From: Desulfosudaceae bacterium
GTDB lineage: Bacteria; Desulfobacterota; Desulfobacteria; Desulfobacterales; Desulfosudaceae
Reading direction: 5' to 3'
Assembly (NCBI GenBank): GCA_963674745.2
Contig: CAXXDV010000003.1
Location: forward strand, 1,280,001-1,344,000
Length of the DNA: 64,000 nt
The notes under the pieces are model-generated. The model saw only the letters and a list, made by a program, of their open reading frames with translations. It did no database searches and was not told where the DNA came from. Of this stretch, positions 1 to 64,000 are shown in pieces. The position numbers were made by a program, and so were the translations under genes. The number at the start of each line of letters is the position of its first letter. The first letter of the stretch is position 1.

Positions 1-2
1 TT

Positions 3-968
3 CAACTGTCCCGGGATCAGGTCGAGATAAGTAAGGCTTCCCTGGAAAGAGCCAGGAAGCTGGTGGAAATCAACAAGCTCCTGATCGATTCCGGCCGGAT
101 GCCGTCGGTGGAGCTGGTGCAGAGTGAGGCCGAGGTCGCCAGCAGAGAGTTCGCTTATGAGGGGGCCTTGAACAATTTTGACAGGGCCAGGCTGGCACTT
201 GTAAAAGTACTGGATATCCCCAAACATACCCGATTTGTCCTGGCCGGTGAAGGCGACCTTCGACGTATTGTGCCTGATCTTGATACCTGTGCCGGCACTG
301 CTTTTGAAAACAGGCCGGATTATCTTCAGGCCCTTTTAAACCTGGAAAGCACGAAGATTAATGTGAACCTGGCAGAAAACAACCGGCTCTGGGATTTAAG
401 CTTTAATGCCGCCTACGGTGAATCCGACAGCCGAACCGATCACCATACTGACGCTCTGTCCAGCCCGCGGTTGAAGGGTGTGGGCCAGGAGTGGAACGCC
501 GGATTGAACCTCAGCGTTCCTGTGTGGGGTGATCTTTCCCGAAAACAGGCCGTACTCAGTGCCGAAACGAGCCTGAAAAAGACCCGTATCAGTCTGAAGG
601 AGCTGAAGGATAACGTCGAAACAGAAGTCCTGGATGCGATCAGAGACGTTAAAACCAAGCTGAAACAGGTTGACCTGGCCAGGCTCAGCAGGGATTTGAC
701 GGAACAAAAGCTCGTGATAGAGGACGCCAAGCTCAAAGCCGGACGCTCTACCAACTTTCAGCTGGTCAGCTTTCAGAACGATCTGGTCAATGCCCAGAAC
801 GCGGAATTGAGCGCCATTACTGACTATAGAAACGCGCTGACGTCTCTGGATCAGGTTTTGGGCACAACCCTTGACACGTGGAGGATATACTACAAGGATG
901 ATAACGGGAACGTGTTTTCAGGACCAGAACACTCGGAAAATGTCATGAAGATTTCAGACGGGCGATGA
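3..968 (+). CDS. TolC-family outer membrane efflux protein (5' end outside window)
   Basis: Frame is open from position 3. It has the OEP repeat pattern (GRMPSVELVQSEAEVA; ENRPDYLQA; GLNLSVPVW; KLKAGRSTNFQLVSFQNDL). The stop overlaps the next start (ATGA). Confidence 0.9.
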   Translation, partial: QLSRDQVEISKASLERARKLVEINKLLIDSGRMPSVELVQSEAEVASREFAYEGALNNFDRARLALVKVLDIPKHTRFVLAGEGDLRRIVPDLDTCAGTAFENRPDYLQALLNLESTKINVNLAENNRLWDLSFNAAYGESDSRTDHHTDALSSPRLKGVGQEWNAGLNLSVPVWGDLSRKQAVLSAETSLKKTRISLKELKDNVETEVLDAIRDVKTKLKQVDLARLSRDLTEQKLVIEDAKLKAGRSTNFQLVSFQNDLVNAQNAELSAITDYRNALTSLDQVLGTTLDTWRIYYKDDNGNVFSGPEHSENVMKISDGR

Positions 969-3046
969 TGATGAACACGAAAAACAAGTCAAACGGTAAC
1001 GACAGGATCATCGAGTCATATGAACGGCTTATTCATATAGCCCTGTCCCTCTCCAGGGAGAAGGACGCCGATCATTTGTTGGAGATGATTCTGGATGAGG
1101 CCCGGGCGATTTGCCGGGCGGATGCCGGTACGATTTATACCCTTGATGCAGATGAACGTTGTCTGTGGTTCGCTTTTATGCAGAATGATAAATTGAACAT
1201 CAGGACCCGCGGGGAGGACGCGGCCGACGAATACCCCCGGATTCCGCTTTACTCCGGCAGTAAGCCCAACCATGTCAATGTATCGTCCTATGTCGCCCTG
1301 ACCGGCGAAACAGTCAATATCCAGGATGTTTATAAAGATAAAAGTTTCGACTTTGAAGGGCCCAAGACATTTGACAAGCAGACCGGTTACCGGACCAGCG
1401 CCATGCTGGTCATTCCCATGAAGAATCATCTGGATGAGACGGTCGGTGTGCTTCAGCTTATCAATGCCAATGACGAACACAGCGGTACGTTCACCGCTTT
1501 TTCCGAACACGATGCGAAAATTGTTTCCGCTCTGGCCTCCCTTGCCGCCGTAGCGCTCACCAAAACCCGGCTAATCGATCAGCTGTACCGGGAATTGGAT
1601 AAAACGAGAAAACTTAAAGAGAATGTGGATGACCTCAACCGTCAGATTAAGTCGGCCTTTCTGGATGTGGAAGAATCCAACAAGGAAATGGCCGCTGCCC
1701 TGAAAAAGGTCAAGGTGACCCGGATCGTAAGTGTGGCGGTCATTATTTTTTTCCTCCTGGCCGGAGGCGGTTTTTACGTTTATCAGAAAACGGCCCTTAA
1801 GCGGAAGATGCCTTCCCGCTCAGCCGCTGCCGGTATTGCTGGCAGAGACGCCACCAGTGCCTATATCGTCACGCCGCAACCGATTTCCTCCAGTGTTTCG
1901 CTTGTGGGTAAGTTGGAACCCTTAAAGCAGATCAGCATTGTCAGTCCTTTTACCGGAAAAGTCGCGGAGAAATTTTTTGAGTATGGTCAGAACGTGGACA
2001 AGGGGCAACTGCTTGTGAAAATGGATACCGAAGAACTTAACGCCCGGATCCGGGAGGCAACGGCCAAGCACATCAAGACCAGCCAGCAGCTTCAGAATAT
2101 CCGAAACTGGAATCAAAGCACCGATGTCACCCAGGCCAAACGTTCTCTTTCCAGGTCAAAACACGCCAGGGACACCGCCGCCAGAAAGCTTGATGAAGCG
2201 AAAGTCCTTTTTGACAAAGGCATCATATCCCGTGCCGAATACGAGTCCGCTGACGAATCCTTGCGGAACGCCTTTCTGGAGTTGGCTTCCGCTGAGGATA
2301 ACCTGGCAGCGGTTCTGGAAAAGGGAAGTGCCGATAATGTCCGGGTGGCCGAGTTCGAGTTTGAAAACGCCAGTGTCGAGTTGAACAAGCTCCAGGAGCA
2401 ACTGGATATGGCTGAGGTGCGGTCGCCGGTAACAGGGATTATTCTGTTGCCAAGGGCGCTCGGCACAGAAATAAAGAGAGTTGCCAGGGGCGTTTCCGTA
2501 AACCAGGGCGAACTGCTGGTATCGGTCGGTGATCTGGAGGGCTATTCGGTAAAATGTCAGGTGGACGAAGTAGACATCGGCAAGATAAAGATCGGCCAAT
2601 CGGTGACGGTCAGTGGTGATGCCTTTCCTGACCTTTTCCTGGCAGGAAAGATCAGTCACGTCTCGTCCCAGGCGGGTTCTTCAGATGGGTTTTCTTCCAT
2701 ACCCATGTTCGATGTCATCGTGACGATCGATTCGTTGTGCCCGGAGGAGGCTGAACGACTTCGGCTGGGCATGAGCTGCAATCTTCAGGTGCAGGTTTAT
2801 AAAAACCCCCGGGCCTTGATGGTGCCGATCCATATGGTGCGTACGGATGGCGCCGAACCCCGGGTCTATGTCCGGATAAAAAAGACCGGTGAAATTAAAA
2901 TGGTTCCGGTCAAGGTCGGTATTACCACCATGGATTCGGTGGAAGTCAAGAGTGGTTTAAAGGCGGGTGATACGGTGGTAATATCCGCTGATACGGCCGG
3001 TAAAACGGGTCGCGATCAATACAACGTTGATTACCTGGGGTGGTGA
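965..3046 (+). CDS. GAF-domain-fused periplasmic adaptor (MacA/HlyD-family membrane fusion protein)
   Basis: aa ~15-205 GAF (ADAGTIY...VALTGETVNIQDVY...TGYRTSAMLVIPM...VGVLQLIN), then a coiled coil and one TM helix (VAVIIFFLLAGGGFYVY). The rest is an MFP (SPFTGKV..GQNVDKGQLL; VRSPVTG; VDEVDIGKIKIGQ; LRLGMS; VEVKSGLKAGDTVV). Confidence 0.9.
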   Translation: MMMNTKNKSNGNDRIIESYERLIHIALSLSREKDADHLLEMILDEARAICRADAGTIYTLDADERCLWFAFMQNDKLNIRTRGEDAADEYPRIPLYSGSKPNHVNVSSYVALTGETVNIQDVYKDKSFDFEGPKTFDKQTGYRTSAMLVIPMKNHLDETVGVLQLINANDEHSGTFTAFSEHDAKIVSALASLAAVALTKTRLIDQLYRELDKTRKLKENVDDLNRQIKSAFLDVEESNKEMAAALKKVKVTRIVSVAVIIFFLLAGGGFYVYQKTALKRKMPSRSAAAGIAGRDATSAYIVTPQPISSSVSLVGKLEPLKQISIVSPFTGKVAEKFFEYGQNVDKGQLLVKMDTEELNARIREATAKHIKTSQQLQNIRNWNQSTDVTQAKRSLSRSKHARDTAARKLDEAKVLFDKGIISRAEYESADESLRNAFLELASAEDNLAAVLEKGSADNVRVAEFEFENASVELNKLQEQLDMAEVRSPVTGIILLPRALGTEIKRVARGVSVNQGELLVSVGDLEGYSVKCQVDEVDIGKIKIGQSVTVSGDAFPDLFLAGKISHVSSQAGSSDGFSSIPMFDVIVTIDSLCPEEAERLRLGMSCNLQVQVYKNPRALMVPIHMVRTDGAEPRVYVRIKKTGEIKMVPVKVGITTMDSVEVKSGLKAGDTVVISADTAGKTGRDQYNVDYLGW

Positions 3047-3051
3047 GAAAA

Positions 3052-3744
3052 ATGGCCGCAAAGCTTCTCAAGCTTAATCAGATCCGTAAGTCCTACCGGC
3101 TGGGCCCGGTAGAGATGGAAATCCTCAAAGGAGTGGACCTGGATGTGGCGACGGGCGCGCTTCTTTCTATAATGGGTTCTTCCGGGAGCGGCAAATCGAC
3201 CCTGATGAACATTATGGGTTTTCTGGATACACCGGACAGCGGGTCCTACTTTCTGGAAGAAAGAGATGTCTCAGACCTTGATGACGAAGCGCTTTCTGAT
3301 ATCAGAAACGAGCGAATCGGTTTTGTGTTTCAGCAGTTCAACCTCCTCCATCGGCTTTCCGCCGTGGACAATGTGTCTTTGCCCCTGGTGTACCGGGGGG
3401 TAACGGAAAAGGAGCGCCGACATCGATCTCTGGAAATTCTGGAAAAGGTGGGCGTGTCCGACAGGGCGCATCACCGTCCCGGTGAACTTTCCGGCGGCCA
3501 GCAGCAACGGGTCGCCATTGCCAGGGCCATTGTGGGCAAGCCCTCCATTATTCTGGCCGACGAGCCCACAGGTGCTCTGGATACCAGGGTGGGCCAGGAG
3601 ATAATGGACCTTTTTATCAGGCTTAACCGGGAAGAGGGCATTACCATCGTGATTATTACCCATGACCCGAAAGTGGCCGCCCAGTGCGATATGATGGTTC
3701 GCATGGATGACGGTATAATCCATCCGCTGACGGAGGCCGTATGA
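3052..3744 (+). CDS. ABC transporter ATP-binding protein, LolD/MacB-like
   Basis: Walker A GSSGSGKS, IGFVFQQFNL, LSGGQQQRVAIARA, ILADEPTGALD, ITHD. ATG at 3052 chosen over GTG at 3040. Confidence 0.93.
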   Translation: MAAKLLKLNQIRKSYRLGPVEMEILKGVDLDVATGALLSIMGSSGSGKSTLMNIMGFLDTPDSGSYFLEERDVSDLDDEALSDIRNERIGFVFQQFNLLHRLSAVDNVSLPLVYRGVTEKERRHRSLEILEKVGVSDRAHHRPGELSGGQQQRVAIARAIVGKPSIILADEPTGALDTRVGQEIMDLFIRLNREEGITIVIITHDPKVAAQCDMMVRMDDGIIHPLTEAV

Positions 3745-4931
3745 TCCTGAGCACCAATGTCAAAGAGGCTGTTCAGAGCCTATGGAGCGCCAAGCAGCGC
3801 AGTCTTCTGGCCCTGATCGGTATTCTGGTCGGTATCGGCTCGGTTATTGCCATGGTTTCGGTGGGCACCATCGTTCAGCGGGAGGCTTTGAGGCAGTTCA
3901 AGGAGATGGGCACCGATATCCTGTCTATAACCAAAGCGTCCGGGAAAGAGGGGGCGAGGGGGCGAGACAGCGGGATAAGTCTCGATATTGCACTGGGAAT
4001 TCCGGAATACTGTTCACAGATCGAAATGGTGGCGCCTTATGCCTCTGTCTTCGGCACGTTAAAGTACCGGGGGCAGAAAATCGACACCCCGGCGCTGGGC
4101 GTGACCAGTTCTTTTTTGGATATCAACAAGCTGAAGCTGTTACAGGGGAGGTTTGTTTCCGACCTGGATCATTTCATGTATTTCTGCGTGGCCGGTGCCG
4201 GTGTTCAGCAGAAGCTGGCGGAGCTGGGTGTGGGGGAGATTGTCGGAACCAGCATCATATATATGGAAAAACAGTTTACCATTATGGGCACCATCGCCTA
4301 TGCACCGCCCACCAATATGCGACCTTATGAAGTGAGCGCGGGTATCATGATTCCCCTGTCCACTTCGCGCCGTCTGGGGCAGAATGAGGGCATCCGTTCA
4401 ATTCTGGCCCGGATGGTGCCCGATGGGGATCACCTTGTGGCAACTGATGAAATTCGCAGGTATTTTGAGACACAGGCCGAAGGCATGAGCGTGCGTGTTC
4501 AGAGCGCCGAAGAACTTATAGCGCAGATGCAGAAGCAGATGCAGATGTTTACCCTGCTTCTGGGGGTCATCGGCTCCATTTCTTTGATTGTGGGCGGCGT
4601 CGGGGTTATGAACGTCATGCTCGTTTCCGTCACCGAGCGCAGAAAGGAAATCGGTATTCGCAGGGCCCTGGGCGCGAGGCGAAAGGACATCCAGGGCCAG
4701 TTTTTGGTGGAGTCAATTTTTTTATGCCTGACCGGAGGCGTCCTGGGCGTTGCCCTGGGGTTAGCCGTGTCGTTCGCCATTGCCCGCTTTTCCAACTGGC
4801 AGTTTTTTATTTCCCACATGGCGGTAGTCCTGGGTGTGTTGGTGTCAGCGGCGGTCGGCCTCTTTTTCGGTTATTATCCGGCCCGGCAAGCTGCCAGAAT
4901 GAACCCCATTGATGCGCTCAGGACGGAATAA
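3741..4931 (+). CDS. ABC transporter permease, MacB/FtsX family
   Basis: RSLLALIGILVGIGSVIAM, a periplasmic domain, GGVGVMNVMLVSVTERRKEIGIRRALGA and YPARQAARMNPIDALR. Confidence 0.93.
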   Translation: MILSTNVKEAVQSLWSAKQRSLLALIGILVGIGSVIAMVSVGTIVQREALRQFKEMGTDILSITKASGKEGARGRDSGISLDIALGIPEYCSQIEMVAPYASVFGTLKYRGQKIDTPALGVTSSFLDINKLKLLQGRFVSDLDHFMYFCVAGAGVQQKLAELGVGEIVGTSIIYMEKQFTIMGTIAYAPPTNMRPYEVSAGIMIPLSTSRRLGQNEGIRSILARMVPDGDHLVATDEIRRYFETQAEGMSVRVQSAEELIAQMQKQMQMFTLLLGVIGSISLIVGGVGVMNVMLVSVTERRKEIGIRRALGARRKDIQGQFLVESIFLCLTGGVLGVALGLAVSFAIARFSNWQFFISHMAVVLGVLVSAAVGLFFGYYPARQAARMNPIDALRTE

Positions 4932-4942
4932 AACAACCTGCC

Positions 4943-6487
4943 ATGATTATCCGATTTCTGTTCATTCTTGTTTCGGCCGGTCTTTTCGCCCTGTGTTTTC
5001 CTGATGGTCCGCTGCCCCTGGCCGCTTTTGTCTGCCTGGTGCCCTTCGCCCTCTCCCTTGAAGGTGCCACCGCAAAATCCGGTTTGATAATGGGGTTATT
5101 GTACGGGTTTTGTATCTGGATGATCGCGGCCTGGTGGATGGCCAATGGCTTTTATTATTATGTCAGACTTCCCTGGGGTGCGGCCTGGTTCTGGACAGCA
5201 TTAATCTGCCTGATTTCGTCTCTGCCCTACATGATTTTCGGCCTGTTAAGCGGTCTGTGCGGGTGGATGAAGACCCCTTACGGCCGTTTTAAAGCGGCTG
5301 TGGCGTTGACGGTTCTTCTTTCCTGGTACCCGATCGCTTTTCCGGGAAATTACGCCCATTCGCTCTATGCCCATCCCCTGCTCATCCAGTTGGTCGATCT
5401 GGGCGGCATACCGCTTTTGTTGCTGGCCATGAATCTGATTAATTTTTTTATCGCCGGCACTCTTTTAGACCGGGCCACCCCGCGCGGTCCTGTCAAAAAC
5501 ATTCTGATGGCGATGATTACGCTGGCACTGGTGATTATCTACGGAAATTCGCGGTTGAGCCGGTTTCATGCAGACATGGCTGACGCCGACGGGGACCGGC
5601 GGGTGAAGATCGTTTCCGTTCAACCCAACCTTTCGCTCAAGCGGGCAGGGGTGCCTCAGGTCTTCGGTAACGCTGAAAAAGCAAAAGACACGGCGTCTGT
5701 TTTGACGCTATCGGAAGAAGCGATAACCCTTTTCCCGGACGCACAGGCTGTCGTGTGGCCTGAGCTGCCGGACGGCATTTCCTGTAATCCTGATAATGGA
5801 ATCTGGCGAAAGGTTCGTGATCTGGCCTCAAAATCAGGCATCCCGTTTATCGTTAATTGCTATGAATATAACCCGGCTGTTCGAGGTGATTACAATATTG
5901 CCCGGTTAATATCCGGGGCCGGAGAAACAGGCCCCGGATACCGGAAGCGGATTCTTCTGCCTTTTGGCGAGTATCTGCCCGGAGAACGGCATCTGCCCTG
6001 GCTGCGACGGCTTTTCCCACGGTCTCTTTACTATATCCCGGGTGATGATGGCGTTACCCTCCTGCCCCTTGGCGGAAAGCATCAGGCAATTCCCACCCTG
6101 TGCTATGAAGTGCTGTTCCCCGGCCTGGTGCGGGATTTTGTTCTTCAAGGCGGCGATGTGATCATCAACCTGGTCGATGATGTCTGGTTTGGGGAGAGCG
6201 ACGCATCGGCCATCCACATGGCCCTGGCCGTATTTCGGGCGGCGGAATACCGGTTACCGCTGGTCAGGGTGACCAATTCAGGAAATGGCGTGTTTGTCCA
6301 GCCTACAGGAGAAATCGTCGATGGATCGAGAACACCGGTGTTCCAGCCCCGGCTGACCGCTTTTCCTTTGTTCGTGCCCCCGGATCGATCCCTTTACGCG
6401 GCCTGCGGGAATACTTTTCTGATATTTCTAACGGTGTTGTTGGGGGTAGAAGTGGTTTGTTATCGGATCATTTCTTGTCCTTTTTAA
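4943..6487 (+). CDS. Apolipoprotein N-acyltransferase-like protein (Lnt/AatD family)
   Basis: N-terminal multi-TM region and a nitrilase domain with the E-K-C triad: VVWPE, YRKRILLPFGEY, TLCYEVLF. Also DDVWFG and FRAAEYRLPLVRVTNSG. Symbol left blank because it may be a paralog rather than the housekeeping lnt. Confidence 0.88.
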   Translation: MIIRFLFILVSAGLFALCFPDGPLPLAAFVCLVPFALSLEGATAKSGLIMGLLYGFCIWMIAAWWMANGFYYYVRLPWGAAWFWTALICLISSLPYMIFGLLSGLCGWMKTPYGRFKAAVALTVLLSWYPIAFPGNYAHSLYAHPLLIQLVDLGGIPLLLLAMNLINFFIAGTLLDRATPRGPVKNILMAMITLALVIIYGNSRLSRFHADMADADGDRRVKIVSVQPNLSLKRAGVPQVFGNAEKAKDTASVLTLSEEAITLFPDAQAVVWPELPDGISCNPDNGIWRKVRDLASKSGIPFIVNCYEYNPAVRGDYNIARLISGAGETGPGYRKRILLPFGEYLPGERHLPWLRRLFPRSLYYIPGDDGVTLLPLGGKHQAIPTLCYEVLFPGLVRDFVLQGGDVIINLVDDVWFGESDASAIHMALAVFRAAEYRLPLVRVTNSGNGVFVQPTGEIVDGSRTPVFQPRLTAFPLFVPPDRSLYAACGNTFLIFLTVLLGVEVVCYRIISCPF

Positions 6488-6593
6488 GGTGTTGGTCGTT
6501 TCCCTTTCGGGCATAAAGGTTTACGATTACCCACAAGAAAAATATATTCAATATGGAGCCATAATTTCAGAATCCTTTCCGGGATAATGGAGA

Positions 6594-8201
6594 ATGCTTA
6601 TCTTTTCATCAAGATTCAATAGCTTCTTTTTTTTTATTCTATTATTTATTGCAGTAAGAACTGCGTTCGCTTCACAGCAAATTCAAATCGTTCCTGATTC
6701 TGCTTCGAATAAGATAGAAAACAAGGCAACATTTGAACGCACAGCCCTCAAAACAGAAAAAGGGCTGCTGATGTGGGATTATGAAAAGATTCCCGTTCCT
6801 GACAATAAAGCTATTGATTTGCTGGGCTTTCATTATCTTCACCAGGTGAACAGGTGGCTTTTTCTGGGTTTTGGCGCCCATGCCCCCCTGGTCGATGGAG
6901 ATTATGGCGGCTTTATGGCAGCAGATGCCACAATACATGCGCAACGAAAAATATTCGGGAATTCATTTGTCGATGCCGGCGTCTCCATGGGCGGGGGCGG
7001 CGGTGGCTCCAGTATAAACCAGAGCAGAGAATTATCCGGAAAGGGCGGTTATATAAAAAGTTACGCAGGGTTGGGGTACGATTTTCGCCTTTTCTCATTA
7101 GGCGTAAACTATGCGCACTTTAAATTCATGAATTCCTCTATCAAGCACTCACAATTCAATTTTTTTATCCAAAAACCAATTTCATTTTCGATCAGTCCAT
7201 ATGCGAATTCAGGAAAACAGAACGCATTTGATGTTAGCCTTTCAGGATCCAAAGAAACGATACTGACACTTGAATTTAATAATATATTTCAAATTAAACC
7301 GGAAGGCTCGAATACCAGAACGATTAATACGTTTTCCCTGCAATTTTCACGGTTCCTGAATAACAATCATTATTTTTTTCTTGGAGCGGATGTCGGCTAT
7401 AACGGCCTTCCACTGTATAATCAATTATTCGGTGGTATCGGGTATAAGCATACAATCTCTTCCCGCGTTAATCTACATGGCCAGATCGGTGTCGGCTCCG
7501 GCGGGTATTCGCCGGATATAATCGATACCGGCCCCGGACTGCTTGTTTATCCAAAATGTTCGGTTGAATACTTATTGAATAATCATATTGGATTATCTTT
7601 GTCGGGTGGCTATTTGTTAGCGCCGGAAGGTTCCTCTAGAAATTTTACCCTGGGCGCTGCCATGAATTACCACCTTTCGACAACAGATCGTATCCCTGAT
7701 AAATCCAGCCCAGAGAAGCGTCTGGTATTTCGGGGATTTCGTTTCAATGTGTTCCATCAAACTGAGTTTAATGTCAAATTAGGAGATATGGATCACGACA
7801 ACATCAATTTTTTATCATTTCAACTTGATAATCTTGTGCATGATAACTGGTATATACCCGTTCAGGTCAGTGTCGCGTATAATGATTTTTTCGGGTATCC
7901 CGGGTATGGCGAAATGTTAACCGGATTCGGTTTGCAGAATAAATACGCATCAACAAATCGTTTCCAGTACTTTTGCCAGGTTTTGATTGGCGTTAATGTC
8001 CATAGTGTATTGTTAAAACCTTCGATGGGGATAAATTACAGCTTGAGTGATCATTTTGCGCTCTATGCCCAGGTCGGAAAGACCATATCACTTTATAAAT
8101 TAGACCTGTACAATAATTTTGACCAGTATAACGAACGATTGAATACCAGCTTTATCGGAATCGGGTTGACCTATCGTTTTTCGGTACTGGACATCCTGTA
8201 A
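6594..8201 (+). CDS. Hypothetical outer-membrane beta-barrel protein with three similar internal units
   Basis: Signal peptide ending AFA, alternating hydrophobic beta-strands rich in G/Y/F, and GIGLTYRF near the C-terminus. Lower GC than the upstream operon. Confidence 0.65.
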   Translation: MLIFSSRFNSFFFFILLFIAVRTAFASQQIQIVPDSASNKIENKATFERTALKTEKGLLMWDYEKIPVPDNKAIDLLGFHYLHQVNRWLFLGFGAHAPLVDGDYGGFMAADATIHAQRKIFGNSFVDAGVSMGGGGGGSSINQSRELSGKGGYIKSYAGLGYDFRLFSLGVNYAHFKFMNSSIKHSQFNFFIQKPISFSISPYANSGKQNAFDVSLSGSKETILTLEFNNIFQIKPEGSNTRTINTFSLQFSRFLNNNHYFFLGADVGYNGLPLYNQLFGGIGYKHTISSRVNLHGQIGVGSGGYSPDIIDTGPGLLVYPKCSVEYLLNNHIGLSLSGGYLLAPEGSSRNFTLGAAMNYHLSTTDRIPDKSSPEKRLVFRGFRFNVFHQTEFNVKLGDMDHDNINFLSFQLDNLVHDNWYIPVQVSVAYNDFFGYPGYGEMLTGFGLQNKYASTNRFQYFCQVLIGVNVHSVLLKPSMGINYSLSDHFALYAQVGKTISLYKLDLYNNFDQYNERLNTSFIGIGLTYRFSVLDIL

Positions 8202-8204
8202 GAA

Positions 8205-8244
8205 TAAAAAAGGAGGCGAGAATTATTCTCAACCTCCTGATTTT
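8205..8244 (-). terminator. Probable intrinsic terminator for the tRNA-Val/Asp transcript (possibly bidirectional)
   Basis: Imperfect hairpin AGGAGGCGAGAAT-T-ATTCTCAACCTCCT with an A-run on the left and a T-run on the right, between convergent genes. Confidence 0.6.
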
Positions 8245-8248
8245 ATTA

Positions 8249-8326
<78 letters not shown>

Positions 8327-8348
8327 GAATTGAAACAGGGTCTTTCTA

Positions 8349-8424
8349 TGGTGGGCGGAACAGGGCTTGAACCTGTGACCCTCGGCTTGTAAGGCCGATG
8401 CTCTCCCAACTGAGCTACCCGCCC
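8349..8424 (-). tRNA. tRNA-Val (TAC)
   Basis: Reverse complement GGGCGGGTAGCTCAGTTGGGAGAGCATCGGCCTTACAAGCCGA...GGTTCAAGCCCTGTTCCGCCCACCA. Confidence 0.97.
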
Positions 8425-8472
8425 CGTTCAAACGCCAATACCATTTGATGACACCCGCGTTTAAAGTCTCTC

Positions 8473-8501
8473 TATCTACCAACCCGGATGGATAATGTCA
8501 A
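8473..8501 (-). promoter_or_regulatory. Probable sigma70 promoter of the tRNA-Val/tRNA-Asp operon
   Basis: Minus strand TTGACA-17 nt-TAGATA, about 50 nt upstream of tRNA-Val. Confidence 0.55.
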
Positions 8502-8535
8502 GGCAAAAAAAGCATTCCCGATCCATTTTTTTTGC

Positions 8536-10911
8536 CTACTGCTGCATGTCGGAAGAGGGTTTTAAGGCCTGTGACAGGATATCGTCCATATGATCGATCA
8601 GAACAATATCAAGTTGCCTGGCAATGGATCCGGGAATCTCCTCGAGGTCTTTTTCACACTCCCTGGGAATGATGATTTTCTGAATTCCGCTGCGATGGGC
8701 CGCCAGGATTTTATCCCGGATGCCGCCTACGGGAAGCACACGGCCCCGCAGTGTGATCTCACCGGTCATGGCCAGGTTTCTGTCAACCGGTTTCCGGGTC
8801 AGTGCGGAAACCAGGGAGGTACACATGGAAACGCCGGCGGACGGCCCGTCTTTAGGAATGGCGCCTTCGGGAACATGAATGTGAATATCCAGGGTTTCAT
8901 AGAATTTGTTGTCAATGTGCAACTGTTCCGAACGGGATCTGACGTAGCTTAAAGCCGCCTGGGCAGACTCCTGCATGACTTCTCCCAGCTTTCCGGTAAT
9001 GGTCAGCTTGCCCTTTCCAGGCATGATGGCAGTTTCAATGTTGATCAGTTCGCCACCGACTTCGGTCCAGGCCAGGCCTGTGACCAGCCCCACCTGGTCG
9101 TTCTCTTCGATCTGGCCGTGCCGGAACTTGGGCGGACCGAGGTAGCCGTGGATGGACGCGGTGGTCACCCGATATGGCTTTGGGGTGTCACTGGTAGAAA
9201 TATCCCGGGCGATTTTCCGGAAAATGGTGGAAATTTCCCGTTCAAGGCTGCGGACGCCGGCTTCCCGTGTGTATCTTTGAATAATTTCATAAACCGCATT
9301 TTTTGAAAACGTAATATCATACTCGTCGACGCCGTTTGCCTTGAGTTGTTTCGGAATCAGGAAGGTGGTGGCGATGTTGTATTTTTCATACTCCGTGTAA
9401 CCCGGCAGCCGGATAATTTCCATCCTGTCCTGAAGGGGCAGGGGGATACTCTGCAAGGTGTTGGCGGTAGTAATAAAAAGAATCTGCGAAAGATCGTAGT
9501 CCACATCCAGGTAATGGTCATTAAAGGCATAATTCTGTTCGGGGTCGAGCACTTCCAGCAGGGCTGCCGACGGATCACCACGGAAATCCATGCTCATTTT
9601 ATCGACTTCATCAAGGCAGAAAACAGGATTGTTGACATTCGACTTTTTAAGGGCCTGAATGATTTTTCCCGGCATGGAACCGATATACGTTCTGCGGTGC
9701 CCGCGGATTTCAGCCTCGTCTCTGACACCACCCAGCGAAATGCGGATGAATTTTCTGCCCGTAGCCCGGGCTACGGATTTTGCCAGAGAGGTCTTGCCGA
9801 CACCCGGCGGTCCGACCAGGCAGAGGATAGGGCCTTTAAGTTTTTTAACAAGTGACTGTACGGCCAGATATTCCAGGATGCGTTCTTTAGGCTTCTTCAG
9901 GCCATAATGATCTTCGTCCAGGATGGATTCGGCCAGGTTGATATCGTTTCTGACTTTACTGACGTTTTTCCAGGGCAGGCTGATCAGCCAGTCGATGTAA
10001 TTCCTGATAACCGTTGCTTCAGCCGACATGGGGGTCGTGTTTTTGAGCTTTTTTAACTCTTCTTTGACCTTTTTTTTGCCCTCGGCAGACATCTTTTTGC
10101 GTTTGATCTGTTTTTCCAGCTGGGCCAGGTCATCACCGGAACCGTCTTCGCTTTCCATCTCTTTTTTGATGGCCCGCATCTGCTCATTGAGGTAATAATT
10201 TTTCTGGCTTTTCTCCATCTGATCTTTAACGCGTTTTTTAATCCGCCGTTCAACCTCGGTAATTTCTACTTCCGAATTGATTATTCCGGCCAGTTCGGGC
10301 AGGCGTTTGCGCAGATTTACCGTCTCCAGCAGCTTCTGTTTGAGTTCTATTTTCAACGGCATGTGGGCGGTAATGGTATCCGCCAGGCGGGAAGGTTCCG
10401 TAATCGAATTGATATGGGTAATGATTTCCTGGGAAATAATTTTTTTATTGCTTAGCGTATAGGCGCCAAAGCTCTCCAGCACCGTACGGACGAGCGCTTC
10501 GGCTTCTGTGCGCGGGAGCCTGTCGTCAACTATTTCCTCGGTGTTTACGAAAAAGAAATCGTTACCGGGAAGGAATTCATCTATCTTTCCGCGAGCGTCT
10601 CCTTCTACCAGCGCTTTTACTGTACCGTCGGAAAGGCGCAGCATCTGGAGCACCCGACCGATGGTACCGTATATCCTGATATCCTTTTCTACCGGATTAT
10701 CGATATCCGGCCGGGTCTGGGTCGCCAGAAAAATTTCCTTGTCACCTTCCATGGCGGCGGACAGGGCATTGATCGATTTTTTCCGGCCGATAAAAAGGGG
10801 CACCTGCATGTGTGGGAAGACGACGATGTCTCTTAACGGCAAAAGCGGCAAAGAGCGGATAGTCGGCTGCATGATTTCGTTTTGTTTAAATATATTGGGT
10901 ATATGTATCAT
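8536..10911 (-). CDS. lon: ATP-dependent protease La (Lon)
   Basis: [11 protein letters not shown]-domain, [23 protein letters not shown] catalytic Ser. Start uncertain (10947, 10911 or 10872). Confidence 0.97.
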
Positions 10912-10984
10912 GGTGACTGAAAAAAATAGTTCCTGCCGGATAAACACAGGTTTTTGGCGTTAATGAATGGCCGTCAGCACGAAT

Positions 10985-12238
10985 TTAAGCCTGCTTCTGT
11001 TTATCTTCCTGTTCCAGCAACAGAATCGGTTCTTCCGTGTTTTTTATTACCTCTTCATTGATGACGCACTCTTTAATACCTTCCTGGGAAGGAAGATCAT
11101 ACATGATGTTCAGCATGCATCGTTCGATAATCGAGCGCAGTCCACGGGCACCGGATTTACGTTGCATGGCTTTTTCCGCAATGGCAGACAGGGCGCTGTC
11201 GGTAAATCGCAGATTGACGCCTTCAATTTCGAACAGTTTTTGAAATTGTTTAACCAGGGCATTCTTGGGCTCGGTCAGAATTTTAATCAAAGAGGGCTGG
11301 CTCAGTTCGTCAAGCGTACTGATAATCGGTAATCGACCCAGAAACTCGGGTATCAGGCCGAAGTGAATCAGATCTTCAGACTCTACCTGATTAAGAATTT
11401 CCCCCAGGTTTCTTTCTGCTTTGGGCAGCACCTTGCTGCCGAAACCAATGGTCCGTTCCCTGAGACGTCGTTCAATGATTTTATCCAGACCCGTAAACGT
11501 ACCGCCACAGATAAACAGGATGTTGGTGGTGTCCACTTTTACAAAATCCTGCTGTGGGTGCTTGCGGCCGCCTTTGGGCGGAACACTGGCGGTGGTACCC
11601 TCCAGTATTTTCAACAGCGCCTGTTGAACGCCTTCGCCGGAGACATCCCGGGTGATGGACGGGTTGTCCGAACGCTGTGCTATTTTGTCTATTTCATCCA
11701 CGTAGACAATGCCGCGCTCGGCTTTTTCCACATCATAATCCGCGTTCTGAAGCAGGTTCAGGATGATGTTTTCTACGTCTTCGCCCACGTAACCGGCTTC
11801 CGTCAGGGCGGTGGCATCGGCTATGGTAAAAGGCACATTGAGGAACCTGGCCATTGTCTGGGCCAGAAGGGTTTTACCGCAACCGGTCGGTCCGATAAGC
11901 AGGATATTGCTTTTCTGGATCTCAACGTCATCGGTCGTGATGGCTGAGTCAAGCCTCTTGTAGTGGTTGTAAACAGCCACGGAAAGCACTTTTTTGGCAT
12001 GATCCTGCTCGATCACATAATCATCGAGCAACGTCTTGATCTCTTTGGGTGCCAGCAGTTTTTGCGGACCGGTGGCGGTCTCTTTTTCATATTCTTCAGC
12101 AATAATCTCGCCACAAAGATTAATGCATTCGTCACAGATATAAACGGACGGTCCGGCGATCAGCTTTCTGACTTCTTTCTGGGTTTTCCCGCAAAATGAG
12201 CAGACAAGTTTATCATTACCTTCATCATGTCGATTCAT
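10985..12238 (-). CDS. clpX: ATP-dependent Clp protease ATP-binding subunit ClpX
   Basis: CSFCGK...ICDEC zinc finger, [17 protein letters not shown] loop. Confidence 0.98.
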
Positions 12239-12240
12239 TT

Positions 12241-12867
12241 TTATTTTTTCTCCTTCTGATCGGGGTTATCCAGCTTCTCAAGATCGCTGCGATCGGTGAT
12301 GACATGATCAATGATGCCGTAATCTTTGGCTTCCATGCCGGACATGAAAAAATCCCGATCCGTGTCTACCTGGATTTTTTCCAGGTCCTGACCGGTGTGG
12401 TGGGCCAGAATATGATTCAGCGTGTCTTTCATTTTCAGGATTTCTTTTGCTTGAATGGCAATATCCGAAGCCTGTCCCTGAACGCCACCCATGGGCTGGT
12501 GGATCATTATTCTGGCGTTGGGTAACGAGAACCGTTTGCCTTTATTACCGGCGGCCAGGAGGAAAGCCCCCATGCTGGCGGCTTGCCCGATACAGACCGT
12601 GGCGATGTCGGGTTTGATGTACTGCATGGTATCATAAATGGCCAGACCGGCGGAGACCTTTCCACCGGGTGAATTGATATAAAAATTAATATCCTTGTCC
12701 GGGTCTTCAGATTCGAGAAAAAGCAACTGGGCAATCAGCAGATTGGCTGTTTCATCATCAATCGCACTGCCGATAAAGATAATCCTATCTTTGAGCAGCC
12801 GCGAATAAATATCAAAAGCACGTTCTCCTCTGCTGCTCTGCTCGATGACCATGGGAATTAAAGGCAC
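12241..12867 (-). CDS. clpP: ATP-dependent Clp protease proteolytic subunit
   Basis: [34 protein letters not shown] start with a GGAGG RBS. Confidence 0.98.
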
Positions 12868-12907
12868 TGGTTAAACCTCCATTTTAAATATATTTATTAT
12901 ACTATTT

Positions 12908-14230
12908 TTAGTCGGTTTTGTCATCTTCGGATTTTTCCGGAATAACTTCTTCGATATTGCCGTTATCCATCATCAGGGTCATGGCCTTTTTTTCCAGAAG
13001 AGAGTATTTGAGCATGTCCTGGTACTGGGGATTGGTCTGATAATACTGTTTTACCATATCCGCCGGTTGCTTCAATGTTTCGGCGACCCCCTCAAAACCC
13101 GCTTCCATTTCTTCATCGTTGATATCCAGTTTTTCCTGTTCAATGATTTTATTTAACAGGATATGCCGTTTGGCCTGTTTCTCCGCTGTATCACGATATT
13201 TTACGTTCAAAGATTCGCGGGTTTGCCCCGTACTTTCAAGAGACATGTTATAGGCCTGATAGGTCCTTTCAATTTCCTCCATGATGTTGTCCAGCTCAAA
13301 TTTAATCATGGTTTCCGGGGCTTCAAAGGGATATTTTGAAAGAAGTGCCTCAAACACCTGTTCGTGCAGTTCCTGCTCACTACGTTTATCATAACCCGAT
13401 TGAAGATGTGCCGTAATCGCTTCTTTGAGTTCGTCCAGAGATTGATAAGGCCCGGCGGATTTAGCCAGTTCGTCATCCAGGGCGGGCAGGATTTCCTCTT
13501 TTAAAGAGGTGAGGGTAACATTAAAGTGAATGGTTTTGCCGGCTAACCCTGAGTCCGCGTAATCATCGGGAAAATCGACATCAAATTCTTTTGTGTCCCC
13601 GACGGACATGCCGACCATCTGGTCGTCAAAACTTTTTGATATGCTTCCCGCGCCGATTTTCAACCGGTAGTCTTCACGTTCAGGGAACCCGTCGAACGGT
13701 TCGCCGTCCAGGGACCCTGAAAAGTTGATAAATGCGATATCGTCAACAGCGGCCGGCCTTGGGGTTGCCGGGTCTTCCTGGCTGGCCATGTTATTGCGCA
13801 GCATGGTCAACTGGCCGTCAATTTCTCCATCGCTGCATTTATACATATTCTTCTTAAGATTCAGTCCCTTAAAGTCAATATCCGGAAGTTCTGGTTTAAC
13901 TTCCACGATGGCGTCATATGTGAAAGGCTGCTCTTCTGCGAGTTCCGAAGAATTGATCACCGGTTCTCCAACCACGTTCAGTTGTTTTTCCATGACGGCA
14001 TCCGGCAGTGAGGTCTGAATTAACTGGTAAGCAACATCAGCATGTACTTTGTCCTTAAACATGCGTTTTAAAACCGACAAGGGGGCTTTTCCCGGGCGAA
14101 ACCCTTTTACCTTGGCTGTTTTCTTTAATTGCTGGTAGGTGTCACCAAGTTCCTTGTTGACCTTTTCGACAGGGATTTCAATGTGAAGTGTTTTTTTGAT
14201 GCTGCTTTCATCTTTAACGGTTATCTGCAT
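12908..14230 (-). CDS. tig: Trigger factor
   Basis: GFRPGKAP ribosome-binding motif, FKBP-like middle domain, and position upstream of clpPX. Confidence 0.96.
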   Translation of the reverse strand: MQITVKDESSIKKTLHIEIPVEKVNKELGDTYQQLKKTAKVKGFRPGKAPLSVLKRMFKDKVHADVAYQLIQTSLPDAVMEKQLNVVGEPVINSSELAEEQPFTYDAIVEVKPELPDIDFKGLNLKKNMYKCSDGEIDGQLTMLRNNMASQEDPATPRPAAVDDIAFINFSGSLDGEPFDGFPEREDYRLKIGAGSISKSFDDQMVGMSVGDTKEFDVDFPDDYADSGLAGKTIHFNVTLTSLKEEILPALDDELAKSAGPYQSLDELKEAITAHLQSGYDKRSEQELHEQVFEALLSKYPFEAPETMIKFELDNIMEEIERTYQAYNMSLESTGQTRESLNVKYRDTAEKQAKRHILLNKIIEQEKLDINDEEMEAGFEGVAETLKQPADMVKQYYQTNPQYQDMLKYSLLEKKAMTLMMDNGNIEEVIPEKSEDDKTD

Positions 14231-14302
14231 TCTCTGATACTTTCTCCTTGGGTTCTAAAATTCTGTTAAAATTACCGGTCAGTTCATAGTGAACGACAAA
14301 AG

Positions 14303-14389
14303 TGGTGCGAGAGGGGAGACTTGAACTCCCACTCTGTCTCCAGAGCTGGATCCTAAGTCCAGTGCGTCTACCAATTCCGCCACTCTCGC
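14303..14389 (-). tRNA. tRNA-Leu (TAG)
   Basis: Reverse complement GCGAGAGTGGCGGAATTGGTAGACGCACTGGACTTAGGATCCAG, long variable arm, GTTCAAGTCTCCCCTCTCGCACCA. Confidence 0.96.
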
Positions 14390-14590
14390 CTGAGACAGCA
14401 TTCGTCCGTGAGTGCTTTTTTGCCCGGATTTACGATTTTATTCAAATCGAAAAAAGGTTAATGCAATCATTGCATCTGTCTGGTATTATCATCATTTAGA
14501 CTGATAAAGTAAGGCCTGATTGCGCTAAAGTCAACACGTAAATCTGTCCGGCGAAAGCGGGCGTAAAAATAATAGATTAACATTCAGAAG

Positions 14591-15307
14591 GTGACCTGGC
14601 AATTGAACAGACGATGGCTCATTTTTATAACAGTTGCCGTGCAAATATTTGTCGTCCGGGTGAGTTTTGCGTCCGGCCTTCGAACCATTGTCATTGATCC
14701 GGGACATGGCGGATATGACAGTGGTGCCAAAGGCCCTGAAGGGACCACTGAAAAAGATGTTACCCTGGCCCTGGCGCGCCTGATCGCATCTCAAATGGAG
14801 GGCAGGTACCGGGTGTTGCTGACCCGGACCGGTGATTATCAGATAAAAACGGCGGACAGGGTCGCCAAGGCCAATCATGACCATGCCGATTTGTTTCTCA
14901 GCATACATGTCGGTGGTGGATTTTCTATTAAAAACAATACAATAACGGTTTACTGGCCTGGCGGTGAGTCTGGTTCGGATCAAAAGCCCAAAGCCTATAC
15001 CATAACGGATTTTTCTGGTGAATATCCGGCCGTCGTCTGGGGTGAAGCCCAACAAGATCATCATCGCTTAAGCAAGGCTTTTGCGGAAATACTGGGGCAG
15101 GAATGCCGGAACGTATTCGGTAAATGCAGCCGGGTTAAAAGCGGTCAAATAAATGTGCTTGAAGGGGCGGACATGCCGGCTGCAATGATCGAAATCGGAT
15201 GCATGGTTAATCCGTCCTGGGAAAAGCAGTTCAGAGACCCTGATCGAATGGTGATCATGTCCGATATGATCACCAGCGCCATTGAACGGTTTTTCCGGTC
15301 CGAGTGA
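14591..15307 (+). CDS. N-acetylmuramoyl-L-alanine amidase (Amidase_3 family)
   Basis: Signal-like N-terminus; IVIDPGHGG, TEKDVTL, LFLSIH and MPAAMIEIG supply the Zn and catalytic residues. Confidence 0.9.
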   Translation: MTWQLNRRWLIFITVAVQIFVVRVSFASGLRTIVIDPGHGGYDSGAKGPEGTTEKDVTLALARLIASQMEGRYRVLLTRTGDYQIKTADRVAKANHDHADLFLSIHVGGGFSIKNNTITVYWPGGESGSDQKPKAYTITDFSGEYPAVVWGEAQQDHHRLSKAFAEILGQECRNVFGKCSRVKSGQINVLEGADMPAAMIEIGCMVNPSWEKQFRDPDRMVIMSDMITSAIERFFRSE

Positions 15308-15376
15308 AATCTTCAGGCTTGCATTTCAATCCCCCGTGTGTTAGAGACATTTTGCTGTATAATTACCCCACTTTCT

Positions 15377-15453
<77 letters not shown>

Positions 15454-15468
15454 AAAAACAAAATAAAT

Positions 15469-15505
15469 AAAGCAGGTTGTGAAATACACAATCTGCTTTT
15501 TTTTT
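15469..15505 (+). terminator. Intrinsic terminator after tRNA-Pro
   Basis: AAAGCAGGTTGTG-AAATA-CACAATCTGCTTT hairpin followed by a T-tract. Confidence 0.75.
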
Positions 15506-15946
15506 GTACCAAAATGTCATTTTTGCTTTTTGTGACCCCTATGTGACCCCCACTTAATTCCTTTTCAAAAGAATACTTTTTATAATTACTTGATATTATT
15601 GATGGTATATATTTCTGGAAAACAAGGAACAAGAAAACAAATAGTTATAAATAAGTTATGATTCTAGACGGTTATAGGTCTCCTCGTTGTACGGCTGCCT
15701 GCTGCTTGAGCAGGGGTGCGCACGGAAATGTGCGCTGATTAAGAATAAATAAGAAAGGAATAGGAAGTCACTTTAATAGCCGTATAATAATGCCGGTGGC
15801 GCATTAACATTTTCTGAGTATTTTTCTCAGCCCCCACAGAGGCGCTTTTTTCTGGATTGTCGCAGACCGGATAATGGACTTGGAGGGATATTAAGAGCAT
15901 GAAGGGGAAATTGTGCATATATGATATAAAATCACTGCCGTCCTTT

Positions 15947-16923
15947 ATGATGAATTTATTATCATTGAGAACTTTCCACATTGCGAAATTGATTTTGACA
16001 AACGCTTTTCAAAACTTAGCGCTTGTTACGATTATTTATTCAACATGATTTGGCCAAACGGTTTTGCGTGTTCAAAATGCGGACACAGCGAGTATTGGGT
16101 GAGCTCCAAACATCTTTACATTTGCAAACGCTGTGAGCATCATCACTCGCTGAACGCCGGCACGATTATGGACAGCACCAAAAAGCCGATCACTTATTGG
16201 TTTAAGGCCATGTGGTGGTTTACAACTAGAAAGTCAGGCATCAACGCTGTAAGCCTCCAAAATTTATTAGGGTTCGGTAGTTACAGCACCGCCTGGATTT
16301 GGCTCCAGAAATTGAGGCGCTGCACCATTCGTAACGGCCGAGAGAAGTTGTCTGGACGCGTTGAGGTTGATGAATTTTTCGTCGGCGGCCAGAAGCCCGG
16401 CAAAAAGGGCCGTGGCGCTGAAGGGAAGATGGTTGTAGCCATTGCCGTTGAACGAGATGACAAGAAGAAAAAGATCGGCCGTTGCCCTCTGCAAGTCCTA
16501 TTGGACTGTTCGGAGGATTCATTGAAAACTTTCATTGAAACAAATATCGAACCCGGCAGTAAAATAACGACTGATTCCTGGGCCAGTTACCATTTTATTG
16601 ACAAAGAACACTACAAACACGAGCAAATAAATCAATCCAAGACCAGCAGTAGCAACAAAGCGCTGTACGGCGTCCACATAATAATTTCTTTGATTAAACG
16701 ACTTATCACGGGAACATACCAAGGACGGTTTGAGCCCAAATATATTCAAAACTATCTGGATGAATATGTGTTCCGCTTTAATCGTCGTAAATCAGCATCA
16801 ATAGGCAAAAAGTTTATGCGTATCGTCCAGCAGGCTGTTAAAACGCCAAAAATTATAGGGAAAAATATCCTGTGGGATATGGATCCAATTTCCGAATATT
16901 ATCTACTTGGGCTTTTCAGATAA
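15947..16923 (+). pseudogene. IS1595-family transposase, apparently frameshifted near its N-terminus
   Basis: Zn ribbon (WPNGFACSKCG...CKRC), VEVDEFFVGG, ITTDSW, YLDEYVFRFNRR. Family-like sequence FPHCEIDFDKRFSKLSACYDYLF continues in frame upstream of ATG 16045, but the nearest upstream ATGs (15947/15950) are 1 nt out of frame. Confidence 0.82.
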
Positions 16924-17065
16924 CCGTATTTAGTAAAATAACGTTGGGATTTTATCATAAGTATTTATTTATTCATGCCAATGTCTCAAGCCGGAAATTA
17001 TTACGGGGGGCGAAATGGGACGCCCTGTTGGTGCCAGGTTACAGCGACTGGCTCTGTGGAGGGAT

Positions 17066-17281
17066 CTAAACTGCAACCGGGGTAAGGGTGAAAACGTGGG
17101 CAAGCCGACCAGCAGCTTTTACGTCTCCTCTACGCAAAGCGTCGCGAACATCATCAAGCTTCATGGCATCATCAATGGATAGATAAGGCGACCAGCCTTC
17201 ATCAGTATCAATCAGTTCAATGTTAACTTTGGCTACATATTGCCCTTCATGAACAAGTTTTGTGTGACGCCTCTTCCTCAT
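17066..17281 (-). CDS. Small hypothetical protein, putative antitoxin partner of DUF4258
   Basis: 71 aa ([34 protein letters not shown]), start overlaps the DUF4258 stop. Confidence 0.65.
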
Positions 17282-17601
17282 AGCTTTCTCCTCTTAAAAT
17301 CATTTGACCACTTATCCGGATCTGGCCTATAGGCAGTGACTAAAACAGCAGGGGATGAGGCTCCCATCGGTATCCCCCGTACCACATGGATCGGGTTCCC
17401 CTGGTTGTCGTTCTGCAACACCAAAACACATGGTCCTTTTGAATATTCCGGATAATCTTCAACGACCACAGCCGTAACAATATTGGCTATTATATCTTTC
17501 GCAAAAATATCATCTTCTGCAAGTTCATCGTAGCCATGGTCTGATATCATCACATTTTTTTGCTCGACCAGCTCAAGAATTTTTTGAAATGTTTTGCTCA
17601 T
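17278..17601 (-). CDS. DUF4258-domain protein, putative toxin
   Basis: [44 protein letters not shown]. Confidence 0.8.
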
Positions 17602-17604
17602 GTT

Positions 17605-18501
17605 TTATTTTAACCCCTTTGATTGTATTCGGCAAAAGAATATTTTTAAAAACATGGTTTTGATTATGCAGGAAAATTTTTCAAATGATGCGGCTTTTTG
17701 TAACGGCAGCGCGATCAGGTTGCCTAGACCGCCTTTAGGCATGGTGTCCTGGCTGGGAAACAACCTGTCATATGATTTGAACTGGATTTCATGCCTTTTA
17801 CCCATGGCACAGGTGAGCAGGGCAGAACCAAACTTGCGCGCCAACACAGCTGATACATGATTTTCAAAGAAAAACCAGATATGACCGCCTTGACCGGATC
17901 GCGACCGTTCCACAGCAAGGGGAATATTGAACTCGTTGCAGACGTTTCTGACAACAGAGATATCTTTTTGCCAGTCAGCTTCGTCAAAATCCATTGCCAG
18001 AAAGCAGCACGTTTCATCCGGTAGCATTGGATAAATTCCAACAACGATATTCCCTCTTAAATGGTCCTCAATGATGTCTTCGTTCAAAGGGGCATACGCT
18101 TTATGATCACATTTGGTACATGGTATTCTGGGCTTACCGCAAAGGCCCTCCTGCCATTGATTCAAGCAAACAGGCGAATAGCCTGATGCTCCTTTCTTTT
18201 TATTCTCCCACCGCTTTGCATATACATCTTCGCGGCCTCTAAAAAGAGACATGAACAGACGGATCTTGGAAATAGAATCCGAAGTGCTGTCCACGCCTGA
18301 AAAACGATTGCTTCCAGTTGGTTCATTATCGAATATCGTTGCTTCTATTTTTGTTGCTGAGGCAGGATTTCGGGCTAACGCAGGTTCCGTTTGGCCGAGT
18401 TGGGCTTTCAGTTGGTCGTTTTCTTTTGTTAATCGACTAACTTCGTCTAGCAGGGATTTGTATTTTTCAAGCAGTGTCTTATAATTCATCGTTGAACCCA
18501 T
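17605..18501 (-). pseudogene. Truncated AEP primase-like (TOTE-type) domain gene, normally fused to an SF2/Res-type helicase
   Basis: LFRGREDVYAKRW, GYSPVC, GIYPML, FLAMDFD, ERSRSGQGGHIWFFF, YDRLFPSQD, GNLIALPLQ. Similarity stops abruptly after QKAA. Confidence 0.72.
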
Positions 18502-18633
18502 GATGTTCTGAACAATTTGTAAATATAACATATTTTTGTGATATTGTCCGTTAAAAGAATTTTGGATTCTTTTCAATTTGTGCTAAGATAAACATTATCA
18601 GCATTTTTTATAATCCGATGATAAGGTGGCAGC

Positions 18634-19015
18634 GTGAAACCGTTGAGTATGATGAAGAGGGGACGTATCCAGGATCTTGATCGTTCCTTTGATATTCAAT
18701 TCTGGCAGCAGCAGGAGCCTAAGGTCCGCTTTAACGCCGCCTGGGAGTTGATAGTTCACGCCGGGCGGGTGAAAGGATACAGCGAACTGTTGAAAACTTT
18801 CAACGACAATAACGTTCAATATCTGGTTATCGGCGGGTATGCCCTGATTCAATACGCTGAACCGCGATATACAAAAGATCTCGATTTGTGGATCAGCACC
18901 ACGCCGGAGAACGCCACTGCCGTTTTTAATTCGCTCAAACAGTTCGGCGCACCGCTGGATGATTTGACGTCGAAAGATTTTGCCGAGGATGGTTTTTTTT
19001 ATCAAATGGGCATCA
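18634..19015 (+). pseudogene. Fused remnant: small TA-partner-like N-terminus joined to a truncated nucleotidyltransferase (MNT-like)
   Basis: aa 1-48 DRSFDIQFWQ...RFNAAWEL, then FNDNNVQYLVIGGYA...PRYTKDLDLWI (GG-x-DLD NTase motif). Similarity ends at QMG, where the convergent activase gene stops. Confidence 0.62.
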
Positions 19016-22000
19016 TTACCCGGATGCGACTTTCCCTTTTTGCCTCTGTCCGGGATCGCCGGCCTGACGCGGATAGGTCAGGTAGGGAATGATCTTGGAA
19101 TTCTTGAAGCTGCCGGTCCCGTCATAGGTGATGGTGACAACGGGTATGCCGGTTCTCTCCTCGATGGTTTGGGACATGGCCTGGGTAACGATGGAGGGAC
19201 AGCAGAAGGCGGGGTTGGTCTGCACGAACAGGGCCAGGTTGGGATAGTATTTCTTGATGTAATGGATCTTTAAAATGTTGTCCATGGACTCGCCGGTGTG
19301 TTCCAGGCCCATATGGTATCCAGCCAGTATCTTGTCCGGTGCGTCCGTGTAATCATGTTCCGGTTCCTGGATCACCCGCTCAAAATGGCGGTAGTACTTT
19401 CTTTCCATCCATTGCACCGCCGATATAATCGTTTTTGATGAAAAGGCATGCCAGTATTTTCCCTCCCGGAACCATTTGCGGACATACGGACCCGCGATCA
19501 TTCGCCCGTAAGTGCTGTAGGGCGTGGTGATGACTTCGCCACCGTTTTTTTCAATAAAGCGGATCAGGTTCTGGTTGATGAACCGGTTGTCGCGTACATA
19601 CAGGTCTCCGAAGATAGCCACCTGGGGCCTTTGTTCCCGGCGGATGTCAATCGCTTTGAACAGGGTGGTAACAGTCGCGGCCGCGTCATCCCTGTCCCGC
19701 AGGCCCAGAAATGCGTCAGTACAAATTCGAACGCTTTCGGTTAATGCCCGGTCCGTAGCCCCGGCTTCACATTCGTAGGGCCGGATCCGACAGGCCATTT
19801 TCCGCAGCATGCCCCCGAACATGAAGGCAAAGTAGGCGTTCATCGAGATCCGGTGAGAAATATCGCTCAAGGTGATGTCGCCGTTATACACGCTCGCTTT
19901 TTCCATGCCGTTGCCCAGGCCGTTCACCAGCCGCTTGATATGGTAGGGATACAGCTTGAGGTTGCAGGCAATTTCACCGCTGGCCATCCACAGCACCGAC
20001 TGGGCCGGATCCAGGTTGTGGTGCTCGACGTAATCGGCAAATTCCTGGGCGATGATGTTCAGCGGGATACACTGGCCGGTGTTGTGCCGCAGGCTTTTCC
20101 GCACGCTGGCTTCGGTCTCTTTCAGCAGCCGGGCATCGTATCCTTCGCGTTGGAAGGCGGCCACCAGCAGCCGGCAGGTGATATCATCCCAGTTGGGCAT
20201 GACGATGGTTTTGCCGTCCAGGCTTCCGGCATGGGCCGGGTGCAAAGACCGGCACGAGGCCCGGGGAACCGGCGGTGCGACACTGTCGTTGTGGTTGCGA
20301 AAGGACCGCACGGCCGCCTCAATCCGGGTTTCATAGCCGACGCTGGAGCCGTGCTCATCAAGCTGCAGGATCAGGTAGGGCTTGTCGTGCAGGTCCATTA
20401 TATGTCTGAAATAATCCATCACAAAAGAATCCGGTGTGCACATGAACGAGGTCAGCAGCACCGGATAACACGACTCGGTCTGGGCGGCGATCACGGCGGC
20501 CGAAAGAATGGCCGAGGCATGTTCCCAGTGGATTTCATCCAGCAGGGGCCGGATGGTCTCAAGATCGGCGGTCCCGGGGTCGAGCATGTCCTGGTAAAAG
20601 ACCTTGATCCCCTGGGCGGCGAATATGTCCGGAATATTCTTGTTCATTTCCCGGGTCAGGACGGTATACGGCCGTCCCAGCAGCACCACGTGGATATCGT
20701 CGGATGGTTTGGGTGTCTTGCGGTATATGCTTTGCAGCCGGGCGCGTGTTTTTCGGCGATGCTCCATGGCGCTGTCATAGGCCTTGCTTACCTCCATGAA
20801 CCAGACGGTGTCCCGGCAGATGGATTTGAGCATCCGGTAAAGCTGCATTTTGGTGTGGAAATGGCTGTACAGGTAATTGACCAGCGGCATCAGCAGCCGG
20901 GATGCGTCGACCTGCCCGGCGATCATGGTGGCGGCGTACTGGGTGTAATAGCAGAACTGGCGGCGGGTGTGTTTGGCCTTGTCCCGGTTTTCAAAATACT
21001 GGGGCAGAAATACGTAATCGGCCTTTTCCAGCAGATGGTCGACATGACCGTGCAGGGCCGTGATCGGCGCGCAGAATTCAGCCCCGGCCAGTTGCTTGCC
21101 GGTTTTCACACCCTCGCGGAAGCGGTCGCTGACAATCGTGCGCAGGCCGAGCTGCCCGAAAAAATGTTGCCAGAAGGGCAGGTCGTCAACCAGGTGCAGG
21201 GCTGCCGGGATGCCGATGGTGGTCTTCCGAACCGGTGCTTTGTGCGGCAAATCCTGCTGCGCTTTTTCCCGGCTGGCTGCCAGGTCAAATCCGGAGGTGT
21301 TGTTGCGCACGAACCGCCGCGTTTCATAATCACGGCCGCACAAAAATCCAAAGGCCACGGTCTCTGTTCCCACCGTGGCGCAGGTGATCTTGCAGTGATT
21401 GGTACACAGGTCGCACACTTCGTTTCGGATCGGTATCTGTTGCCGATAAAGCGACAGCCCTCGAAATTTTGAAACAAAGTCTTCCCGGCCGCGAATCGTT
21501 TCGGCCAGGGTCAGGGCTGTGCCCAGAGCGCCGGTCAAATGACAGTACCGGGACACCTGGATGGGCCGGTTCAGGCGCTGTTCAAAGGCCGCCACCAGGG
21601 CGCTGTTTTTGGCCGTGGCCCCCTGGAAAAAAACGGTTTTACCGATCTGGCCTTCAATGGCTACCTTGGTCAGGTAATTTTCACGAACGGCATGCAGGCT
21701 GGCGGCCAGCATTTCATCCCGTGAATATCCGGCGCTCAAAAAGTGATTGATGTCCCGCTCCATGAAGACGGTGCAGCGGTCGCTGGTCATGGGCGACTTG
21801 CAGCCCCTGGTGCGGACAGGAAACTCGTCCAGAGGGCATTGCAGGCGTTTGGCCTGTTCCTCGATAAAGCTGCCGGTACCGGCCGCGCATACGGTGTTCA
21901 TGGCCGAGAAGGTCACGCGGCCGTTTTTCAAGGTGGTGAACTTGGCGTCCTGCCCCCCGATTTCAATGATGGTGTCCACCCCCGGGTCCAGTTCCACCGC

Positions 22001-23266
22001 CGCCCGGGCATGGGCGGTAATTTCATCCAGAATCAGGTCGGCTCCCAGGATACGGCCGACGAACTTGCGGCCCGACCCGGTTGTTCCGGCCCCGCAAATG
22101 GAAATATCAATTTTTTTGCGTCGACCCAGGTCTTCTGCGGCGGCCAGAACCGACTGCATCGCGTCCACCGGTCGCCCGGCCGTGCGGGTGTAAAAACCGG
22201 CCAGGACATCGCCGGTATCGTCAACCAACACCGCCTTGGTGCTGGTGGACCCGATGTCGATGCCGATAAACGCCTCCCATGCACCCGCGTCCTCACGCTC
22301 ATCATAAACGTCCACCTCGACCGCGCATCGCTTCTTATCATTATCCGGGAAAAACACATACCGTTCATGTGCTTTAAAATCCGGGTATCGGGAAAGGGAC
22401 AGTTCCAGCGGCGGGTAGGCATAGGCCTGTTCATTTTTGACAGGAACAACAATGTCCCCGGGGTTCCGTAAACAAACCCGTCCATCACCGGCGTCAGCCT
22501 CGTTTAAACGGTTTATGGCTGCGCCAAAGGCGCCGTACAGATGGGACCATCGGTCGACCACAATCTCCATCCCTGTCAGGGCGCTGATATGCCCGACTAC
22601 CGCGCGGTTGTGCGATACGCCGCCGCATAAAACAAGGGGGGGGAACGGCTGTTCATTTGAAAAAAGCGTATCCACAATATTGCGGGCCAGGCCATGGCAC
22701 AGGCCGTCGCATATGCTATCCAGGCAATAACCTTCCTGCTGAGCGTGAATCAGGTCGGTTTTGGCAAACACGGCGCAGCGGCTGGCAATACGGGGGATGT
22801 CGCCGGTATTTTTAAGGGCACGCGCGCACAGGTCTTCAATCCCGGCCAGGTTGAGGCGCCCGGCCTGCTGGTCAAGAAAGCTGCCCGTGCCGGCGGCACA
22901 CGATGTGTTGGACAGGTATTTACGGTAGTTTCCGGCTTTATCAAAGAGTATCAGGCCGAATTTTTCACCGCCCACAGAAAGAATGGCTCCGGCATCGGGG
23001 TGAAGTTCATGGCTGGCAGAGATAATGGACACCTGATCATCATACCGGAAAGCGGTCCGGATGATGCCCGGGGTTGATGATGTGACCCCGACAGCAGATA
23101 TTTTGGACAGATCAAGGCCTTCCAGCATCTCCCCGACGGTTTCAACGATATTGCCGCCATGGAAACGATAGTCTTTTTGAATAATGCGTTTTTCCGGGGA
23201 GATCACTATCAGCGCCGCGGCAACGGAGCCAACATCTATCCCCAGAATGTGTTCCTGAACCGCCAT
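19016..23266 (-). CDS. CoA-substrate-specific enzyme activase (two BadF/BadG/BcrA/BcrD ATPase domains, DUF2229 and 2-hydroxyacyl-CoA dehydratase-like region)
   Basis: GIDVGS and GIDIGSTSTK ASKHA motifs, CAAGTGSF twice, RCAVF/RCTVF, EIGGQD, CDLCTNHC, QLDEH, GDLYVR. ATG 23266 chosen; the ORF extends to 23299. Confidence 0.9.
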   Translation of the reverse strand: MAVQEHILGIDVGSVAAALIVISPEKRIIQKDYRFHGGNIVETVGEMLEGLDLSKISAVGVTSSTPGIIRTAFRYDDQVSIISASHELHPDAGAILSVGGEKFGLILFDKAGNYRKYLSNTSCAAGTGSFLDQQAGRLNLAGIEDLCARALKNTGDIPRIASRCAVFAKTDLIHAQQEGYCLDSICDGLCHGLARNIVDTLFSNEQPFPPLVLCGGVSHNRAVVGHISALTGMEIVVDRWSHLYGAFGAAINRLNEADAGDGRVCLRNPGDIVVPVKNEQAYAYPPLELSLSRYPDFKAHERYVFFPDNDKKRCAVEVDVYDEREDAGAWEAFIGIDIGSTSTKAVLVDDTGDVLAGFYTRTAGRPVDAMQSVLAAAEDLGRRKKIDISICGAGTTGSGRKFVGRILGADLILDEITAHARAAVELDPGVDTIIEIGGQDAKFTTLKNGRVTFSAMNTVCAAGTGSFIEEQAKRLQCPLDEFPVRTRGCKSPMTSDRCTVFMERDINHFLSAGYSRDEMLAASLHAVRENYLTKVAIEGQIGKTVFFQGATAKNSALVAAFEQRLNRPIQVSRYCHLTGALGTALTLAETIRGREDFVSKFRGLSLYRQQIPIRNEVCDLCTNHCKITCATVGTETVAFGFLCGRDYETRRFVRNNTSGFDLAASREKAQQDLPHKAPVRKTTIGIPAALHLVDDLPFWQHFFGQLGLRTIVSDRFREGVKTGKQLAGAEFCAPITALHGHVDHLLEKADYVFLPQYFENRDKAKHTRRQFCYYTQYAATMIAGQVDASRLLMPLVNYLYSHFHTKMQLYRMLKSICRDTVWFMEVSKAYDSAMEHRRKTRARLQSIYRKTPKPSDDIHVVLLGRPYTVLTREMNKNIPDIFAAQGIKVFYQDMLDPGTADLETIRPLLDEIHWEHASAILSAAVIAAQTESCYPVLLTSFMCTPDSFVMDYFRHIMDLHDKPYLILQLDEHGSSVGYETRIEAAVRSFRNHNDSVAPPVPRASCRSLHPAHAGSLDGKTIVMPNWDDITCRLLVAAFQREGYDARLLKETEASVRKSLRHNTGQCIPLNIIAQEFADYVEHHNLDPAQSVLWMASGEIACNLKLYPYHIKRLVNGLGNGMEKASVYNGDITLSDISHRISMNAYFAFMFGGMLRKMACRIRPYECEAGATDRALTESVRICTDAFLGLRDRDDAAATVTTLFKAIDIRREQRPQVAIFGDLYVRDNRFINQNLIRFIEKNGGEVITTPYSTYGRMIAGPYVRKWFREGKYWHAFSSKTIISAVQWMERKYYRHFERVIQEPEHDYTDAPDKILAGYHMGLEHTGESMDNILKIHYIKKYYPNLALFVQTNPAFCCPSIVTQAMSQTIEERTGIPVVTITYDGTGSFKNSKIIPYLTYPRQAGDPGQRQKGKVASG

Positions 23267-23786
23267 ATCCCCCCAACGCAAAGCTGCATTAAATATCAAT
23301 CAGTTAGACAGGTCGAAGACCCGCAGGATGTCATTGCACCCCAAGGTTTTACAAAACTTTTACAAATATACGCCCAATTATGCCATTGTCAAGTAAAGTC
23401 GGAATATTATGAATCGGAATGCCGCTCCCTTTGTCTACAACTCAAGGCCCATATTTTTTTTAAAAACAGCCTGTCCGGGGTTAGCACTTATAACGTTTAT
23501 GGTTGTCGACAACTATTCAATAACTTTCTACGCTTAATCATCAAATAATGTCGCAATGATCAGGTCGGCATGTTTTTGAATACCCTCCGGGGACAGTATC
23601 CTGCCCCCGCAAAGAGGTGAAAGGGCCATCGGCGCGGCTCCTGCGGCAACGATTAAAAAAAAGCTTTCATGATTATTTACTCTAATTCCAGATACATGGC
23701 AGATATGCTGATAAAATTCCGGATGATGAGACTTGCCAGAATCTTGGCGGCGAACGTCATCTAATGAGTGATTTCAGGGGATATAA

Positions 23787-23921
23787 ATGAATACGATAAC
23801 GATAGATTTTGAAAATTGTAACGGGTGCAGGAAATGTTACAATACCTGTTTTGTAAATGTTTTTTCCTGGGACAAGGCTAACAAGCAGCCAAAGGTCAGT
23901 CACCCGGAGGACTGTGTTCAT
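23787..23921 (+). pseudogene. 4Fe-4S dicluster ferredoxin interrupted in its second Cys motif
   Basis: CNGCRKCYNTC is intact; the second motif breaks after PEDCVH, where a palindromic element begins. Confidence 0.65.
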
Positions 23922-24066
23922 TATGAACTGGCGCGCTGCAACGAAGCGGAGAGTATGGCGTTGTGTTCAAATTTCAATCCTCGAAATACGTCCATGTATT
24001 CCTCCGGTTAAAATTTTCGCACGCCTTGACCTCGAATCCAGATTCTGATTTTTAGAGATAACCTTA
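23922..24066. repeat. Short palindromic MITE/REP-like element
   Basis: Imperfect hairpin AAATTTCAATCC..GAAATAC-GTCCAT-GTATTCC..GGTTAAAATTT, ending in TTTTTAGAGATAACCTTA, located where the ferredoxin breaks. Single copy in this window. Confidence 0.5.
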
Positions 24067-24086
24067 ATATTCATGGGGTATGCACA

Positions 24087-24929
24087 ATGAAAAAAAACAA
24101 CTTTTTGCCTGATCTGACCGGTGATGAAAAGACAAAACCTTATGCCGGATATTATTACCGGCAGCCTGCAGCCGTTCCCGGGGATGTTCGAACTGCGCTT
24201 GAGGCCGGGCCGATTGATCTGTCCGATGCACTGCCATTTGAGAAAATAAACGATCTCCTCGAACCGGGTTACCATGCAAAGGAAAACGGATACTGTTTCA
24301 TGCCGGACGGGAGCTGTTACGTGGCCGTTTTGACCCGGATGCCCGGCGTCACCGGCGATATGCTGGATTGGTGGTTCTCATGGCATGCCCAGGAGGATCT
24401 CAGGTATAAGATCTGGTATCCCGGCTCTCATGCGGGAACCGGTGTGAATGATCCCGAGCGCTTGAAAAACAAATCATTACCACTGCGCGAGCGTTATTGG
24501 CACACCACTCACTATCCGGTCGAAGACGTTGGTATCGGCCAGGAAAAGTTGTCCATTACATTCATCCCACCAAAAGAATTCGGTTTCGACACAGCACGTT
24601 TTAAAGCGGCCAATGTCAGTACCGCCATCTGCACCAGAGTCGGCTCAGAAAACAAAAAAGCAGACCATACGGATATGTGCCATTTCGTACGGAAGGTTGA
24701 GGGTGGGGTTGAGATGCGAAGCCGTTTCTGGATCGGCCGCAGGATTAAAGTCAGGATGTTTTCCGACAGATCCCGTGTTAATCGGCTCGCTAACACCAGA
24801 TTCATGAGAAAGATGGCCATTCCCCGAAATACACCCTATCAAATGTCACTCCACTGCGCGCAGGAATATAATAACCTCGCTCAAATTCTTCCTCATCTTT
24901 ACCGGGATTTCGGAGACGACTGTATTTGA
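24087..24929 (+). CDS. DAPG hydrolase (PhlG) family protein
   Basis: ENGYCFMPDG..VAVLTRMPGVT..MLDWWFSWH, LRYKIWYPGSH, PVEDVG, EMRSRFWIG, HCAQEYNNLA..LP.LY. Confidence 0.85.
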   Translation: MKKNNFLPDLTGDEKTKPYAGYYYRQPAAVPGDVRTALEAGPIDLSDALPFEKINDLLEPGYHAKENGYCFMPDGSCYVAVLTRMPGVTGDMLDWWFSWHAQEDLRYKIWYPGSHAGTGVNDPERLKNKSLPLRERYWHTTHYPVEDVGIGQEKLSITFIPPKEFGFDTARFKAANVSTAICTRVGSENKKADHTDMCHFVRKVEGGVEMRSRFWIGRRIKVRMFSDRSRVNRLANTRFMRKMAIPRNTPYQMSLHCAQEYNNLAQILPHLYRDFGDDCI

Positions 24930-25164
24930 CTTGTTTTTATTGAATAAAACGGAGACAATACAAACGTTGTTTTTGCTTAAAAAAATATATTTTTGACGAT
25001 TTTTACGCTTTTTAAAAACCAGTCTGTCCTTGCTATCGAAAATCTTGCCTTACGTCCAGCCAAAATACCCATCAACACTGTGTTTCCGGAAGTATGTTGA
25101 CACACATTCCCGGCCTTGCTATAGTTCATGGCCATAAAAAAGAAATTTTCTATCCTTAAACTTT

Positions 25165-26640
25165 ATGCTGAATTCCAGAAAAATTATATTTTTTGGCACC
25201 CTTATTTTTCTTGCCTTTTCTTTTTGCTTAATTAGTAATCGTGCAGACCTCGATCTATGGCACAGGCTGGTTGTTGGTTGTCATTTCTTTAACAATGGAG
25301 AGATACTATATCAAGACATCTACTCTTATCTACCGGTAAAAAATATCTGGGTGGACCATGAATGGGGATCCGGTATTATTCTTTATGCCTTTTATCATTT
25401 TTTGGGGGAAAAATCACTTTTTCTATTAAAGTTTTTAATTTTATTCTCAACTTTACTTCTAATCTGGGCCCTTAACAAAAACAGATATCCGCAATTAAAT
25501 CATTATCGAATCATTTTCTATCTGATTGTCATGTATGGAATATTTTTCGGTCTTAAATCAACAATTAGGTGTCATGCTTTTACTTATTTGTTTTTCACCT
25601 TATGGATATATGTACTCGAAAAAATAAGAAACGGTGAATATTATCGATGGTTCTGGTTTTTCCCTTTAACAATGCTCTTCTGGTGTAACCTGCATGGCGG
25701 ATTTGTCTCCGGAATTGGGCTTATTGTTATCTACATTGTGGGTGAGTTCTTAAATAAAAAGTGCATTTATCCATATTTAAAAATTTTATTTTTTATCCTT
25801 TTAGTTACACTGATAAATCCATATGGTTTCAGTCTCTGGCATTTTATAATTGATGCTGTCTCAATACCTCGCAAATATATAGTTGAATGGGCGCCGATAT
25901 ATTTTTTTGGTCCTTTCTATTACCTCAGCTACAAAATTATTTTAATGCTCACAATAGCAGGTTTAATTAACAGTATTTTTATCCGTAAAAACAGAAACCT
26001 GGATAAAACCGGTATGCTTATCATAATAGTGACCTTATATTTGTCTTTAAAACATATTCGCCATACAACATTTTTTGTTATTGCGGCGTCTGTTTTCGGT
26101 TATGGATATTTTTTTGAATTAATAGATAGCTTCAAATCGAAAATCGCCATTTTTTTTAAGAAAAAAATATCTTCAAAAGTCTATGGTTTTTTGATTCTTT
26201 TTTATCATTCTGCGATTTATGCCCTTCTTATATTGTTTTGCATATCTTGCTTAATGACCCGTTCGTTTTCAATCGATTTGCAAATAGAGAACGGGCGTTT
26301 TCCCGTTAAAGCAACCAATTTCATATTACAGAAAAAACTCAGTGGTAACTTACTGTTACCCTTTGACTGGGGCAGTTATGCACTTTGGCATTTGTACCCT
26401 TATTGCAGGGTTTCAATTGATGGACGCTATGAAGAAGTCTATCCGGAAAGTACCTTTGAGGAAGTTTATTTTTTTTTCAATCATATATATAATTGGAAAC
26501 AGATTCTAAAAAAATACCATCATGATATTATCTTAATAGATAAAAAAGAATATTTCAGAACCTATTTATATTTGTATGATTCTTATGAATGGGAAAAAAT
26601 ATATGAAGATGAGTATGCAGCCGTTTTTCTTCCAGTGTGA
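25165..26640 (+). CDS. AT-rich polytopic membrane protein, possible GT-C-type transferase
   Basis: About 11-12 hydrophobic segments with DLWH..G, WVDHEWG, WCNLHGGF, INPYG, EWAP and IDGRYE motifs. Confidence 0.6.
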   Translation: MLNSRKIIFFGTLIFLAFSFCLISNRADLDLWHRLVVGCHFFNNGEILYQDIYSYLPVKNIWVDHEWGSGIILYAFYHFLGEKSLFLLKFLILFSTLLLIWALNKNRYPQLNHYRIIFYLIVMYGIFFGLKSTIRCHAFTYLFFTLWIYVLEKIRNGEYYRWFWFFPLTMLFWCNLHGGFVSGIGLIVIYIVGEFLNKKCIYPYLKILFFILLVTLINPYGFSLWHFIIDAVSIPRKYIVEWAPIYFFGPFYYLSYKIILMLTIAGLINSIFIRKNRNLDKTGMLIIIVTLYLSLKHIRHTTFFVIAASVFGYGYFFELIDSFKSKIAIFFKKKISSKVYGFLILFYHSAIYALLILFCISCLMTRSFSIDLQIENGRFPVKATNFILQKKLSGNLLLPFDWGSYALWHLYPYCRVSIDGRYEEVYPESTFEEVYFFFNHIYNWKQILKKYHHDIILIDKKEYFRTYLYLYDSYEWEKIYEDEYAAVFLPV

Positions 26641-26699
26641 CAGGAAATGATCGGCAGGGAAGGGCCGTACTGAATATTTCAAAAACAGGGATTGTTACC

Positions 26700-28964
26700 A
26701 TGCTCAAATGGAAAGATGACGCCGCTTTCATGGCGTCCCGATATATTAACCGGACCCATTGCCACGTTTTTCTCACGGGCCGGGCCGGCACCGGCAAGAC
26801 CACCTTTCTGCACGATATCCGACGCCATACCCATAAAAACACCATCGTGGCCGCACCCACGGGCATTGCCGCCATTAATGCCGAAGGCGTGACCCTGCAT
26901 TCCCTGTTTCAACTGCCGTTCGGCGCCTTTATTCCGGAAGATGCAATTTTCGGCGATCGTGCGCCCGCGTTTGAGATCAATACCCCCCGCACCTTGCACC
27001 GGCAACTTAAAATGAATGCCACCAAGCGCAAGATGCTGCAAAAGCTGGAGCTGCTGATCGTCGACGAGGTCAGCATGCTTCGGGCCGACCTGCTGGATGC
27101 CATAGATCATGTGTTACGCCGCATGCGCCGCCGACCTCAGCCCTTTGGCGGGGTCCAGGTTTTGTTCATCGGCGATCTGAACCAGCTGCCGCCGGTGATA
27201 AAAGATGCGGAATGGCAGATATTGAATCAATATTATGACACACTTTTCTTTTTCGGCGCCCGATCCCTTCAAGACAGACCGCCGGTCTATCTCGAGCTGG
27301 AGTATATCTACAGACAGACCGATCCGGTGTTTATCAATATTTTAAACCACGTTCGGGACGGGCAGGTCACGCAAGCGGATACCGAGCGTCTGAACCGCCA
27401 ACATCGCCCGGGCTTTACCCCTTCTGCAGGGGATGGGTATGTATTTCTCACCACCCACAACCGCAAGGCCGACCAAATCAACGGCGCTGAACTGGGGAAT
27501 CTGCCGGACCGGGAATATCATTACAAGGCCCTGGTGGAAGGCGTTTTTGACGAACACACCTATCCGGTAGATGCGGTTTTGACCCTGAAAAAAGGGGCCC
27601 AGGTCATGTTCATCAAAAATGATGTTTCCGGAGAAAGCCGGTTTTTCAACGGCAAAATAGGGACGGTGGATGAACTGCGAAAGGACGACATAAAGGTACG
27701 GTTTGATGACGACACCGAATCCGTATGGGTTGAACCCCACACCTGGGAGAACAAACGGTATACCCTGGATAAGACCACCAACGAGATCCAGGAAAAGGTG
27801 GTTGGCACGTTCGTCCATTTTCCTTTGAAACTGGCCTGGGCCATCACCATTCACAAGAGCCAGGGGCTAACTTTTGATCGTGCTGTAATTGACGTGTCCC
27901 GGGCATTTGCCGCCGGCCAGGTATATGTGGCCCTGTCCCGTCTGACCGCCCTGGACGGGCTTGTCCTGACCGACCCCTTTCGCTGGCAGGGCCATCGCCA
28001 GGATCCGGCGCTGGCATCCTTTGCCGCCCGGAAAAACACGACAAATGAATTAAAGAGCGGATTAAGCAATGCCGCTTCCGAATACCTGGGCCATGCCGCC
28101 AGGGATGCCTTTGATTTTTCCGGTCTCTGGGCCGCCATCCATCAACACATCCGCACCTATGATAAGGACGCAAACCGTTCACAAAAACAGCAGCACCTTC
28201 CCTGGGCCAGGACTCTCAAAGAAGATCTGGCGCCGGTCAGGACCGTTGCCGCTAAATTTATTAACCAGGTGGACGCCATTTTCCGTACCACCCCTCTGGA
28301 TGATGCCTTTCTGGCAGAGCGGGTTCAGGCGGCAGTGGATTATTTCGACCCCCTGTTGAAGGGCTTTTCCGATCGTATCGGCCAACATGCAGGCCGGATG
28401 AAGAAAACGGCGAAAGGGGTAAAAAAGTATTTACGGGAATTGGATGAACTTGAACTTCAGTTTTATGACTGTCGCCAGAAGATACACAAGGCTCTGGATC
28501 TGGTCCGGTCCTATCGCAGTGACCGTGAACTCACCCGCTCGGACATGGCAATTCCCGAGCACAGCGGCGCTGTTTCAGTTGTAAAAAGAGGACCTTCCAT
28601 CAAAACCGCGGGGAAGTCCGGCAAAAAAAAAGAAAAAATCGACACAAAGACCATTACCCTGCAATTGTTCGAGCAGGGAAAAACCATTGATGAAATCACG
28701 GCAGAGCGATCGCTGACCCGGCAAACCATTCAGGGCCATCTGGCCCACTGGATTGAAAACGGTACGATCCCCGTGAGCCGGCTGGTGACAGATGATGCCC
28801 TTGCCGACATCACTGCCGCCATCGACTATCTGCAGACATCCTATCTCAAACCCGTGTACGATTATTTTGACAAAAAATACGATTACAGCACGCTTCATTT
28901 TGCCGCCGCCCATCACCGGCGAATAGCCGGCCAGGCACCAGAGACCAAAGGGGGAGACGCTTGA
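26700..28964 (+). CDS. Pif1/RecD-like SF1B helicase with C-terminal HTH
   Basis: GRAGTGKT, APTGIAA, DEVSM, GDLNQLPPV, AWAITIHKSQG, YVALSR; C-terminal IDEITAERSLTRQTIQGHL. Confidence 0.9.
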   Translation: MLKWKDDAAFMASRYINRTHCHVFLTGRAGTGKTTFLHDIRRHTHKNTIVAAPTGIAAINAEGVTLHSLFQLPFGAFIPEDAIFGDRAPAFEINTPRTLHRQLKMNATKRKMLQKLELLIVDEVSMLRADLLDAIDHVLRRMRRRPQPFGGVQVLFIGDLNQLPPVIKDAEWQILNQYYDTLFFFGARSLQDRPPVYLELEYIYRQTDPVFINILNHVRDGQVTQADTERLNRQHRPGFTPSAGDGYVFLTTHNRKADQINGAELGNLPDREYHYKALVEGVFDEHTYPVDAVLTLKKGAQVMFIKNDVSGESRFFNGKIGTVDELRKDDIKVRFDDDTESVWVEPHTWENKRYTLDKTTNEIQEKVVGTFVHFPLKLAWAITIHKSQGLTFDRAVIDVSRAFAAGQVYVALSRLTALDGLVLTDPFRWQGHRQDPALASFAARKNTTNELKSGLSNAASEYLGHAARDAFDFSGLWAAIHQHIRTYDKDANRSQKQQHLPWARTLKEDLAPVRTVAAKFINQVDAIFRTTPLDDAFLAERVQAAVDYFDPLLKGFSDRIGQHAGRMKKTAKGVKKYLRELDELELQFYDCRQKIHKALDLVRSYRSDRELTRSDMAIPEHSGAVSVVKRGPSIKTAGKSGKKKEKIDTKTITLQLFEQGKTIDEITAERSLTRQTIQGHLAHWIENGTIPVSRLVTDDALADITAAIDYLQTSYLKPVYDYFDKKYDYSTLHFAAAHHRRIAGQAPETKGGDA

Positions 28965-29001
28965 AGCCTGTAATGGCCTATAATTTAAACAAAAAACAAA
29001 A

Positions 29002-29030
29002 TTGACAGGACCGGTCAGAAAAGGTATAAT
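29002..29030 (+). promoter_or_regulatory. Consensus sigma70 promoter with an A-rich UP-like tract
   Basis: TTGACA(29002-29007)-17 nt-TATAAT(29025-29030), preceded by AAACAAAAAACAAAA. Confidence 0.8.
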
Positions 29031-29137
29031 TAAAAGAAATACCCCAAAACCCAATCTTTAAAGCATAATTGACTCTATCCATGAGCCTTACCGGGCTTAT
29101 CCAGGAGCAGGATGTCAGATAAGTTGAGCCGGCCATC

Positions 29138-32100
29138 ATGTCGATAGAACCGTTAGCATCGCTAATTTCCGGAACTGTTTTTAGTCTTATCTTACTGGGC
29201 CTGGTTGTCATCTTAAGTTTTGTGTCATGGTGGTTTATCCGGACCATGCTGATTGATCAGGTCACCGGCCGTGTTGAACAATACAATGCCGACCTGCATC
29301 AATGGGTGCTGCAAACAGACATCCTGAATTATCTGACGCTGTTTATTCCATTCATTCTCATCCGTATTTTAACGGCATTGTTTTCGATCGGTATGGGCGT
29401 TGTCGGCCCTTTGGTCGCGGCAGCAATGGACCTGCTGATGGTTCTGATTATTTTCACCATCATCTTTTCTCTGAACCGGTTACTGAAGGCACTTGGCATC
29501 AGCCGCCGCATAAAGAGCCAGGAAACACTCAAAGCCATTACCTTTTTCGGGCCCGGATTCGGATTGTTTCTGTCTCTTCTGTTAGGCCTCAAATGTTATT
29601 ACAATCTTTTGATGTTGCTTCCTGAACAATCCCCCGTGCTGAAACTGGTCTCGAGCGTTGCCTGTTGCATGGCTTTTTTGGCGATTATGATCTGGGTGCT
29701 TCGCGCAGAGGCAGCGGATCGGCTTGTTGCTTTCCGCCCGGCGCGACCATCGCGGTCCCCAAAACAGGAAGGCGACAAGCCAAACATCGGGAGCCATCGT
29801 ATCATGGATGCGGTTCTGTCTGAAGATACCGAGCTGCTGGGGCAGCTCTTTCAACAGGGAGCGGACGTTAACGCGATGACAGATAGCGGCAACATACCGC
29901 TGATCGAGGCCGTCAAGCACAATCTGATTGACATGGTTGCCCTGCTGCTGAAAAATGGTAGCCAGACAGAACTCCCGGATAAAGAGGGCTGGACAGCCCT
30001 GACCATGGCGGCCTGTAGCGGTGATATTAACAATGTCCGACAGTTGATTGGCAACGGAGCGGATGTAAACGCCCCGGATGGCCATGGATGGACGCCCTTT
30101 ACATGGGCGCTGCATAGCGGGCACAACGACGTCGAAAAACTGCTGATCGAAAAAGGCGCTCAAACCGACCGGAGTTATAGCTACAAATGGGCCCGGCTTC
30201 CGGACCGGGTAGCGATCCTGAACTTTCTTTTAAATCTTTACAAACTGCAAATCGGCGCCGGTCCGGACAGCGCCATGCGTTTTTTTCCTACAAGCTTTGA
30301 TGCCGATGCGTCGAACAATTCATATCGGCTGGAAATTAATATTGATGCGGATGCCGATCAGTGGTCATCCCGCATCATTTCTCTGAGCATGCTTGGAGAA
30401 GGGAGTGGCAGTAAAAGCCGTTGTTACAAAGTCATCTTTGATACTGCCTGGGTGGTAAAAATTCCGCCAAAGCCCATTACTCAATTTGAGGCATACAGCG
30501 ACGCGGTTAAGGCCGAAAGAATGACACTGGATCAGTTGTCCGATGATTTTATGTGCATTGCCCCCGGCATTGCAGATGTTTTGAAAAAGATCCCCGGGTT
30601 TAACCCGTCACAGGATATGGATTCGGCAGCCGCGGAAAAAATGGCCGTCGCATGGCTTACGGAAAACCCCGACTTTCAGAAATATTTAAAGATCGACAAC
30701 TGCTTTGCCTTTTTCATGGATATTTCCCGATACCTGTTTTTAGATCAATACCTCAAAAAACTCCACGCTCAGAAAATAACGGCTAAAATAAAGGCGGAAA
30801 TGGCCCGACAGCCTGCTCTCATTTCTAACCCCGGCGCCCTTGAAGCGACGTATGGCGAAAAAAACGGAGATATGTGCCATCATTTGCATGATTGCTGCCT
30901 CCAGTTTGAATCAGAAATGAGCCGATTGCTGAAAACGGACGAGACCGCTCCTCAGGTATCACCCCATGAACTGAAAACCTGGTTTGTGGCCCATGTCTTT
31001 AGACATTTATCAGATTTGAAACAGGTACTTTCCCCGGAACTGACAAAAAAAAGAACCGACTTGCTGCAATCATTGTCAAAAGAGTATGGCAACACCATGG
31101 ACATGTACCGAAAAATGGTTCTGAGTAGAATTGCTGCTAAAAACTTCAGGCATAGCGCCTCCCAGATGGCCGAAGTCATCCACGACCTGCTTTCATTGCT
31201 GGTAAAACTCCAGGAGCGGCGTATCAGCATGCGTGACTTAAAACCGGGCAACCTGTTCATTATCGACGAATCACCCGACAAATCATCGAAAACAGCTCTG
31301 GGAATTATCGATTTTGAAACGGCGATCCATCTCAATGATGAAGGCAAGCCCGGCAAGAACCCTTTTCTGGGTGGTACACCGTTTTACGCGACGCCCTCAC
31401 ATTTCTTCGATCATGAGACACTATATGATCTTTTAGGCGAAGTTGCGTCTGTTTATTATTATCAGGATTGGTACGCGGTTGTGGCAATAATTTACGAAAC
31501 TGTAACCGGTAAACTCCTTTTTATAGAAACTTCCCGCACCTTGATTAACGTCTTAAAAACCATTCAACGGAATGGGAAAGATACCGCCATGCGGACGGCG
31601 TACTTCAAATCAGAAAGTTTCAATTTCTGGCAAAGCGTGTGGCGGGAATTTGACGAGAAAACCACTGCCGAGGCTCACCGTTTAAAGAGGGTTATGGTGC
31701 CGCTGCCTGATGAGTTCCGAGAGTTACTTCTGGCCGGTTATCAAAAGCAGGAAAATGTTTGCCGGCAAAGAGTTGCCACCTTTATTTTGTCCGCAACACC
31801 CTTTAAAGATCAGCAGACCAATCAGAAATTGCTGGTATCACCGGCTAAGGCGATAAGAAAACGACTCGAAAACTGGAAAACCAACACCTGCGTTCCCCAG
31901 GTTAAGCCGGCCATGCGCAAAAAGATAATCGCCTTTTTTGACCGCCTGTCAATGTTGCAGCAACAGGCTGAAAAACTGGTCAAGCAATTTCAGCGCCTTG
32001 AGGAATGTGAGGTAACAATTGACGCCGGGACATTAATGAAAATGATGCTGGTTTGTACCTACGGCAATATGTACCGAAATCAATGGCCATTACCGACAAA

Positions 32101-32245
32101 ACCTGATGCGAAGGTTGCAAGTGACACAGTACCCGCACCGTTAGAAACAGGCACCCCAAAGGCCCCTGAAAAGACAAGCGCAAGCCCATTGCAGCAAGAG
32201 GACGATAAGATGAATATCACCATCTCAACCGACATGCTCCCCTGA
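29138..32245 (+). CDS. Multi-TM, ankyrin-repeat, atypical Ser/Thr protein kinase fusion
   Basis: About 5 N-terminal TM helices; ankyrin repeats (GADVNA..GNIPLIEA; GWTALTMA; GWTPFTWA); kinase motifs LGEGSGS, VVKIP, RDLKPGN, IIDFE, GGTPFY, QDWYA. Confidence 0.8.
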   Translation: MSIEPLASLISGTVFSLILLGLVVILSFVSWWFIRTMLIDQVTGRVEQYNADLHQWVLQTDILNYLTLFIPFILIRILTALFSIGMGVVGPLVAAAMDLLMVLIIFTIIFSLNRLLKALGISRRIKSQETLKAITFFGPGFGLFLSLLLGLKCYYNLLMLLPEQSPVLKLVSSVACCMAFLAIMIWVLRAEAADRLVAFRPARPSRSPKQEGDKPNIGSHRIMDAVLSEDTELLGQLFQQGADVNAMTDSGNIPLIEAVKHNLIDMVALLLKNGSQTELPDKEGWTALTMAACSGDINNVRQLIGNGADVNAPDGHGWTPFTWALHSGHNDVEKLLIEKGAQTDRSYSYKWARLPDRVAILNFLLNLYKLQIGAGPDSAMRFFPTSFDADASNNSYRLEINIDADADQWSSRIISLSMLGEGSGSKSRCYKVIFDTAWVVKIPPKPITQFEAYSDAVKAERMTLDQLSDDFMCIAPGIADVLKKIPGFNPSQDMDSAAAEKMAVAWLTENPDFQKYLKIDNCFAFFMDISRYLFLDQYLKKLHAQKITAKIKAEMARQPALISNPGALEATYGEKNGDMCHHLHDCCLQFESEMSRLLKTDETAPQVSPHELKTWFVAHVFRHLSDLKQVLSPELTKKRTDLLQSLSKEYGNTMDMYRKMVLSRIAAKNFRHSASQMAEVIHDLLSLLVKLQERRISMRDLKPGNLFIIDESPDKSSKTALGIIDFETAIHLNDEGKPGKNPFLGGTPFYATPSHFFDHETLYDLLGEVASVYYYQDWYAVVAIIYETVTGKLLFIETSRTLINVLKTIQRNGKDTAMRTAYFKSESFNFWQSVWREFDEKTTAEAHRLKRVMVPLPDEFRELLLAGYQKQENVCRQRVATFILSATPFKDQQTNQKLLVSPAKAIRKRLENWKTNTCVPQVKPAMRKKIIAFFDRLSMLQQQAEKLVKQFQRLEECEVTIDAGTLMKMMLVCTYGNMYRNQWPLPTKPDAKVASDTVPAPLETGTPKAPEKTSASPLQQEDDKMNITISTDMLP

Positions 32246-32509
32246 AAGCCATCTGATATTTCATGACTTGGTAAATGAAAAAATACAGAAGGGCCGTTAC
32301 AAAATTCGGTATGAATCAATATCGGTAGCCCTGGAAGACAATAAGTCAAGCAAGGGTTTGGCTTCAAAGCAGAAGGGGGTATATCTTTTAAGTTCTTTAT
32401 ACATCTAAACATTTGAATTTTTGTGGTTTTAATGCTTATTGGTTTAGTTGTGGAAATTGGATGTCAATGCCGTCAAATTTCTGTATGGGTTGGTAATAAT
32501 AGCTTTAAT

Positions 32510-32529
32510 TGTCTCATATATATGAGACA
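32510..32529. promoter_or_regulatory. Perfect 20-bp palindrome, candidate enhancer site for a sigma54 activator
   Basis: TGTCTCATATATATGAGACA, about 130 bp upstream of a -24/-12 motif. Confidence 0.65.
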
Positions 32530-32658
32530 CATGTGAATAAATTATCTGATTTGTCTTTAAAAATTCGTTTTTATCGGGGTCGCATATAAAATAAAATTTC
32601 TTATTAATTCAATGTTTTAAACTGACAACAAGACGCCTGTGGGGTTCACCTCCAGCAG

Positions 32659-32674
32659 CGGCATGACCTTTGCT
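32659..32674 (+). promoter_or_regulatory. Sigma54 -24/-12 promoter
   Basis: CGGCATGACCTTTGCT gives GG-N10-GC, close to YGGCAC-N5-TTGCW. Confidence 0.7.
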
Positions 32675-32767
32675 GTATATCCTGTAAATAGATATACAAA
32701 CGAAACACATTGAAAATCATGTGTTGTTTCGGATTGATAAAACCCTTTTTTGAGCAGGAGGACGGTT

Positions 32768-33127
32768 ATGCTTAAACTGGAACAACTAAAACAAAATAGA
32801 CGGCTGGTAAATGAAATCGACTGGAAAATGACCCCGGAAGAAGCGGTCCGGTTGTATCTTGAATGGGGAAACAACTGGGCCGGCGGTAATTACGTCATCC
32901 GATCCAAAAACGATGTGACTCACTATTTTGTGGTGAATACATGGAAGGACAAGCCCCGTGTTTTTCTGGTAAAAAGAAACTCCGAAATCGCCGAAGAACT
33001 GGCTGAATTTTATCTGCCGCCGGAGATTCAGGATCAGTTCTTGAAATCGGTAGGCTACCAGAAAGGCGTATTTTCAATCAAAGGGACGGTTGAAAAGTGG
33101 CTGAAACTGGAGCTGGATTACGCCTGA
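32768..33127 (+). CDS. DVU0772-family protein
   Basis: IDWKMTPEEAVRLYLEWGNNW, RSKNDVTHYFVVNTW; AGGAGG RBS before ATG 32768. Confidence 0.8.
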   Translation: MLKLEQLKQNRRLVNEIDWKMTPEEAVRLYLEWGNNWAGGNYVIRSKNDVTHYFVVNTWKDKPRVFLVKRNSEIAEELAEFYLPPEIQDQFLKSVGYQKGVFSIKGTVEKWLKLELDYA

Positions 33128-33330
33128 CCGCATATTCATAAAAGCGGTTTCGGGCAGTCAGGTTCTCATGGCTTGCTTTGAGCTACTCTGATCAAAACAC
33201 CCGATTGAACGCAACTGCCGGTCGAATTGATTACAATATACAACAGATGCATGATATCCAGCATGAAAGATATCAGAAATAATAAGATTCGATAAAGGGA
33301 ATGATTCTTAATACGGGGGGCGTGACGCTG

Positions 33331-33645
33331 TTACTCAGCACCTTCGACAGAAAAATGTCGATCAAGTCTCATTGTGCTGAAAAGGTTTCGAATATTCTTA
33401 TCGGCATTTTCTATCTTAAGCTTGCCGCCGTTTTTCGATAACGAATTGTGCACGGCAATCATGACACCGATGCCGACTGAATCAACCATTTCTACGCCGG
33501 TCATGTCAATAATAATCTGATCCGGTTTTTCCTGAACCAGTGCATGCAGTTCGGCTCTGAATTCATCCGCCAGAGAAGCAATTATGTTTCTTCCGGGCTT
33601 TACGGTAATTTCAGTTCCCGTTTTTGTGATTTCACTGCCACTCAT
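33331..33645 (-). CDS. STAS-domain anti-sigma factor antagonist
   Basis: IIIDMTGVEMVDSVGIG with the phosphorylatable Ser; LFSTMRLD. Confidence 0.88.
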   Translation of the reverse strand: MSGSEITKTGTEITVKPGRNIIASLADEFRAELHALVQEKPDQIIIDMTGVEMVDSVGIGVMIAVHNSLSKNGGKLKIENADKNIRNLFSTMRLDRHFSVEGAE

Positions 33646-33739
33646 CAAGTTATTACTCCATATTGTTTATTCTGTGACTTAAAACGGTTTGTATCCTATC
33701 ATGTTTTTCATGGATAGCAACAAAAAAAAGCACTAAAAA

Positions 33740-35908
33740 TCAGGCCGTAACAATGGGGGTGGTTTCCTGTTCGTCCATCAACCGCTTGACCTGGTGGAAA
33801 AACTGATCGGTATGCTGGGTGTTCAAGGCCCAGAAGTTATAAGTTTTATCGTACGACAGGCCCAACTGGCTGAAAAAATTAGAAGGATAGATAAAAACCG
33901 GCATAATTGATTTCCTAAGGTTGCGGCAGATACGGCAAAGTGAGGCAAGCAGGGCCTCGGCGGGCAACTCCTTGCGGTCTACAATAAATATTTTAATACA
34001 ACTGGTAAATTCCGACATGTTCAGGCCGATATCCGAGGTGTTTACCATCAGAACGGCTTTAAGCCATCTCTCATGCTTGAGGGAGAGCAGATAGCGTTTT
34101 CGCTTAAACCCGAGATGGAGATACTCGTTGGAAAGGTTATTAATGCTGCCGTAAGATTGGGGGGACAAATCCAAAGATTGCAACATTAATCCGCCGGACT
34201 TACTTTCATAAAAGCTTTCCAGGATCGCCAGGTCTTCCTGAACGGCATTGTTCAGGTTATAACCGGGAGGCAGTTCATCGCTTCCCTTTCCGGTTTCTTT
34301 ATAACGCAGGTAGGCCAGCATGTCCATGGAACACCCTTTCTGGCTTCTGGTGTTTTGCGTTATACTGCTGAAAACGGATTTTGAAAATTTATCATTGGTG
34401 TCAAAATAACTGATTAAATAATCCAGGTTGGCGGATGCAAAAGTGTATGAGTCATACACATAACGGGAGGCCTGTTTGAGTAATGACAGCCGCTGGTTCA
34501 GCTGGGGAATGGAATTGGGTGAAGTGTGCAGGCACAGCAGCCAGGATTTTTCATAAAACCGGAGCATGGCCATATGACCTAATATGGCCCCTTTATCCTG
34601 ATAAATGAAATGCCGGGCGATATGAGGGTTTCTAGTATAGAGGTTGTCATATGTTTTTTTGATCTGCTCCTTTTTTTTGTGAAACGATTCATAGTTGTCG
34701 GAATAAATAATACCGTTACGGAAAAAGAAGTCCCAGAGCAGATCCATATCGACTTTGTCGCAAAGATAAGAGTTCTTATCTTCCGCCTGGCCCAGCATGG
34801 CCAGAAAATCCATATGGTCATTAAGCGCCATGTCTAAAATAGATATGCCGCATTTAACTGTGTTCTCCACCTGTTTATCGGCCTGGCTGTAGATGACCTG
34901 TCCACGGCACCTTAAAAGAAACTGGTTGCCGAACTTGATTGTTGTTTCCGGCGTTATCAGACCGGGAAGCAGTTGCGCGTCTTCTTTACCTTCTTCGACG
35001 GCAAAACCGGACCCTGACATATCCAGAATTTTAAGCTGAATGTTTTTCTGTGTCAGGGGATGCCGGATAATGACATCGGGTGAGGGGACGAGTTCCTGCC
35101 GGGTACTTCGGAACTCCTTGGGTTTAAAGCGCTGGATTTGAAAATTTAACGGTTCCAGCACAATATCGCGATGATGTTTGTCACCGGTCTGCTTGAAGAT
35201 CAGCGCCTCTCCTGAATAGACCGTATCCTTGTTGCACCTGAACACCAGGTTGACTTTACCGTTGGAGTTGATCCATTTAAAAGTCGGTGAAATTTCCCTG
35301 CTCAGCCGGACATGAAACGCCATTGTACTGAAATCCAAAAGTGTTCCGCGGTATATATTACTGTTCTGGATCATCTGCACCTGGATGCCCGTGCTGTCAT
35401 AACGCTTAACCCGTCTTTTATTAACTTCTTCATACATGCTGGGAAGCTTGAGAACGATTTTTTTTCTGGTGACGCTGATAATCCCCGGGGTTACCTGAAG
35501 GACCCGGTTGTTATCCGGTATCAACAGGTTGAGAAGGCGATAGTTTTTGATGACCGGAATCAGGTCGGAAATGTCCGTCCACAGACATTCCAGGGTCTGC
35601 CCATGACAGGGTTGAGGGATAACATGCTTGGTGATTTTATAATCATGCTGTTTATGCTGAAAGTTAATGAGGATGGTATCATCCTGGAAGTTAAGATAGT
35701 TGATGCGGTCAATCAGGTATTTAATCTTACCGCTTTTTTTGCCTCTCAATCCGGCTGTTTTTTCATTCAGGTTGATCAGCTGGGAAGGTTCATCAACCTT
35801 TAACTTGCTGCTGGTCGACGGGTCGGGGAAAATTTTGACGGTCTTGGCATCGTCGCTGGCCATCGGTTTATAAATAACATGTGTTTTCCCGGCTGGTTCC
35901 ATAATCAT
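33740..35908 (-). CDS. Large PilZ-domain-containing protein
   Basis: RRVKR...DFS and FRSTR...DMSGSG resemble the PilZ RxxxR and DxSxxG motifs. The C-terminal ~330 aa is unassigned. Confidence 0.65.
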   Translation of the reverse strand: MIMEPAGKTHVIYKPMASDDAKTVKIFPDPSTSSKLKVDEPSQLINLNEKTAGLRGKKSGKIKYLIDRINYLNFQDDTILINFQHKQHDYKITKHVIPQPCHGQTLECLWTDISDLIPVIKNYRLLNLLIPDNNRVLQVTPGIISVTRKKIVLKLPSMYEEVNKRRVKRYDSTGIQVQMIQNSNIYRGTLLDFSTMAFHVRLSREISPTFKWINSNGKVNLVFRCNKDTVYSGEALIFKQTGDKHHRDIVLEPLNFQIQRFKPKEFRSTRQELVPSPDVIIRHPLTQKNIQLKILDMSGSGFAVEEGKEDAQLLPGLITPETTIKFGNQFLLRCRGQVIYSQADKQVENTVKCGISILDMALNDHMDFLAMLGQAEDKNSYLCDKVDMDLLWDFFFRNGIIYSDNYESFHKKKEQIKKTYDNLYTRNPHIARHFIYQDKGAILGHMAMLRFYEKSWLLCLHTSPNSIPQLNQRLSLLKQASRYVYDSYTFASANLDYLISYFDTNDKFSKSVFSSITQNTRSQKGCSMDMLAYLRYKETGKGSDELPPGYNLNNAVQEDLAILESFYESKSGGLMLQSLDLSPQSYGSINNLSNEYLHLGFKRKRYLLSLKHERWLKAVLMVNTSDIGLNMSEFTSCIKIFIVDRKELPAEALLASLCRICRNLRKSIMPVFIYPSNFFSQLGLSYDKTYNFWALNTQHTDQFFHQVKRLMDEQETTPIVTA

Positions 35909-36212
35909 TTCCCCATGTGCGATCGATAAGTCTAAGTATATAAATGCAGTTTATATAACTTTATATTTATAACACATTTTAACAATAATATCGAGTGAAA
36001 AAATGATAGGGCTGAAGAGGCCCGGCATCCAATATAACTAACTGAAAATAATGATTTATTTTTGTTGTCATGTCACGGTTTGATTCGAATCCCGACCTGA
36101 GGGCCCATTTGCTGTGTTTCAGGCCGCTTGCAAATGTTGTCGGGGGTGCCCCTTCAGTTTCGCGTTCTGCGTCTTGTATAAACGCTCAAATCGATTCATG
36201 AAAAGATATCGG

Positions 36213-37394
36213 CTAGGAGCCGAAAGCACGGACGATCAGGGGGATGGCGGCAAAAGTACCGATGGCGCTGCCCAGGTTGACCAGTGCCACCACCAGAAGG
36301 ATACGCGTGGCCCTGTTTTTCCAGAAGCCCTTCAAGCTTGTAATATCACTGGAGAGGTCTTCCAGGTCGCCTACGGTGGGTTTTCTTAGCAGCGCTTCGG
36401 AAAGACCGGCCAGCCAGCCGGCACCGATAACCGGGCTTACGGAAGTCAGTGGCGCTGATGCCGCCGACACCAGGATGGTGAGCGGATGGGCCAGGGCAAT
36501 AATCGCTCCCAGGGCAGCCATGACACTGTTGACAACAACCCAGGCGCCCACCATTTGCAAGCCGGCATCTTTTCCGCTGAACAGAAAACCGGTCATGAAA
36601 ACCGCCATAACAGCCAGGGGGATGCTCCATTTAATGATATCCCTGCTTATCCCCGGCGGAGGAATGGTGTCGAGTTCAACCAGATCGATATCGGTCTCCC
36701 AGTATTTTTTGATACCGGTCACATGCCCGGCACCGACAACGGCTACTATGTTTTTTCCCGGTGCGCTCTTGATTTTTTGCGCCAGGTAACGGTCTCGTTC
36801 GTCAACGAGTGTTTCCCGCAGTGCCGGATAAGAGGCCGCCAGTTCCGAGAGCAGGACCTGAAGCGCGTCTTCCTGTTTTAACCGTTCAATATCTTCTTCG
36901 GTGATTTCGTCCGCGCCACTGATCGAAAACAGCAGCTGGATGAGCAGCTTAATTTTGCTGAAAAATCCGATGGATTTCCAGACCCGTGCCAGTGTAATAC
37001 GGATTTCCCGGTCAACCAGATGAACAACGGCCTGGGCTTTTTCGGCCGCGGCAATGGCACTGATCATATCCTCGCCGGGTTTTATATCAAACTGATCGGC
37101 AATTTTTTTCTGAAACGAGGCCAGCAGGAGGTTGGCCAGCAGGAGAAAGGCCTTTTTTTCCTTGACCACTTTAAAGATATCCATTTCCCGCCACTTGTTC
37201 TTGTTCTGAATGGATTCAAAACGCGGCTGGCACAGCTCAACACACACAGTGTCGGGCTTCATTTCGTCTATGAGTTCCGAGACGAATTCGGCACTTTTTC
37301 TTGAAACATGGGCAGTGCCCACCAGGGTGACGGTTTTATCGCCTCTTGTCAGGGTATCAACGTTTTGATTGCTGTTGCCTATCATTTTTGTCAT
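36213..37394 (-). CDS. TraB/PrgY/GumN family protein
   Basis: LVGTAHVS, PDTVCVELC, LVDREI, LVDERD, AVVGAGH and C-terminal TM helices. Confidence 0.9.
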   Translation of the reverse strand: MTKMIGNSNQNVDTLTRGDKTVTLVGTAHVSRKSAEFVSELIDEMKPDTVCVELCQPRFESIQNKNKWREMDIFKVVKEKKAFLLLANLLLASFQKKIADQFDIKPGEDMISAIAAAEKAQAVVHLVDREIRITLARVWKSIGFFSKIKLLIQLLFSISGADEITEEDIERLKQEDALQVLLSELAASYPALRETLVDERDRYLAQKIKSAPGKNIVAVVGAGHVTGIKKYWETDIDLVELDTIPPPGISRDIIKWSIPLAVMAVFMTGFLFSGKDAGLQMVGAWVVVNSVMAALGAIIALAHPLTILVSAASAPLTSVSPVIGAGWLAGLSEALLRKPTVGDLEDLSSDITSLKGFWKNRATRILLVVALVNLGSAIGTFAAIPLIVRAFGS

Positions 37395-37534
37395 GTGTAT
37401 TATGTCGTTATTCAGTACCCGCGCATTGGCATACGTTCACAGCGGCTGTTGCCGGAAAATGTTATCTGGCATATAGTCATGATTTAGCGCAAGTGTCAAG
37501 CAGGATAGTAATACACTTAACGAAGAGGCTGATT

Positions 37535-38353
37535 GTGAAGAAATCGAAAACCGGCATCGGTCCGGAAAATTTTATGATAACAGACGCCCCTTTTTATCTC
37601 GCCACCAGTAATGAAATCGGTTTTTTTGAGGCCGCTTATGCCGATCGGCTGCCGATGATGTTAAAAGGCCCCACCGGATGCGGAAAGACCCGGTTTGTGG
37701 AGTATATGGCCCATCGTATGAATCTACCCCTGGTGACGATCGCCTGCCATGAAGATCTGTTTGTGTCCGACCTGGTGGGCAGGTATATGTTAAAAAATGA
37801 CGAAACCGTGTGGGTTGATGGTCCGCTGACGGCTGCGGTCCGGATGGGGGCGATATGCTATTGTGATGAAATTGTCGAAGCCAGAAAAGATACCACCGTT
37901 GTAATTCACCCCTTAACCGATGATCGCCGGACACTTTATATCGACAAGAAAGGTGAGGTGGTCAGAGCACACCCCGATTTTGTGCTGGTGATTTCATATA
38001 ATCCCGGTTATCAGTCCGTTTTAAAAGATCTCAAGCAAAGTACCCGCCAGCGGTTCGTTTCCATGGCGTTTGATTACCCGGAATTTGACAATGAAGTCAT
38101 CATCCTGCGCAAGGAATCCGGAACGGACGAAGAAACCGCCGTCAAGCTGGTAGCACTGGGACAGAAGATACGAAATATCAGAGAACACGGATTAACCGAG
38201 GGCGCCAGTACCCGGCTGCTGGTTTATGCCGCCAGGCTTATCGCCGGTGGTTTCCCCCCGGTCGAGGCCTGCCGTTCAGCCGTTTGCCTGCCGTTGACCG
38301 ATGACGCCGGCCTGCAGGAAACCATGGAAGACCTGGTGCGGGATATTTTTTAA
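37535..38353 (+). CDS. CbbQ/NirQ/NorQ-family MoxR AAA+ ATPase
   Basis: [50 protein letters not shown]. Start is GTG 37535 (GAGG upstream) or ATG 37574. Confidence 0.92.
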   Translation: MKKSKTGIGPENFMITDAPFYLATSNEIGFFEAAYADRLPMMLKGPTGCGKTRFVEYMAHRMNLPLVTIACHEDLFVSDLVGRYMLKNDETVWVDGPLTAAVRMGAICYCDEIVEARKDTTVVIHPLTDDRRTLYIDKKGEVVRAHPDFVLVISYNPGYQSVLKDLKQSTRQRFVSMAFDYPEFDNEVIILRKESGTDEETAVKLVALGQKIRNIREHGLTEGASTRLLVYAARLIAGGFPPVEACRSAVCLPLTDDAGLQETMEDLVRDIF

Positions 38354-38377
38354 CAAACCCGGTGCTAAATCCGGGCC

Positions 38378-41173
38378 GTGATGGAACGCCCTGTTTATGT
38401 TGACGACATGAATGACATGCGCTTACAAACGTCCGATCCCATGTCTCTCCTGGTTACGGCAGACCCGGAAACCGCGGACCGGGTCCGCAACAGCCTCAAG
38501 GCGACCGGTGTTGAGCCCGAAAGGGAAACATTGGCCCGGATGGTCAATGACGTAATTTACGGTCTTTCCATTGATACGTCACTCGGCAGGGCGATTACCG
38601 ACGGTTATTTGAAAATGATCGGCGCCGGTGTAAATGTGCGGAAAATGGGCGTTTACAGCCGTGTCGTTCATCGTGAGGGTGCGGTCAATACCACCTATGC
38701 CGTCATTATGGCCGGCAGCCTGGTTGATGTGCTGATATGGGGAGATGACGCTCTCTTTGACGCTTTTTCCCGGGCCGCCACGTTGTTTAAAAGCAAGTGG
38801 TTGTACGCCCTGGCACCGGAGCCGTTGAATGTGGTCTCCGAAATAATCGGCCCTGAAAACACATCAGCCGGCATGGCCTGGCTGGATTTTTTGTGTGATG
38901 TGTTTAATCATGACCTGACGTATAACCAGTTCCGGCGTTTTTCCGGTATTTTTCCTAAAACCATCCGTTCCTGGTCGGCCGATAAACGGTTCTGGCGGAT
39001 CAATCAGCTCCGAAGGGTTGTCCGGAGGGATTTCAATCTGGCCTGTATTTTTGTGGATGCGTTGAATCGTGAATTGTCACTGCTTGGCGAAGAAGGGCTG
39101 GAATCTTTTGTCTCAGAAGGTCTGGTACGATACAGCCGGGACGAAACCAGGGGGACAAAATTTCTGGGTTTGTCCACGCGATCCGCGGTTGAAGCCTGTC
39201 AGGGCCTGCGCACAACAGGTGTTCTGTCGCTGAACCGACGGCAGCTGATATCATACCTTCAGGCAAGATGCGGAAATCCTTTACCGGTTCGTCCGATATC
39301 CGTCATCGATAAATTGTTGCCCGACATGAAAGACCGGCAGACGCTGGCCGGTTTTGACGGTCGAACGATTTATCTGGCCGATGAGATCAGCCATTTTAAC
39401 GGCCACCGGGAAAACGATTTCCTCTACAAGGCCCTGGCGTGGATTGAGGCCGGTTTGTTTGAGTTCGGCACCTTTGATTTTGATCTTGAAAAAGTCGCGG
39501 CCCTTTGCCCCGACGCCGGTCTTCTGAAAAACATTGACCATAATGAGATGACCGATATGGAGCGTTTTTTCCTTTCCTTTTCCGATTCCCGGATCGCCCG
39601 CGATCTGTTTACCGTTTTTGAGTATGGTCGGGTACGCACACTTCTGGAAAATGTTTATCCGGGCGGGGCCGGACGCTATTTTCCCCCGCTCCGGAAGGAG
39701 GCGCAAAAACTGTGGGAATCGGCTTCACAACGCAATCTGATGACGTTTTTATATAACCGGATCGCCTTACAAGCCGATACGGCCCAGTGGGCAGGCAAAT
39801 GCATTCACGCGCCAACGGCTTCGAAAATTGTGGCTATTTTTAATAACCTTACGGCCGGTGCCGGGAATGTCGAAGCCAGTGCCCAAGGCGTGCTTCGTGT
39901 TCTGACCGAAACAGGAAGTGATATCTTTCGAGACCGGCTGAACTACACGCCAATGGTAACACCGTTCGGCCTGAAGGTCCGACCTGAGCTGTTTCACGCC
40001 GCCTTTGCCGCCTATGAGAAACAGGCCGGAGCGTTAAAGGAAAAAATCGCCCGCATGTCCGGTAAATCCGTCTACAAAGCGGAAATTCGAAAACGGCTGA
40101 TCGAACAGAACGGGTTAATATCCGCCGATGACATACACGAGATGGTCCACGACGTCAGAAAAAAAGACGGCGGGGCTGATCCGGATAACGGCGGAGAATT
40201 CCTCTTAAACGATATCGATATCGAGGCGCTTTACGCCGACAGTGGTGTGAGATCGCCTGCCACAGATACTTTCCGTGGCCAGGTCTTCCGGTATCACGAG
40301 TGGGACCGGAACATCGGTGATTATCTGGCTGATCATGTCCTGGTCCGTCAAAGAGCCACTATTTCCGGAGACTCGGATTTTTACCAGGCCACATTGTCTA
40401 AAAACAGCGGCCTGGTTAAAAAAATCAGATACGCGTTTGAAATGCTGAAACCCGAGGGTATCGCGATTCTGCGCAAGTGGCGGGAAGGAGATGATTTTGA
40501 CTACCGCCAGCTCCTGGAATACGCTGTTGATAAAAAATCCGGAAGAACGCCTTCCGACCGGATTTATATCAAACGATTGAAACAGGAACGCGATGTGGCG
40601 GTATTGCTGCTGCTTGATTTTTCCCGGTCAACTTCCAACAATGTGGCCGGTTCGGAAACAACCATGGTGATGGATGTTGAAAAAGAAGCGCTGGTTCTTT
40701 TCTGCGAAGCGTTAAAGGTGACCGGAGACAAATTCGCCATTGCCGGATTCTCGGGAACCGGTCGTCTCGGCGTTGATTATTTTCCGGTTAAGTCTTTTGA
40801 AGAACCTGTCAGCGGTGACGTGGAACAACGAATCGGTATCGTCAGTCCGCAACGGAATACCCGCATGGGCGCTGCGGTCCGACATGCGACAGCAGCCTTT
40901 TCAGATATAACCGCCAGGACAAAATTGCTGATTATTATCAGTGACGGTTTTCCCAACGATATTGATTACAAACGTGATTACGCACTGGCCGACACGCGAC
41001 GCTCGCTCCTGGAAGCCAGAACACAGGGTATTATTGTTCACAGCATTACCATTAACATTGCCGGTGATGCCCGCCTTGATGAACTGTATGGAAGGGTTCG
41101 CCACAGTGTTATCTCAGACGTGCGTGAACTGCCGGACAGGTTGATACGGATATACGGGCGTCTTACAGGATAG
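38378..41173 (+). CDS. NorD/CbbO-like VWA-domain adaptor with a long N-terminal extension
   Basis: YHEWD..Y, EGDDFD, MIDAS DFSRST, NTRMGAAVRHA, ISDGFP. Confidence 0.85.
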   Translation: MMERPVYVDDMNDMRLQTSDPMSLLVTADPETADRVRNSLKATGVEPERETLARMVNDVIYGLSIDTSLGRAITDGYLKMIGAGVNVRKMGVYSRVVHREGAVNTTYAVIMAGSLVDVLIWGDDALFDAFSRAATLFKSKWLYALAPEPLNVVSEIIGPENTSAGMAWLDFLCDVFNHDLTYNQFRRFSGIFPKTIRSWSADKRFWRINQLRRVVRRDFNLACIFVDALNRELSLLGEEGLESFVSEGLVRYSRDETRGTKFLGLSTRSAVEACQGLRTTGVLSLNRRQLISYLQARCGNPLPVRPISVIDKLLPDMKDRQTLAGFDGRTIYLADEISHFNGHRENDFLYKALAWIEAGLFEFGTFDFDLEKVAALCPDAGLLKNIDHNEMTDMERFFLSFSDSRIARDLFTVFEYGRVRTLLENVYPGGAGRYFPPLRKEAQKLWESASQRNLMTFLYNRIALQADTAQWAGKCIHAPTASKIVAIFNNLTAGAGNVEASAQGVLRVLTETGSDIFRDRLNYTPMVTPFGLKVRPELFHAAFAAYEKQAGALKEKIARMSGKSVYKAEIRKRLIEQNGLISADDIHEMVHDVRKKDGGADPDNGGEFLLNDIDIEALYADSGVRSPATDTFRGQVFRYHEWDRNIGDYLADHVLVRQRATISGDSDFYQATLSKNSGLVKKIRYAFEMLKPEGIAILRKWREGDDFDYRQLLEYAVDKKSGRTPSDRIYIKRLKQERDVAVLLLLDFSRSTSNNVAGSETTMVMDVEKEALVLFCEALKVTGDKFAIAGFSGTGRLGVDYFPVKSFEEPVSGDVEQRIGIVSPQRNTRMGAAVRHATAAFSDITARTKLLIIISDGFPNDIDYKRDYALADTRRSLLEARTQGIIVHSITINIAGDARLDELYGRVRHSVISDVRELPDRLIRIYGRLTG

Positions 41174-41178
41174 AATGA

Positions 41179-41598
41179 ATGATTATTTATAATGATATAT
41201 ACAGCTGGGAGGGCCTGGGCCGGAGATTCGGTCTGGCTGTCGGGAAAATCCGGTTGCGTATCTTTAACCTGAACGAGGGCGATAACGCTGATATCCTGCA
41301 TCTGCGTCCGATTATCGTGGTTGTTTCCGATGTTCCGGGGGAAAAGATTTCCGTTAAAGGTTGGGCCGGGCCCCTGGCCAGTTATATTGTCAATACGTTT
41401 GACATCAATCATCATCGGATGCTCTGGGTGGAATTTTATCCGGCTGTTGAATACGGCAAGCGTAAAATCAAGCATATTCAAGAAAAATTCGAAGCTGTGG
41501 ATTTTGACTGGGAAGCGGGCAGGGCGGTAAGACCCCGCTGGCGGGATCTTACCGCGCCCCTGCTGGATACGGTCCGGGAACTGGTATATACATCCTGA
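41179..41598 (+). CDS. Conserved-looking hypothetical protein
   Basis: 139-aa ORF 5 nt after the VWA gene (YSWEGLG..FGLA.GK.RLRIF; RMLWVEFYP). Confidence 0.65.
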   Translation: MIIYNDIYSWEGLGRRFGLAVGKIRLRIFNLNEGDNADILHLRPIIVVVSDVPGEKISVKGWAGPLASYIVNTFDINHHRMLWVEFYPAVEYGKRKIKHIQEKFEAVDFDWEAGRAVRPRWRDLTAPLLDTVRELVYTS

Positions 41599-41631
41599 CA
41601 CGGACCAGGCGTATTATGTCGCGATAAAAAA

Positions 41632-43500
41632 ATGAAAGGATTAAGACCGGTGCCGCAAAAATTTCTTTTTCCGGGTGTTGTCTCCGTCGCCTTCATAATG
41701 ATTTCCAAATACGCCTTTGCCCATTCGTCAGCCCCGGGACCAGTTCCAACTGAAATATCCTGGTCGCTGCTGGTTGTCGGCCTGTTCGGCGGCCTGGCGC
41801 TGTTTCTTTACGGACTGGAAAAGATGAGCGACGGGCTGAAGCTGGCTGCCGGTCATCAGATGCGTGTCATTTTAGCCGCTCTGACCAGCAACCGCCTGCT
41901 TGCCATGCTGGTAGGGGCGTTCATCACCATGGTTATTCAGTCCAGCAGCGCCACCACGGTTTTGCTGGTCAGTTTTGTCCAGGCGGAGCTGATGACATTT
42001 GCCCGCTCGTTGGGGGTAATTCTGGGCGCGGATATCGGCACCACCATCACCGCCCAGCTGATCGCGTTCAAGCTGGCGGATTACGCCCTGCTGGTTATTG
42101 CCGCCGGCGTCTGTACGCGCATGATGGCCGGAAGGAAGCTGATTAAAACCTTTGGCGACATTCTTCTCGGGTTCGGCATTCTTTTTTTCGGCATGAAAAT
42201 CATGAGTGACGCCATGGCACCGTTAAGCACCGACGCGGACCTGATCAATCTGCTTTACAGCCTGGAAAACCCCTTGCTGGGTTTGCTGGTAGGCATTGTG
42301 TTTACCGCCGTTATTCAAAGCAGCAGTGCTTTTACCGGGATACTGATTGTCCTGGCCCAGCAGCAACTGATTACGCTGGAAGCCGGTATCCCCATGGTAC
42401 TGGGGGCCAACATCGGTACCTGTATCACAGCCGGCCTGGCCACTATCGGTATGTCCAGAGACGCCAAACGGGTCGCCCTGGGGCACGTTCTTTTCAAAGT
42501 TGCGGGCGTGTTGTTATTCATTTTCTGGATCCCGGCCTTTGCCGAGTTGATCCATCACCTGACGTTTTACATGAGTGCTGATCCGGGAAGGGAGATCGCC
42601 AATGCGCATACGGTTTTCAACGTCGGAATGGCATTGGTTTTCCTGCCGTTTACGACAATCTTTGCCGTACTGATTCAAAAAATTATTCCGGACAGGCCCG
42701 AGTCCCGCATTACCAAGGAGATGGTAACCTGGTATCTTGATGAAAAGAGTATTCAGACCCCGGAGATGGCGATCGGCCTGGCCAGGACTGAAATCTCCAG
42801 AATAGCCAAGCTGCTTGAACGCATGTTGCGCGCGGTCATTATCCCCTTTATATCTGATGAACGGTTTATTGCCGATGAGATCAAGGAAAAAGACGAAGCC
42901 GCCCTGTTTAAAAGGGAAATCCCCAAACAGGACGAAATTTTTCCTGATCTGACCCTGTTGGAAGGGCTCGATATGCGGGAAAAAAAGATTGATTTTCTGG
43001 AAGAAAAAATCGGTGATTATCTGAACCGGGTACTGCAGCAAGATGTAGATGAAAATATTATCAAGGAGGCCATGGGCATGATGTCCATTGCCAAAGACAT
43101 GGAAGCCATCGGTGACCTGATTCATCGCAATATCATGCCGCTGATTGCCAAAAAGCGGGAGTTGACTGAAGACTTTTCCATAGAAGGGAAAGAAGAGCTG
43201 ATGATCTACCATCAAAAGGTCTGTAACCATATCCGGCTGTTAAAAGAAGCCTTTGCCGAAACTTCGCCGGACCGGTCCTGCCGCATCATGGGACAGGAGC
43301 GTATTTACCTGGATCTTGAATCCAAATACCGGCTGCAGCACCTTCACCGGGTGCAACTCCAGAAAAAAGAATCCCTGGCTACCCATGAAGTTCACATGGA
43401 ACTGCTGGATCTTTTAAAACAGGTCGTGGTGTATTCTTCCAATATTGCCCTGACCTTTTCACAGGTTTGCATGGACACGACGGTGGGAACATCTTCTTAG
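41632..43500 (+). CDS. Na/Pi cotransporter family protein with PhoU-like C-terminus
   Basis: GGLALFLYG, QSSS twice, GADIGTT/GANIGT, IANAHTVFN, KDMEAIGD. Confidence 0.92.
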   Translation: MKGLRPVPQKFLFPGVVSVAFIMISKYAFAHSSAPGPVPTEISWSLLVVGLFGGLALFLYGLEKMSDGLKLAAGHQMRVILAALTSNRLLAMLVGAFITMVIQSSSATTVLLVSFVQAELMTFARSLGVILGADIGTTITAQLIAFKLADYALLVIAAGVCTRMMAGRKLIKTFGDILLGFGILFFGMKIMSDAMAPLSTDADLINLLYSLENPLLGLLVGIVFTAVIQSSSAFTGILIVLAQQQLITLEAGIPMVLGANIGTCITAGLATIGMSRDAKRVALGHVLFKVAGVLLFIFWIPAFAELIHHLTFYMSADPGREIANAHTVFNVGMALVFLPFTTIFAVLIQKIIPDRPESRITKEMVTWYLDEKSIQTPEMAIGLARTEISRIAKLLERMLRAVIIPFISDERFIADEIKEKDEAALFKREIPKQDEIFPDLTLLEGLDMREKKIDFLEEKIGDYLNRVLQQDVDENIIKEAMGMMSIAKDMEAIGDLIHRNIMPLIAKKRELTEDFSIEGKEELMIYHQKVCNHIRLLKEAFAETSPDRSCRIMGQERIYLDLESKYRLQHLHRVQLQKKESLATHEVHMELLDLLKQVVVYSSNIALTFSQVCMDTTVGTSS

Positions 43501-43625
43501 CGTCCCAACCGGGCACGGCCCGGAACCAAACCGGAAAGTAACATGAGCCGGTTTGTGGATTAAAAAGTTTTAGTGTTTTAAGGTTTTAGGGTTTTAACTG
43601 ACCGTCCGTACTGTGTGTCTCGGAC

Positions 43626-43649
43626 GTAGGGGCGACCTGCCGGTCGCCC
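43626..43649 (+). repeat. GTAG-type REP-like palindrome
   Basis: GTAG followed by the hairpin GGGCGACC-TGCC-GGTCGCCC, between convergent genes. Confidence 0.6.
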
Positions 43650-43744
43650 GTAAACACTGTCGTTAACACTGACGTTTTTCGTTTGTTTAAGACACGGATT
43701 TCACGGATTTTATGGATGAATTCTTTTTTTATAGATGCCACGGA

Positions 43745-44929
43745 TTACTGATAGGCCTGTTTCAATACCTCCAGCGCGTCCTCATATTCCAGCTCTTCCG
43801 GATTAAATGTCAGGGCCGGATCATCGATGCTGAGCCGTGCGATGGTCTCAAGGGCACTTTCTGAAACCCCCGCCTCCTTGAGTGTCATGGGAAGCCCGCA
43901 TAAATCCCGCAGTTCTCGCCTTAATTGACGCACAAGCTCGATCAGCCTCCGGGCCCGATATTTTGCGGGGGTTTTGACATATTCATCCTCACCGCCAAAA
44001 GGCAGCAGCATTTCTGCCAGGTAGGGCTCAATTTTTTTCATGTTGTATTCCAGGCCGAAGGGCAGAAAAATTGACATGGCAACACCGTGGGGCACATGGC
44101 AGACGCCGCCGGTGGCATGCCCCAGGGAGTGAATCATGCCGGTCATGGAATTTGAAAATGCGGCTCCGGCCATGGTGGCTGCATTGGCCAGGGCCAGCCT
44201 TCCGTTTTCATCATCTCCGTTTTTAACGACCCGGACCAGATGTTCTTTGACCATTTTAATGGCGGCATGGGCGTATGCGTCGCTCATGGGATTTTTCTGG
44301 ATGCAGGTGTAAGCTTCCATGGCATGTGTCAACGCATCCATGGCAGTGGCAGCGGTAATATGGGGCGGCATGGTAATGGTCATTCGCGGGTCCAGAATAG
44401 TGGCCGAAGCGATGAGTTTTTGAGAAACAAACGGCATCTTTATGTTTTTTTCCGTGTCCGCGATCACCGCGGCCAGGGTGACTTCCGATCCCGTACCACT
44501 GGTGGTCGGGATGGCGATAAACGGCCGCATGGGCCTGGTCAACATATCCGCACCCATGAAATCACTCAGCTTTTCCGAATCCTCGCTGATGACGATATTG
44601 ACCCCCTTGGCTGTGTCCATGGGAGAGCCACCGCCAACGGCGACAAAGGAGTCGCAGTTGTTCTCTCTGTATACAGCCGCGATTTCAGTGACCAGCTTCA
44701 GGGATGAATCCGGCGGCACATCATCAAATATGGCACCGATGGTCATTTCGGAACTCTTGAAAGCGTTTTTTACATGGTCGACCAGCCCGGCTGCAACAAC
44801 CCCCTTGTCGGTGATGATAATCGGTCTTTTGGCACCGAAAAAGCGGAGCTCGTAGGGCAGGTTGTCAAGGGCTTTTTTACCGGAAATAATCTTGCATGAA
44901 TTGTAGAACTCATAATATGACGGCAACAT
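43745..44929 (-). CDS. Iron-containing alcohol dehydrogenase
   Basis: GGGSPMDTAK, PTTSGTGSEVT, DALTHAME, HSLGH, PHG. Confidence 0.93.
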   Translation of the reverse strand: MLPSYYEFYNSCKIISGKKALDNLPYELRFFGAKRPIIITDKGVVAAGLVDHVKNAFKSSEMTIGAIFDDVPPDSSLKLVTEIAAVYRENNCDSFVAVGGGSPMDTAKGVNIVISEDSEKLSDFMGADMLTRPMRPFIAIPTTSGTGSEVTLAAVIADTEKNIKMPFVSQKLIASATILDPRMTITMPPHITAATAMDALTHAMEAYTCIQKNPMSDAYAHAAIKMVKEHLVRVVKNGDDENGRLALANAATMAGAAFSNSMTGMIHSLGHATGGVCHVPHGVAMSIFLPFGLEYNMKKIEPYLAEMLLPFGGEDEYVKTPAKYRARRLIELVRQLRRELRDLCGLPMTLKEAGVSESALETIARLSIDDPALTFNPEELEYEDALEVLKQAYQ

Positions 44930-44975
44930 GGCTGGCTCCTAAAGTTTGTTGATTATTTTCGTTAGCATATCGGTA

Positions 44976-45593
44976 TCAGGTTGACCGCAGGATGTGTCCG
45001 GGCAGACCAAGGGCGATATCCGTCATGATCATCAGGCGGATAAGTTGTTTTTTCAATCCCATTCGCGGGGGGCGTTTCATCAGTGAGGCATAAACAAATC
45101 TGGGGTAAAGGTGGGCCAAAAGGATGTTCAGGCATCTTGAAAAAGACATTACCCTGGCCAGATTGCCTCTGACCAGCAGGCGCCTTTCCGCATAAGCCTG
45201 GGGCGTTCCCATCTGAGGCGTTAACGCCAGAAAAGCCGATTCGATGTTTTTAAAATTCACGATAAGATCAATGTCCTGTAGCTTTATGTTGCCGGATTCC
45301 CCCCCATTGCCTTTTACTTCCCGCTCTTTGATATCGTTTTTTCTGTCCTTTATCCTGACCCCCCGATAGCAGAATTTACCGGCGGTTTTCTCAAATGTCA
45401 TATAAGGGCCGAAGGGGAGCACGTTCATCATCATGGTAAAACCGTTGTCCCAGGTGTCGATTTCCTTTTTAATATCCGGATCTCGTCTGGCTGCCGATTC
45501 TAAAGCCGTGCCCATAAAGAGAAAAACCGATTTAACAATGACTTCTTTAATCCATTTCCTCCCGGGCTTGATCGGCAGATAGGGATTAGCCAT
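44976..45593 (-). CDS. Hypothetical protein, possibly SCP2-like lipid-binding fold
   Basis: DLIVNFKN..AF....QAYAERRLLVRGNL resembles the SCP2 C-terminal motif; GGAG RBS; co-oriented with the ADH. Confidence 0.5.
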   Translation of the reverse strand: MANPYLPIKPGRKWIKEVIVKSVFLFMGTALESAARRDPDIKKEIDTWDNGFTMMMNVLPFGPYMTFEKTAGKFCYRGVRIKDRKNDIKEREVKGNGGESGNIKLQDIDLIVNFKNIESAFLALTPQMGTPQAYAERRLLVRGNLARVMSFSRCLNILLAHLYPRFVYASLMKRPPRMGLKKQLIRLMIMTDIALGLPGHILRST

Positions 45594-45742
45594 CAGTCGC
45601 TCCTTTCAATTGTTAACGATGGTCGGTATGGGTATCATTTCGGGCGGGAAATCCCGCTGAACGATTACTGAAAGTTTTAAAATTCATAGCATTAACGACC
45701 AGTTGTGTCAAGACGCAATGTCTGGACAGGCGCGGGGATATA

Positions 45743-45772
45743 TTGACAATAATTCACGGTCTGCGATATAAG
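45743..45772 (+). promoter_or_regulatory. Possible sigma70 promoter of the PKS-like gene
   Basis: TTGACA-18 nt-TATAAG, about 85 nt before ATG 45858. Confidence 0.45.
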
Positions 45773-45857
45773 AATAAAACTCAGGGGCCAGGGGCAAAGA
45801 GAAAACATGATATGGTGAACAAGACCATCAATTTTTAAAAGCCAGGTTGAATACAAA

Positions 45858-48800
45858 ATGCCGAAACTCGAACCAATAGCTATTGTCGGAATGGGCGGGG
45901 TTTTTCCCGGTGCGTTAAGCACTGATGCTCTCTGGCAGAACATTGTCAACCGGATAGACGCGATCACCGATATCCCGGATCATCGCTGGGTTGTCAGCCC
46001 GGCGGAGGTCTACAGCCGGGAATTCGCCATAGATAAAACCTATTCCAGAAGAGCCGGGGTGGTTGACCTTGACTTTGACGGCAATGGCTTTGAAATCGAC
46101 GCATCCCTGCTTGAGCGCCTTGACCCGTTATATCATTACACACTTACAGCGGCCAGGGAGGCTTTTTCCGGATGCCGCTTATCATCGATTATCCGCAACC
46201 GGACCGGGGTGGTGCTGGCGGCTATCGCGCTCCCGACCGAAGGCTCTTCAGCCTTTGCCAACCGTATTATCGGCCGCCAACTGAGCCGGAAAATGTTCGG
46301 CGAAAAGGCTTTGAATGACACCGGCCGGTTGTCGCAAACCGACCTGATATCCGCCAGGGTAACCAGTCAGCCGGCATCTCTGCTGGCCAAGGCCTTTCGG
46401 CTGGGCGGCGGATCTTATACGCTTGATGCCGCCTGTTCGACGTCCTTGTATGCCGTAAAACTGGCCTGCGACGAGTTGGCGGCGGGGCGGGCAGACGCCA
46501 TGATCGCCGGGGGTGTTTCCAGACCCGAGATACTTTACACCCAGGTCGGGTTTACCCAGTTAAGGGCCCTGTCGCAGTCCGGTTGCTGCCGGCCTTTTGA
46601 CGCTCAAGCCGATGGCCTTGTGGTCGGCGAAGGAAGCGGTATTTTCGTATTAAAACGGTTAAGTGACGCCCTTCGGGACAAGGAGCATATTTTTGGTTTG
46701 ATCCGTGGTATCGGTTTGTCCAATGACATCGGCGGCAATCTGCTGTCGCCTGAAACCGAGGGCCAGTTACGGGCCATGCGAACGGCTTATAAACATGCCG
46801 GCTGGTCGCCCCGTGATGTCGATTTTATCGAATGCCATGGAACCGGCACACCGGTTGGTGATGCTGTTGAACTGGCCAGCATGCGTTCGCTGTGGGGCGA
46901 ATCCGGCTGGACCGCCGGACAATGTCCGATCGGTTCCGTCAAATCCATGGTAGGGCATCTGCTGACGGCTGCCGGGGCGGCCAGCATGGTTAAGACATTG
47001 CTGGGATTCAAGCATCGAACCATACCGCCTTCCGCCAATTTTTCGGCACCGGGAAAAAACAGCCCCCTCACCGATGGCCCCTTCCGGGTTCAAACCCGGG
47101 CCGAGGAATGGAAGCCCGAAAAACCGGGTGACCCTTTGCGGGCGGCTGTCAGTTCTTTTGGATTCGGCGGCATCAACGCCCATATTCTCCTGGAAGAATG
47201 GATCGAAAGGGAAGACAAAGACTATACCGCTATTGAAATTTCGGATGTACAAATTGTGAACGGTGACGCCCCTGAAACACCACCCGACATTGCCGTTGTC
47301 GGCATGGAAGCAATTTTCGGACAACTTGATAATTTACGCAGGTTCCAGGAGGCCGTGCTTCGTGGCGACAGCCTTTTCACAAAACGTCCCCGCGAACGCT
47401 GGCGGGGATGTGAAGAAACAGCCAAACAGTTTATCGATACTGATATTAACAGAGGGGTTTTTGTTGATGAAGTTTCTGTCCTGATCGGCGAATACCATAT
47501 ACCCCCCAATGAAATTGATCATATCCTGTGCCAGCATCTACTGGCCTTAAAAGCCTGCCGTCAGGCGCTGATTGACGCGGGACTGCCCCTGCGGGAAGAG
47601 CGCCCCGCCATGGGGGTCGTGATCGGTATGGACTTTGACGCCCAGGCGAATGATTATCATTTCCGATGGAATCTTTCCAATGAGTTTGATAAATGGCGAC
47701 AACGTTATGACCTGACACCCTCTCCGGAACAATACCGGGAATGGATTGAATCGGTGAAGGATGCCTGGTCCCCGCCATTGATCGCCTCCAGGGTCATCGG
47801 GGCGCTGGGGGGGATTATGGCCAGCAGGATCGCCAAGCAGTTTCAATTGGGCGGCCCCGGTTTTGTTGTTTCCTGTGAATCGGCGTCCGGATTGCGCGCC
47901 CTTGAAATCGGCAGCCGTTCTCTGCAACTTTTTGAAACCGATACCTTCCTGGTGGGGGCGGTGGATCTGCCCGCTGATGTCCGCCGGGTCATAATGGATG
48001 ACGCTTCCCGTCCTTACAGCAGGGCGGGGAAGGTGCGTCCCTTTGATGCTCAGGCCGACGGCACCCTGCCGGGAGAGGGCGCAACGGCTCTGGTGTTAAA
48101 ACGTCTGGATGATGCCCTATCGGACGGTAATCGTATTTATGCCGTTATCAAGGGGTTCGGCAGTGCCAACAGCCGGGACGTGCTGGAAGACCAATCCGAT
48201 GCCTACGCTTCGGCGCTTGCCAAAGCCTACAGGGTTTCTCTGGACCGGGCGTTTAGCGACGCCGGCGTGGAAGCAGCGGATATTTCGTTTTTCGAAACAA
48301 ACGGCAGTGGAAACCCGCAAGAAGACGATATCGAAGCCACGGTTCTCGGGGACTATTTCGCCGGAGCCGAATCCGGCCAAAAGAAACAATGCGCGCTGGG
48401 TTCCGTTAAATCGATTATCGGTCATACCGGGGCGGCTGCCGGACTGGCTGCGTTTGTCCGGACAAGCCTGTGCCTGTATCAACAGATGATTCCGCCCATG
48501 ACTAATTTTATCTCACCGTCGCAGGCGTGGTTAGAAAATACGTTTTTTCATGTGCCCCATTTTCCGTATTACTGGCTTCGCAACAGAATCGACGGCCTCC
48601 GTAAAGCCTGTACCGGCGTCATCACCCGTGACGGGGTTTGCATGCATGTTATCAGCGAAGAATACGACCATTCGGGGAACACATCGACCCGGGTTCATGA
48701 GCAAATTGATATTGAGCGCAGAAAACCACTCGGGTTTCGACCGGGAGCCCCCGGCCTGTTTATCGTTGAAGGAAACAATAATCATGAGTTGATTCAAAGG

Positions 48801-51800
48801 CTCGACAGCCTTTACCGGTTCATCATGACAATTGATGAACGGGATGCCAATATTGAAAAAGTGGCCCGCCAATGGTACTTGACCCGAAAGACCGACCACT
48901 CCAAACAATACGCAGTGTCGATCGTGGCCACAGACGTTGTTGAATTGAACCGGTTTATTGATGAAGCCAGGCAGCGTATTACAAGCGACAAACCGGCCAG
49001 TATCATCGGCAGCCGGGGTATCCGATATACAAACAGCACCACACCGATCGGTGAACGAAAGGGCGATATTGCCTTTGTATTTCCGGGATCCGGAAATCAT
49101 TTTCTGGGCATGGGCAGGGACCTCAGCGCCGAGTTCCCGGAAGTCATGCGGCTGATGGATAAGGAAGCCCGAAAGCTCAAAGACCGGTTTCTCCCGGAAT
49201 GTTATTTTCCGTACAGGGGTTCCTGGGAGTCCGGATGGGAAGACAAAAGCCGGAAAAAAATCACCTCTGATCCTTTAAACATGATTATCGGTCAGGTCTC
49301 TTACGGCGGTCTGACAACCTGCCTGGCGGAACAGTTCGGCCTTATTCCCGATGCCGTTATCGGCTATAGCCTGGGCGAGTCCGCCGGACTTTTCGCCGTC
49401 GGCGCCTGGAACCAACGAAGTGAAATGCTGGATCGCATGCGTGCTTCGGACCTGTTTACCACCCAGCTGGCAGGCCCTTGTAACGCCGCCAGGCAGGTCT
49501 GGAATGTGCCGCCGGAAGAAGCGGTAGACTGGTGCGTAGCGGTCGTGAACCGGGACGCGGCCGGTGTCAAAAAGGTCACCCGGGGATTTCCGGCCGTTCA
49601 TCTGCTGATCGTAAACACGCCGACCGAATGCGTTATCGGTGGACGCAAGGTCCAGGTTGAGGAAGCCATCAAGGCGCTCGGGTGTGAAGCCGTATTTCTG
49701 GAAGGTGTCGTTACCGTTCATTGCGACGCCGCTGTTCCCGTCAAACAGGCATATAAAAATTTGCATGTTTTTCCCGTCTTAAAACCGGAAAATGTCCGTT
49801 TTTACAGCTGTGCCAGGGGCCGTTCTTATGAATTGACGTCAGAGGCTGCCGCGCAGTCTATTCTGGATCAGGCGATTTATGGCTTCGATTTTACCCAGAC
49901 GATCCGCCACGCCCATAAAGACGGTGTCAGAATTTTTCTCGAGATGGGACCGCATAACTCCTGCAGCCGCATGATACAGAATATTCTTCACGATTCAGCC
50001 CATCTGGCCGTGTCCATCTGTCATCGTTCAGAGGGCAGTTATACGGCACTGTTGAAATTCCTCGGCTATCTTGTTTCTGAACGGGTGCCGGTTAAACTTG
50101 ATTTCCTATATGGTCCATCCTCATGCCCGGAAAACCTGATGGTTTCATCTATATCAAAAGGTGTCGATGAAAACCGCCGGGTTCATGTCAAAACCGGTGG
50201 CATACCGGAATTGCCGGAAATTCAAGTGATAAAAGAGGTGAGCTTTCCTCATATTCCTCCTCAACCACGGGAGTTACCGAAAGCAGGGCATACGGCTTCG
50301 AGGGCCACGGTAACAACTGCTGATACGGCCGCGTATGCCGGGATAATGGATGAAATTGTCCGTGAAGCCGACATTACCGCACGTGCCCATCAGTCTTTTC
50401 TGGCATTCTCCGACCAGTTGAATAATATCTACGCGCAGACATTCTCGCTTCAGGCACAGCTTCTTGAAAAAGCGTTGACGGCTGGTGATGCCGGCGCGAT
50501 TGCCGATATTGTCTCCAATGTGCCGGCGCCTGCCGGTCCTGTCCCGGGAAATGTCCCGGCCAGCAAAATATCCCCGGTGCCGGAAACAGTAACGAAATCG
50601 ATCCCGGCGTTTCCACGTGAGATGTGCATGGAGTTCGCCATCGGTTCCATAGAAAAAGTGCTGGGCCCGATGTTCGCAGAAGTGGACACCTATCCGGTCC
50701 GGGTGCGGCTGCCCGATGAGCCCCTGATGCTGGTTGACAGAATTATGTCGGTTGAAGGAGAAAAAGGGTCCTTAAAATCCGGTAAAGTGGTAACCGAGCA
50801 TGATGTGCTGCCGGGTGCCTGGTATCTGGATGGCGGCCGGGCACCGGTCTGTATTTCCATTGAAGCGGGGCAGGCGGATCTGTTTTTATGTTCTTACCTG
50901 GGGATCGACATGGCCGTGAAGGGCGAGCGCAGTTACCGTCTTCTTGATGCCGTGGCGACGTTTCATGAAGGCCTTCCCCGACCCGGTGACATCATCCGTT
51001 ACGAAATAAAGATCAGCCGGTTTGTCCGCCAGGGGAAAACCTATCTGTTTTTCTTTGAATTTGACGGTCTCATCAATGGACGCCATGTGATCACCATGAG
51101 GAACGGCTGCGCCGGTTTTTTTACGCCCGCGGAGGTTAAGGATTCCGGTGGAATCGTTCTGACCGCCGAAGAGAAAAAGCCGGCCCGGGGCGTTATAAAC
51201 GGCTGGCGACAACTGGTCCCCGTTGACCGTGCAACATACGATGATCGGCAGATTGATGCCTTAAGAAAAGGTGATCTTAAGGCTTGTTTCGGCACGCAGT
51301 TTGTCGGTATCAAATTGTCCGACTCATTATGGCTTCCCGGTGGCAGGATGAAGCTGATTCACCGCGTCAAGTCGCTTGATCCCACCGGTGGGCGCTATGG
51401 CCTGGGGCATATCAGCGCCGAAGCAGACATTCATCCGGATGACTGGTTTTTAACCTGCCATTTCGTGGACGATATGGTCATGCCCGGCACCCTCATGTAT
51501 CAGTGCTGCGAACACGCTTTACGGGTACTGCTGCTTCGCATGGGCTGGGTTTCCGGTGGACCTGAGGTGTGCTTTGAGCCTGTTCCGGATGTGGGCGCGG
51601 TCCTTAAGTGCCGGGGACCGGTCACCGCTGAAACACGGCATGTTGTTTACGAAGTCGAATTGAGTGAAATAGGGTATAACCCGGAACCTTACGTGAAAGC
51701 GGATGCCTTTATCTTCGCTGACGGTGAGCGTATCGTTTCTTTTCGGAACATGTCTCTGAAACTGACCGGCGCGACACAACAGGACCTCGAAGAAACCTGG

Positions 51801-53000
51801 GCCAGGGTAGGGAAACCGGAAAAGCGGCCCGTCCTGTCGAAACAGACACTATATGATCGGGATAAACTGCTGGCTTATGCCATTGGCAGCCCCTCGGAAG
51901 CGTTTGGTGAGCCTTATCGAATTTTCGACAAAGGCCGGGTTATCGCGCGTCTTCCCGGTCCTCCTTATTTTTTCATGGACCGGGTAACCGCTGTTGAGCC
52001 GCCACCCTGGATTGTAAAAGCGGACGGCTGGATTGAAGCTGAATTTACAATAAAACCGGATGACTGGTATTTTTCAGCCAACCGTCAACCGTCCATGCCG
52101 TTTTGCATTCTTCTCGAAATAGCGTTGCAACCTTGCGGCTGGTTGGCGGCTTATGCCGGTTCGGCCTTGAAAAGTGAAACCGATCTCAAGTTCCGGAACC
52201 TCGGCGGTACGGCCATACAGTACATGGATCTGAATCCGGAAAAGAAAATCCTGACCATGCGTTGCCGCATGACCAAGGTCTCGGAATCCGGCGGCATGAT
52301 CATCGAACATTTTGATATTGAAGTTCTGTCAGATGATGACCGGCAGATGGTATATAAAGGAACAACCTATTTCGGGTTCTTTTCTCAACAGGCCCTGTCC
52401 CGGCAGAAAGGCATTCCGGGCGCTGCGGATCGGGCATATGAGCCTTCTTGGGAAGATTGTCAGGGGAAGGTCGGCATTGTACTGAAAAAAGAAGCACCGT
52501 TGACGCCCGAAGATACCACTGTTGACGAGGCGCCTGCTCTGGCCATGCCTTCCCGGGCGCTGCTGATGGTTGACGGCATTGACGTTTTTCTTCCTCGAGG
52601 CGGCTCTGCCGGCCTGGGTTTTATAAGGGGGAACAAAAAAGTGGACCCTGATGAATGGTTTTTTAAAGCCCATTTTTACCAGGATCCGGTCTGCCCGGGT
52701 TCCCTGGGACTGGAATCATTTATTCAGTTGCTCAAGCATGTCTGCCTTGATCGCTGGCCGCATCTGCATGAAACACATCGCTTTGAATTCGTCCTTGACA
52801 ATGAACACGAGTGGATTTACCGGGGGCAGGTCGTACCACAAAACAAACAGGTTGTGGTCGATGCCGATATTATTGCTGTCGAAGAGACGCCTTTTCCCGC
52901 TGTTTACGCCAACGGGTTTCTGAAGGTGGACGGGCTGTTTATTTATGAGATGAAAAACTTCGGGTTGAGACTCGTTCCGTTAAAAAACGGCCGGGCATGA
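45858..53000 (+). CDS. PUFA-synthase-like iterative type I synthase, PfaBC-type (KS-CLF-AT-FabA-like DH/pseudo-DH pairs)
   Basis: KS triad DAACSTS / CHGTGT / GHLLTAAG; second KS lacks the triad (SCESASG, ETNGSG) and so is a CLF; AT FVFPGSG and GYSLG; DH motifs PLMLVDR, WFLTCHF..D.VMPG, PYFFMDR, WFFKAHFYQDPVCPGSLG. Confidence 0.9.
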   Translation: MPKLEPIAIVGMGGVFPGALSTDALWQNIVNRIDAITDIPDHRWVVSPAEVYSREFAIDKTYSRRAGVVDLDFDGNGFEIDASLLERLDPLYHYTLTAAREAFSGCRLSSIIRNRTGVVLAAIALPTEGSSAFANRIIGRQLSRKMFGEKALNDTGRLSQTDLISARVTSQPASLLAKAFRLGGGSYTLDAACSTSLYAVKLACDELAAGRADAMIAGGVSRPEILYTQVGFTQLRALSQSGCCRPFDAQADGLVVGEGSGIFVLKRLSDALRDKEHIFGLIRGIGLSNDIGGNLLSPETEGQLRAMRTAYKHAGWSPRDVDFIECHGTGTPVGDAVELASMRSLWGESGWTAGQCPIGSVKSMVGHLLTAAGAASMVKTLLGFKHRTIPPSANFSAPGKNSPLTDGPFRVQTRAEEWKPEKPGDPLRAAVSSFGFGGINAHILLEEWIEREDKDYTAIEISDVQIVNGDAPETPPDIAVVGMEAIFGQLDNLRRFQEAVLRGDSLFTKRPRERWRGCEETAKQFIDTDINRGVFVDEVSVLIGEYHIPPNEIDHILCQHLLALKACRQALIDAGLPLREERPAMGVVIGMDFDAQANDYHFRWNLSNEFDKWRQRYDLTPSPEQYREWIESVKDAWSPPLIASRVIGALGGIMASRIAKQFQLGGPGFVVSCESASGLRALEIGSRSLQLFETDTFLVGAVDLPADVRRVIMDDASRPYSRAGKVRPFDAQADGTLPGEGATALVLKRLDDALSDGNRIYAVIKGFGSANSRDVLEDQSDAYASALAKAYRVSLDRAFSDAGVEAADISFFETNGSGNPQEDDIEATVLGDYFAGAESGQKKQCALGSVKSIIGHTGAAAGLAAFVRTSLCLYQQMIPPMTNFISPSQAWLENTFFHVPHFPYYWLRNRIDGLRKACTGVITRDGVCMHVISEEYDHSGNTSTRVHEQIDIERRKPLGFRPGAPGLFIVEGNNNHELIQRLDSLYRFIMTIDERDANIEKVARQWYLTRKTDHSKQYAVSIVATDVVELNRFIDEARQRITSDKPASIIGSRGIRYTNSTTPIGERKGDIAFVFPGSGNHFLGMGRDLSAEFPEVMRLMDKEARKLKDRFLPECYFPYRGSWESGWEDKSRKKITSDPLNMIIGQVSYGGLTTCLAEQFGLIPDAVIGYSLGESAGLFAVGAWNQRSEMLDRMRASDLFTTQLAGPCNAARQVWNVPPEEAVDWCVAVVNRDAAGVKKVTRGFPAVHLLIVNTPTECVIGGRKVQVEEAIKALGCEAVFLEGVVTVHCDAAVPVKQAYKNLHVFPVLKPENVRFYSCARGRSYELTSEAAAQSILDQAIYGFDFTQTIRHAHKDGVRIFLEMGPHNSCSRMIQNILHDSAHLAVSICHRSEGSYTALLKFLGYLVSERVPVKLDFLYGPSSCPENLMVSSISKGVDENRRVHVKTGGIPELPEIQVIKEVSFPHIPPQPRELPKAGHTASRATVTTADTAAYAGIMDEIVREADITARAHQSFLAFSDQLNNIYAQTFSLQAQLLEKALTAGDAGAIADIVSNVPAPAGPVPGNVPASKISPVPETVTKSIPAFPREMCMEFAIGSIEKVLGPMFAEVDTYPVRVRLPDEPLMLVDRIMSVEGEKGSLKSGKVVTEHDVLPGAWYLDGGRAPVCISIEAGQADLFLCSYLGIDMAVKGERSYRLLDAVATFHEGLPRPGDIIRYEIKISRFVRQGKTYLFFFEFDGLINGRHVITMRNGCAGFFTPAEVKDSGGIVLTAEEKKPARGVINGWRQLVPVDRATYDDRQIDALRKGDLKACFGTQFVGIKLSDSLWLPGGRMKLIHRVKSLDPTGGRYGLGHISAEADIHPDDWFLTCHFVDDMVMPGTLMYQCCEHALRVLLLRMGWVSGGPEVCFEPVPDVGAVLKCRGPVTAETRHVVYEVELSEIGYNPEPYVKADAFIFADGERIVSFRNMSLKLTGATQQDLEETWARVGKPEKRPVLSKQTLYDRDKLLAYAIGSPSEAFGEPYRIFDKGRVIARLPGPPYFFMDRVTAVEPPPWIVKADGWIEAEFTIKPDDWYFSANRQPSMPFCILLEIALQPCGWLAAYAGSALKSETDLKFRNLGGTAIQYMDLNPEKKILTMRCRMTKVSESGGMIIEHFDIEVLSDDDRQMVYKGTTYFGFFSQQALSRQKGIPGAADRAYEPSWEDCQGKVGIVLKKEAPLTPEDTTVDEAPALAMPSRALLMVDGIDVFLPRGGSAGLGFIRGNKKVDPDEWFFKAHFYQDPVCPGSLGLESFIQLLKHVCLDRWPHLHETHRFEFVLDNEHEWIYRGQVVPQNKQVVVDADIIAVEETPFPAVYANGFLKVDGLFIYEMKNFGLRLVPLKNGRA

Positions 53001-53014
53001 TTGATCAATCGGGT

Positions 53015-54883
53015 TTACTGGAGATTTAATTCCCCATGGAATTTATTCATGTTACCTTCAAGTATTTCCTTGAATCGCCATTCCATCTCCAGAAAGACGT
53101 CGGTAATATCCGGATCAAATTGAAAGCCTTTTTCTTTGGCAATAATGCCCATGGCATCTTCATGGGAAATGGCCTTTTTATATACTCTGTCTGATGTCAA
53201 TGCGTCATAAACATCCGCCACAGCCACTATCCGGGCTGCCAGTGGAATCTCCTCGCGGGTTAACCCGACCGGATATCCTTTTCCATCCCAGCGCTCATGG
53301 TGAAAATAACAGATCTGCTTGCCGATGGTTAAAAAGGATTTGCCTTTTACTTGAAGCTCCACGGCACGCAGGGCATCGCCGCCCAGCCTGGAATGTTCTT
53401 TTACGATTTCATATTCTTCGCTGGTCAACGGCCCCGGCTTTAAAAGAATTTCATCGGGTATGCCGACTTTTCCGATATCGTGCAGCATGGACGAGATATA
53501 AATGTCTTCAATATATTCATCCGTAATATAATCATCGTACCGCTCGTTCTTGCGAAGTGCTTCGGTCAACACCCGGGTGTATTCCATTATGCGTTCCAGG
53601 TGCTCGCCGGTATCCTGATCCCGGTATTCAGCCAGCTTGGCCAGGCCGAGAATGGTCATGGTCTGGGTCTGTTTAATGTTTTCATATGAATCGAGCAGCT
53701 TCTGTTCCATCATCTTGCGGGAGGTGATATCACGGATAATCCCCCGAAAACCAACGGGTGAGCCTGTTGAATTGTCAATGCGGGTGGCTGATACTTCAAG
53801 ATAACTGATCGATCCGTCGGCCCTGATGATTTCCCAACTCATGGCGTGTGCGGGAAATTTCGTCTGATATACTTCATTTAACGTCCAGAGGGCTTCCTCG
53901 GCTTTTTCTCCGGTCGTGAAAAAGTCCCGGAAGTTTTTTCCCAGAAGTTCATCTTCGGAATTATAGTTATAAATTTGCAGGGTAGAGGCATTGGCAAAAG
54001 TAAAATTTCCGGCAACGTCAATTTCGTAAAAGCCCTCTTCGATATTATCAATGATGGTCCGGTATTTTTCTTCACTTTTTTTCAGATTTTCCTGAGACCG
54101 CTTATGTTCGGAAATGGTCAGGTTCAAATCTTCGTTAATTTTGATCAGCTGTTTTGTTCTTTCCTGAACTTTTCTTTCAAGCTCCCTGTTGGCGGCGCTT
54201 ACTTTTTCCTGCTCCGATTCGATCATTTTGATATAGAAAAAGTTCTTGCGAGAAGACAGCTCAAACTCATAACAGGCAAGCATGCCGCTGATATTGGCGG
54301 TAATAAAGAAAAAATTGTTGACCAGGAGAATGTCGAACGGTGTGTCGATGGCGATAGCAACAATTTCATAGATGATAACCAGTGTCCAGCAGGATATCGT
54401 CGCCCACATGAAGCGGAATCTCAAAAGCGTGTAGGCAAAAAGAAAAACAATAATCAGGCCGGCATAATAGGTGTGTTTCAGCGGCGTTGATACGACCGGG
54501 ATCATCGCGATCACGGCACAGCCGACAGATAAGATCGTAATAGCGATCAGGGGCTGCATCATTCTGTTGAAGGTTTTTAAGTAAGAAAAGACCAGGCCGG
54601 CGATCATTATGGGCGCGACGATGCCGAAACGAATGGCCCATAACGACCATATGTTTTGAGGGTCAAGATAGAAATCCAGAAAGGCGAACAGGCTCCAGCA
54701 GACAACTCCCAGAATGATGGCATAGCGGAGCTGAGTCAAGGAATTGATTAAATAAAAATTATAAAAGGACTCTTCATAGTCAGCGCAATCGCCGGTGAAC
54801 TTCAGGGTAAAGGGATTGATTGTCAAATTCCCATTGGACCTGACACCGGTTCTTATGCTGGTCTGAGAGTGTAAACTTTTCAT
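53015..54883 (-). CDS. Membrane PAS/HD-GYP c-di-GMP phosphodiesterase
   Basis: About 6 TM helices, PAS (SEEKYRTII...GIIRDITSRK), HDIGKVGIPD, HHERWDGKGYP, VADVYDAL. Confidence 0.92.
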   Translation of the reverse strand: MKSLHSQTSIRTGVRSNGNLTINPFTLKFTGDCADYEESFYNFYLINSLTQLRYAIILGVVCWSLFAFLDFYLDPQNIWSLWAIRFGIVAPIMIAGLVFSYLKTFNRMMQPLIAITILSVGCAVIAMIPVVSTPLKHTYYAGLIIVFLFAYTLLRFRFMWATISCWTLVIIYEIVAIAIDTPFDILLVNNFFFITANISGMLACYEFELSSRKNFFYIKMIESEQEKVSAANRELERKVQERTKQLIKINEDLNLTISEHKRSQENLKKSEEKYRTIIDNIEEGFYEIDVAGNFTFANASTLQIYNYNSEDELLGKNFRDFFTTGEKAEEALWTLNEVYQTKFPAHAMSWEIIRADGSISYLEVSATRIDNSTGSPVGFRGIIRDITSRKMMEQKLLDSYENIKQTQTMTILGLAKLAEYRDQDTGEHLERIMEYTRVLTEALRKNERYDDYITDEYIEDIYISSMLHDIGKVGIPDEILLKPGPLTSEEYEIVKEHSRLGGDALRAVELQVKGKSFLTIGKQICYFHHERWDGKGYPVGLTREEIPLAARIVAVADVYDALTSDRVYKKAISHEDAMGIIAKEKGFQFDPDITDVFLEMEWRFKEILEGNMNKFHGELNLQ

Positions 54884-55042
54884 ATTTTATGGTTTATTTA
54901 TCTTTATAAAAATATCTTATTTTTTGTTTATTGACAAGTATTTTTCATCTGCTTGTTCTATCCGGCGGCTACCGGATGTATCGGTTTTCATTTAAACGTT
55001 ATCGCTTTTTATGTTGACCAAATTGTTGGCAAATTATAAATA

Positions 55043-55056
55043 TGAGAATATGCTCA
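55043..55056. promoter_or_regulatory. Near-palindromic candidate operator upstream of the NifX-family gene
   Basis: TGAGAATATGCTCA, one mismatch from TGAGCATATGCTCA. Confidence 0.4.
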
Positions 55057-55142
55057 AAACATCGACAGGTAAAATTGAATAGAATTCAAACCCCGGTTAA
55101 CGGGTTAATTTATCATTATTAACGTTTAATAAGGAGCCTTCA

Positions 55143-55505
55143 ATGAAAGTCGCAGTTAGTGCTACAGGTGCTGATCTAAAAGCTGATGTTGATCCACGGT
55201 TCGGTAGAGCCGCTTATTTTATTGTGGTTGATTCAGAAACAATGGCTTATGAAGCCATTGAGAATATTCAAAACCTGGATCTGCCCCAGGGCGCCGGGAT
55301 TCAAGCGGGAAAAACAGTCGTCAACTCGGGAGCGACAGTGCTTTTAACCGGCAATTGCGGTCCGAAAGCTTTTTCCGTATTAAACCAGGCAAAGATCGGG
55401 GTGGTTATTAATGCCAAAGGTACTGTTGAAGAAGCCGTCCTGGCTTATAAACGGGGCGAATTGAAACCCGTTGATGAGGCCAATGTCGAAGGCCACTGGG
55501 TTTAA
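55143..55505 (+). CDS. NifB/NifX-family metal-cluster-binding protein (orange-protein-like)
   Basis: VDPRFGRAAYF, GAGIQA, TGNCGPKAF, ANVEGHW; AAGGAG RBS. Confidence 0.88.
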   Translation: MKVAVSATGADLKADVDPRFGRAAYFIVVDSETMAYEAIENIQNLDLPQGAGIQAGKTVVNSGATVLLTGNCGPKAFSVLNQAKIGVVINAKGTVEEAVLAYKRGELKPVDEANVEGHWV

Positions 55506-55526
55506 ATTTACTAAGGAGCTCACAAA

Positions 55527-55781
55527 ATGCCGTTATATGAATATCAATGCCGGGATTGTGATAAAACGATGGAGATTCTTTTATCCCCCGGTGATGGGGC
55601 CAAACCGGAATGTCGTTATTGCGGCAGTAAAAATTTGACCAAGCTTTTGTCCGCGCCTTCTTCCATGTCGGGTGTGGCTAAAAACAGACTTCCAGGTGCC
55701 GGCGATACCGGATGCTGTGGAATGTCACCCGACCAGGCAACATGTGCCGGTCCCGGCAGCTGCTGCGGCAGGGCAAAATAG
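55527..55781 (+). CDS. FmdB-family zinc-ribbon protein with a Cys-rich tail
   Basis: MPLYEYQCRDC...CRYCGS; tail GCCG...CAGPGSCCG. Confidence 0.85.
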   Translation: MPLYEYQCRDCDKTMEILLSPGDGAKPECRYCGSKNLTKLLSAPSSMSGVAKNRLPGAGDTGCCGMSPDQATCAGPGSCCGRAK

Positions 55782-55790
55782 GAGGAGAAG

Positions 55791-56015
55791 ATGGCGGACT
55801 TGGAAGACAAGCTGGATGTTCATGTCAATGTGACCGTTAACGGCGGGGTCCTGACGTCTATTGTAGAAAACGCCAAACGGATTGCGGGCAGGGATGAAAA
55901 AGGCGGATACCGGGTGGATACAGCGGATCTGGTAGGAAAGATGATCTCCCGGTTTCTGGATAAATACGACTTTGAACGTTTTGTTCAGGACGAAAACAAT
56001 TACCCGTCTTTGTAA
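55791..56015 (+). CDS. Small hypothetical protein
   Basis: 74 aa, AGGAG RBS, operonic spacing. Confidence 0.65.
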   Translation: MADLEDKLDVHVNVTVNGGVLTSIVENAKRIAGRDEKGGYRVDTADLVGKMISRFLDKYDFERFVQDENNYPSL

Positions 56016-56025
56016 AAAATCCGGG

Positions 56026-56460
56026 TTAAAAAGCACCCAGCTGACAGGGGGTGATTTTTATCCCCAGGGCTTCACATGCGGATGATACAGCCATTTTCTT
56101 GATACCGAGTTCGCCCGCGACTTTCCAGCATTCGGCACAACTGATTTTTTCGTCGTTCGCAGCGTTTTCAATACGGTTGCGCAACTCATCCGATATCTCT
56201 TCGGCCGGACCGACAATTTTCTTTTCCGGTGAATAACCGAACAGCCCCATTTGACATTTTGTAATACGGTATTCGAGCAGATCTATTGTTTTACCGACTT
56301 CAGCAGGTACCACGTTAAAACGTTCGGCTATTTCATGGGCGGCTGAACAGGTTAAACGCTCGTTCTGCGCTTTTTGCCTGACCTCTTCAGCCAGGACAGG
56401 GTCACAAGTCGTTCCGGCAGGGTGTTTGGCGCTGTATTTTCCGGCATCTTCATGTGTCAT
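56026..56460 (-). CDS. Hypothetical Cys-containing protein with two internal repeats
   Basis: LTCSAAH...CQMGLF and ISCAECW...CQLGAF; GGAGG RBS. Confidence 0.75.
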   Translation of the reverse strand: MTHEDAGKYSAKHPAGTTCDPVLAEEVRQKAQNERLTCSAAHEIAERFNVVPAEVGKTIDLLEYRITKCQMGLFGYSPEKKIVGPAEEISDELRNRIENAANDEKISCAECWKVAGELGIKKMAVSSACEALGIKITPCQLGAF

Positions 56461-56613
56461 CAGTTACCCTCCACATCAACGTTAAGGCGCTTGTTAAATT
56501 CAAACCGCTGTGATAATAATTATCATATACATGTCCTGCATATTCTTCAAGCGGTTGTCGTTAAAACTGAAAAATTGATCCTGTTCCATTAATTTTACCG
56601 ACAGGAGGCGCCC

Positions 56614-57492
56614 ATGCATCATGATTCAAAAACCATTGTAACCTGTGCCGTAACCGGTGTTTTAACCAGTCCTGAAAAATTCAACGTACCGGTCACACCG
56701 GAACAGATGGCCGATGCCACCGAGCAGGCCTATAATCAGGGAGCCAGTATTGTTCACACTCATTTCCGGTCTCAACAACCGGGAATGGGGGCCTTCCCCA
56801 CCTGGGACCTGAAAGAGGTCGGTGACATTGTTGCCGCCATCAAAAAACGTGTGCCCGACATTATCATCTGCATGAGCACAGGTGTCATGGGAAATGATAT
56901 TTCCGGGCCCCTGGGTTGTCTTGAAGCCTTTGAGCCGGAAATGGCCGCCTGCAACGCGGGTTCTTTAAATTATCTCAAAACAAAAAAAGGGGGGCAGTGG
57001 GCCTGGCCCCCCATTATGTTTGATAATCCGGTGGAAAAAGTGACCGCATTCCTCGACGTTATGAACGCTCATGGGATTGTGCCGGAATTTGAATGCTTTG
57101 ATACCGGGATTGTCCGCAGCGTCGGTATGTTCAAGGACGTCGGCATGTTTCAGGGAGACACTCATGTTTCATTCGTCATGGGCGTCAGTTCGGGAATGCC
57201 GGCCAGGCCGGACCTGCTGCCCATACTGGTCGACGAACTGCCTCAGAGCGCTCACTGGCAGGTTATCGCCACCGGTATCAGGCGCGAAGCGATCTGGAAA
57301 GTTCTGCGCGAAGCAGTAGAAATGGGTGGAAACGTCCGTACCGGACTGGAAGATACGTTTTATCTGCCCGGCGGTGAGCAAGCCGACAACAATGGACAAC
57401 TCGTTGAAGCCCTGGTTAAGATTGTCCGTGAAGCAGGCAAAGAGCCGGCAACCCCGAAAGAGACGAGGCAGATAATCGGGATTGATCGATAA
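56614..57492 (+). CDS. Beta-keto acid cleavage enzyme (BKACE/DUF849, Kce-like)
   Basis: IVTCAVTG, GASIVHTH, NAGSLN, PEFECFD, VRTGLED. Confidence 0.9.
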   Translation: MHHDSKTIVTCAVTGVLTSPEKFNVPVTPEQMADATEQAYNQGASIVHTHFRSQQPGMGAFPTWDLKEVGDIVAAIKKRVPDIIICMSTGVMGNDISGPLGCLEAFEPEMAACNAGSLNYLKTKKGGQWAWPPIMFDNPVEKVTAFLDVMNAHGIVPEFECFDTGIVRSVGMFKDVGMFQGDTHVSFVMGVSSGMPARPDLLPILVDELPQSAHWQVIATGIRREAIWKVLREAVEMGGNVRTGLEDTFYLPGGEQADNNGQLVEALVKIVREAGKEPATPKETRQIIGIDR

Positions 57493-57521
57493 CGGCCCGG
57501 AAACCGTTTTTGTAACGATCT

Positions 57522-58904
57522 TTATTGCTGTCTGTATTGTTCCAGCTTGGTCTGTACATCATTCAACAGTTTTGCGGGAAAGGCCTTGTCAACCAGTTTT
57601 TCGCGCACGTTGCGGGCCGCTTTTTCAAAATCCTTCAAATCTTTGGCGGAAAGCGTTACAGGCTTGATGCCACATTTTACTTCAAATGCTTTGAGACTTT
57701 TGGCCTCATAAATTCTTCCCCGCTTTTTCCATTCCGGTTCGATGGATTTTATTTCGTGGACAATCAACTCCTGGGTGTTGAAAACCAGTGTTTCCGGTAA
57801 ATTGAAATGTTTACGGATTTTTTCCCGGGTGTTGGCGCTGAGAAGCACCACACCGGGAGAGTAATAAAACGGCTTGGCAATATAATAATTAACATATTGA
57901 TAAGCCTGCATTCCCAGCGTCCAGGCCGGTGGCGCGATGAATGTGTCTGCCAGGCCCGTACTCAAGGCTGAAACCACTTCCGGAACGGCTACCGGGATGG
58001 CATCTACCCCGAGTTCCTCAAGCAGTGTTGATTCAACCAGCCCCATGGATGACAGGGCTTTCTGGTGGCGCAGATCTTCAAGACCGGTCAGCCTGTTTTT
58101 CGAAAATACATATAAAAAGCCGGTATCGATGATCGCCCCGCAGATATATCCCCTTTTTTCAAAGGACTGGTCCAGGCGTTTGCGGAACGTACGGTAAACA
58201 TAATCAATTTCTTCATAATCACGGAACAGGTCCGGGGCCATCAAGACAGTTGCATCAGGGGAAGCCTTGACCACACCAAGGGTAGTGCATCCGCAGCCAT
58301 CGAGCTGTCCTATGTCCATTTTTCTTAATACATCGCAGTCTTCCCCCATGACACCACCGGTATAGAACTTTGGTTTAAGACCACCTCTGGTTAATTCGAT
58401 GATTCTGGGGACCAGGATGGTTTGAGGCACATCGAGCCAGGGGGTGCCTTCAGGGGCCAGTGTTGCCAGTTTCAGAATAAACGGTTCTTTGTTGAGCCTG
58501 TCGGCTATTTTGTCCCAGATAACAGTTTCTTTTACGGATTCCCAGTTCAGAAACGGGGACAGCAGCGCGTTGAATCGTACGCCGATGTCTTCGAGAACAT
58601 AACGTGATGTTTTGTAATTATTGACAATGACACGCGCGTCTTTTTCGATCATACCTGCCAGTTCGGTTTTTGACACAAACTTTTTTTCAAGCATGTGCTT
58701 TAAAATATGCTGACGTTGTTCGAGATCGAGCCCGAAGTCCTGCCCGGTCCATAACGTTTTCATTGTTTCGCTTAACGTATCCTGAAACTGCGCTTTGGTC
58801 AGATCCGCTGCAATCGTTTTCGAGGTAAAGACAAAAGAGAGACCGAGTATCAATAAAACGCACACAACAATCCAATCGAATTTTCTATGCCCTTTAGAAT
58901 CCAC
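57522..58904 (-). CDS. TRAP transporter substrate-binding protein (DctP family) with N-terminal extension
   Basis: Signal peptide, about 110 extra aa, then LKLATLAPEGTPW and YTGGVMGED..VLRKM.IGQLDG. Confidence 0.8.
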   Translation of the reverse strand: MDSKGHRKFDWIVVCVLLILGLSFVFTSKTIAADLTKAQFQDTLSETMKTLWTGQDFGLDLEQRQHILKHMLEKKFVSKTELAGMIEKDARVIVNNYKTSRYVLEDIGVRFNALLSPFLNWESVKETVIWDKIADRLNKEPFILKLATLAPEGTPWLDVPQTILVPRIIELTRGGLKPKFYTGGVMGEDCDVLRKMDIGQLDGCGCTTLGVVKASPDATVLMAPDLFRDYEEIDYVYRTFRKRLDQSFEKRGYICGAIIDTGFLYVFSKNRLTGLEDLRHQKALSSMGLVESTLLEELGVDAIPVAVPEVVSALSTGLADTFIAPPAWTLGMQAYQYVNYYIAKPFYYSPGVVLLSANTREKIRKHFNLPETLVFNTQELIVHEIKSIEPEWKKRGRIYEAKSLKAFEVKCGIKPVTLSAKDLKDFEKAARNVREKLVDKAFPAKLLNDVQTKLEQYRQQ

Positions 58905-58929
58905 GGCGTCCCCCCGTTTTTGGTTTCTC

Positions 58930-60327
58930 TTATTTTATTCCATATTCTCTTATTTTGGTCAGTAGCGAGGGGTGGCTGATTTCAAGTAACCGGGAGGCCT
59001 GTGTCCGGTTCCCGCCGGTTTGGCGAAGGGCTTTTTCGATGAGGATTTTTTCGATTTTTTTCTGGGCGACTTTAATGGAATATTCATCCCTCAAGTTGAT
59101 ATCCCGGCTGACGGTTTCGTCAGTGGACGGTCCGCCGATACCGGGCGGCAGGTTGCCCGGTTCGATGTAGTCACTTTCGGCCAGAACAACTGCCCGTTCG
59201 ATCGCGTTTTCAAGTTCTCTGACATTACCCGGCCATTGATGATCCATAAGAAATGACATGGCTGCAGGCGTTATGTCCGTGACATTTTGATTCAGTTTTT
59301 TGTTAAACTTTTCAACAAAATATTGGCAAAGATAGGGGATATCATCGGACCGCTCACGCAAAGGCGCGATGTGAATTCTAAGTACATTCAACCGGTAAAA
59401 CAAATCTTCCCGGAAATCACCCCTGGCGACTTCATCTTCCAGTACTTTAGATGTGGCCGCGACAACCCGGATATTGATCGTTCGGGTTTCCGAAGCGCCG
59501 ACCGGCCTGATTTCGTTATCCTGCAACAGTCGCAACAGTTTTACCTGAAGGGAAAGGGGCAGTTCACCGATTTCATCTAAAAAAAGTGTTCCATCTTCGG
59601 CTTGTTCACATATCCCGATTTTATTTTTATCCGCGCCTGTAAATGCGCCTTTGACATGCCCGAAGAGTTCGCTTTCAAGTAAATTTTCAGGTATACCCCC
59701 GCAATTTATGGCCACAAATTCATTTTCTGATCGGCTGCTGTTGAAGTGAAGGCTTCTGGCTACCAGCTCTTTGCCGGTACCGCTTTCGCCTGTGATCAGC
59801 ACGGTCGTGTCATATGCAGCAACTTTTGAGATCATGTCAACCACGGACTGCATGGCACTGCTTTTGGCAATCATATTGCCGTATGAATACGACTCACGGA
59901 TATCCGCCAATTCTTTTTTCAAACGAATATTTTCTTTCTTGAGCCGTTCCCGTTCATGGGCCTTTTTCAGGGTAAGGATAACCTCATCCGGTTTAAAGGG
60001 TTTTGAAATATAATCATAGGCGCCCTGTTTCATGGCCTCTACCGCCGAATCAATACTGCCGTAAGCGGACATCATAATGATGGTTGTATCCGAAATTTTT
60101 GCGGCGGCTTGTTCCAGAAAGGTTATACCGTCCATGCGGGGCATCTTAATATCGCACAGGATGAAATCATATCGCGTTTCAGCTGAAATTTTCAGCGCTT
60201 CTTCGCCATTGCCCGCCGTGTCAACTTTATACCCCTCCCTGGTCAGGAGGGCAGAAAGCATGTGGCGCATGTTCTCTTCATCATCGACAACGAGAACACG
60301 ATTATGGGTTTTATCCTCGGTGCTCAT
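58930..60327 (-). CDS. Sigma54-dependent response regulator (NtrC family)
   Basis: REC (VVDDE, DIKMP, SKPF), GESGTGKE, GAFTGA, WPGNVRELEN and a Fis-type HTH. Confidence 0.96.
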   Translation of the reverse strand: MSTEDKTHNRVLVVDDEENMRHMLSALLTREGYKVDTAGNGEEALKISAETRYDFILCDIKMPRMDGITFLEQAAAKISDTTIIMMSAYGSIDSAVEAMKQGAYDYISKPFKPDEVILTLKKAHERERLKKENIRLKKELADIRESYSYGNMIAKSSAMQSVVDMISKVAAYDTTVLITGESGTGKELVARSLHFNSSRSENEFVAINCGGIPENLLESELFGHVKGAFTGADKNKIGICEQAEDGTLFLDEIGELPLSLQVKLLRLLQDNEIRPVGASETRTINIRVVAATSKVLEDEVARGDFREDLFYRLNVLRIHIAPLRERSDDIPYLCQYFVEKFNKKLNQNVTDITPAAMSFLMDHQWPGNVRELENAIERAVVLAESDYIEPGNLPPGIGGPSTDETVSRDINLRDEYSIKVAQKKIEKILIEKALRQTGGNRTQASRLLEISHPSLLTKIREYGIK

Positions 60328-60348
60328 TAAGACCTTCCTGTTTCACTT

Positions 60349-61902
60349 TTAATCGTTTTTTAAAGGAAACTGTATGGTAAAGGTCGTCCCTTCACCCTCT
60401 TTGCTGTCGACACTCATCATGCCGTTCATATTATCGACTATCATATAACATACATAAAGGCCAAGTCCTGTCCCATATCCTGGATCCTTGGTCGTAAAAA
60501 ACGGATCAAAAATAGTTTCCAGGTCCGCCTGGTTGATGCCGATACCGTTATCTGAAATGTCGATACGGAGTCTCTTCTCTTTACCAGAATAATCAAGTGT
60601 TGTGCAGGAGCGAATGACGATTTCTTTTTTGCCGGGAGGCTTGGTCGAGAGGGCATCGGCGGCATTCAAAATCAGGTTGACAAAGACCTGCCTTAACTTG
60701 TCCGGAAAGCAGGAGACCTTGTCACAGGAGGCGTTAAACTCATATTTTCGGTTTACATCCCGCATAACAGGCTGAACTGCCAGCAAGTCCATGGTTTCTT
60801 GGATTAAAGCGTGAACAGCGATCGTTTCAGTGGTTTCTTTACCCGCCGGGCGGGAAAAGTCAAGCAGCTCTCTGATGATATTGTTTATCTTTTGTATTTC
60901 AGTCCGACACCGGTTGATATAATCTGTTTTTTCGGATTCCGATGCCTCTTTGTGGTTCAACATATCAAGGTATCCCAGAACAATACCGATCGGGTTGCCG
61001 ATCTCATGGGCGATACCTGCTGATAACCTGCCTACTGACGCCAGTTTTTCTGCCCGGATCAATTCGTTTTGACGGGCTTTAATTTCCCTGTTGGCTTCCT
61101 CCAGATCAACAAGTGAGTCTTCCAACCGGCGTTTGTCACCCTCGATTCGATCCAGCATCCTGTTTAATGAAATAGACAGCCGTCTGAACTCGTTTCTGCC
61201 CTTGGGATAGATAAAATCGAGATTATCGTGATCCTGACGCTCCTCGGCCCGTCTAACCAGGTTGTTGATCGGACGGATGGTTGTCCGGCTGATGCCGTAA
61301 GTTCCCAGCAATACCAGCAGCAGAATATTAATGATGGTATAAAAAAGAATGACCAGCTGGTTTTCCCGCTGCAGCACGTAAAAAGACGTCAGATCAACGA
61401 CACTGCTGACGGCTCCGGCGGTATTGTTACCTTCAACCAGGATGGGGGTTGAGACAATTAAATAATGATTACGTATATAAAAAACCCCCCAGGCCTTATC
61501 GTGAAGAGACACCCTGTTTTTGCCGGTCAAACTCGTCTGGGTTGCTCCGCTGACCAGTAATTCAGACAACTTTTTATCATCACTTTTATTGCTTATGAAT
61601 AATGCATCACCTCCAGGGGTCATGATGACCGTGGCCGTAATGGCACTGATTTTGGCAATCTTTTTTAAATGACGTTCTGTTGCAGAAGATAAGGGCAGGG
61701 CGGGGATTTTATGGCTGGTATTGAGTATGTTTTCGATAGACAGGGCCAGAACACGGCAGTCGTTTGTTTTCTGGCGAATAAAATTTTTCTGGCTGGTTGA
61801 CACAAAAACCATATCAATCAGAACAACAATGATCAGCAGCAGAAGTGCGATATGAATGGCAATAACGGTTTTTAGGCTTTTCGCGTTTAACAATCGGGCC
61901 AC
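60349..61902 (-). CDS. Sensor histidine kinase (2 TM, HAMP, HisKA, HATPase)
   Basis: AHEIGNP, NLILNA, DNGIGI, PFFTTK, GTGLGL. Confidence 0.95.
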
Positions 61903-62139
61903 CTGTTAAAAAAGTGTCACATTTCCTTGCAAGGCTTTGAGTGCCTGCGCGATTTTTAGAGATACCCTTATTAAATACGGGATGGTAAATTCAGATTTTT
62001 TTTAGTATTAACATAAAGTAAACATAAACACAATTAGCCTAATATTTCATGGATTTTTTGATATGGAGAAAACCAACCCGTGAGATATCCGGTTTAGCCT
62101 GCGACTCTGAAAAGTTCAATTATTTGGAAAGGTAAAAAC

Positions 62140-63177
62140 ATGAAAACCGCAGTTACGGAGTTGTTTGGATGTCAATATCCGGTCTGGCTGTCCGGAATGA
62201 CCGGTATCAGTACACCTGAACTGGTCGGTGCCGTAAACAATGCCGGTGGACTGGGCATACTGGCGACAGCAGATCTGACCTTTGACCAGACCCGTGAGTC
62301 CATAAAAAAAATCAGACAGCTGACAGACAGGCCCTTTGGTGCCAACGTGCCGCTTTTCATTCCGGGTTGTGCGGAAAAGGCCGAAATATTACTGGAAGAA
62401 AAGGTGGATGTTATAAACTACACCCTGGGAAGCGGGGAGTGGTTGATTGAGGCTGTGCACCGGTATGGCGGCAAGGCGGTTGCTACGGTCACCACAGAAA
62501 AACATGCCCTGTCTGCCCAGAAATACGGCGCGGACGCGTTGATCATAACCGGTCATGAAGCGGCCGCACATGGCGGATTGATTACGTCGATGGTACTTAT
62601 TCCCAGTATTGTGGATGTGGTGGACATTCCTGTCATCGCGGCCGGCGGATTCGCGGACGGAAGAGGGCTTGCTGCGGCCTTGGCCCTTGGAGCAGATGGC
62701 ATCGCCATGGGTACAAGGTTTATGAATACCAGGGAAAGTCCCGCCCATGAAAACATGAAACAGATGAGCAACGAAAAAAAAGCCCACGAGACGATCTATT
62801 CCGACCGCATTGACGGTCTTCCCTGCCGGGCGATTGATTCGGCCGGTTCCAGAAAGCTGATCAATGACAAACTGTATTTATTTAAAGCACTGAACAACTC
62901 TCGTTTTGCCGCAAAGGCTTATGGCTTTCCCTGGATAAAAGCCATCGCGGGGATATTGTTGGCCGGCTATAACCGTTCAATACAACTGGCACGTATGTCC
63001 AATGCTTTCAGGTCGGTTATGATGGCCATTGATGAGGGTGACCGGGAAAAAGGGGTGTTTCTGATGGGGCAGGTAACGGGTATTATAAAAGAAACCCCTT
63101 CGGTACAAGAGGTAATGGAAGCCATTATGGCAGAGGCCGTAGCGTCTCATCAGGCGATGTCTGAAAAAATGATGTGA
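62140..63177 (+). CDS. Nitronate monooxygenase / FabK-like FMN-dependent oxidoreductase
   Basis: AGGLGIL, PFGAN, GHEAAAHGG, PVIAAGGFADGRG, MGTRF. Confidence 0.9.
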   Translation: MKTAVTELFGCQYPVWLSGMTGISTPELVGAVNNAGGLGILATADLTFDQTRESIKKIRQLTDRPFGANVPLFIPGCAEKAEILLEEKVDVINYTLGSGEWLIEAVHRYGGKAVATVTTEKHALSAQKYGADALIITGHEAAAHGGLITSMVLIPSIVDVVDIPVIAAGGFADGRGLAAALALGADGIAMGTRFMNTRESPAHENMKQMSNEKKAHETIYSDRIDGLPCRAIDSAGSRKLINDKLYLFKALNNSRFAAKAYGFPWIKAIAGILLAGYNRSIQLARMSNAFRSVMMAIDEGDREKGVFLMGQVTGIIKETPSVQEVMEAIMAEAVASHQAMSEKMM

Positions 63178-63204
63178 TCAACGATCACATTGCGCTCAAC
63201 TCGC

Positions 63205-63411
63205 TCAGGTAAACGCGCCCCCGCCGCATGATGACGCCGGCGGGCCTTGCGCAACGGAATTGTTTTTCCTGATAGACCCGGTCCGGCTGATCAGCCTGTT
63301 TACTTTTTTGTCACGGCATTTGGGACATTTAATGTCCTCATCATCACCACTTAAGACAAGTTCTTCAAAGATATTACCACAACGGCTGCATTGGAATTCA
63401 AAAATCGGCAT
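63205..63411 (-). CDS. FmdB-family zinc-ribbon protein
   Basis: MPIFEFQCSRCG...CPKC; GGAGAGG RBS. Confidence 0.85.
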   Translation of the reverse strand: MPIFEFQCSRCGNIFEELVLSGDDEDIKCPKCRDKKVNRLISRTGSIRKNNSVAQGPPASSCGGGAFT

Positions 63412-63530
63412 AGCAACCTCTCCTCAGCTTTTTGTTATGCATAAATAATATCACAATTGTACTTTTTTGCAAACAACGGTTCTGTGTTTATTGCTTGCCG
63501 CAGTGACATCGGTATGGTATTAAAAAAATT

Positions 63531-64000
63531 ATGCCAAACCGACGCTACTATTCAACATGTTGTTTTTCCATCAGTTTGATGGTTGTTTTGGTGGCTTTAT
63601 CCGCCTGCACCGCATCAAGGCACATCTCCCGCGGCATTGGTTGTTTACAATATGATGATCTGGATGGTGCCATCGAATCATTTAACCAGGCGGTTGAGGC
63701 TTCTCCGGATTTTTCAGAAGCCTATTTTCACCGGGGTAATACCTGGCTGAAAAAAGGCGAATACCAGAAAGCCATTTCTGATTTTTCCCGTGCCATAGAG
63801 CTTGACCCGGATTACGCGGATGCCTATCTTTCAAGAGGAACCGCCTATATTGAAATAGAGGAGGATCAGCAGGGCCTGTCGGACCTGTCCAAATCCATTG
63901 CGCTTAAGCCTGACCTGCTCAGCGCCTATTTTGTCAGAGGCGTATTGTATCAAAAAATGGGGGATACGGATAAGGCCATGACTGATTTTGATCATGTCAT
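63531..64000 (+). CDS. TPR-repeat lipoprotein (3' end outside window; absent from the ORF track)
   Basis: Manual translation MPNRRYY...VVLVALSAC (lipobox), then AYFHRGNTW..KGEYQKAISDFSRAIELDPDYADAYLSRG repeats; open to the window end. Confidence 0.88.
   Translation, partial: MPNRRYYSTCCFSISLMVVLVALSACTASRHISRGIGCLQYDDLDGAIESFNQAVEASPDFSEAYFHRGNTWLKKGEYQKAISDFSRAIELDPDYADAYLSRGTAYIEIEEDQQGLSDLSKSIALKPDLLSAYFVRGVLYQKMGDTDKAMTDFDHV

Follow-up and report, generated by a model that had tools for sequence, protein, structure and literature searches.

In the accessible text of the reports on glycine-acylated bacterial lipoproteins (PMC7943197, PMC7478709, PMC13622617), these proteins and their secretion system are described from Enterobacterales only and with one cargo family. 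The system, Aat/Cex, is that of EAEC, ETEC and C. rodentium, and its acyltransferase AatD is given as restricted to Enterobacterales in the available part of one of these sources (PMC7478709). According to the accessible sections of another, the aatP-A-B-C order forms one operonic unit in all 826 Aat loci, the mature cargo CexE starts with GGGNS, and Gly+1 is essential for acylation by AatD while Gly+2 helps; one to three N-terminal glycines are sufficient on mCherry, with acylation increasing (PMC7943197). The same text describes MacAB-TolC as exporting a periplasmic protein in two steps (PMC7943197). Fusions of GAF to HlyD are known from SecA_DEAD-linked T1SS-like loci, for which a regulatory role is suggested in the accessible part of the paper (PMC4452313). 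In a literature search that lay mostly outside subscription papers and outside Icke's 826-accession supplement, no such glycine-lipidation system was found described in Desulfobacterota; nor, within the same limits, was there a description of a MacB exporter that combines a GAF/PAS-adaptor with an Lnt paralog.

The locus presented here has the same five component classes as Aat/Cex, as these are described in the accessible text (PMC7943197, PMC7478709, PMC13622617), and by analogy it probably works in the same way, with its candidate cargo being acylated and exported. It differs in host, being located in a Desulfobacterota-like environmental lineage and not in Enterobacterales.

Organization of the locus and its exporter

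The window (the whole stretch of 64,000 nucleotides that was analysed) opens with five ORFs on the plus strand, which were confirmed as encoding a TolC-like factor, an adaptor, an ATPase, a MacB-type permease and an Lnt paralog (Table 1). The tolC ORF is cut at its 5' side by the window edge; its full length is 562 aa and its start lies 720 nt before the window. It overlaps the adaptor gene by 4 nt, and the adaptor and ATPase genes overlap by 7 nt with the GTG start or are separated by a 5-nt gap with ATG 3052. A 4-nt overlap follows between ATPase and permease, and an 11-nt gap between permease and lnt. The initial annotation had described a co-oriented five-gene unit with junctions that overlap or do not exceed 11 nt, which is borne out by these coordinates, and had claimed the component set of Aat, all classes of which (TolC-like factor, adaptor, ATPase, MacB/Lol-type permease, and Lnt-family enzyme) were recovered by Pfam and NCBIfam. 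Its assignment of the host to a deltaproteobacterium fits as well, the nearest named relative being an uncultured Desulfobacteraceae MAG with 65–78% identity per gene. A 535-aa gene downstream (6594–8201) was considered as a further member of the system and excluded, having a lower G+C content and a homolog in no other locus fetched.

Table 1. Predicted genes of the system and candidate cargo genes (window positions, or contig positions in the window genome G000 for genes outside the window)
Feature	Position	Strand	Basis or remarks
subB, candidate cargo, 139 aa, mature start GGGPS	G000:C3:1278044-1278463	-	divergent, upstream of window
subA, candidate cargo, 161 aa, mature start GGGGT	G000:C3:1278761-1279246	+	33 nt before tolC, outside window
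TolC-like outer-membrane factor, 3' part	3..968	+	OEP PF02321, E=2e-31
GAF-fused periplasmic adaptor, 693 aa	965..3046	+	Pfam GAF + HlyD_D23/HlyD_3
MacB/LolD-type ABC ATPase, 234 aa from GTG or 230 aa from ATG 3052	3040..3744	+	Pfam ABC_tran, NCBIfam
MacB-type permease, 396 aa, 4 TM	3741..4931	+	MacB_PCD + FtsX
Lnt-family N-acyltransferase (putative), non-canonical, 514 aa	4943..6487	+	LNT_N + CN_hydrolase

The adaptor is composed of a GAF domain (residues 34–198, about nt 1064–1558), a coiled coil, a single TM helix (residues 254–272, about nt 1724–1780) and the membrane-fusion part. Since the GAF domain is N-terminal to the sole TM helix it is predicted to be cytoplasmic, and it is because this domain and the coiled coil precede the helix that the adaptor reaches 693 aa, compared with 259–273 aa for AatB. 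The GAF domain was absent from the initial annotation. Other members of the adaptor family possess PAS in place of GAF, with an N-terminal PAS in 5/5 adaptor ORFs extracted by script from 13 loci. A second module, with a PAS-adaptor, is encoded in the window genome, as is an orphan TolC paralog.

With MacAB-TolC and LolCDE the pump shares a MacB_PCD/FtsX permease, a LolD/MacB-type ATPase, an adaptor and TolC. It differs from them by its split ATPase and permease, which are separate genes and not a fused MacB, its sensor-fused adaptor, and the co-encoded acyltransferase and cargo. The equivalog scores of the window pump genes for MacA, MacB and LolD were all under cut-off (for the MacA/MacB models, 68 vs. 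a cut-off of 342 and 255/195 vs. a cut-off of 966). The GAF-HlyD T1SS-like loci resemble the window in the fusion of GAF to the adaptor; they contain M50 peptidase and SecA_DEAD genes, whereas a MacB permease or Lnt is not named in the accessible part of that paper (PMC4452313). We propose that exporters with a sensor-adaptor make up a wider family which includes the window pump, and that the acyltransferase is an addition to this family.

The Lnt paralog, housekeeping Lnt and AatD

As in Aat/Cex, an Lnt-family E-K-C enzyme is encoded last in the unit. Its description in the initial annotation as a nitrilase-fold N-acyltransferase with an intact triad agrees with the catalytic residues E274 (nt 5762), K335 (nt 5945), and C387 (nt 6101), which together with E343 are invariant in 54/54 aligned relatives. 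The enzyme has the LNT_N and nitrilase domains and the catalytic E/K/E/C residues in common with housekeeping Lnt (E. coli, P. aeruginosa; PDB 5n6h, 5n6m), and scores 181.6 bits with the lnt model TIGR00546 (cut-off 132.9). Four Lnt-like genes were identified in the genome (99.96% complete), with TIGR00546 scores of 352, 310, 272, and 182 bits, of which the lowest is that of the window gene and the highest that of an lnt adjoining prfB. The second, canonical lnt that the initial annotation had left to be looked for is thus represented by three genes, so that the housekeeping role is covered without the window enzyme.

Relatives of the enzyme were sought in one protein search with residues 210–490 and in a separate search of 1.84 billion cluster representatives, the latter giving 374 matches at E<=1e-30, of which the best 150 were listed. 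After exclusion of rows of >660 aa or <430–470 aa, 211 were kept for a FastTree phylogeny, and 42 hand-picked from these were used with an IQ-TREE mixture model, both trees having no outgroup. One side of the tree (support 99 in FastTree, 100/100 in IQ-TREE) consists of canonical rows, among them E. coli Lnt and the three paralogs from elsewhere in the genome. The window enzyme sits among 128 non-canonical rows, which are mostly representatives of 50%-identity clusters with source names that include Deltaproteobacteria, Syntrophales, Myxococcota, and Proteobacteria. Forcing it to group with the housekeeping Lnts of Desulfobacterota was rejected (p-AU 1.2e-90), and the tree with AatD and housekeeping Lnt proposed at the outset places it outside the housekeeping clade. 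By this separate branch, the three canonical paralogs and the lowest TIGR00546 score, the window enzyme is not the main lnt product of the genome. Sequences from G407, G727, G609, G467, and G172, along with eight extra matches, were tried as non-canonical relatives and dropped as canonical Lnt. A metagenome scan with an 11-row alignment yielded 80 loci, two of which (L036 and L037) are near relatives, the rest having scores like those of canonical Lnt. No close member was found among the matches listed in plasmid searches, and the ESM Atlas queried with the enzyme returned generic Lnt clusters only.

Besides its position on a separate branch, the window enzyme differs from housekeeping Lnt in that the K236-W237 motif is missing, as it is in AatD, and in having Asp for N412. 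In the accessible text of one study, W237 is essential only for the second step, the transfer onto the lipoprotein cysteine (10.1101/497412). The KW pattern was matched in 31/77 canonical, 0/128 non-canonical, and 0/6 AatD rows, W being present in the W237 column of 48/77 canonical rows and missing from 29/77. The position of E. coli N412 is Asn in 77/77 canonical rows and Asp in the window enzyme and in 4/6 AatD. Similarity to the query was the basis on which the non-canonical rows were gathered, and the tree itself defined the groups, so these motif counts are a description of the groups, not a test.

AatD is nested in the best ML tree with four non-canonical rows, on a very long branch and in a sub-branch other than that of the window enzyme (100/98). 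By AU tests, neither a position of AatD outside the non-canonical family (p=0.41) nor one as sister to the window enzyme (p=0.35) was rejected. A profile of AatD gave non-canonical proteins as 19 of its top 20 matches, with the window enzyme itself at only 3.8 bits. For the other components, the window adaptor was the sole match of the AatB profile in the genome, a weak one (E=0.007), and the AatC profile ranked the window ATPase third, the ATPase tree giving AatC no resolved placement. The AatP and AatA profiles had weak matches to other genes, not to those of the window. The enzyme has full Lnt length (514 aa, compared with 404–416 aa for AatD), and the gene order, cargo-TolC-adaptor-ATPase-permease-Lnt, differs from the P-A-B-C-D of Aat. 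Since the aatPABC order and a cargo sequence of dispersin/CexE type are both lacking, and the trees and profiles decide neither for nor against orthology of enzyme and pump, the locus was not classified as a member of Aat.

Candidate cargo and conservation of the locus

The substrate gene was suggested by the initial annotation to lie upstream, and two candidates, subA and subB, were located directly upstream of the tolC region, both encoding small SPase I-type proteins with Gly at +1. A sigma-70-like consensus is present ahead of subA. The signals of SubA and SubB are of SPase I type with the lipobox absent, cleavage sites being predicted by a sequence heuristic. Among SubA homologs (an alignment of 9 of 10 matches, from which a 93-aa SubA fragment was excluded) the +1 residue is Gly in 7/9 and Ser in 2/9, and +2 is Gly in 9/9; in SubB homologs Ala followed by GGG across the cleavage site is kept in 8/8. 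In a heuristic scan of the genome (1212 sites in 727 ORFs), GGG was the commonest +1 to +3 word at candidate cleavage sites, with 8 occurrences vs. 0.96 expected, one of the 8 (C3:2200906, 335 aa) probably being a mis-called cleavage. Four dispersed paralogs in the window genome, in which the signal peptide is followed by GGGIN, were designated SubC.

Small SPase I cargo that has no lipobox and whose mature part starts Gly-rich is also a feature of Aat/Cex, where CexE starts with GGGNS and Aap with GGSGW, compared with GGGGT, GGGPS, and GGGIN in the window system. However, the cargo here comprises several families without sequence similarity to dispersin/CexE: profile-profile probabilities for SubA, SubB, and SubC against six Aap/CexE sequences were 0.2–0.3% each, from shallow alignments. 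The three have no profile-profile similarity to each other (<1%), only the GGG tip being in common. Pfam gave no significant family for any of them, a viral scan with SubB no match, and the ESM Atlas with SubA only leads below 0.9. The predicted model of SubA is a beta-sandwich (pLDDT 76) with fold matches at background level (best Z 7.0, rmsd 3.1, 114 aligned), while that of SubB is weak, and dispersin was not among the fold matches listed for either.

The initial annotation suggested that the five-gene linkage be followed in other genomes. Its order is kept in G788 (L007, the Desulfobacteraceae MAG), which has the same five genes at 65–78% identity, GAF included. In G059, from another family, the linkage holds and the order does not: lnt (43%) is accompanied by a pair of unrelated small secreted proteins and by a PAS-adaptor, an ATPase, a permease, and TolC. 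Direct linkage is therefore found in three genomes, two of them close (65–78% identity), and G788 and G059 each possess a second lnt. The cargo genes of G788 have switched side and strand yet stayed beside the operon, being located downstream on the opposite strand; they comprise orthologues of SubA (74%) and SubB (58%), a broken copy of SubC (64%) and an 80-aa ORF with a signal peptide followed by GGGR. For the small proteins of G059 the likelier cleavage puts Ala ahead of GGG or GS. The metagenome contig L036 repeats the arrangement permease-lnt-subB.

The system is patchy in distribution. The enzyme was found in 2/209 genomes of the order of G788. Searches of 12 family relatives (a 99%-complete congener among them), of 34 relatives of G059 and of 42 genomes from another class gave no match for it, and the 12 family relatives gave none for SubA and SubC. 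Among the genomes searched SubC is present in G000 and G788 only, the latter being the 1/209 of its order, and it was not found in G059, G429, G702, or G176.

Proposed mechanism and alternative explanations

It is likely, by analogy with Aat/Cex, that the locus encodes a dedicated lipidate-and-export mechanism. SubA, SubB, and SubC, whose signals can be read from the sequence, would be taken through the inner membrane by Sec, after which cleavage by SPase I would expose the N-terminal GGG. The Lnt paralog would load a phospholipid acyl chain on C387 and, as AatD does, pass it to the alpha-amine of Gly+1, the product being a mono-acylated lipoprotein without cysteine. The ATPase and the MacB-type permease may then lift the acylated protein from the membrane into the adaptor-TolC conduit, leading to the surface or the medium. 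More speculatively, the cytoplasmic GAF of the adaptor would gate or assemble the pump on a small ligand.

The locus contexts compared in order to judge this come from one phylum. Using a motif written after the positives were seen, short proteins starting GG[GS] or [AS]G[GS] were found at 3/3 loci with pump and adjacent Lnt (6 matches, 60 kb) and at 0/9 pump-only, 0/6 Lnt-only, and 0/48 canonical-lnt loci (1.0 Mb), so the Gly-cargo appears to follow the joined unit and not either half. Of the genomes to which the nine pump loci without adjacent lnt belong, five have canonical-scoring Lnts only. At the loci of six sister non-canonical Lnts the flanks retrieved contain no pump, and the small secreted neighbours do not start with Gly; of five of these genomes that were searched, four have the pump elsewhere (18–25 kb off in two) and one gave no match. 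In G947 a non-canonical Lnt and the pump are both present, unlinked. It could be argued from such loci that the enzyme acylates the GGG proteins and the pump independently exports other small periplasmic proteins, the acylated ones staying in the inner membrane or using Lol. One of the nine pump loci without Lnt (G073) has four tandem proteins in which the signal peptide is followed by FCVYNK, and the second PAS-adaptor module and orphan TolC paralog of G000 point in the same direction. We consider this unlikely, as the pump genes lie with subA and lnt in one tight co-oriented unit that is kept in G788 and reordered in G059. In addition, the adaptor family is present in 8/9 tested genomes with a non-canonical Lnt, three of these being of one genus, compared with 8/401 of a phylum sample.

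It is also improbable that the GGG proteins are exported unmodified, their glycines serving as an export signal or a flexible tip, and that the Lnt paralog acts on ordinary Cys-lipoproteins, a small amine or another acceptor. The sister Lnts without Gly-cargo neighbours are consistent with this, as are the score of the enzyme above the lnt equivalog cut-off, its retained full length and the variation of the +1 residue in some relatives (Ser, probably Ala), but GGG starts occur beside the pump only with an adjacent Lnt (3/3 vs. 0/9), the enzyme is without the KW motif, and the genome has three canonical paralogs. An ordinary MacAB-TolC-type efflux pump adjoining a spare lnt by chance is very improbable: although ATPase and permease match MacB models best, under cut-off, the linkage is shared by three genomes despite two different gene orders, there is enrichment of Gly-cargo, and cargo and enzyme co-occur. 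Counted against the Aat-like reading itself are the pump-only loci, the sister Lnts without Gly-cargo, the AU tests that fix no position for AatD, the 3.8-bit score with its profile, the non-Gly +1 residues and the W237 missing from 29/77 canonical rows. The Aat-type interpretation put forward initially is supported in that other lnt genes exist, the enzyme is not in the housekeeping clade and the linkage recurs, and no result that it had named as refuting arose.

These comparisons of sequence suggest that a glycine-lipidation-and-export route so far known from gut pathogens may also work in a group very far removed from these, where its cargo is new and its pump bears a sensor. If true, cysteine-free lipoproteins would be a wider bacterial strategy, and a simple signal (a signal peptide, then GGG) would escape lipoprotein predictors. 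A broader view, offered tentatively and with more doubt than belief, is that non-canonical Lnt-like N-acyltransferases form a large family, so far undescribed, which includes the window enzyme and from which AatD has branched off and evolved fast. Together with MacB-type pumps gated by PAS/GAF, this family would constitute a general second lipoprotein pathway, in which any secreted protein with a GGG start might be lipidated and surfaced genome-wide under the control of small ligands; N-terminal residues other than Gly may be acylated by sister enzymes. With its enzyme, its set of unrelated cargos and an Lnt-like scaffold of full length, the locus is suited to studying how an Lnt changes from diacylglyceryl-Cys to Gly, and to asking if tripartite exporters can be gated by a sensor in the cytoplasm. 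The GAF domain of the adaptor is 51% identical to that of a GAF/HD-type protein encoded at C3:2109116 in the same genome.

Remote candidate cargo genes and a lipase-like protein near an lnt paralog

The SubC family of small secreted proteins (~150 aa, Cys-rich), for which no Pfam match was found, is represented in the host genome by four dispersed paralogs, in all of which an invariant GGGIN follows the signal peptide. SubC is probably a remote cargo of the window operon. In genome G788, the operon is flanked by two broken SubC-family copies, which suggests gain and loss of cargo genes at this locus.

A small orphan secreted protein of the host, with a predicted GGG mature start and no relation to SubA, SubB or SubC (the candidate cargo families), is a possible further cargo. 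A lipase-like secreted protein with the predicted mature start GGSNP is encoded two genes away from the lnt paralog at C3:2389196, a divergent member of the canonical branch.

Features in the window, host contigs (C1, C3) and fetched loci of G788 (L007) and G073 (L170)
Feature	Location	Strand	Remarks
SubC paralogs (4)	C3:633495, 1541041, 1578039, 1599784		
Broken SubC-family copy	L007 12451-12900	-	premature stops, frameshift
Broken SubC-family copy	L007 3804-4076	+	
Orphan secreted protein	C1:866838-867302	+	
Lipase-like protein	C3:2387002-2387901		
PAS-adaptor/ATPase/permease module	C3:2095527-2099340		no TolC, no lnt
Lone TolC	C1:2510996-2512639		close paralog of window TolC (800 bits)
535-aa signal-peptide protein	window 6594-8201	+	between operon and lon/clpX
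FCVYNK paralogs (4)	L170 14676-17412		tandem

Related pumps and the gene downstream of the operon

The second pump module of the host and the lone TolC may pair up. Downstream of the operon, the 535-aa protein has ends that resemble a beta-barrel, and its gene has a G+C content of ~41%; it had no significant Pfam match and no homologs in its own genome or the other fetched loci.

In G073, a genome in which no non-canonical Lnt was found, small secreted paralogs with the predicted start FCVYNK lie directly 5' of a pump from the same family as the window pump.

Neighbours of other Lnts

At five loci (L025, L026, L028, L029 and L030), sister non-canonical Lnts are surrounded by small secreted proteins whose predicted first residue is Trp, Phe, Ser, Ala or Asn. 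A pump of the same family as the window pump is found 18-25 kb from the sister Lnt, on the same strand, in G422 and G508. Around the host lnt paralog C1:528913 (C1:518396-539701), several secreted proteins start with FAP followed by a proline run.
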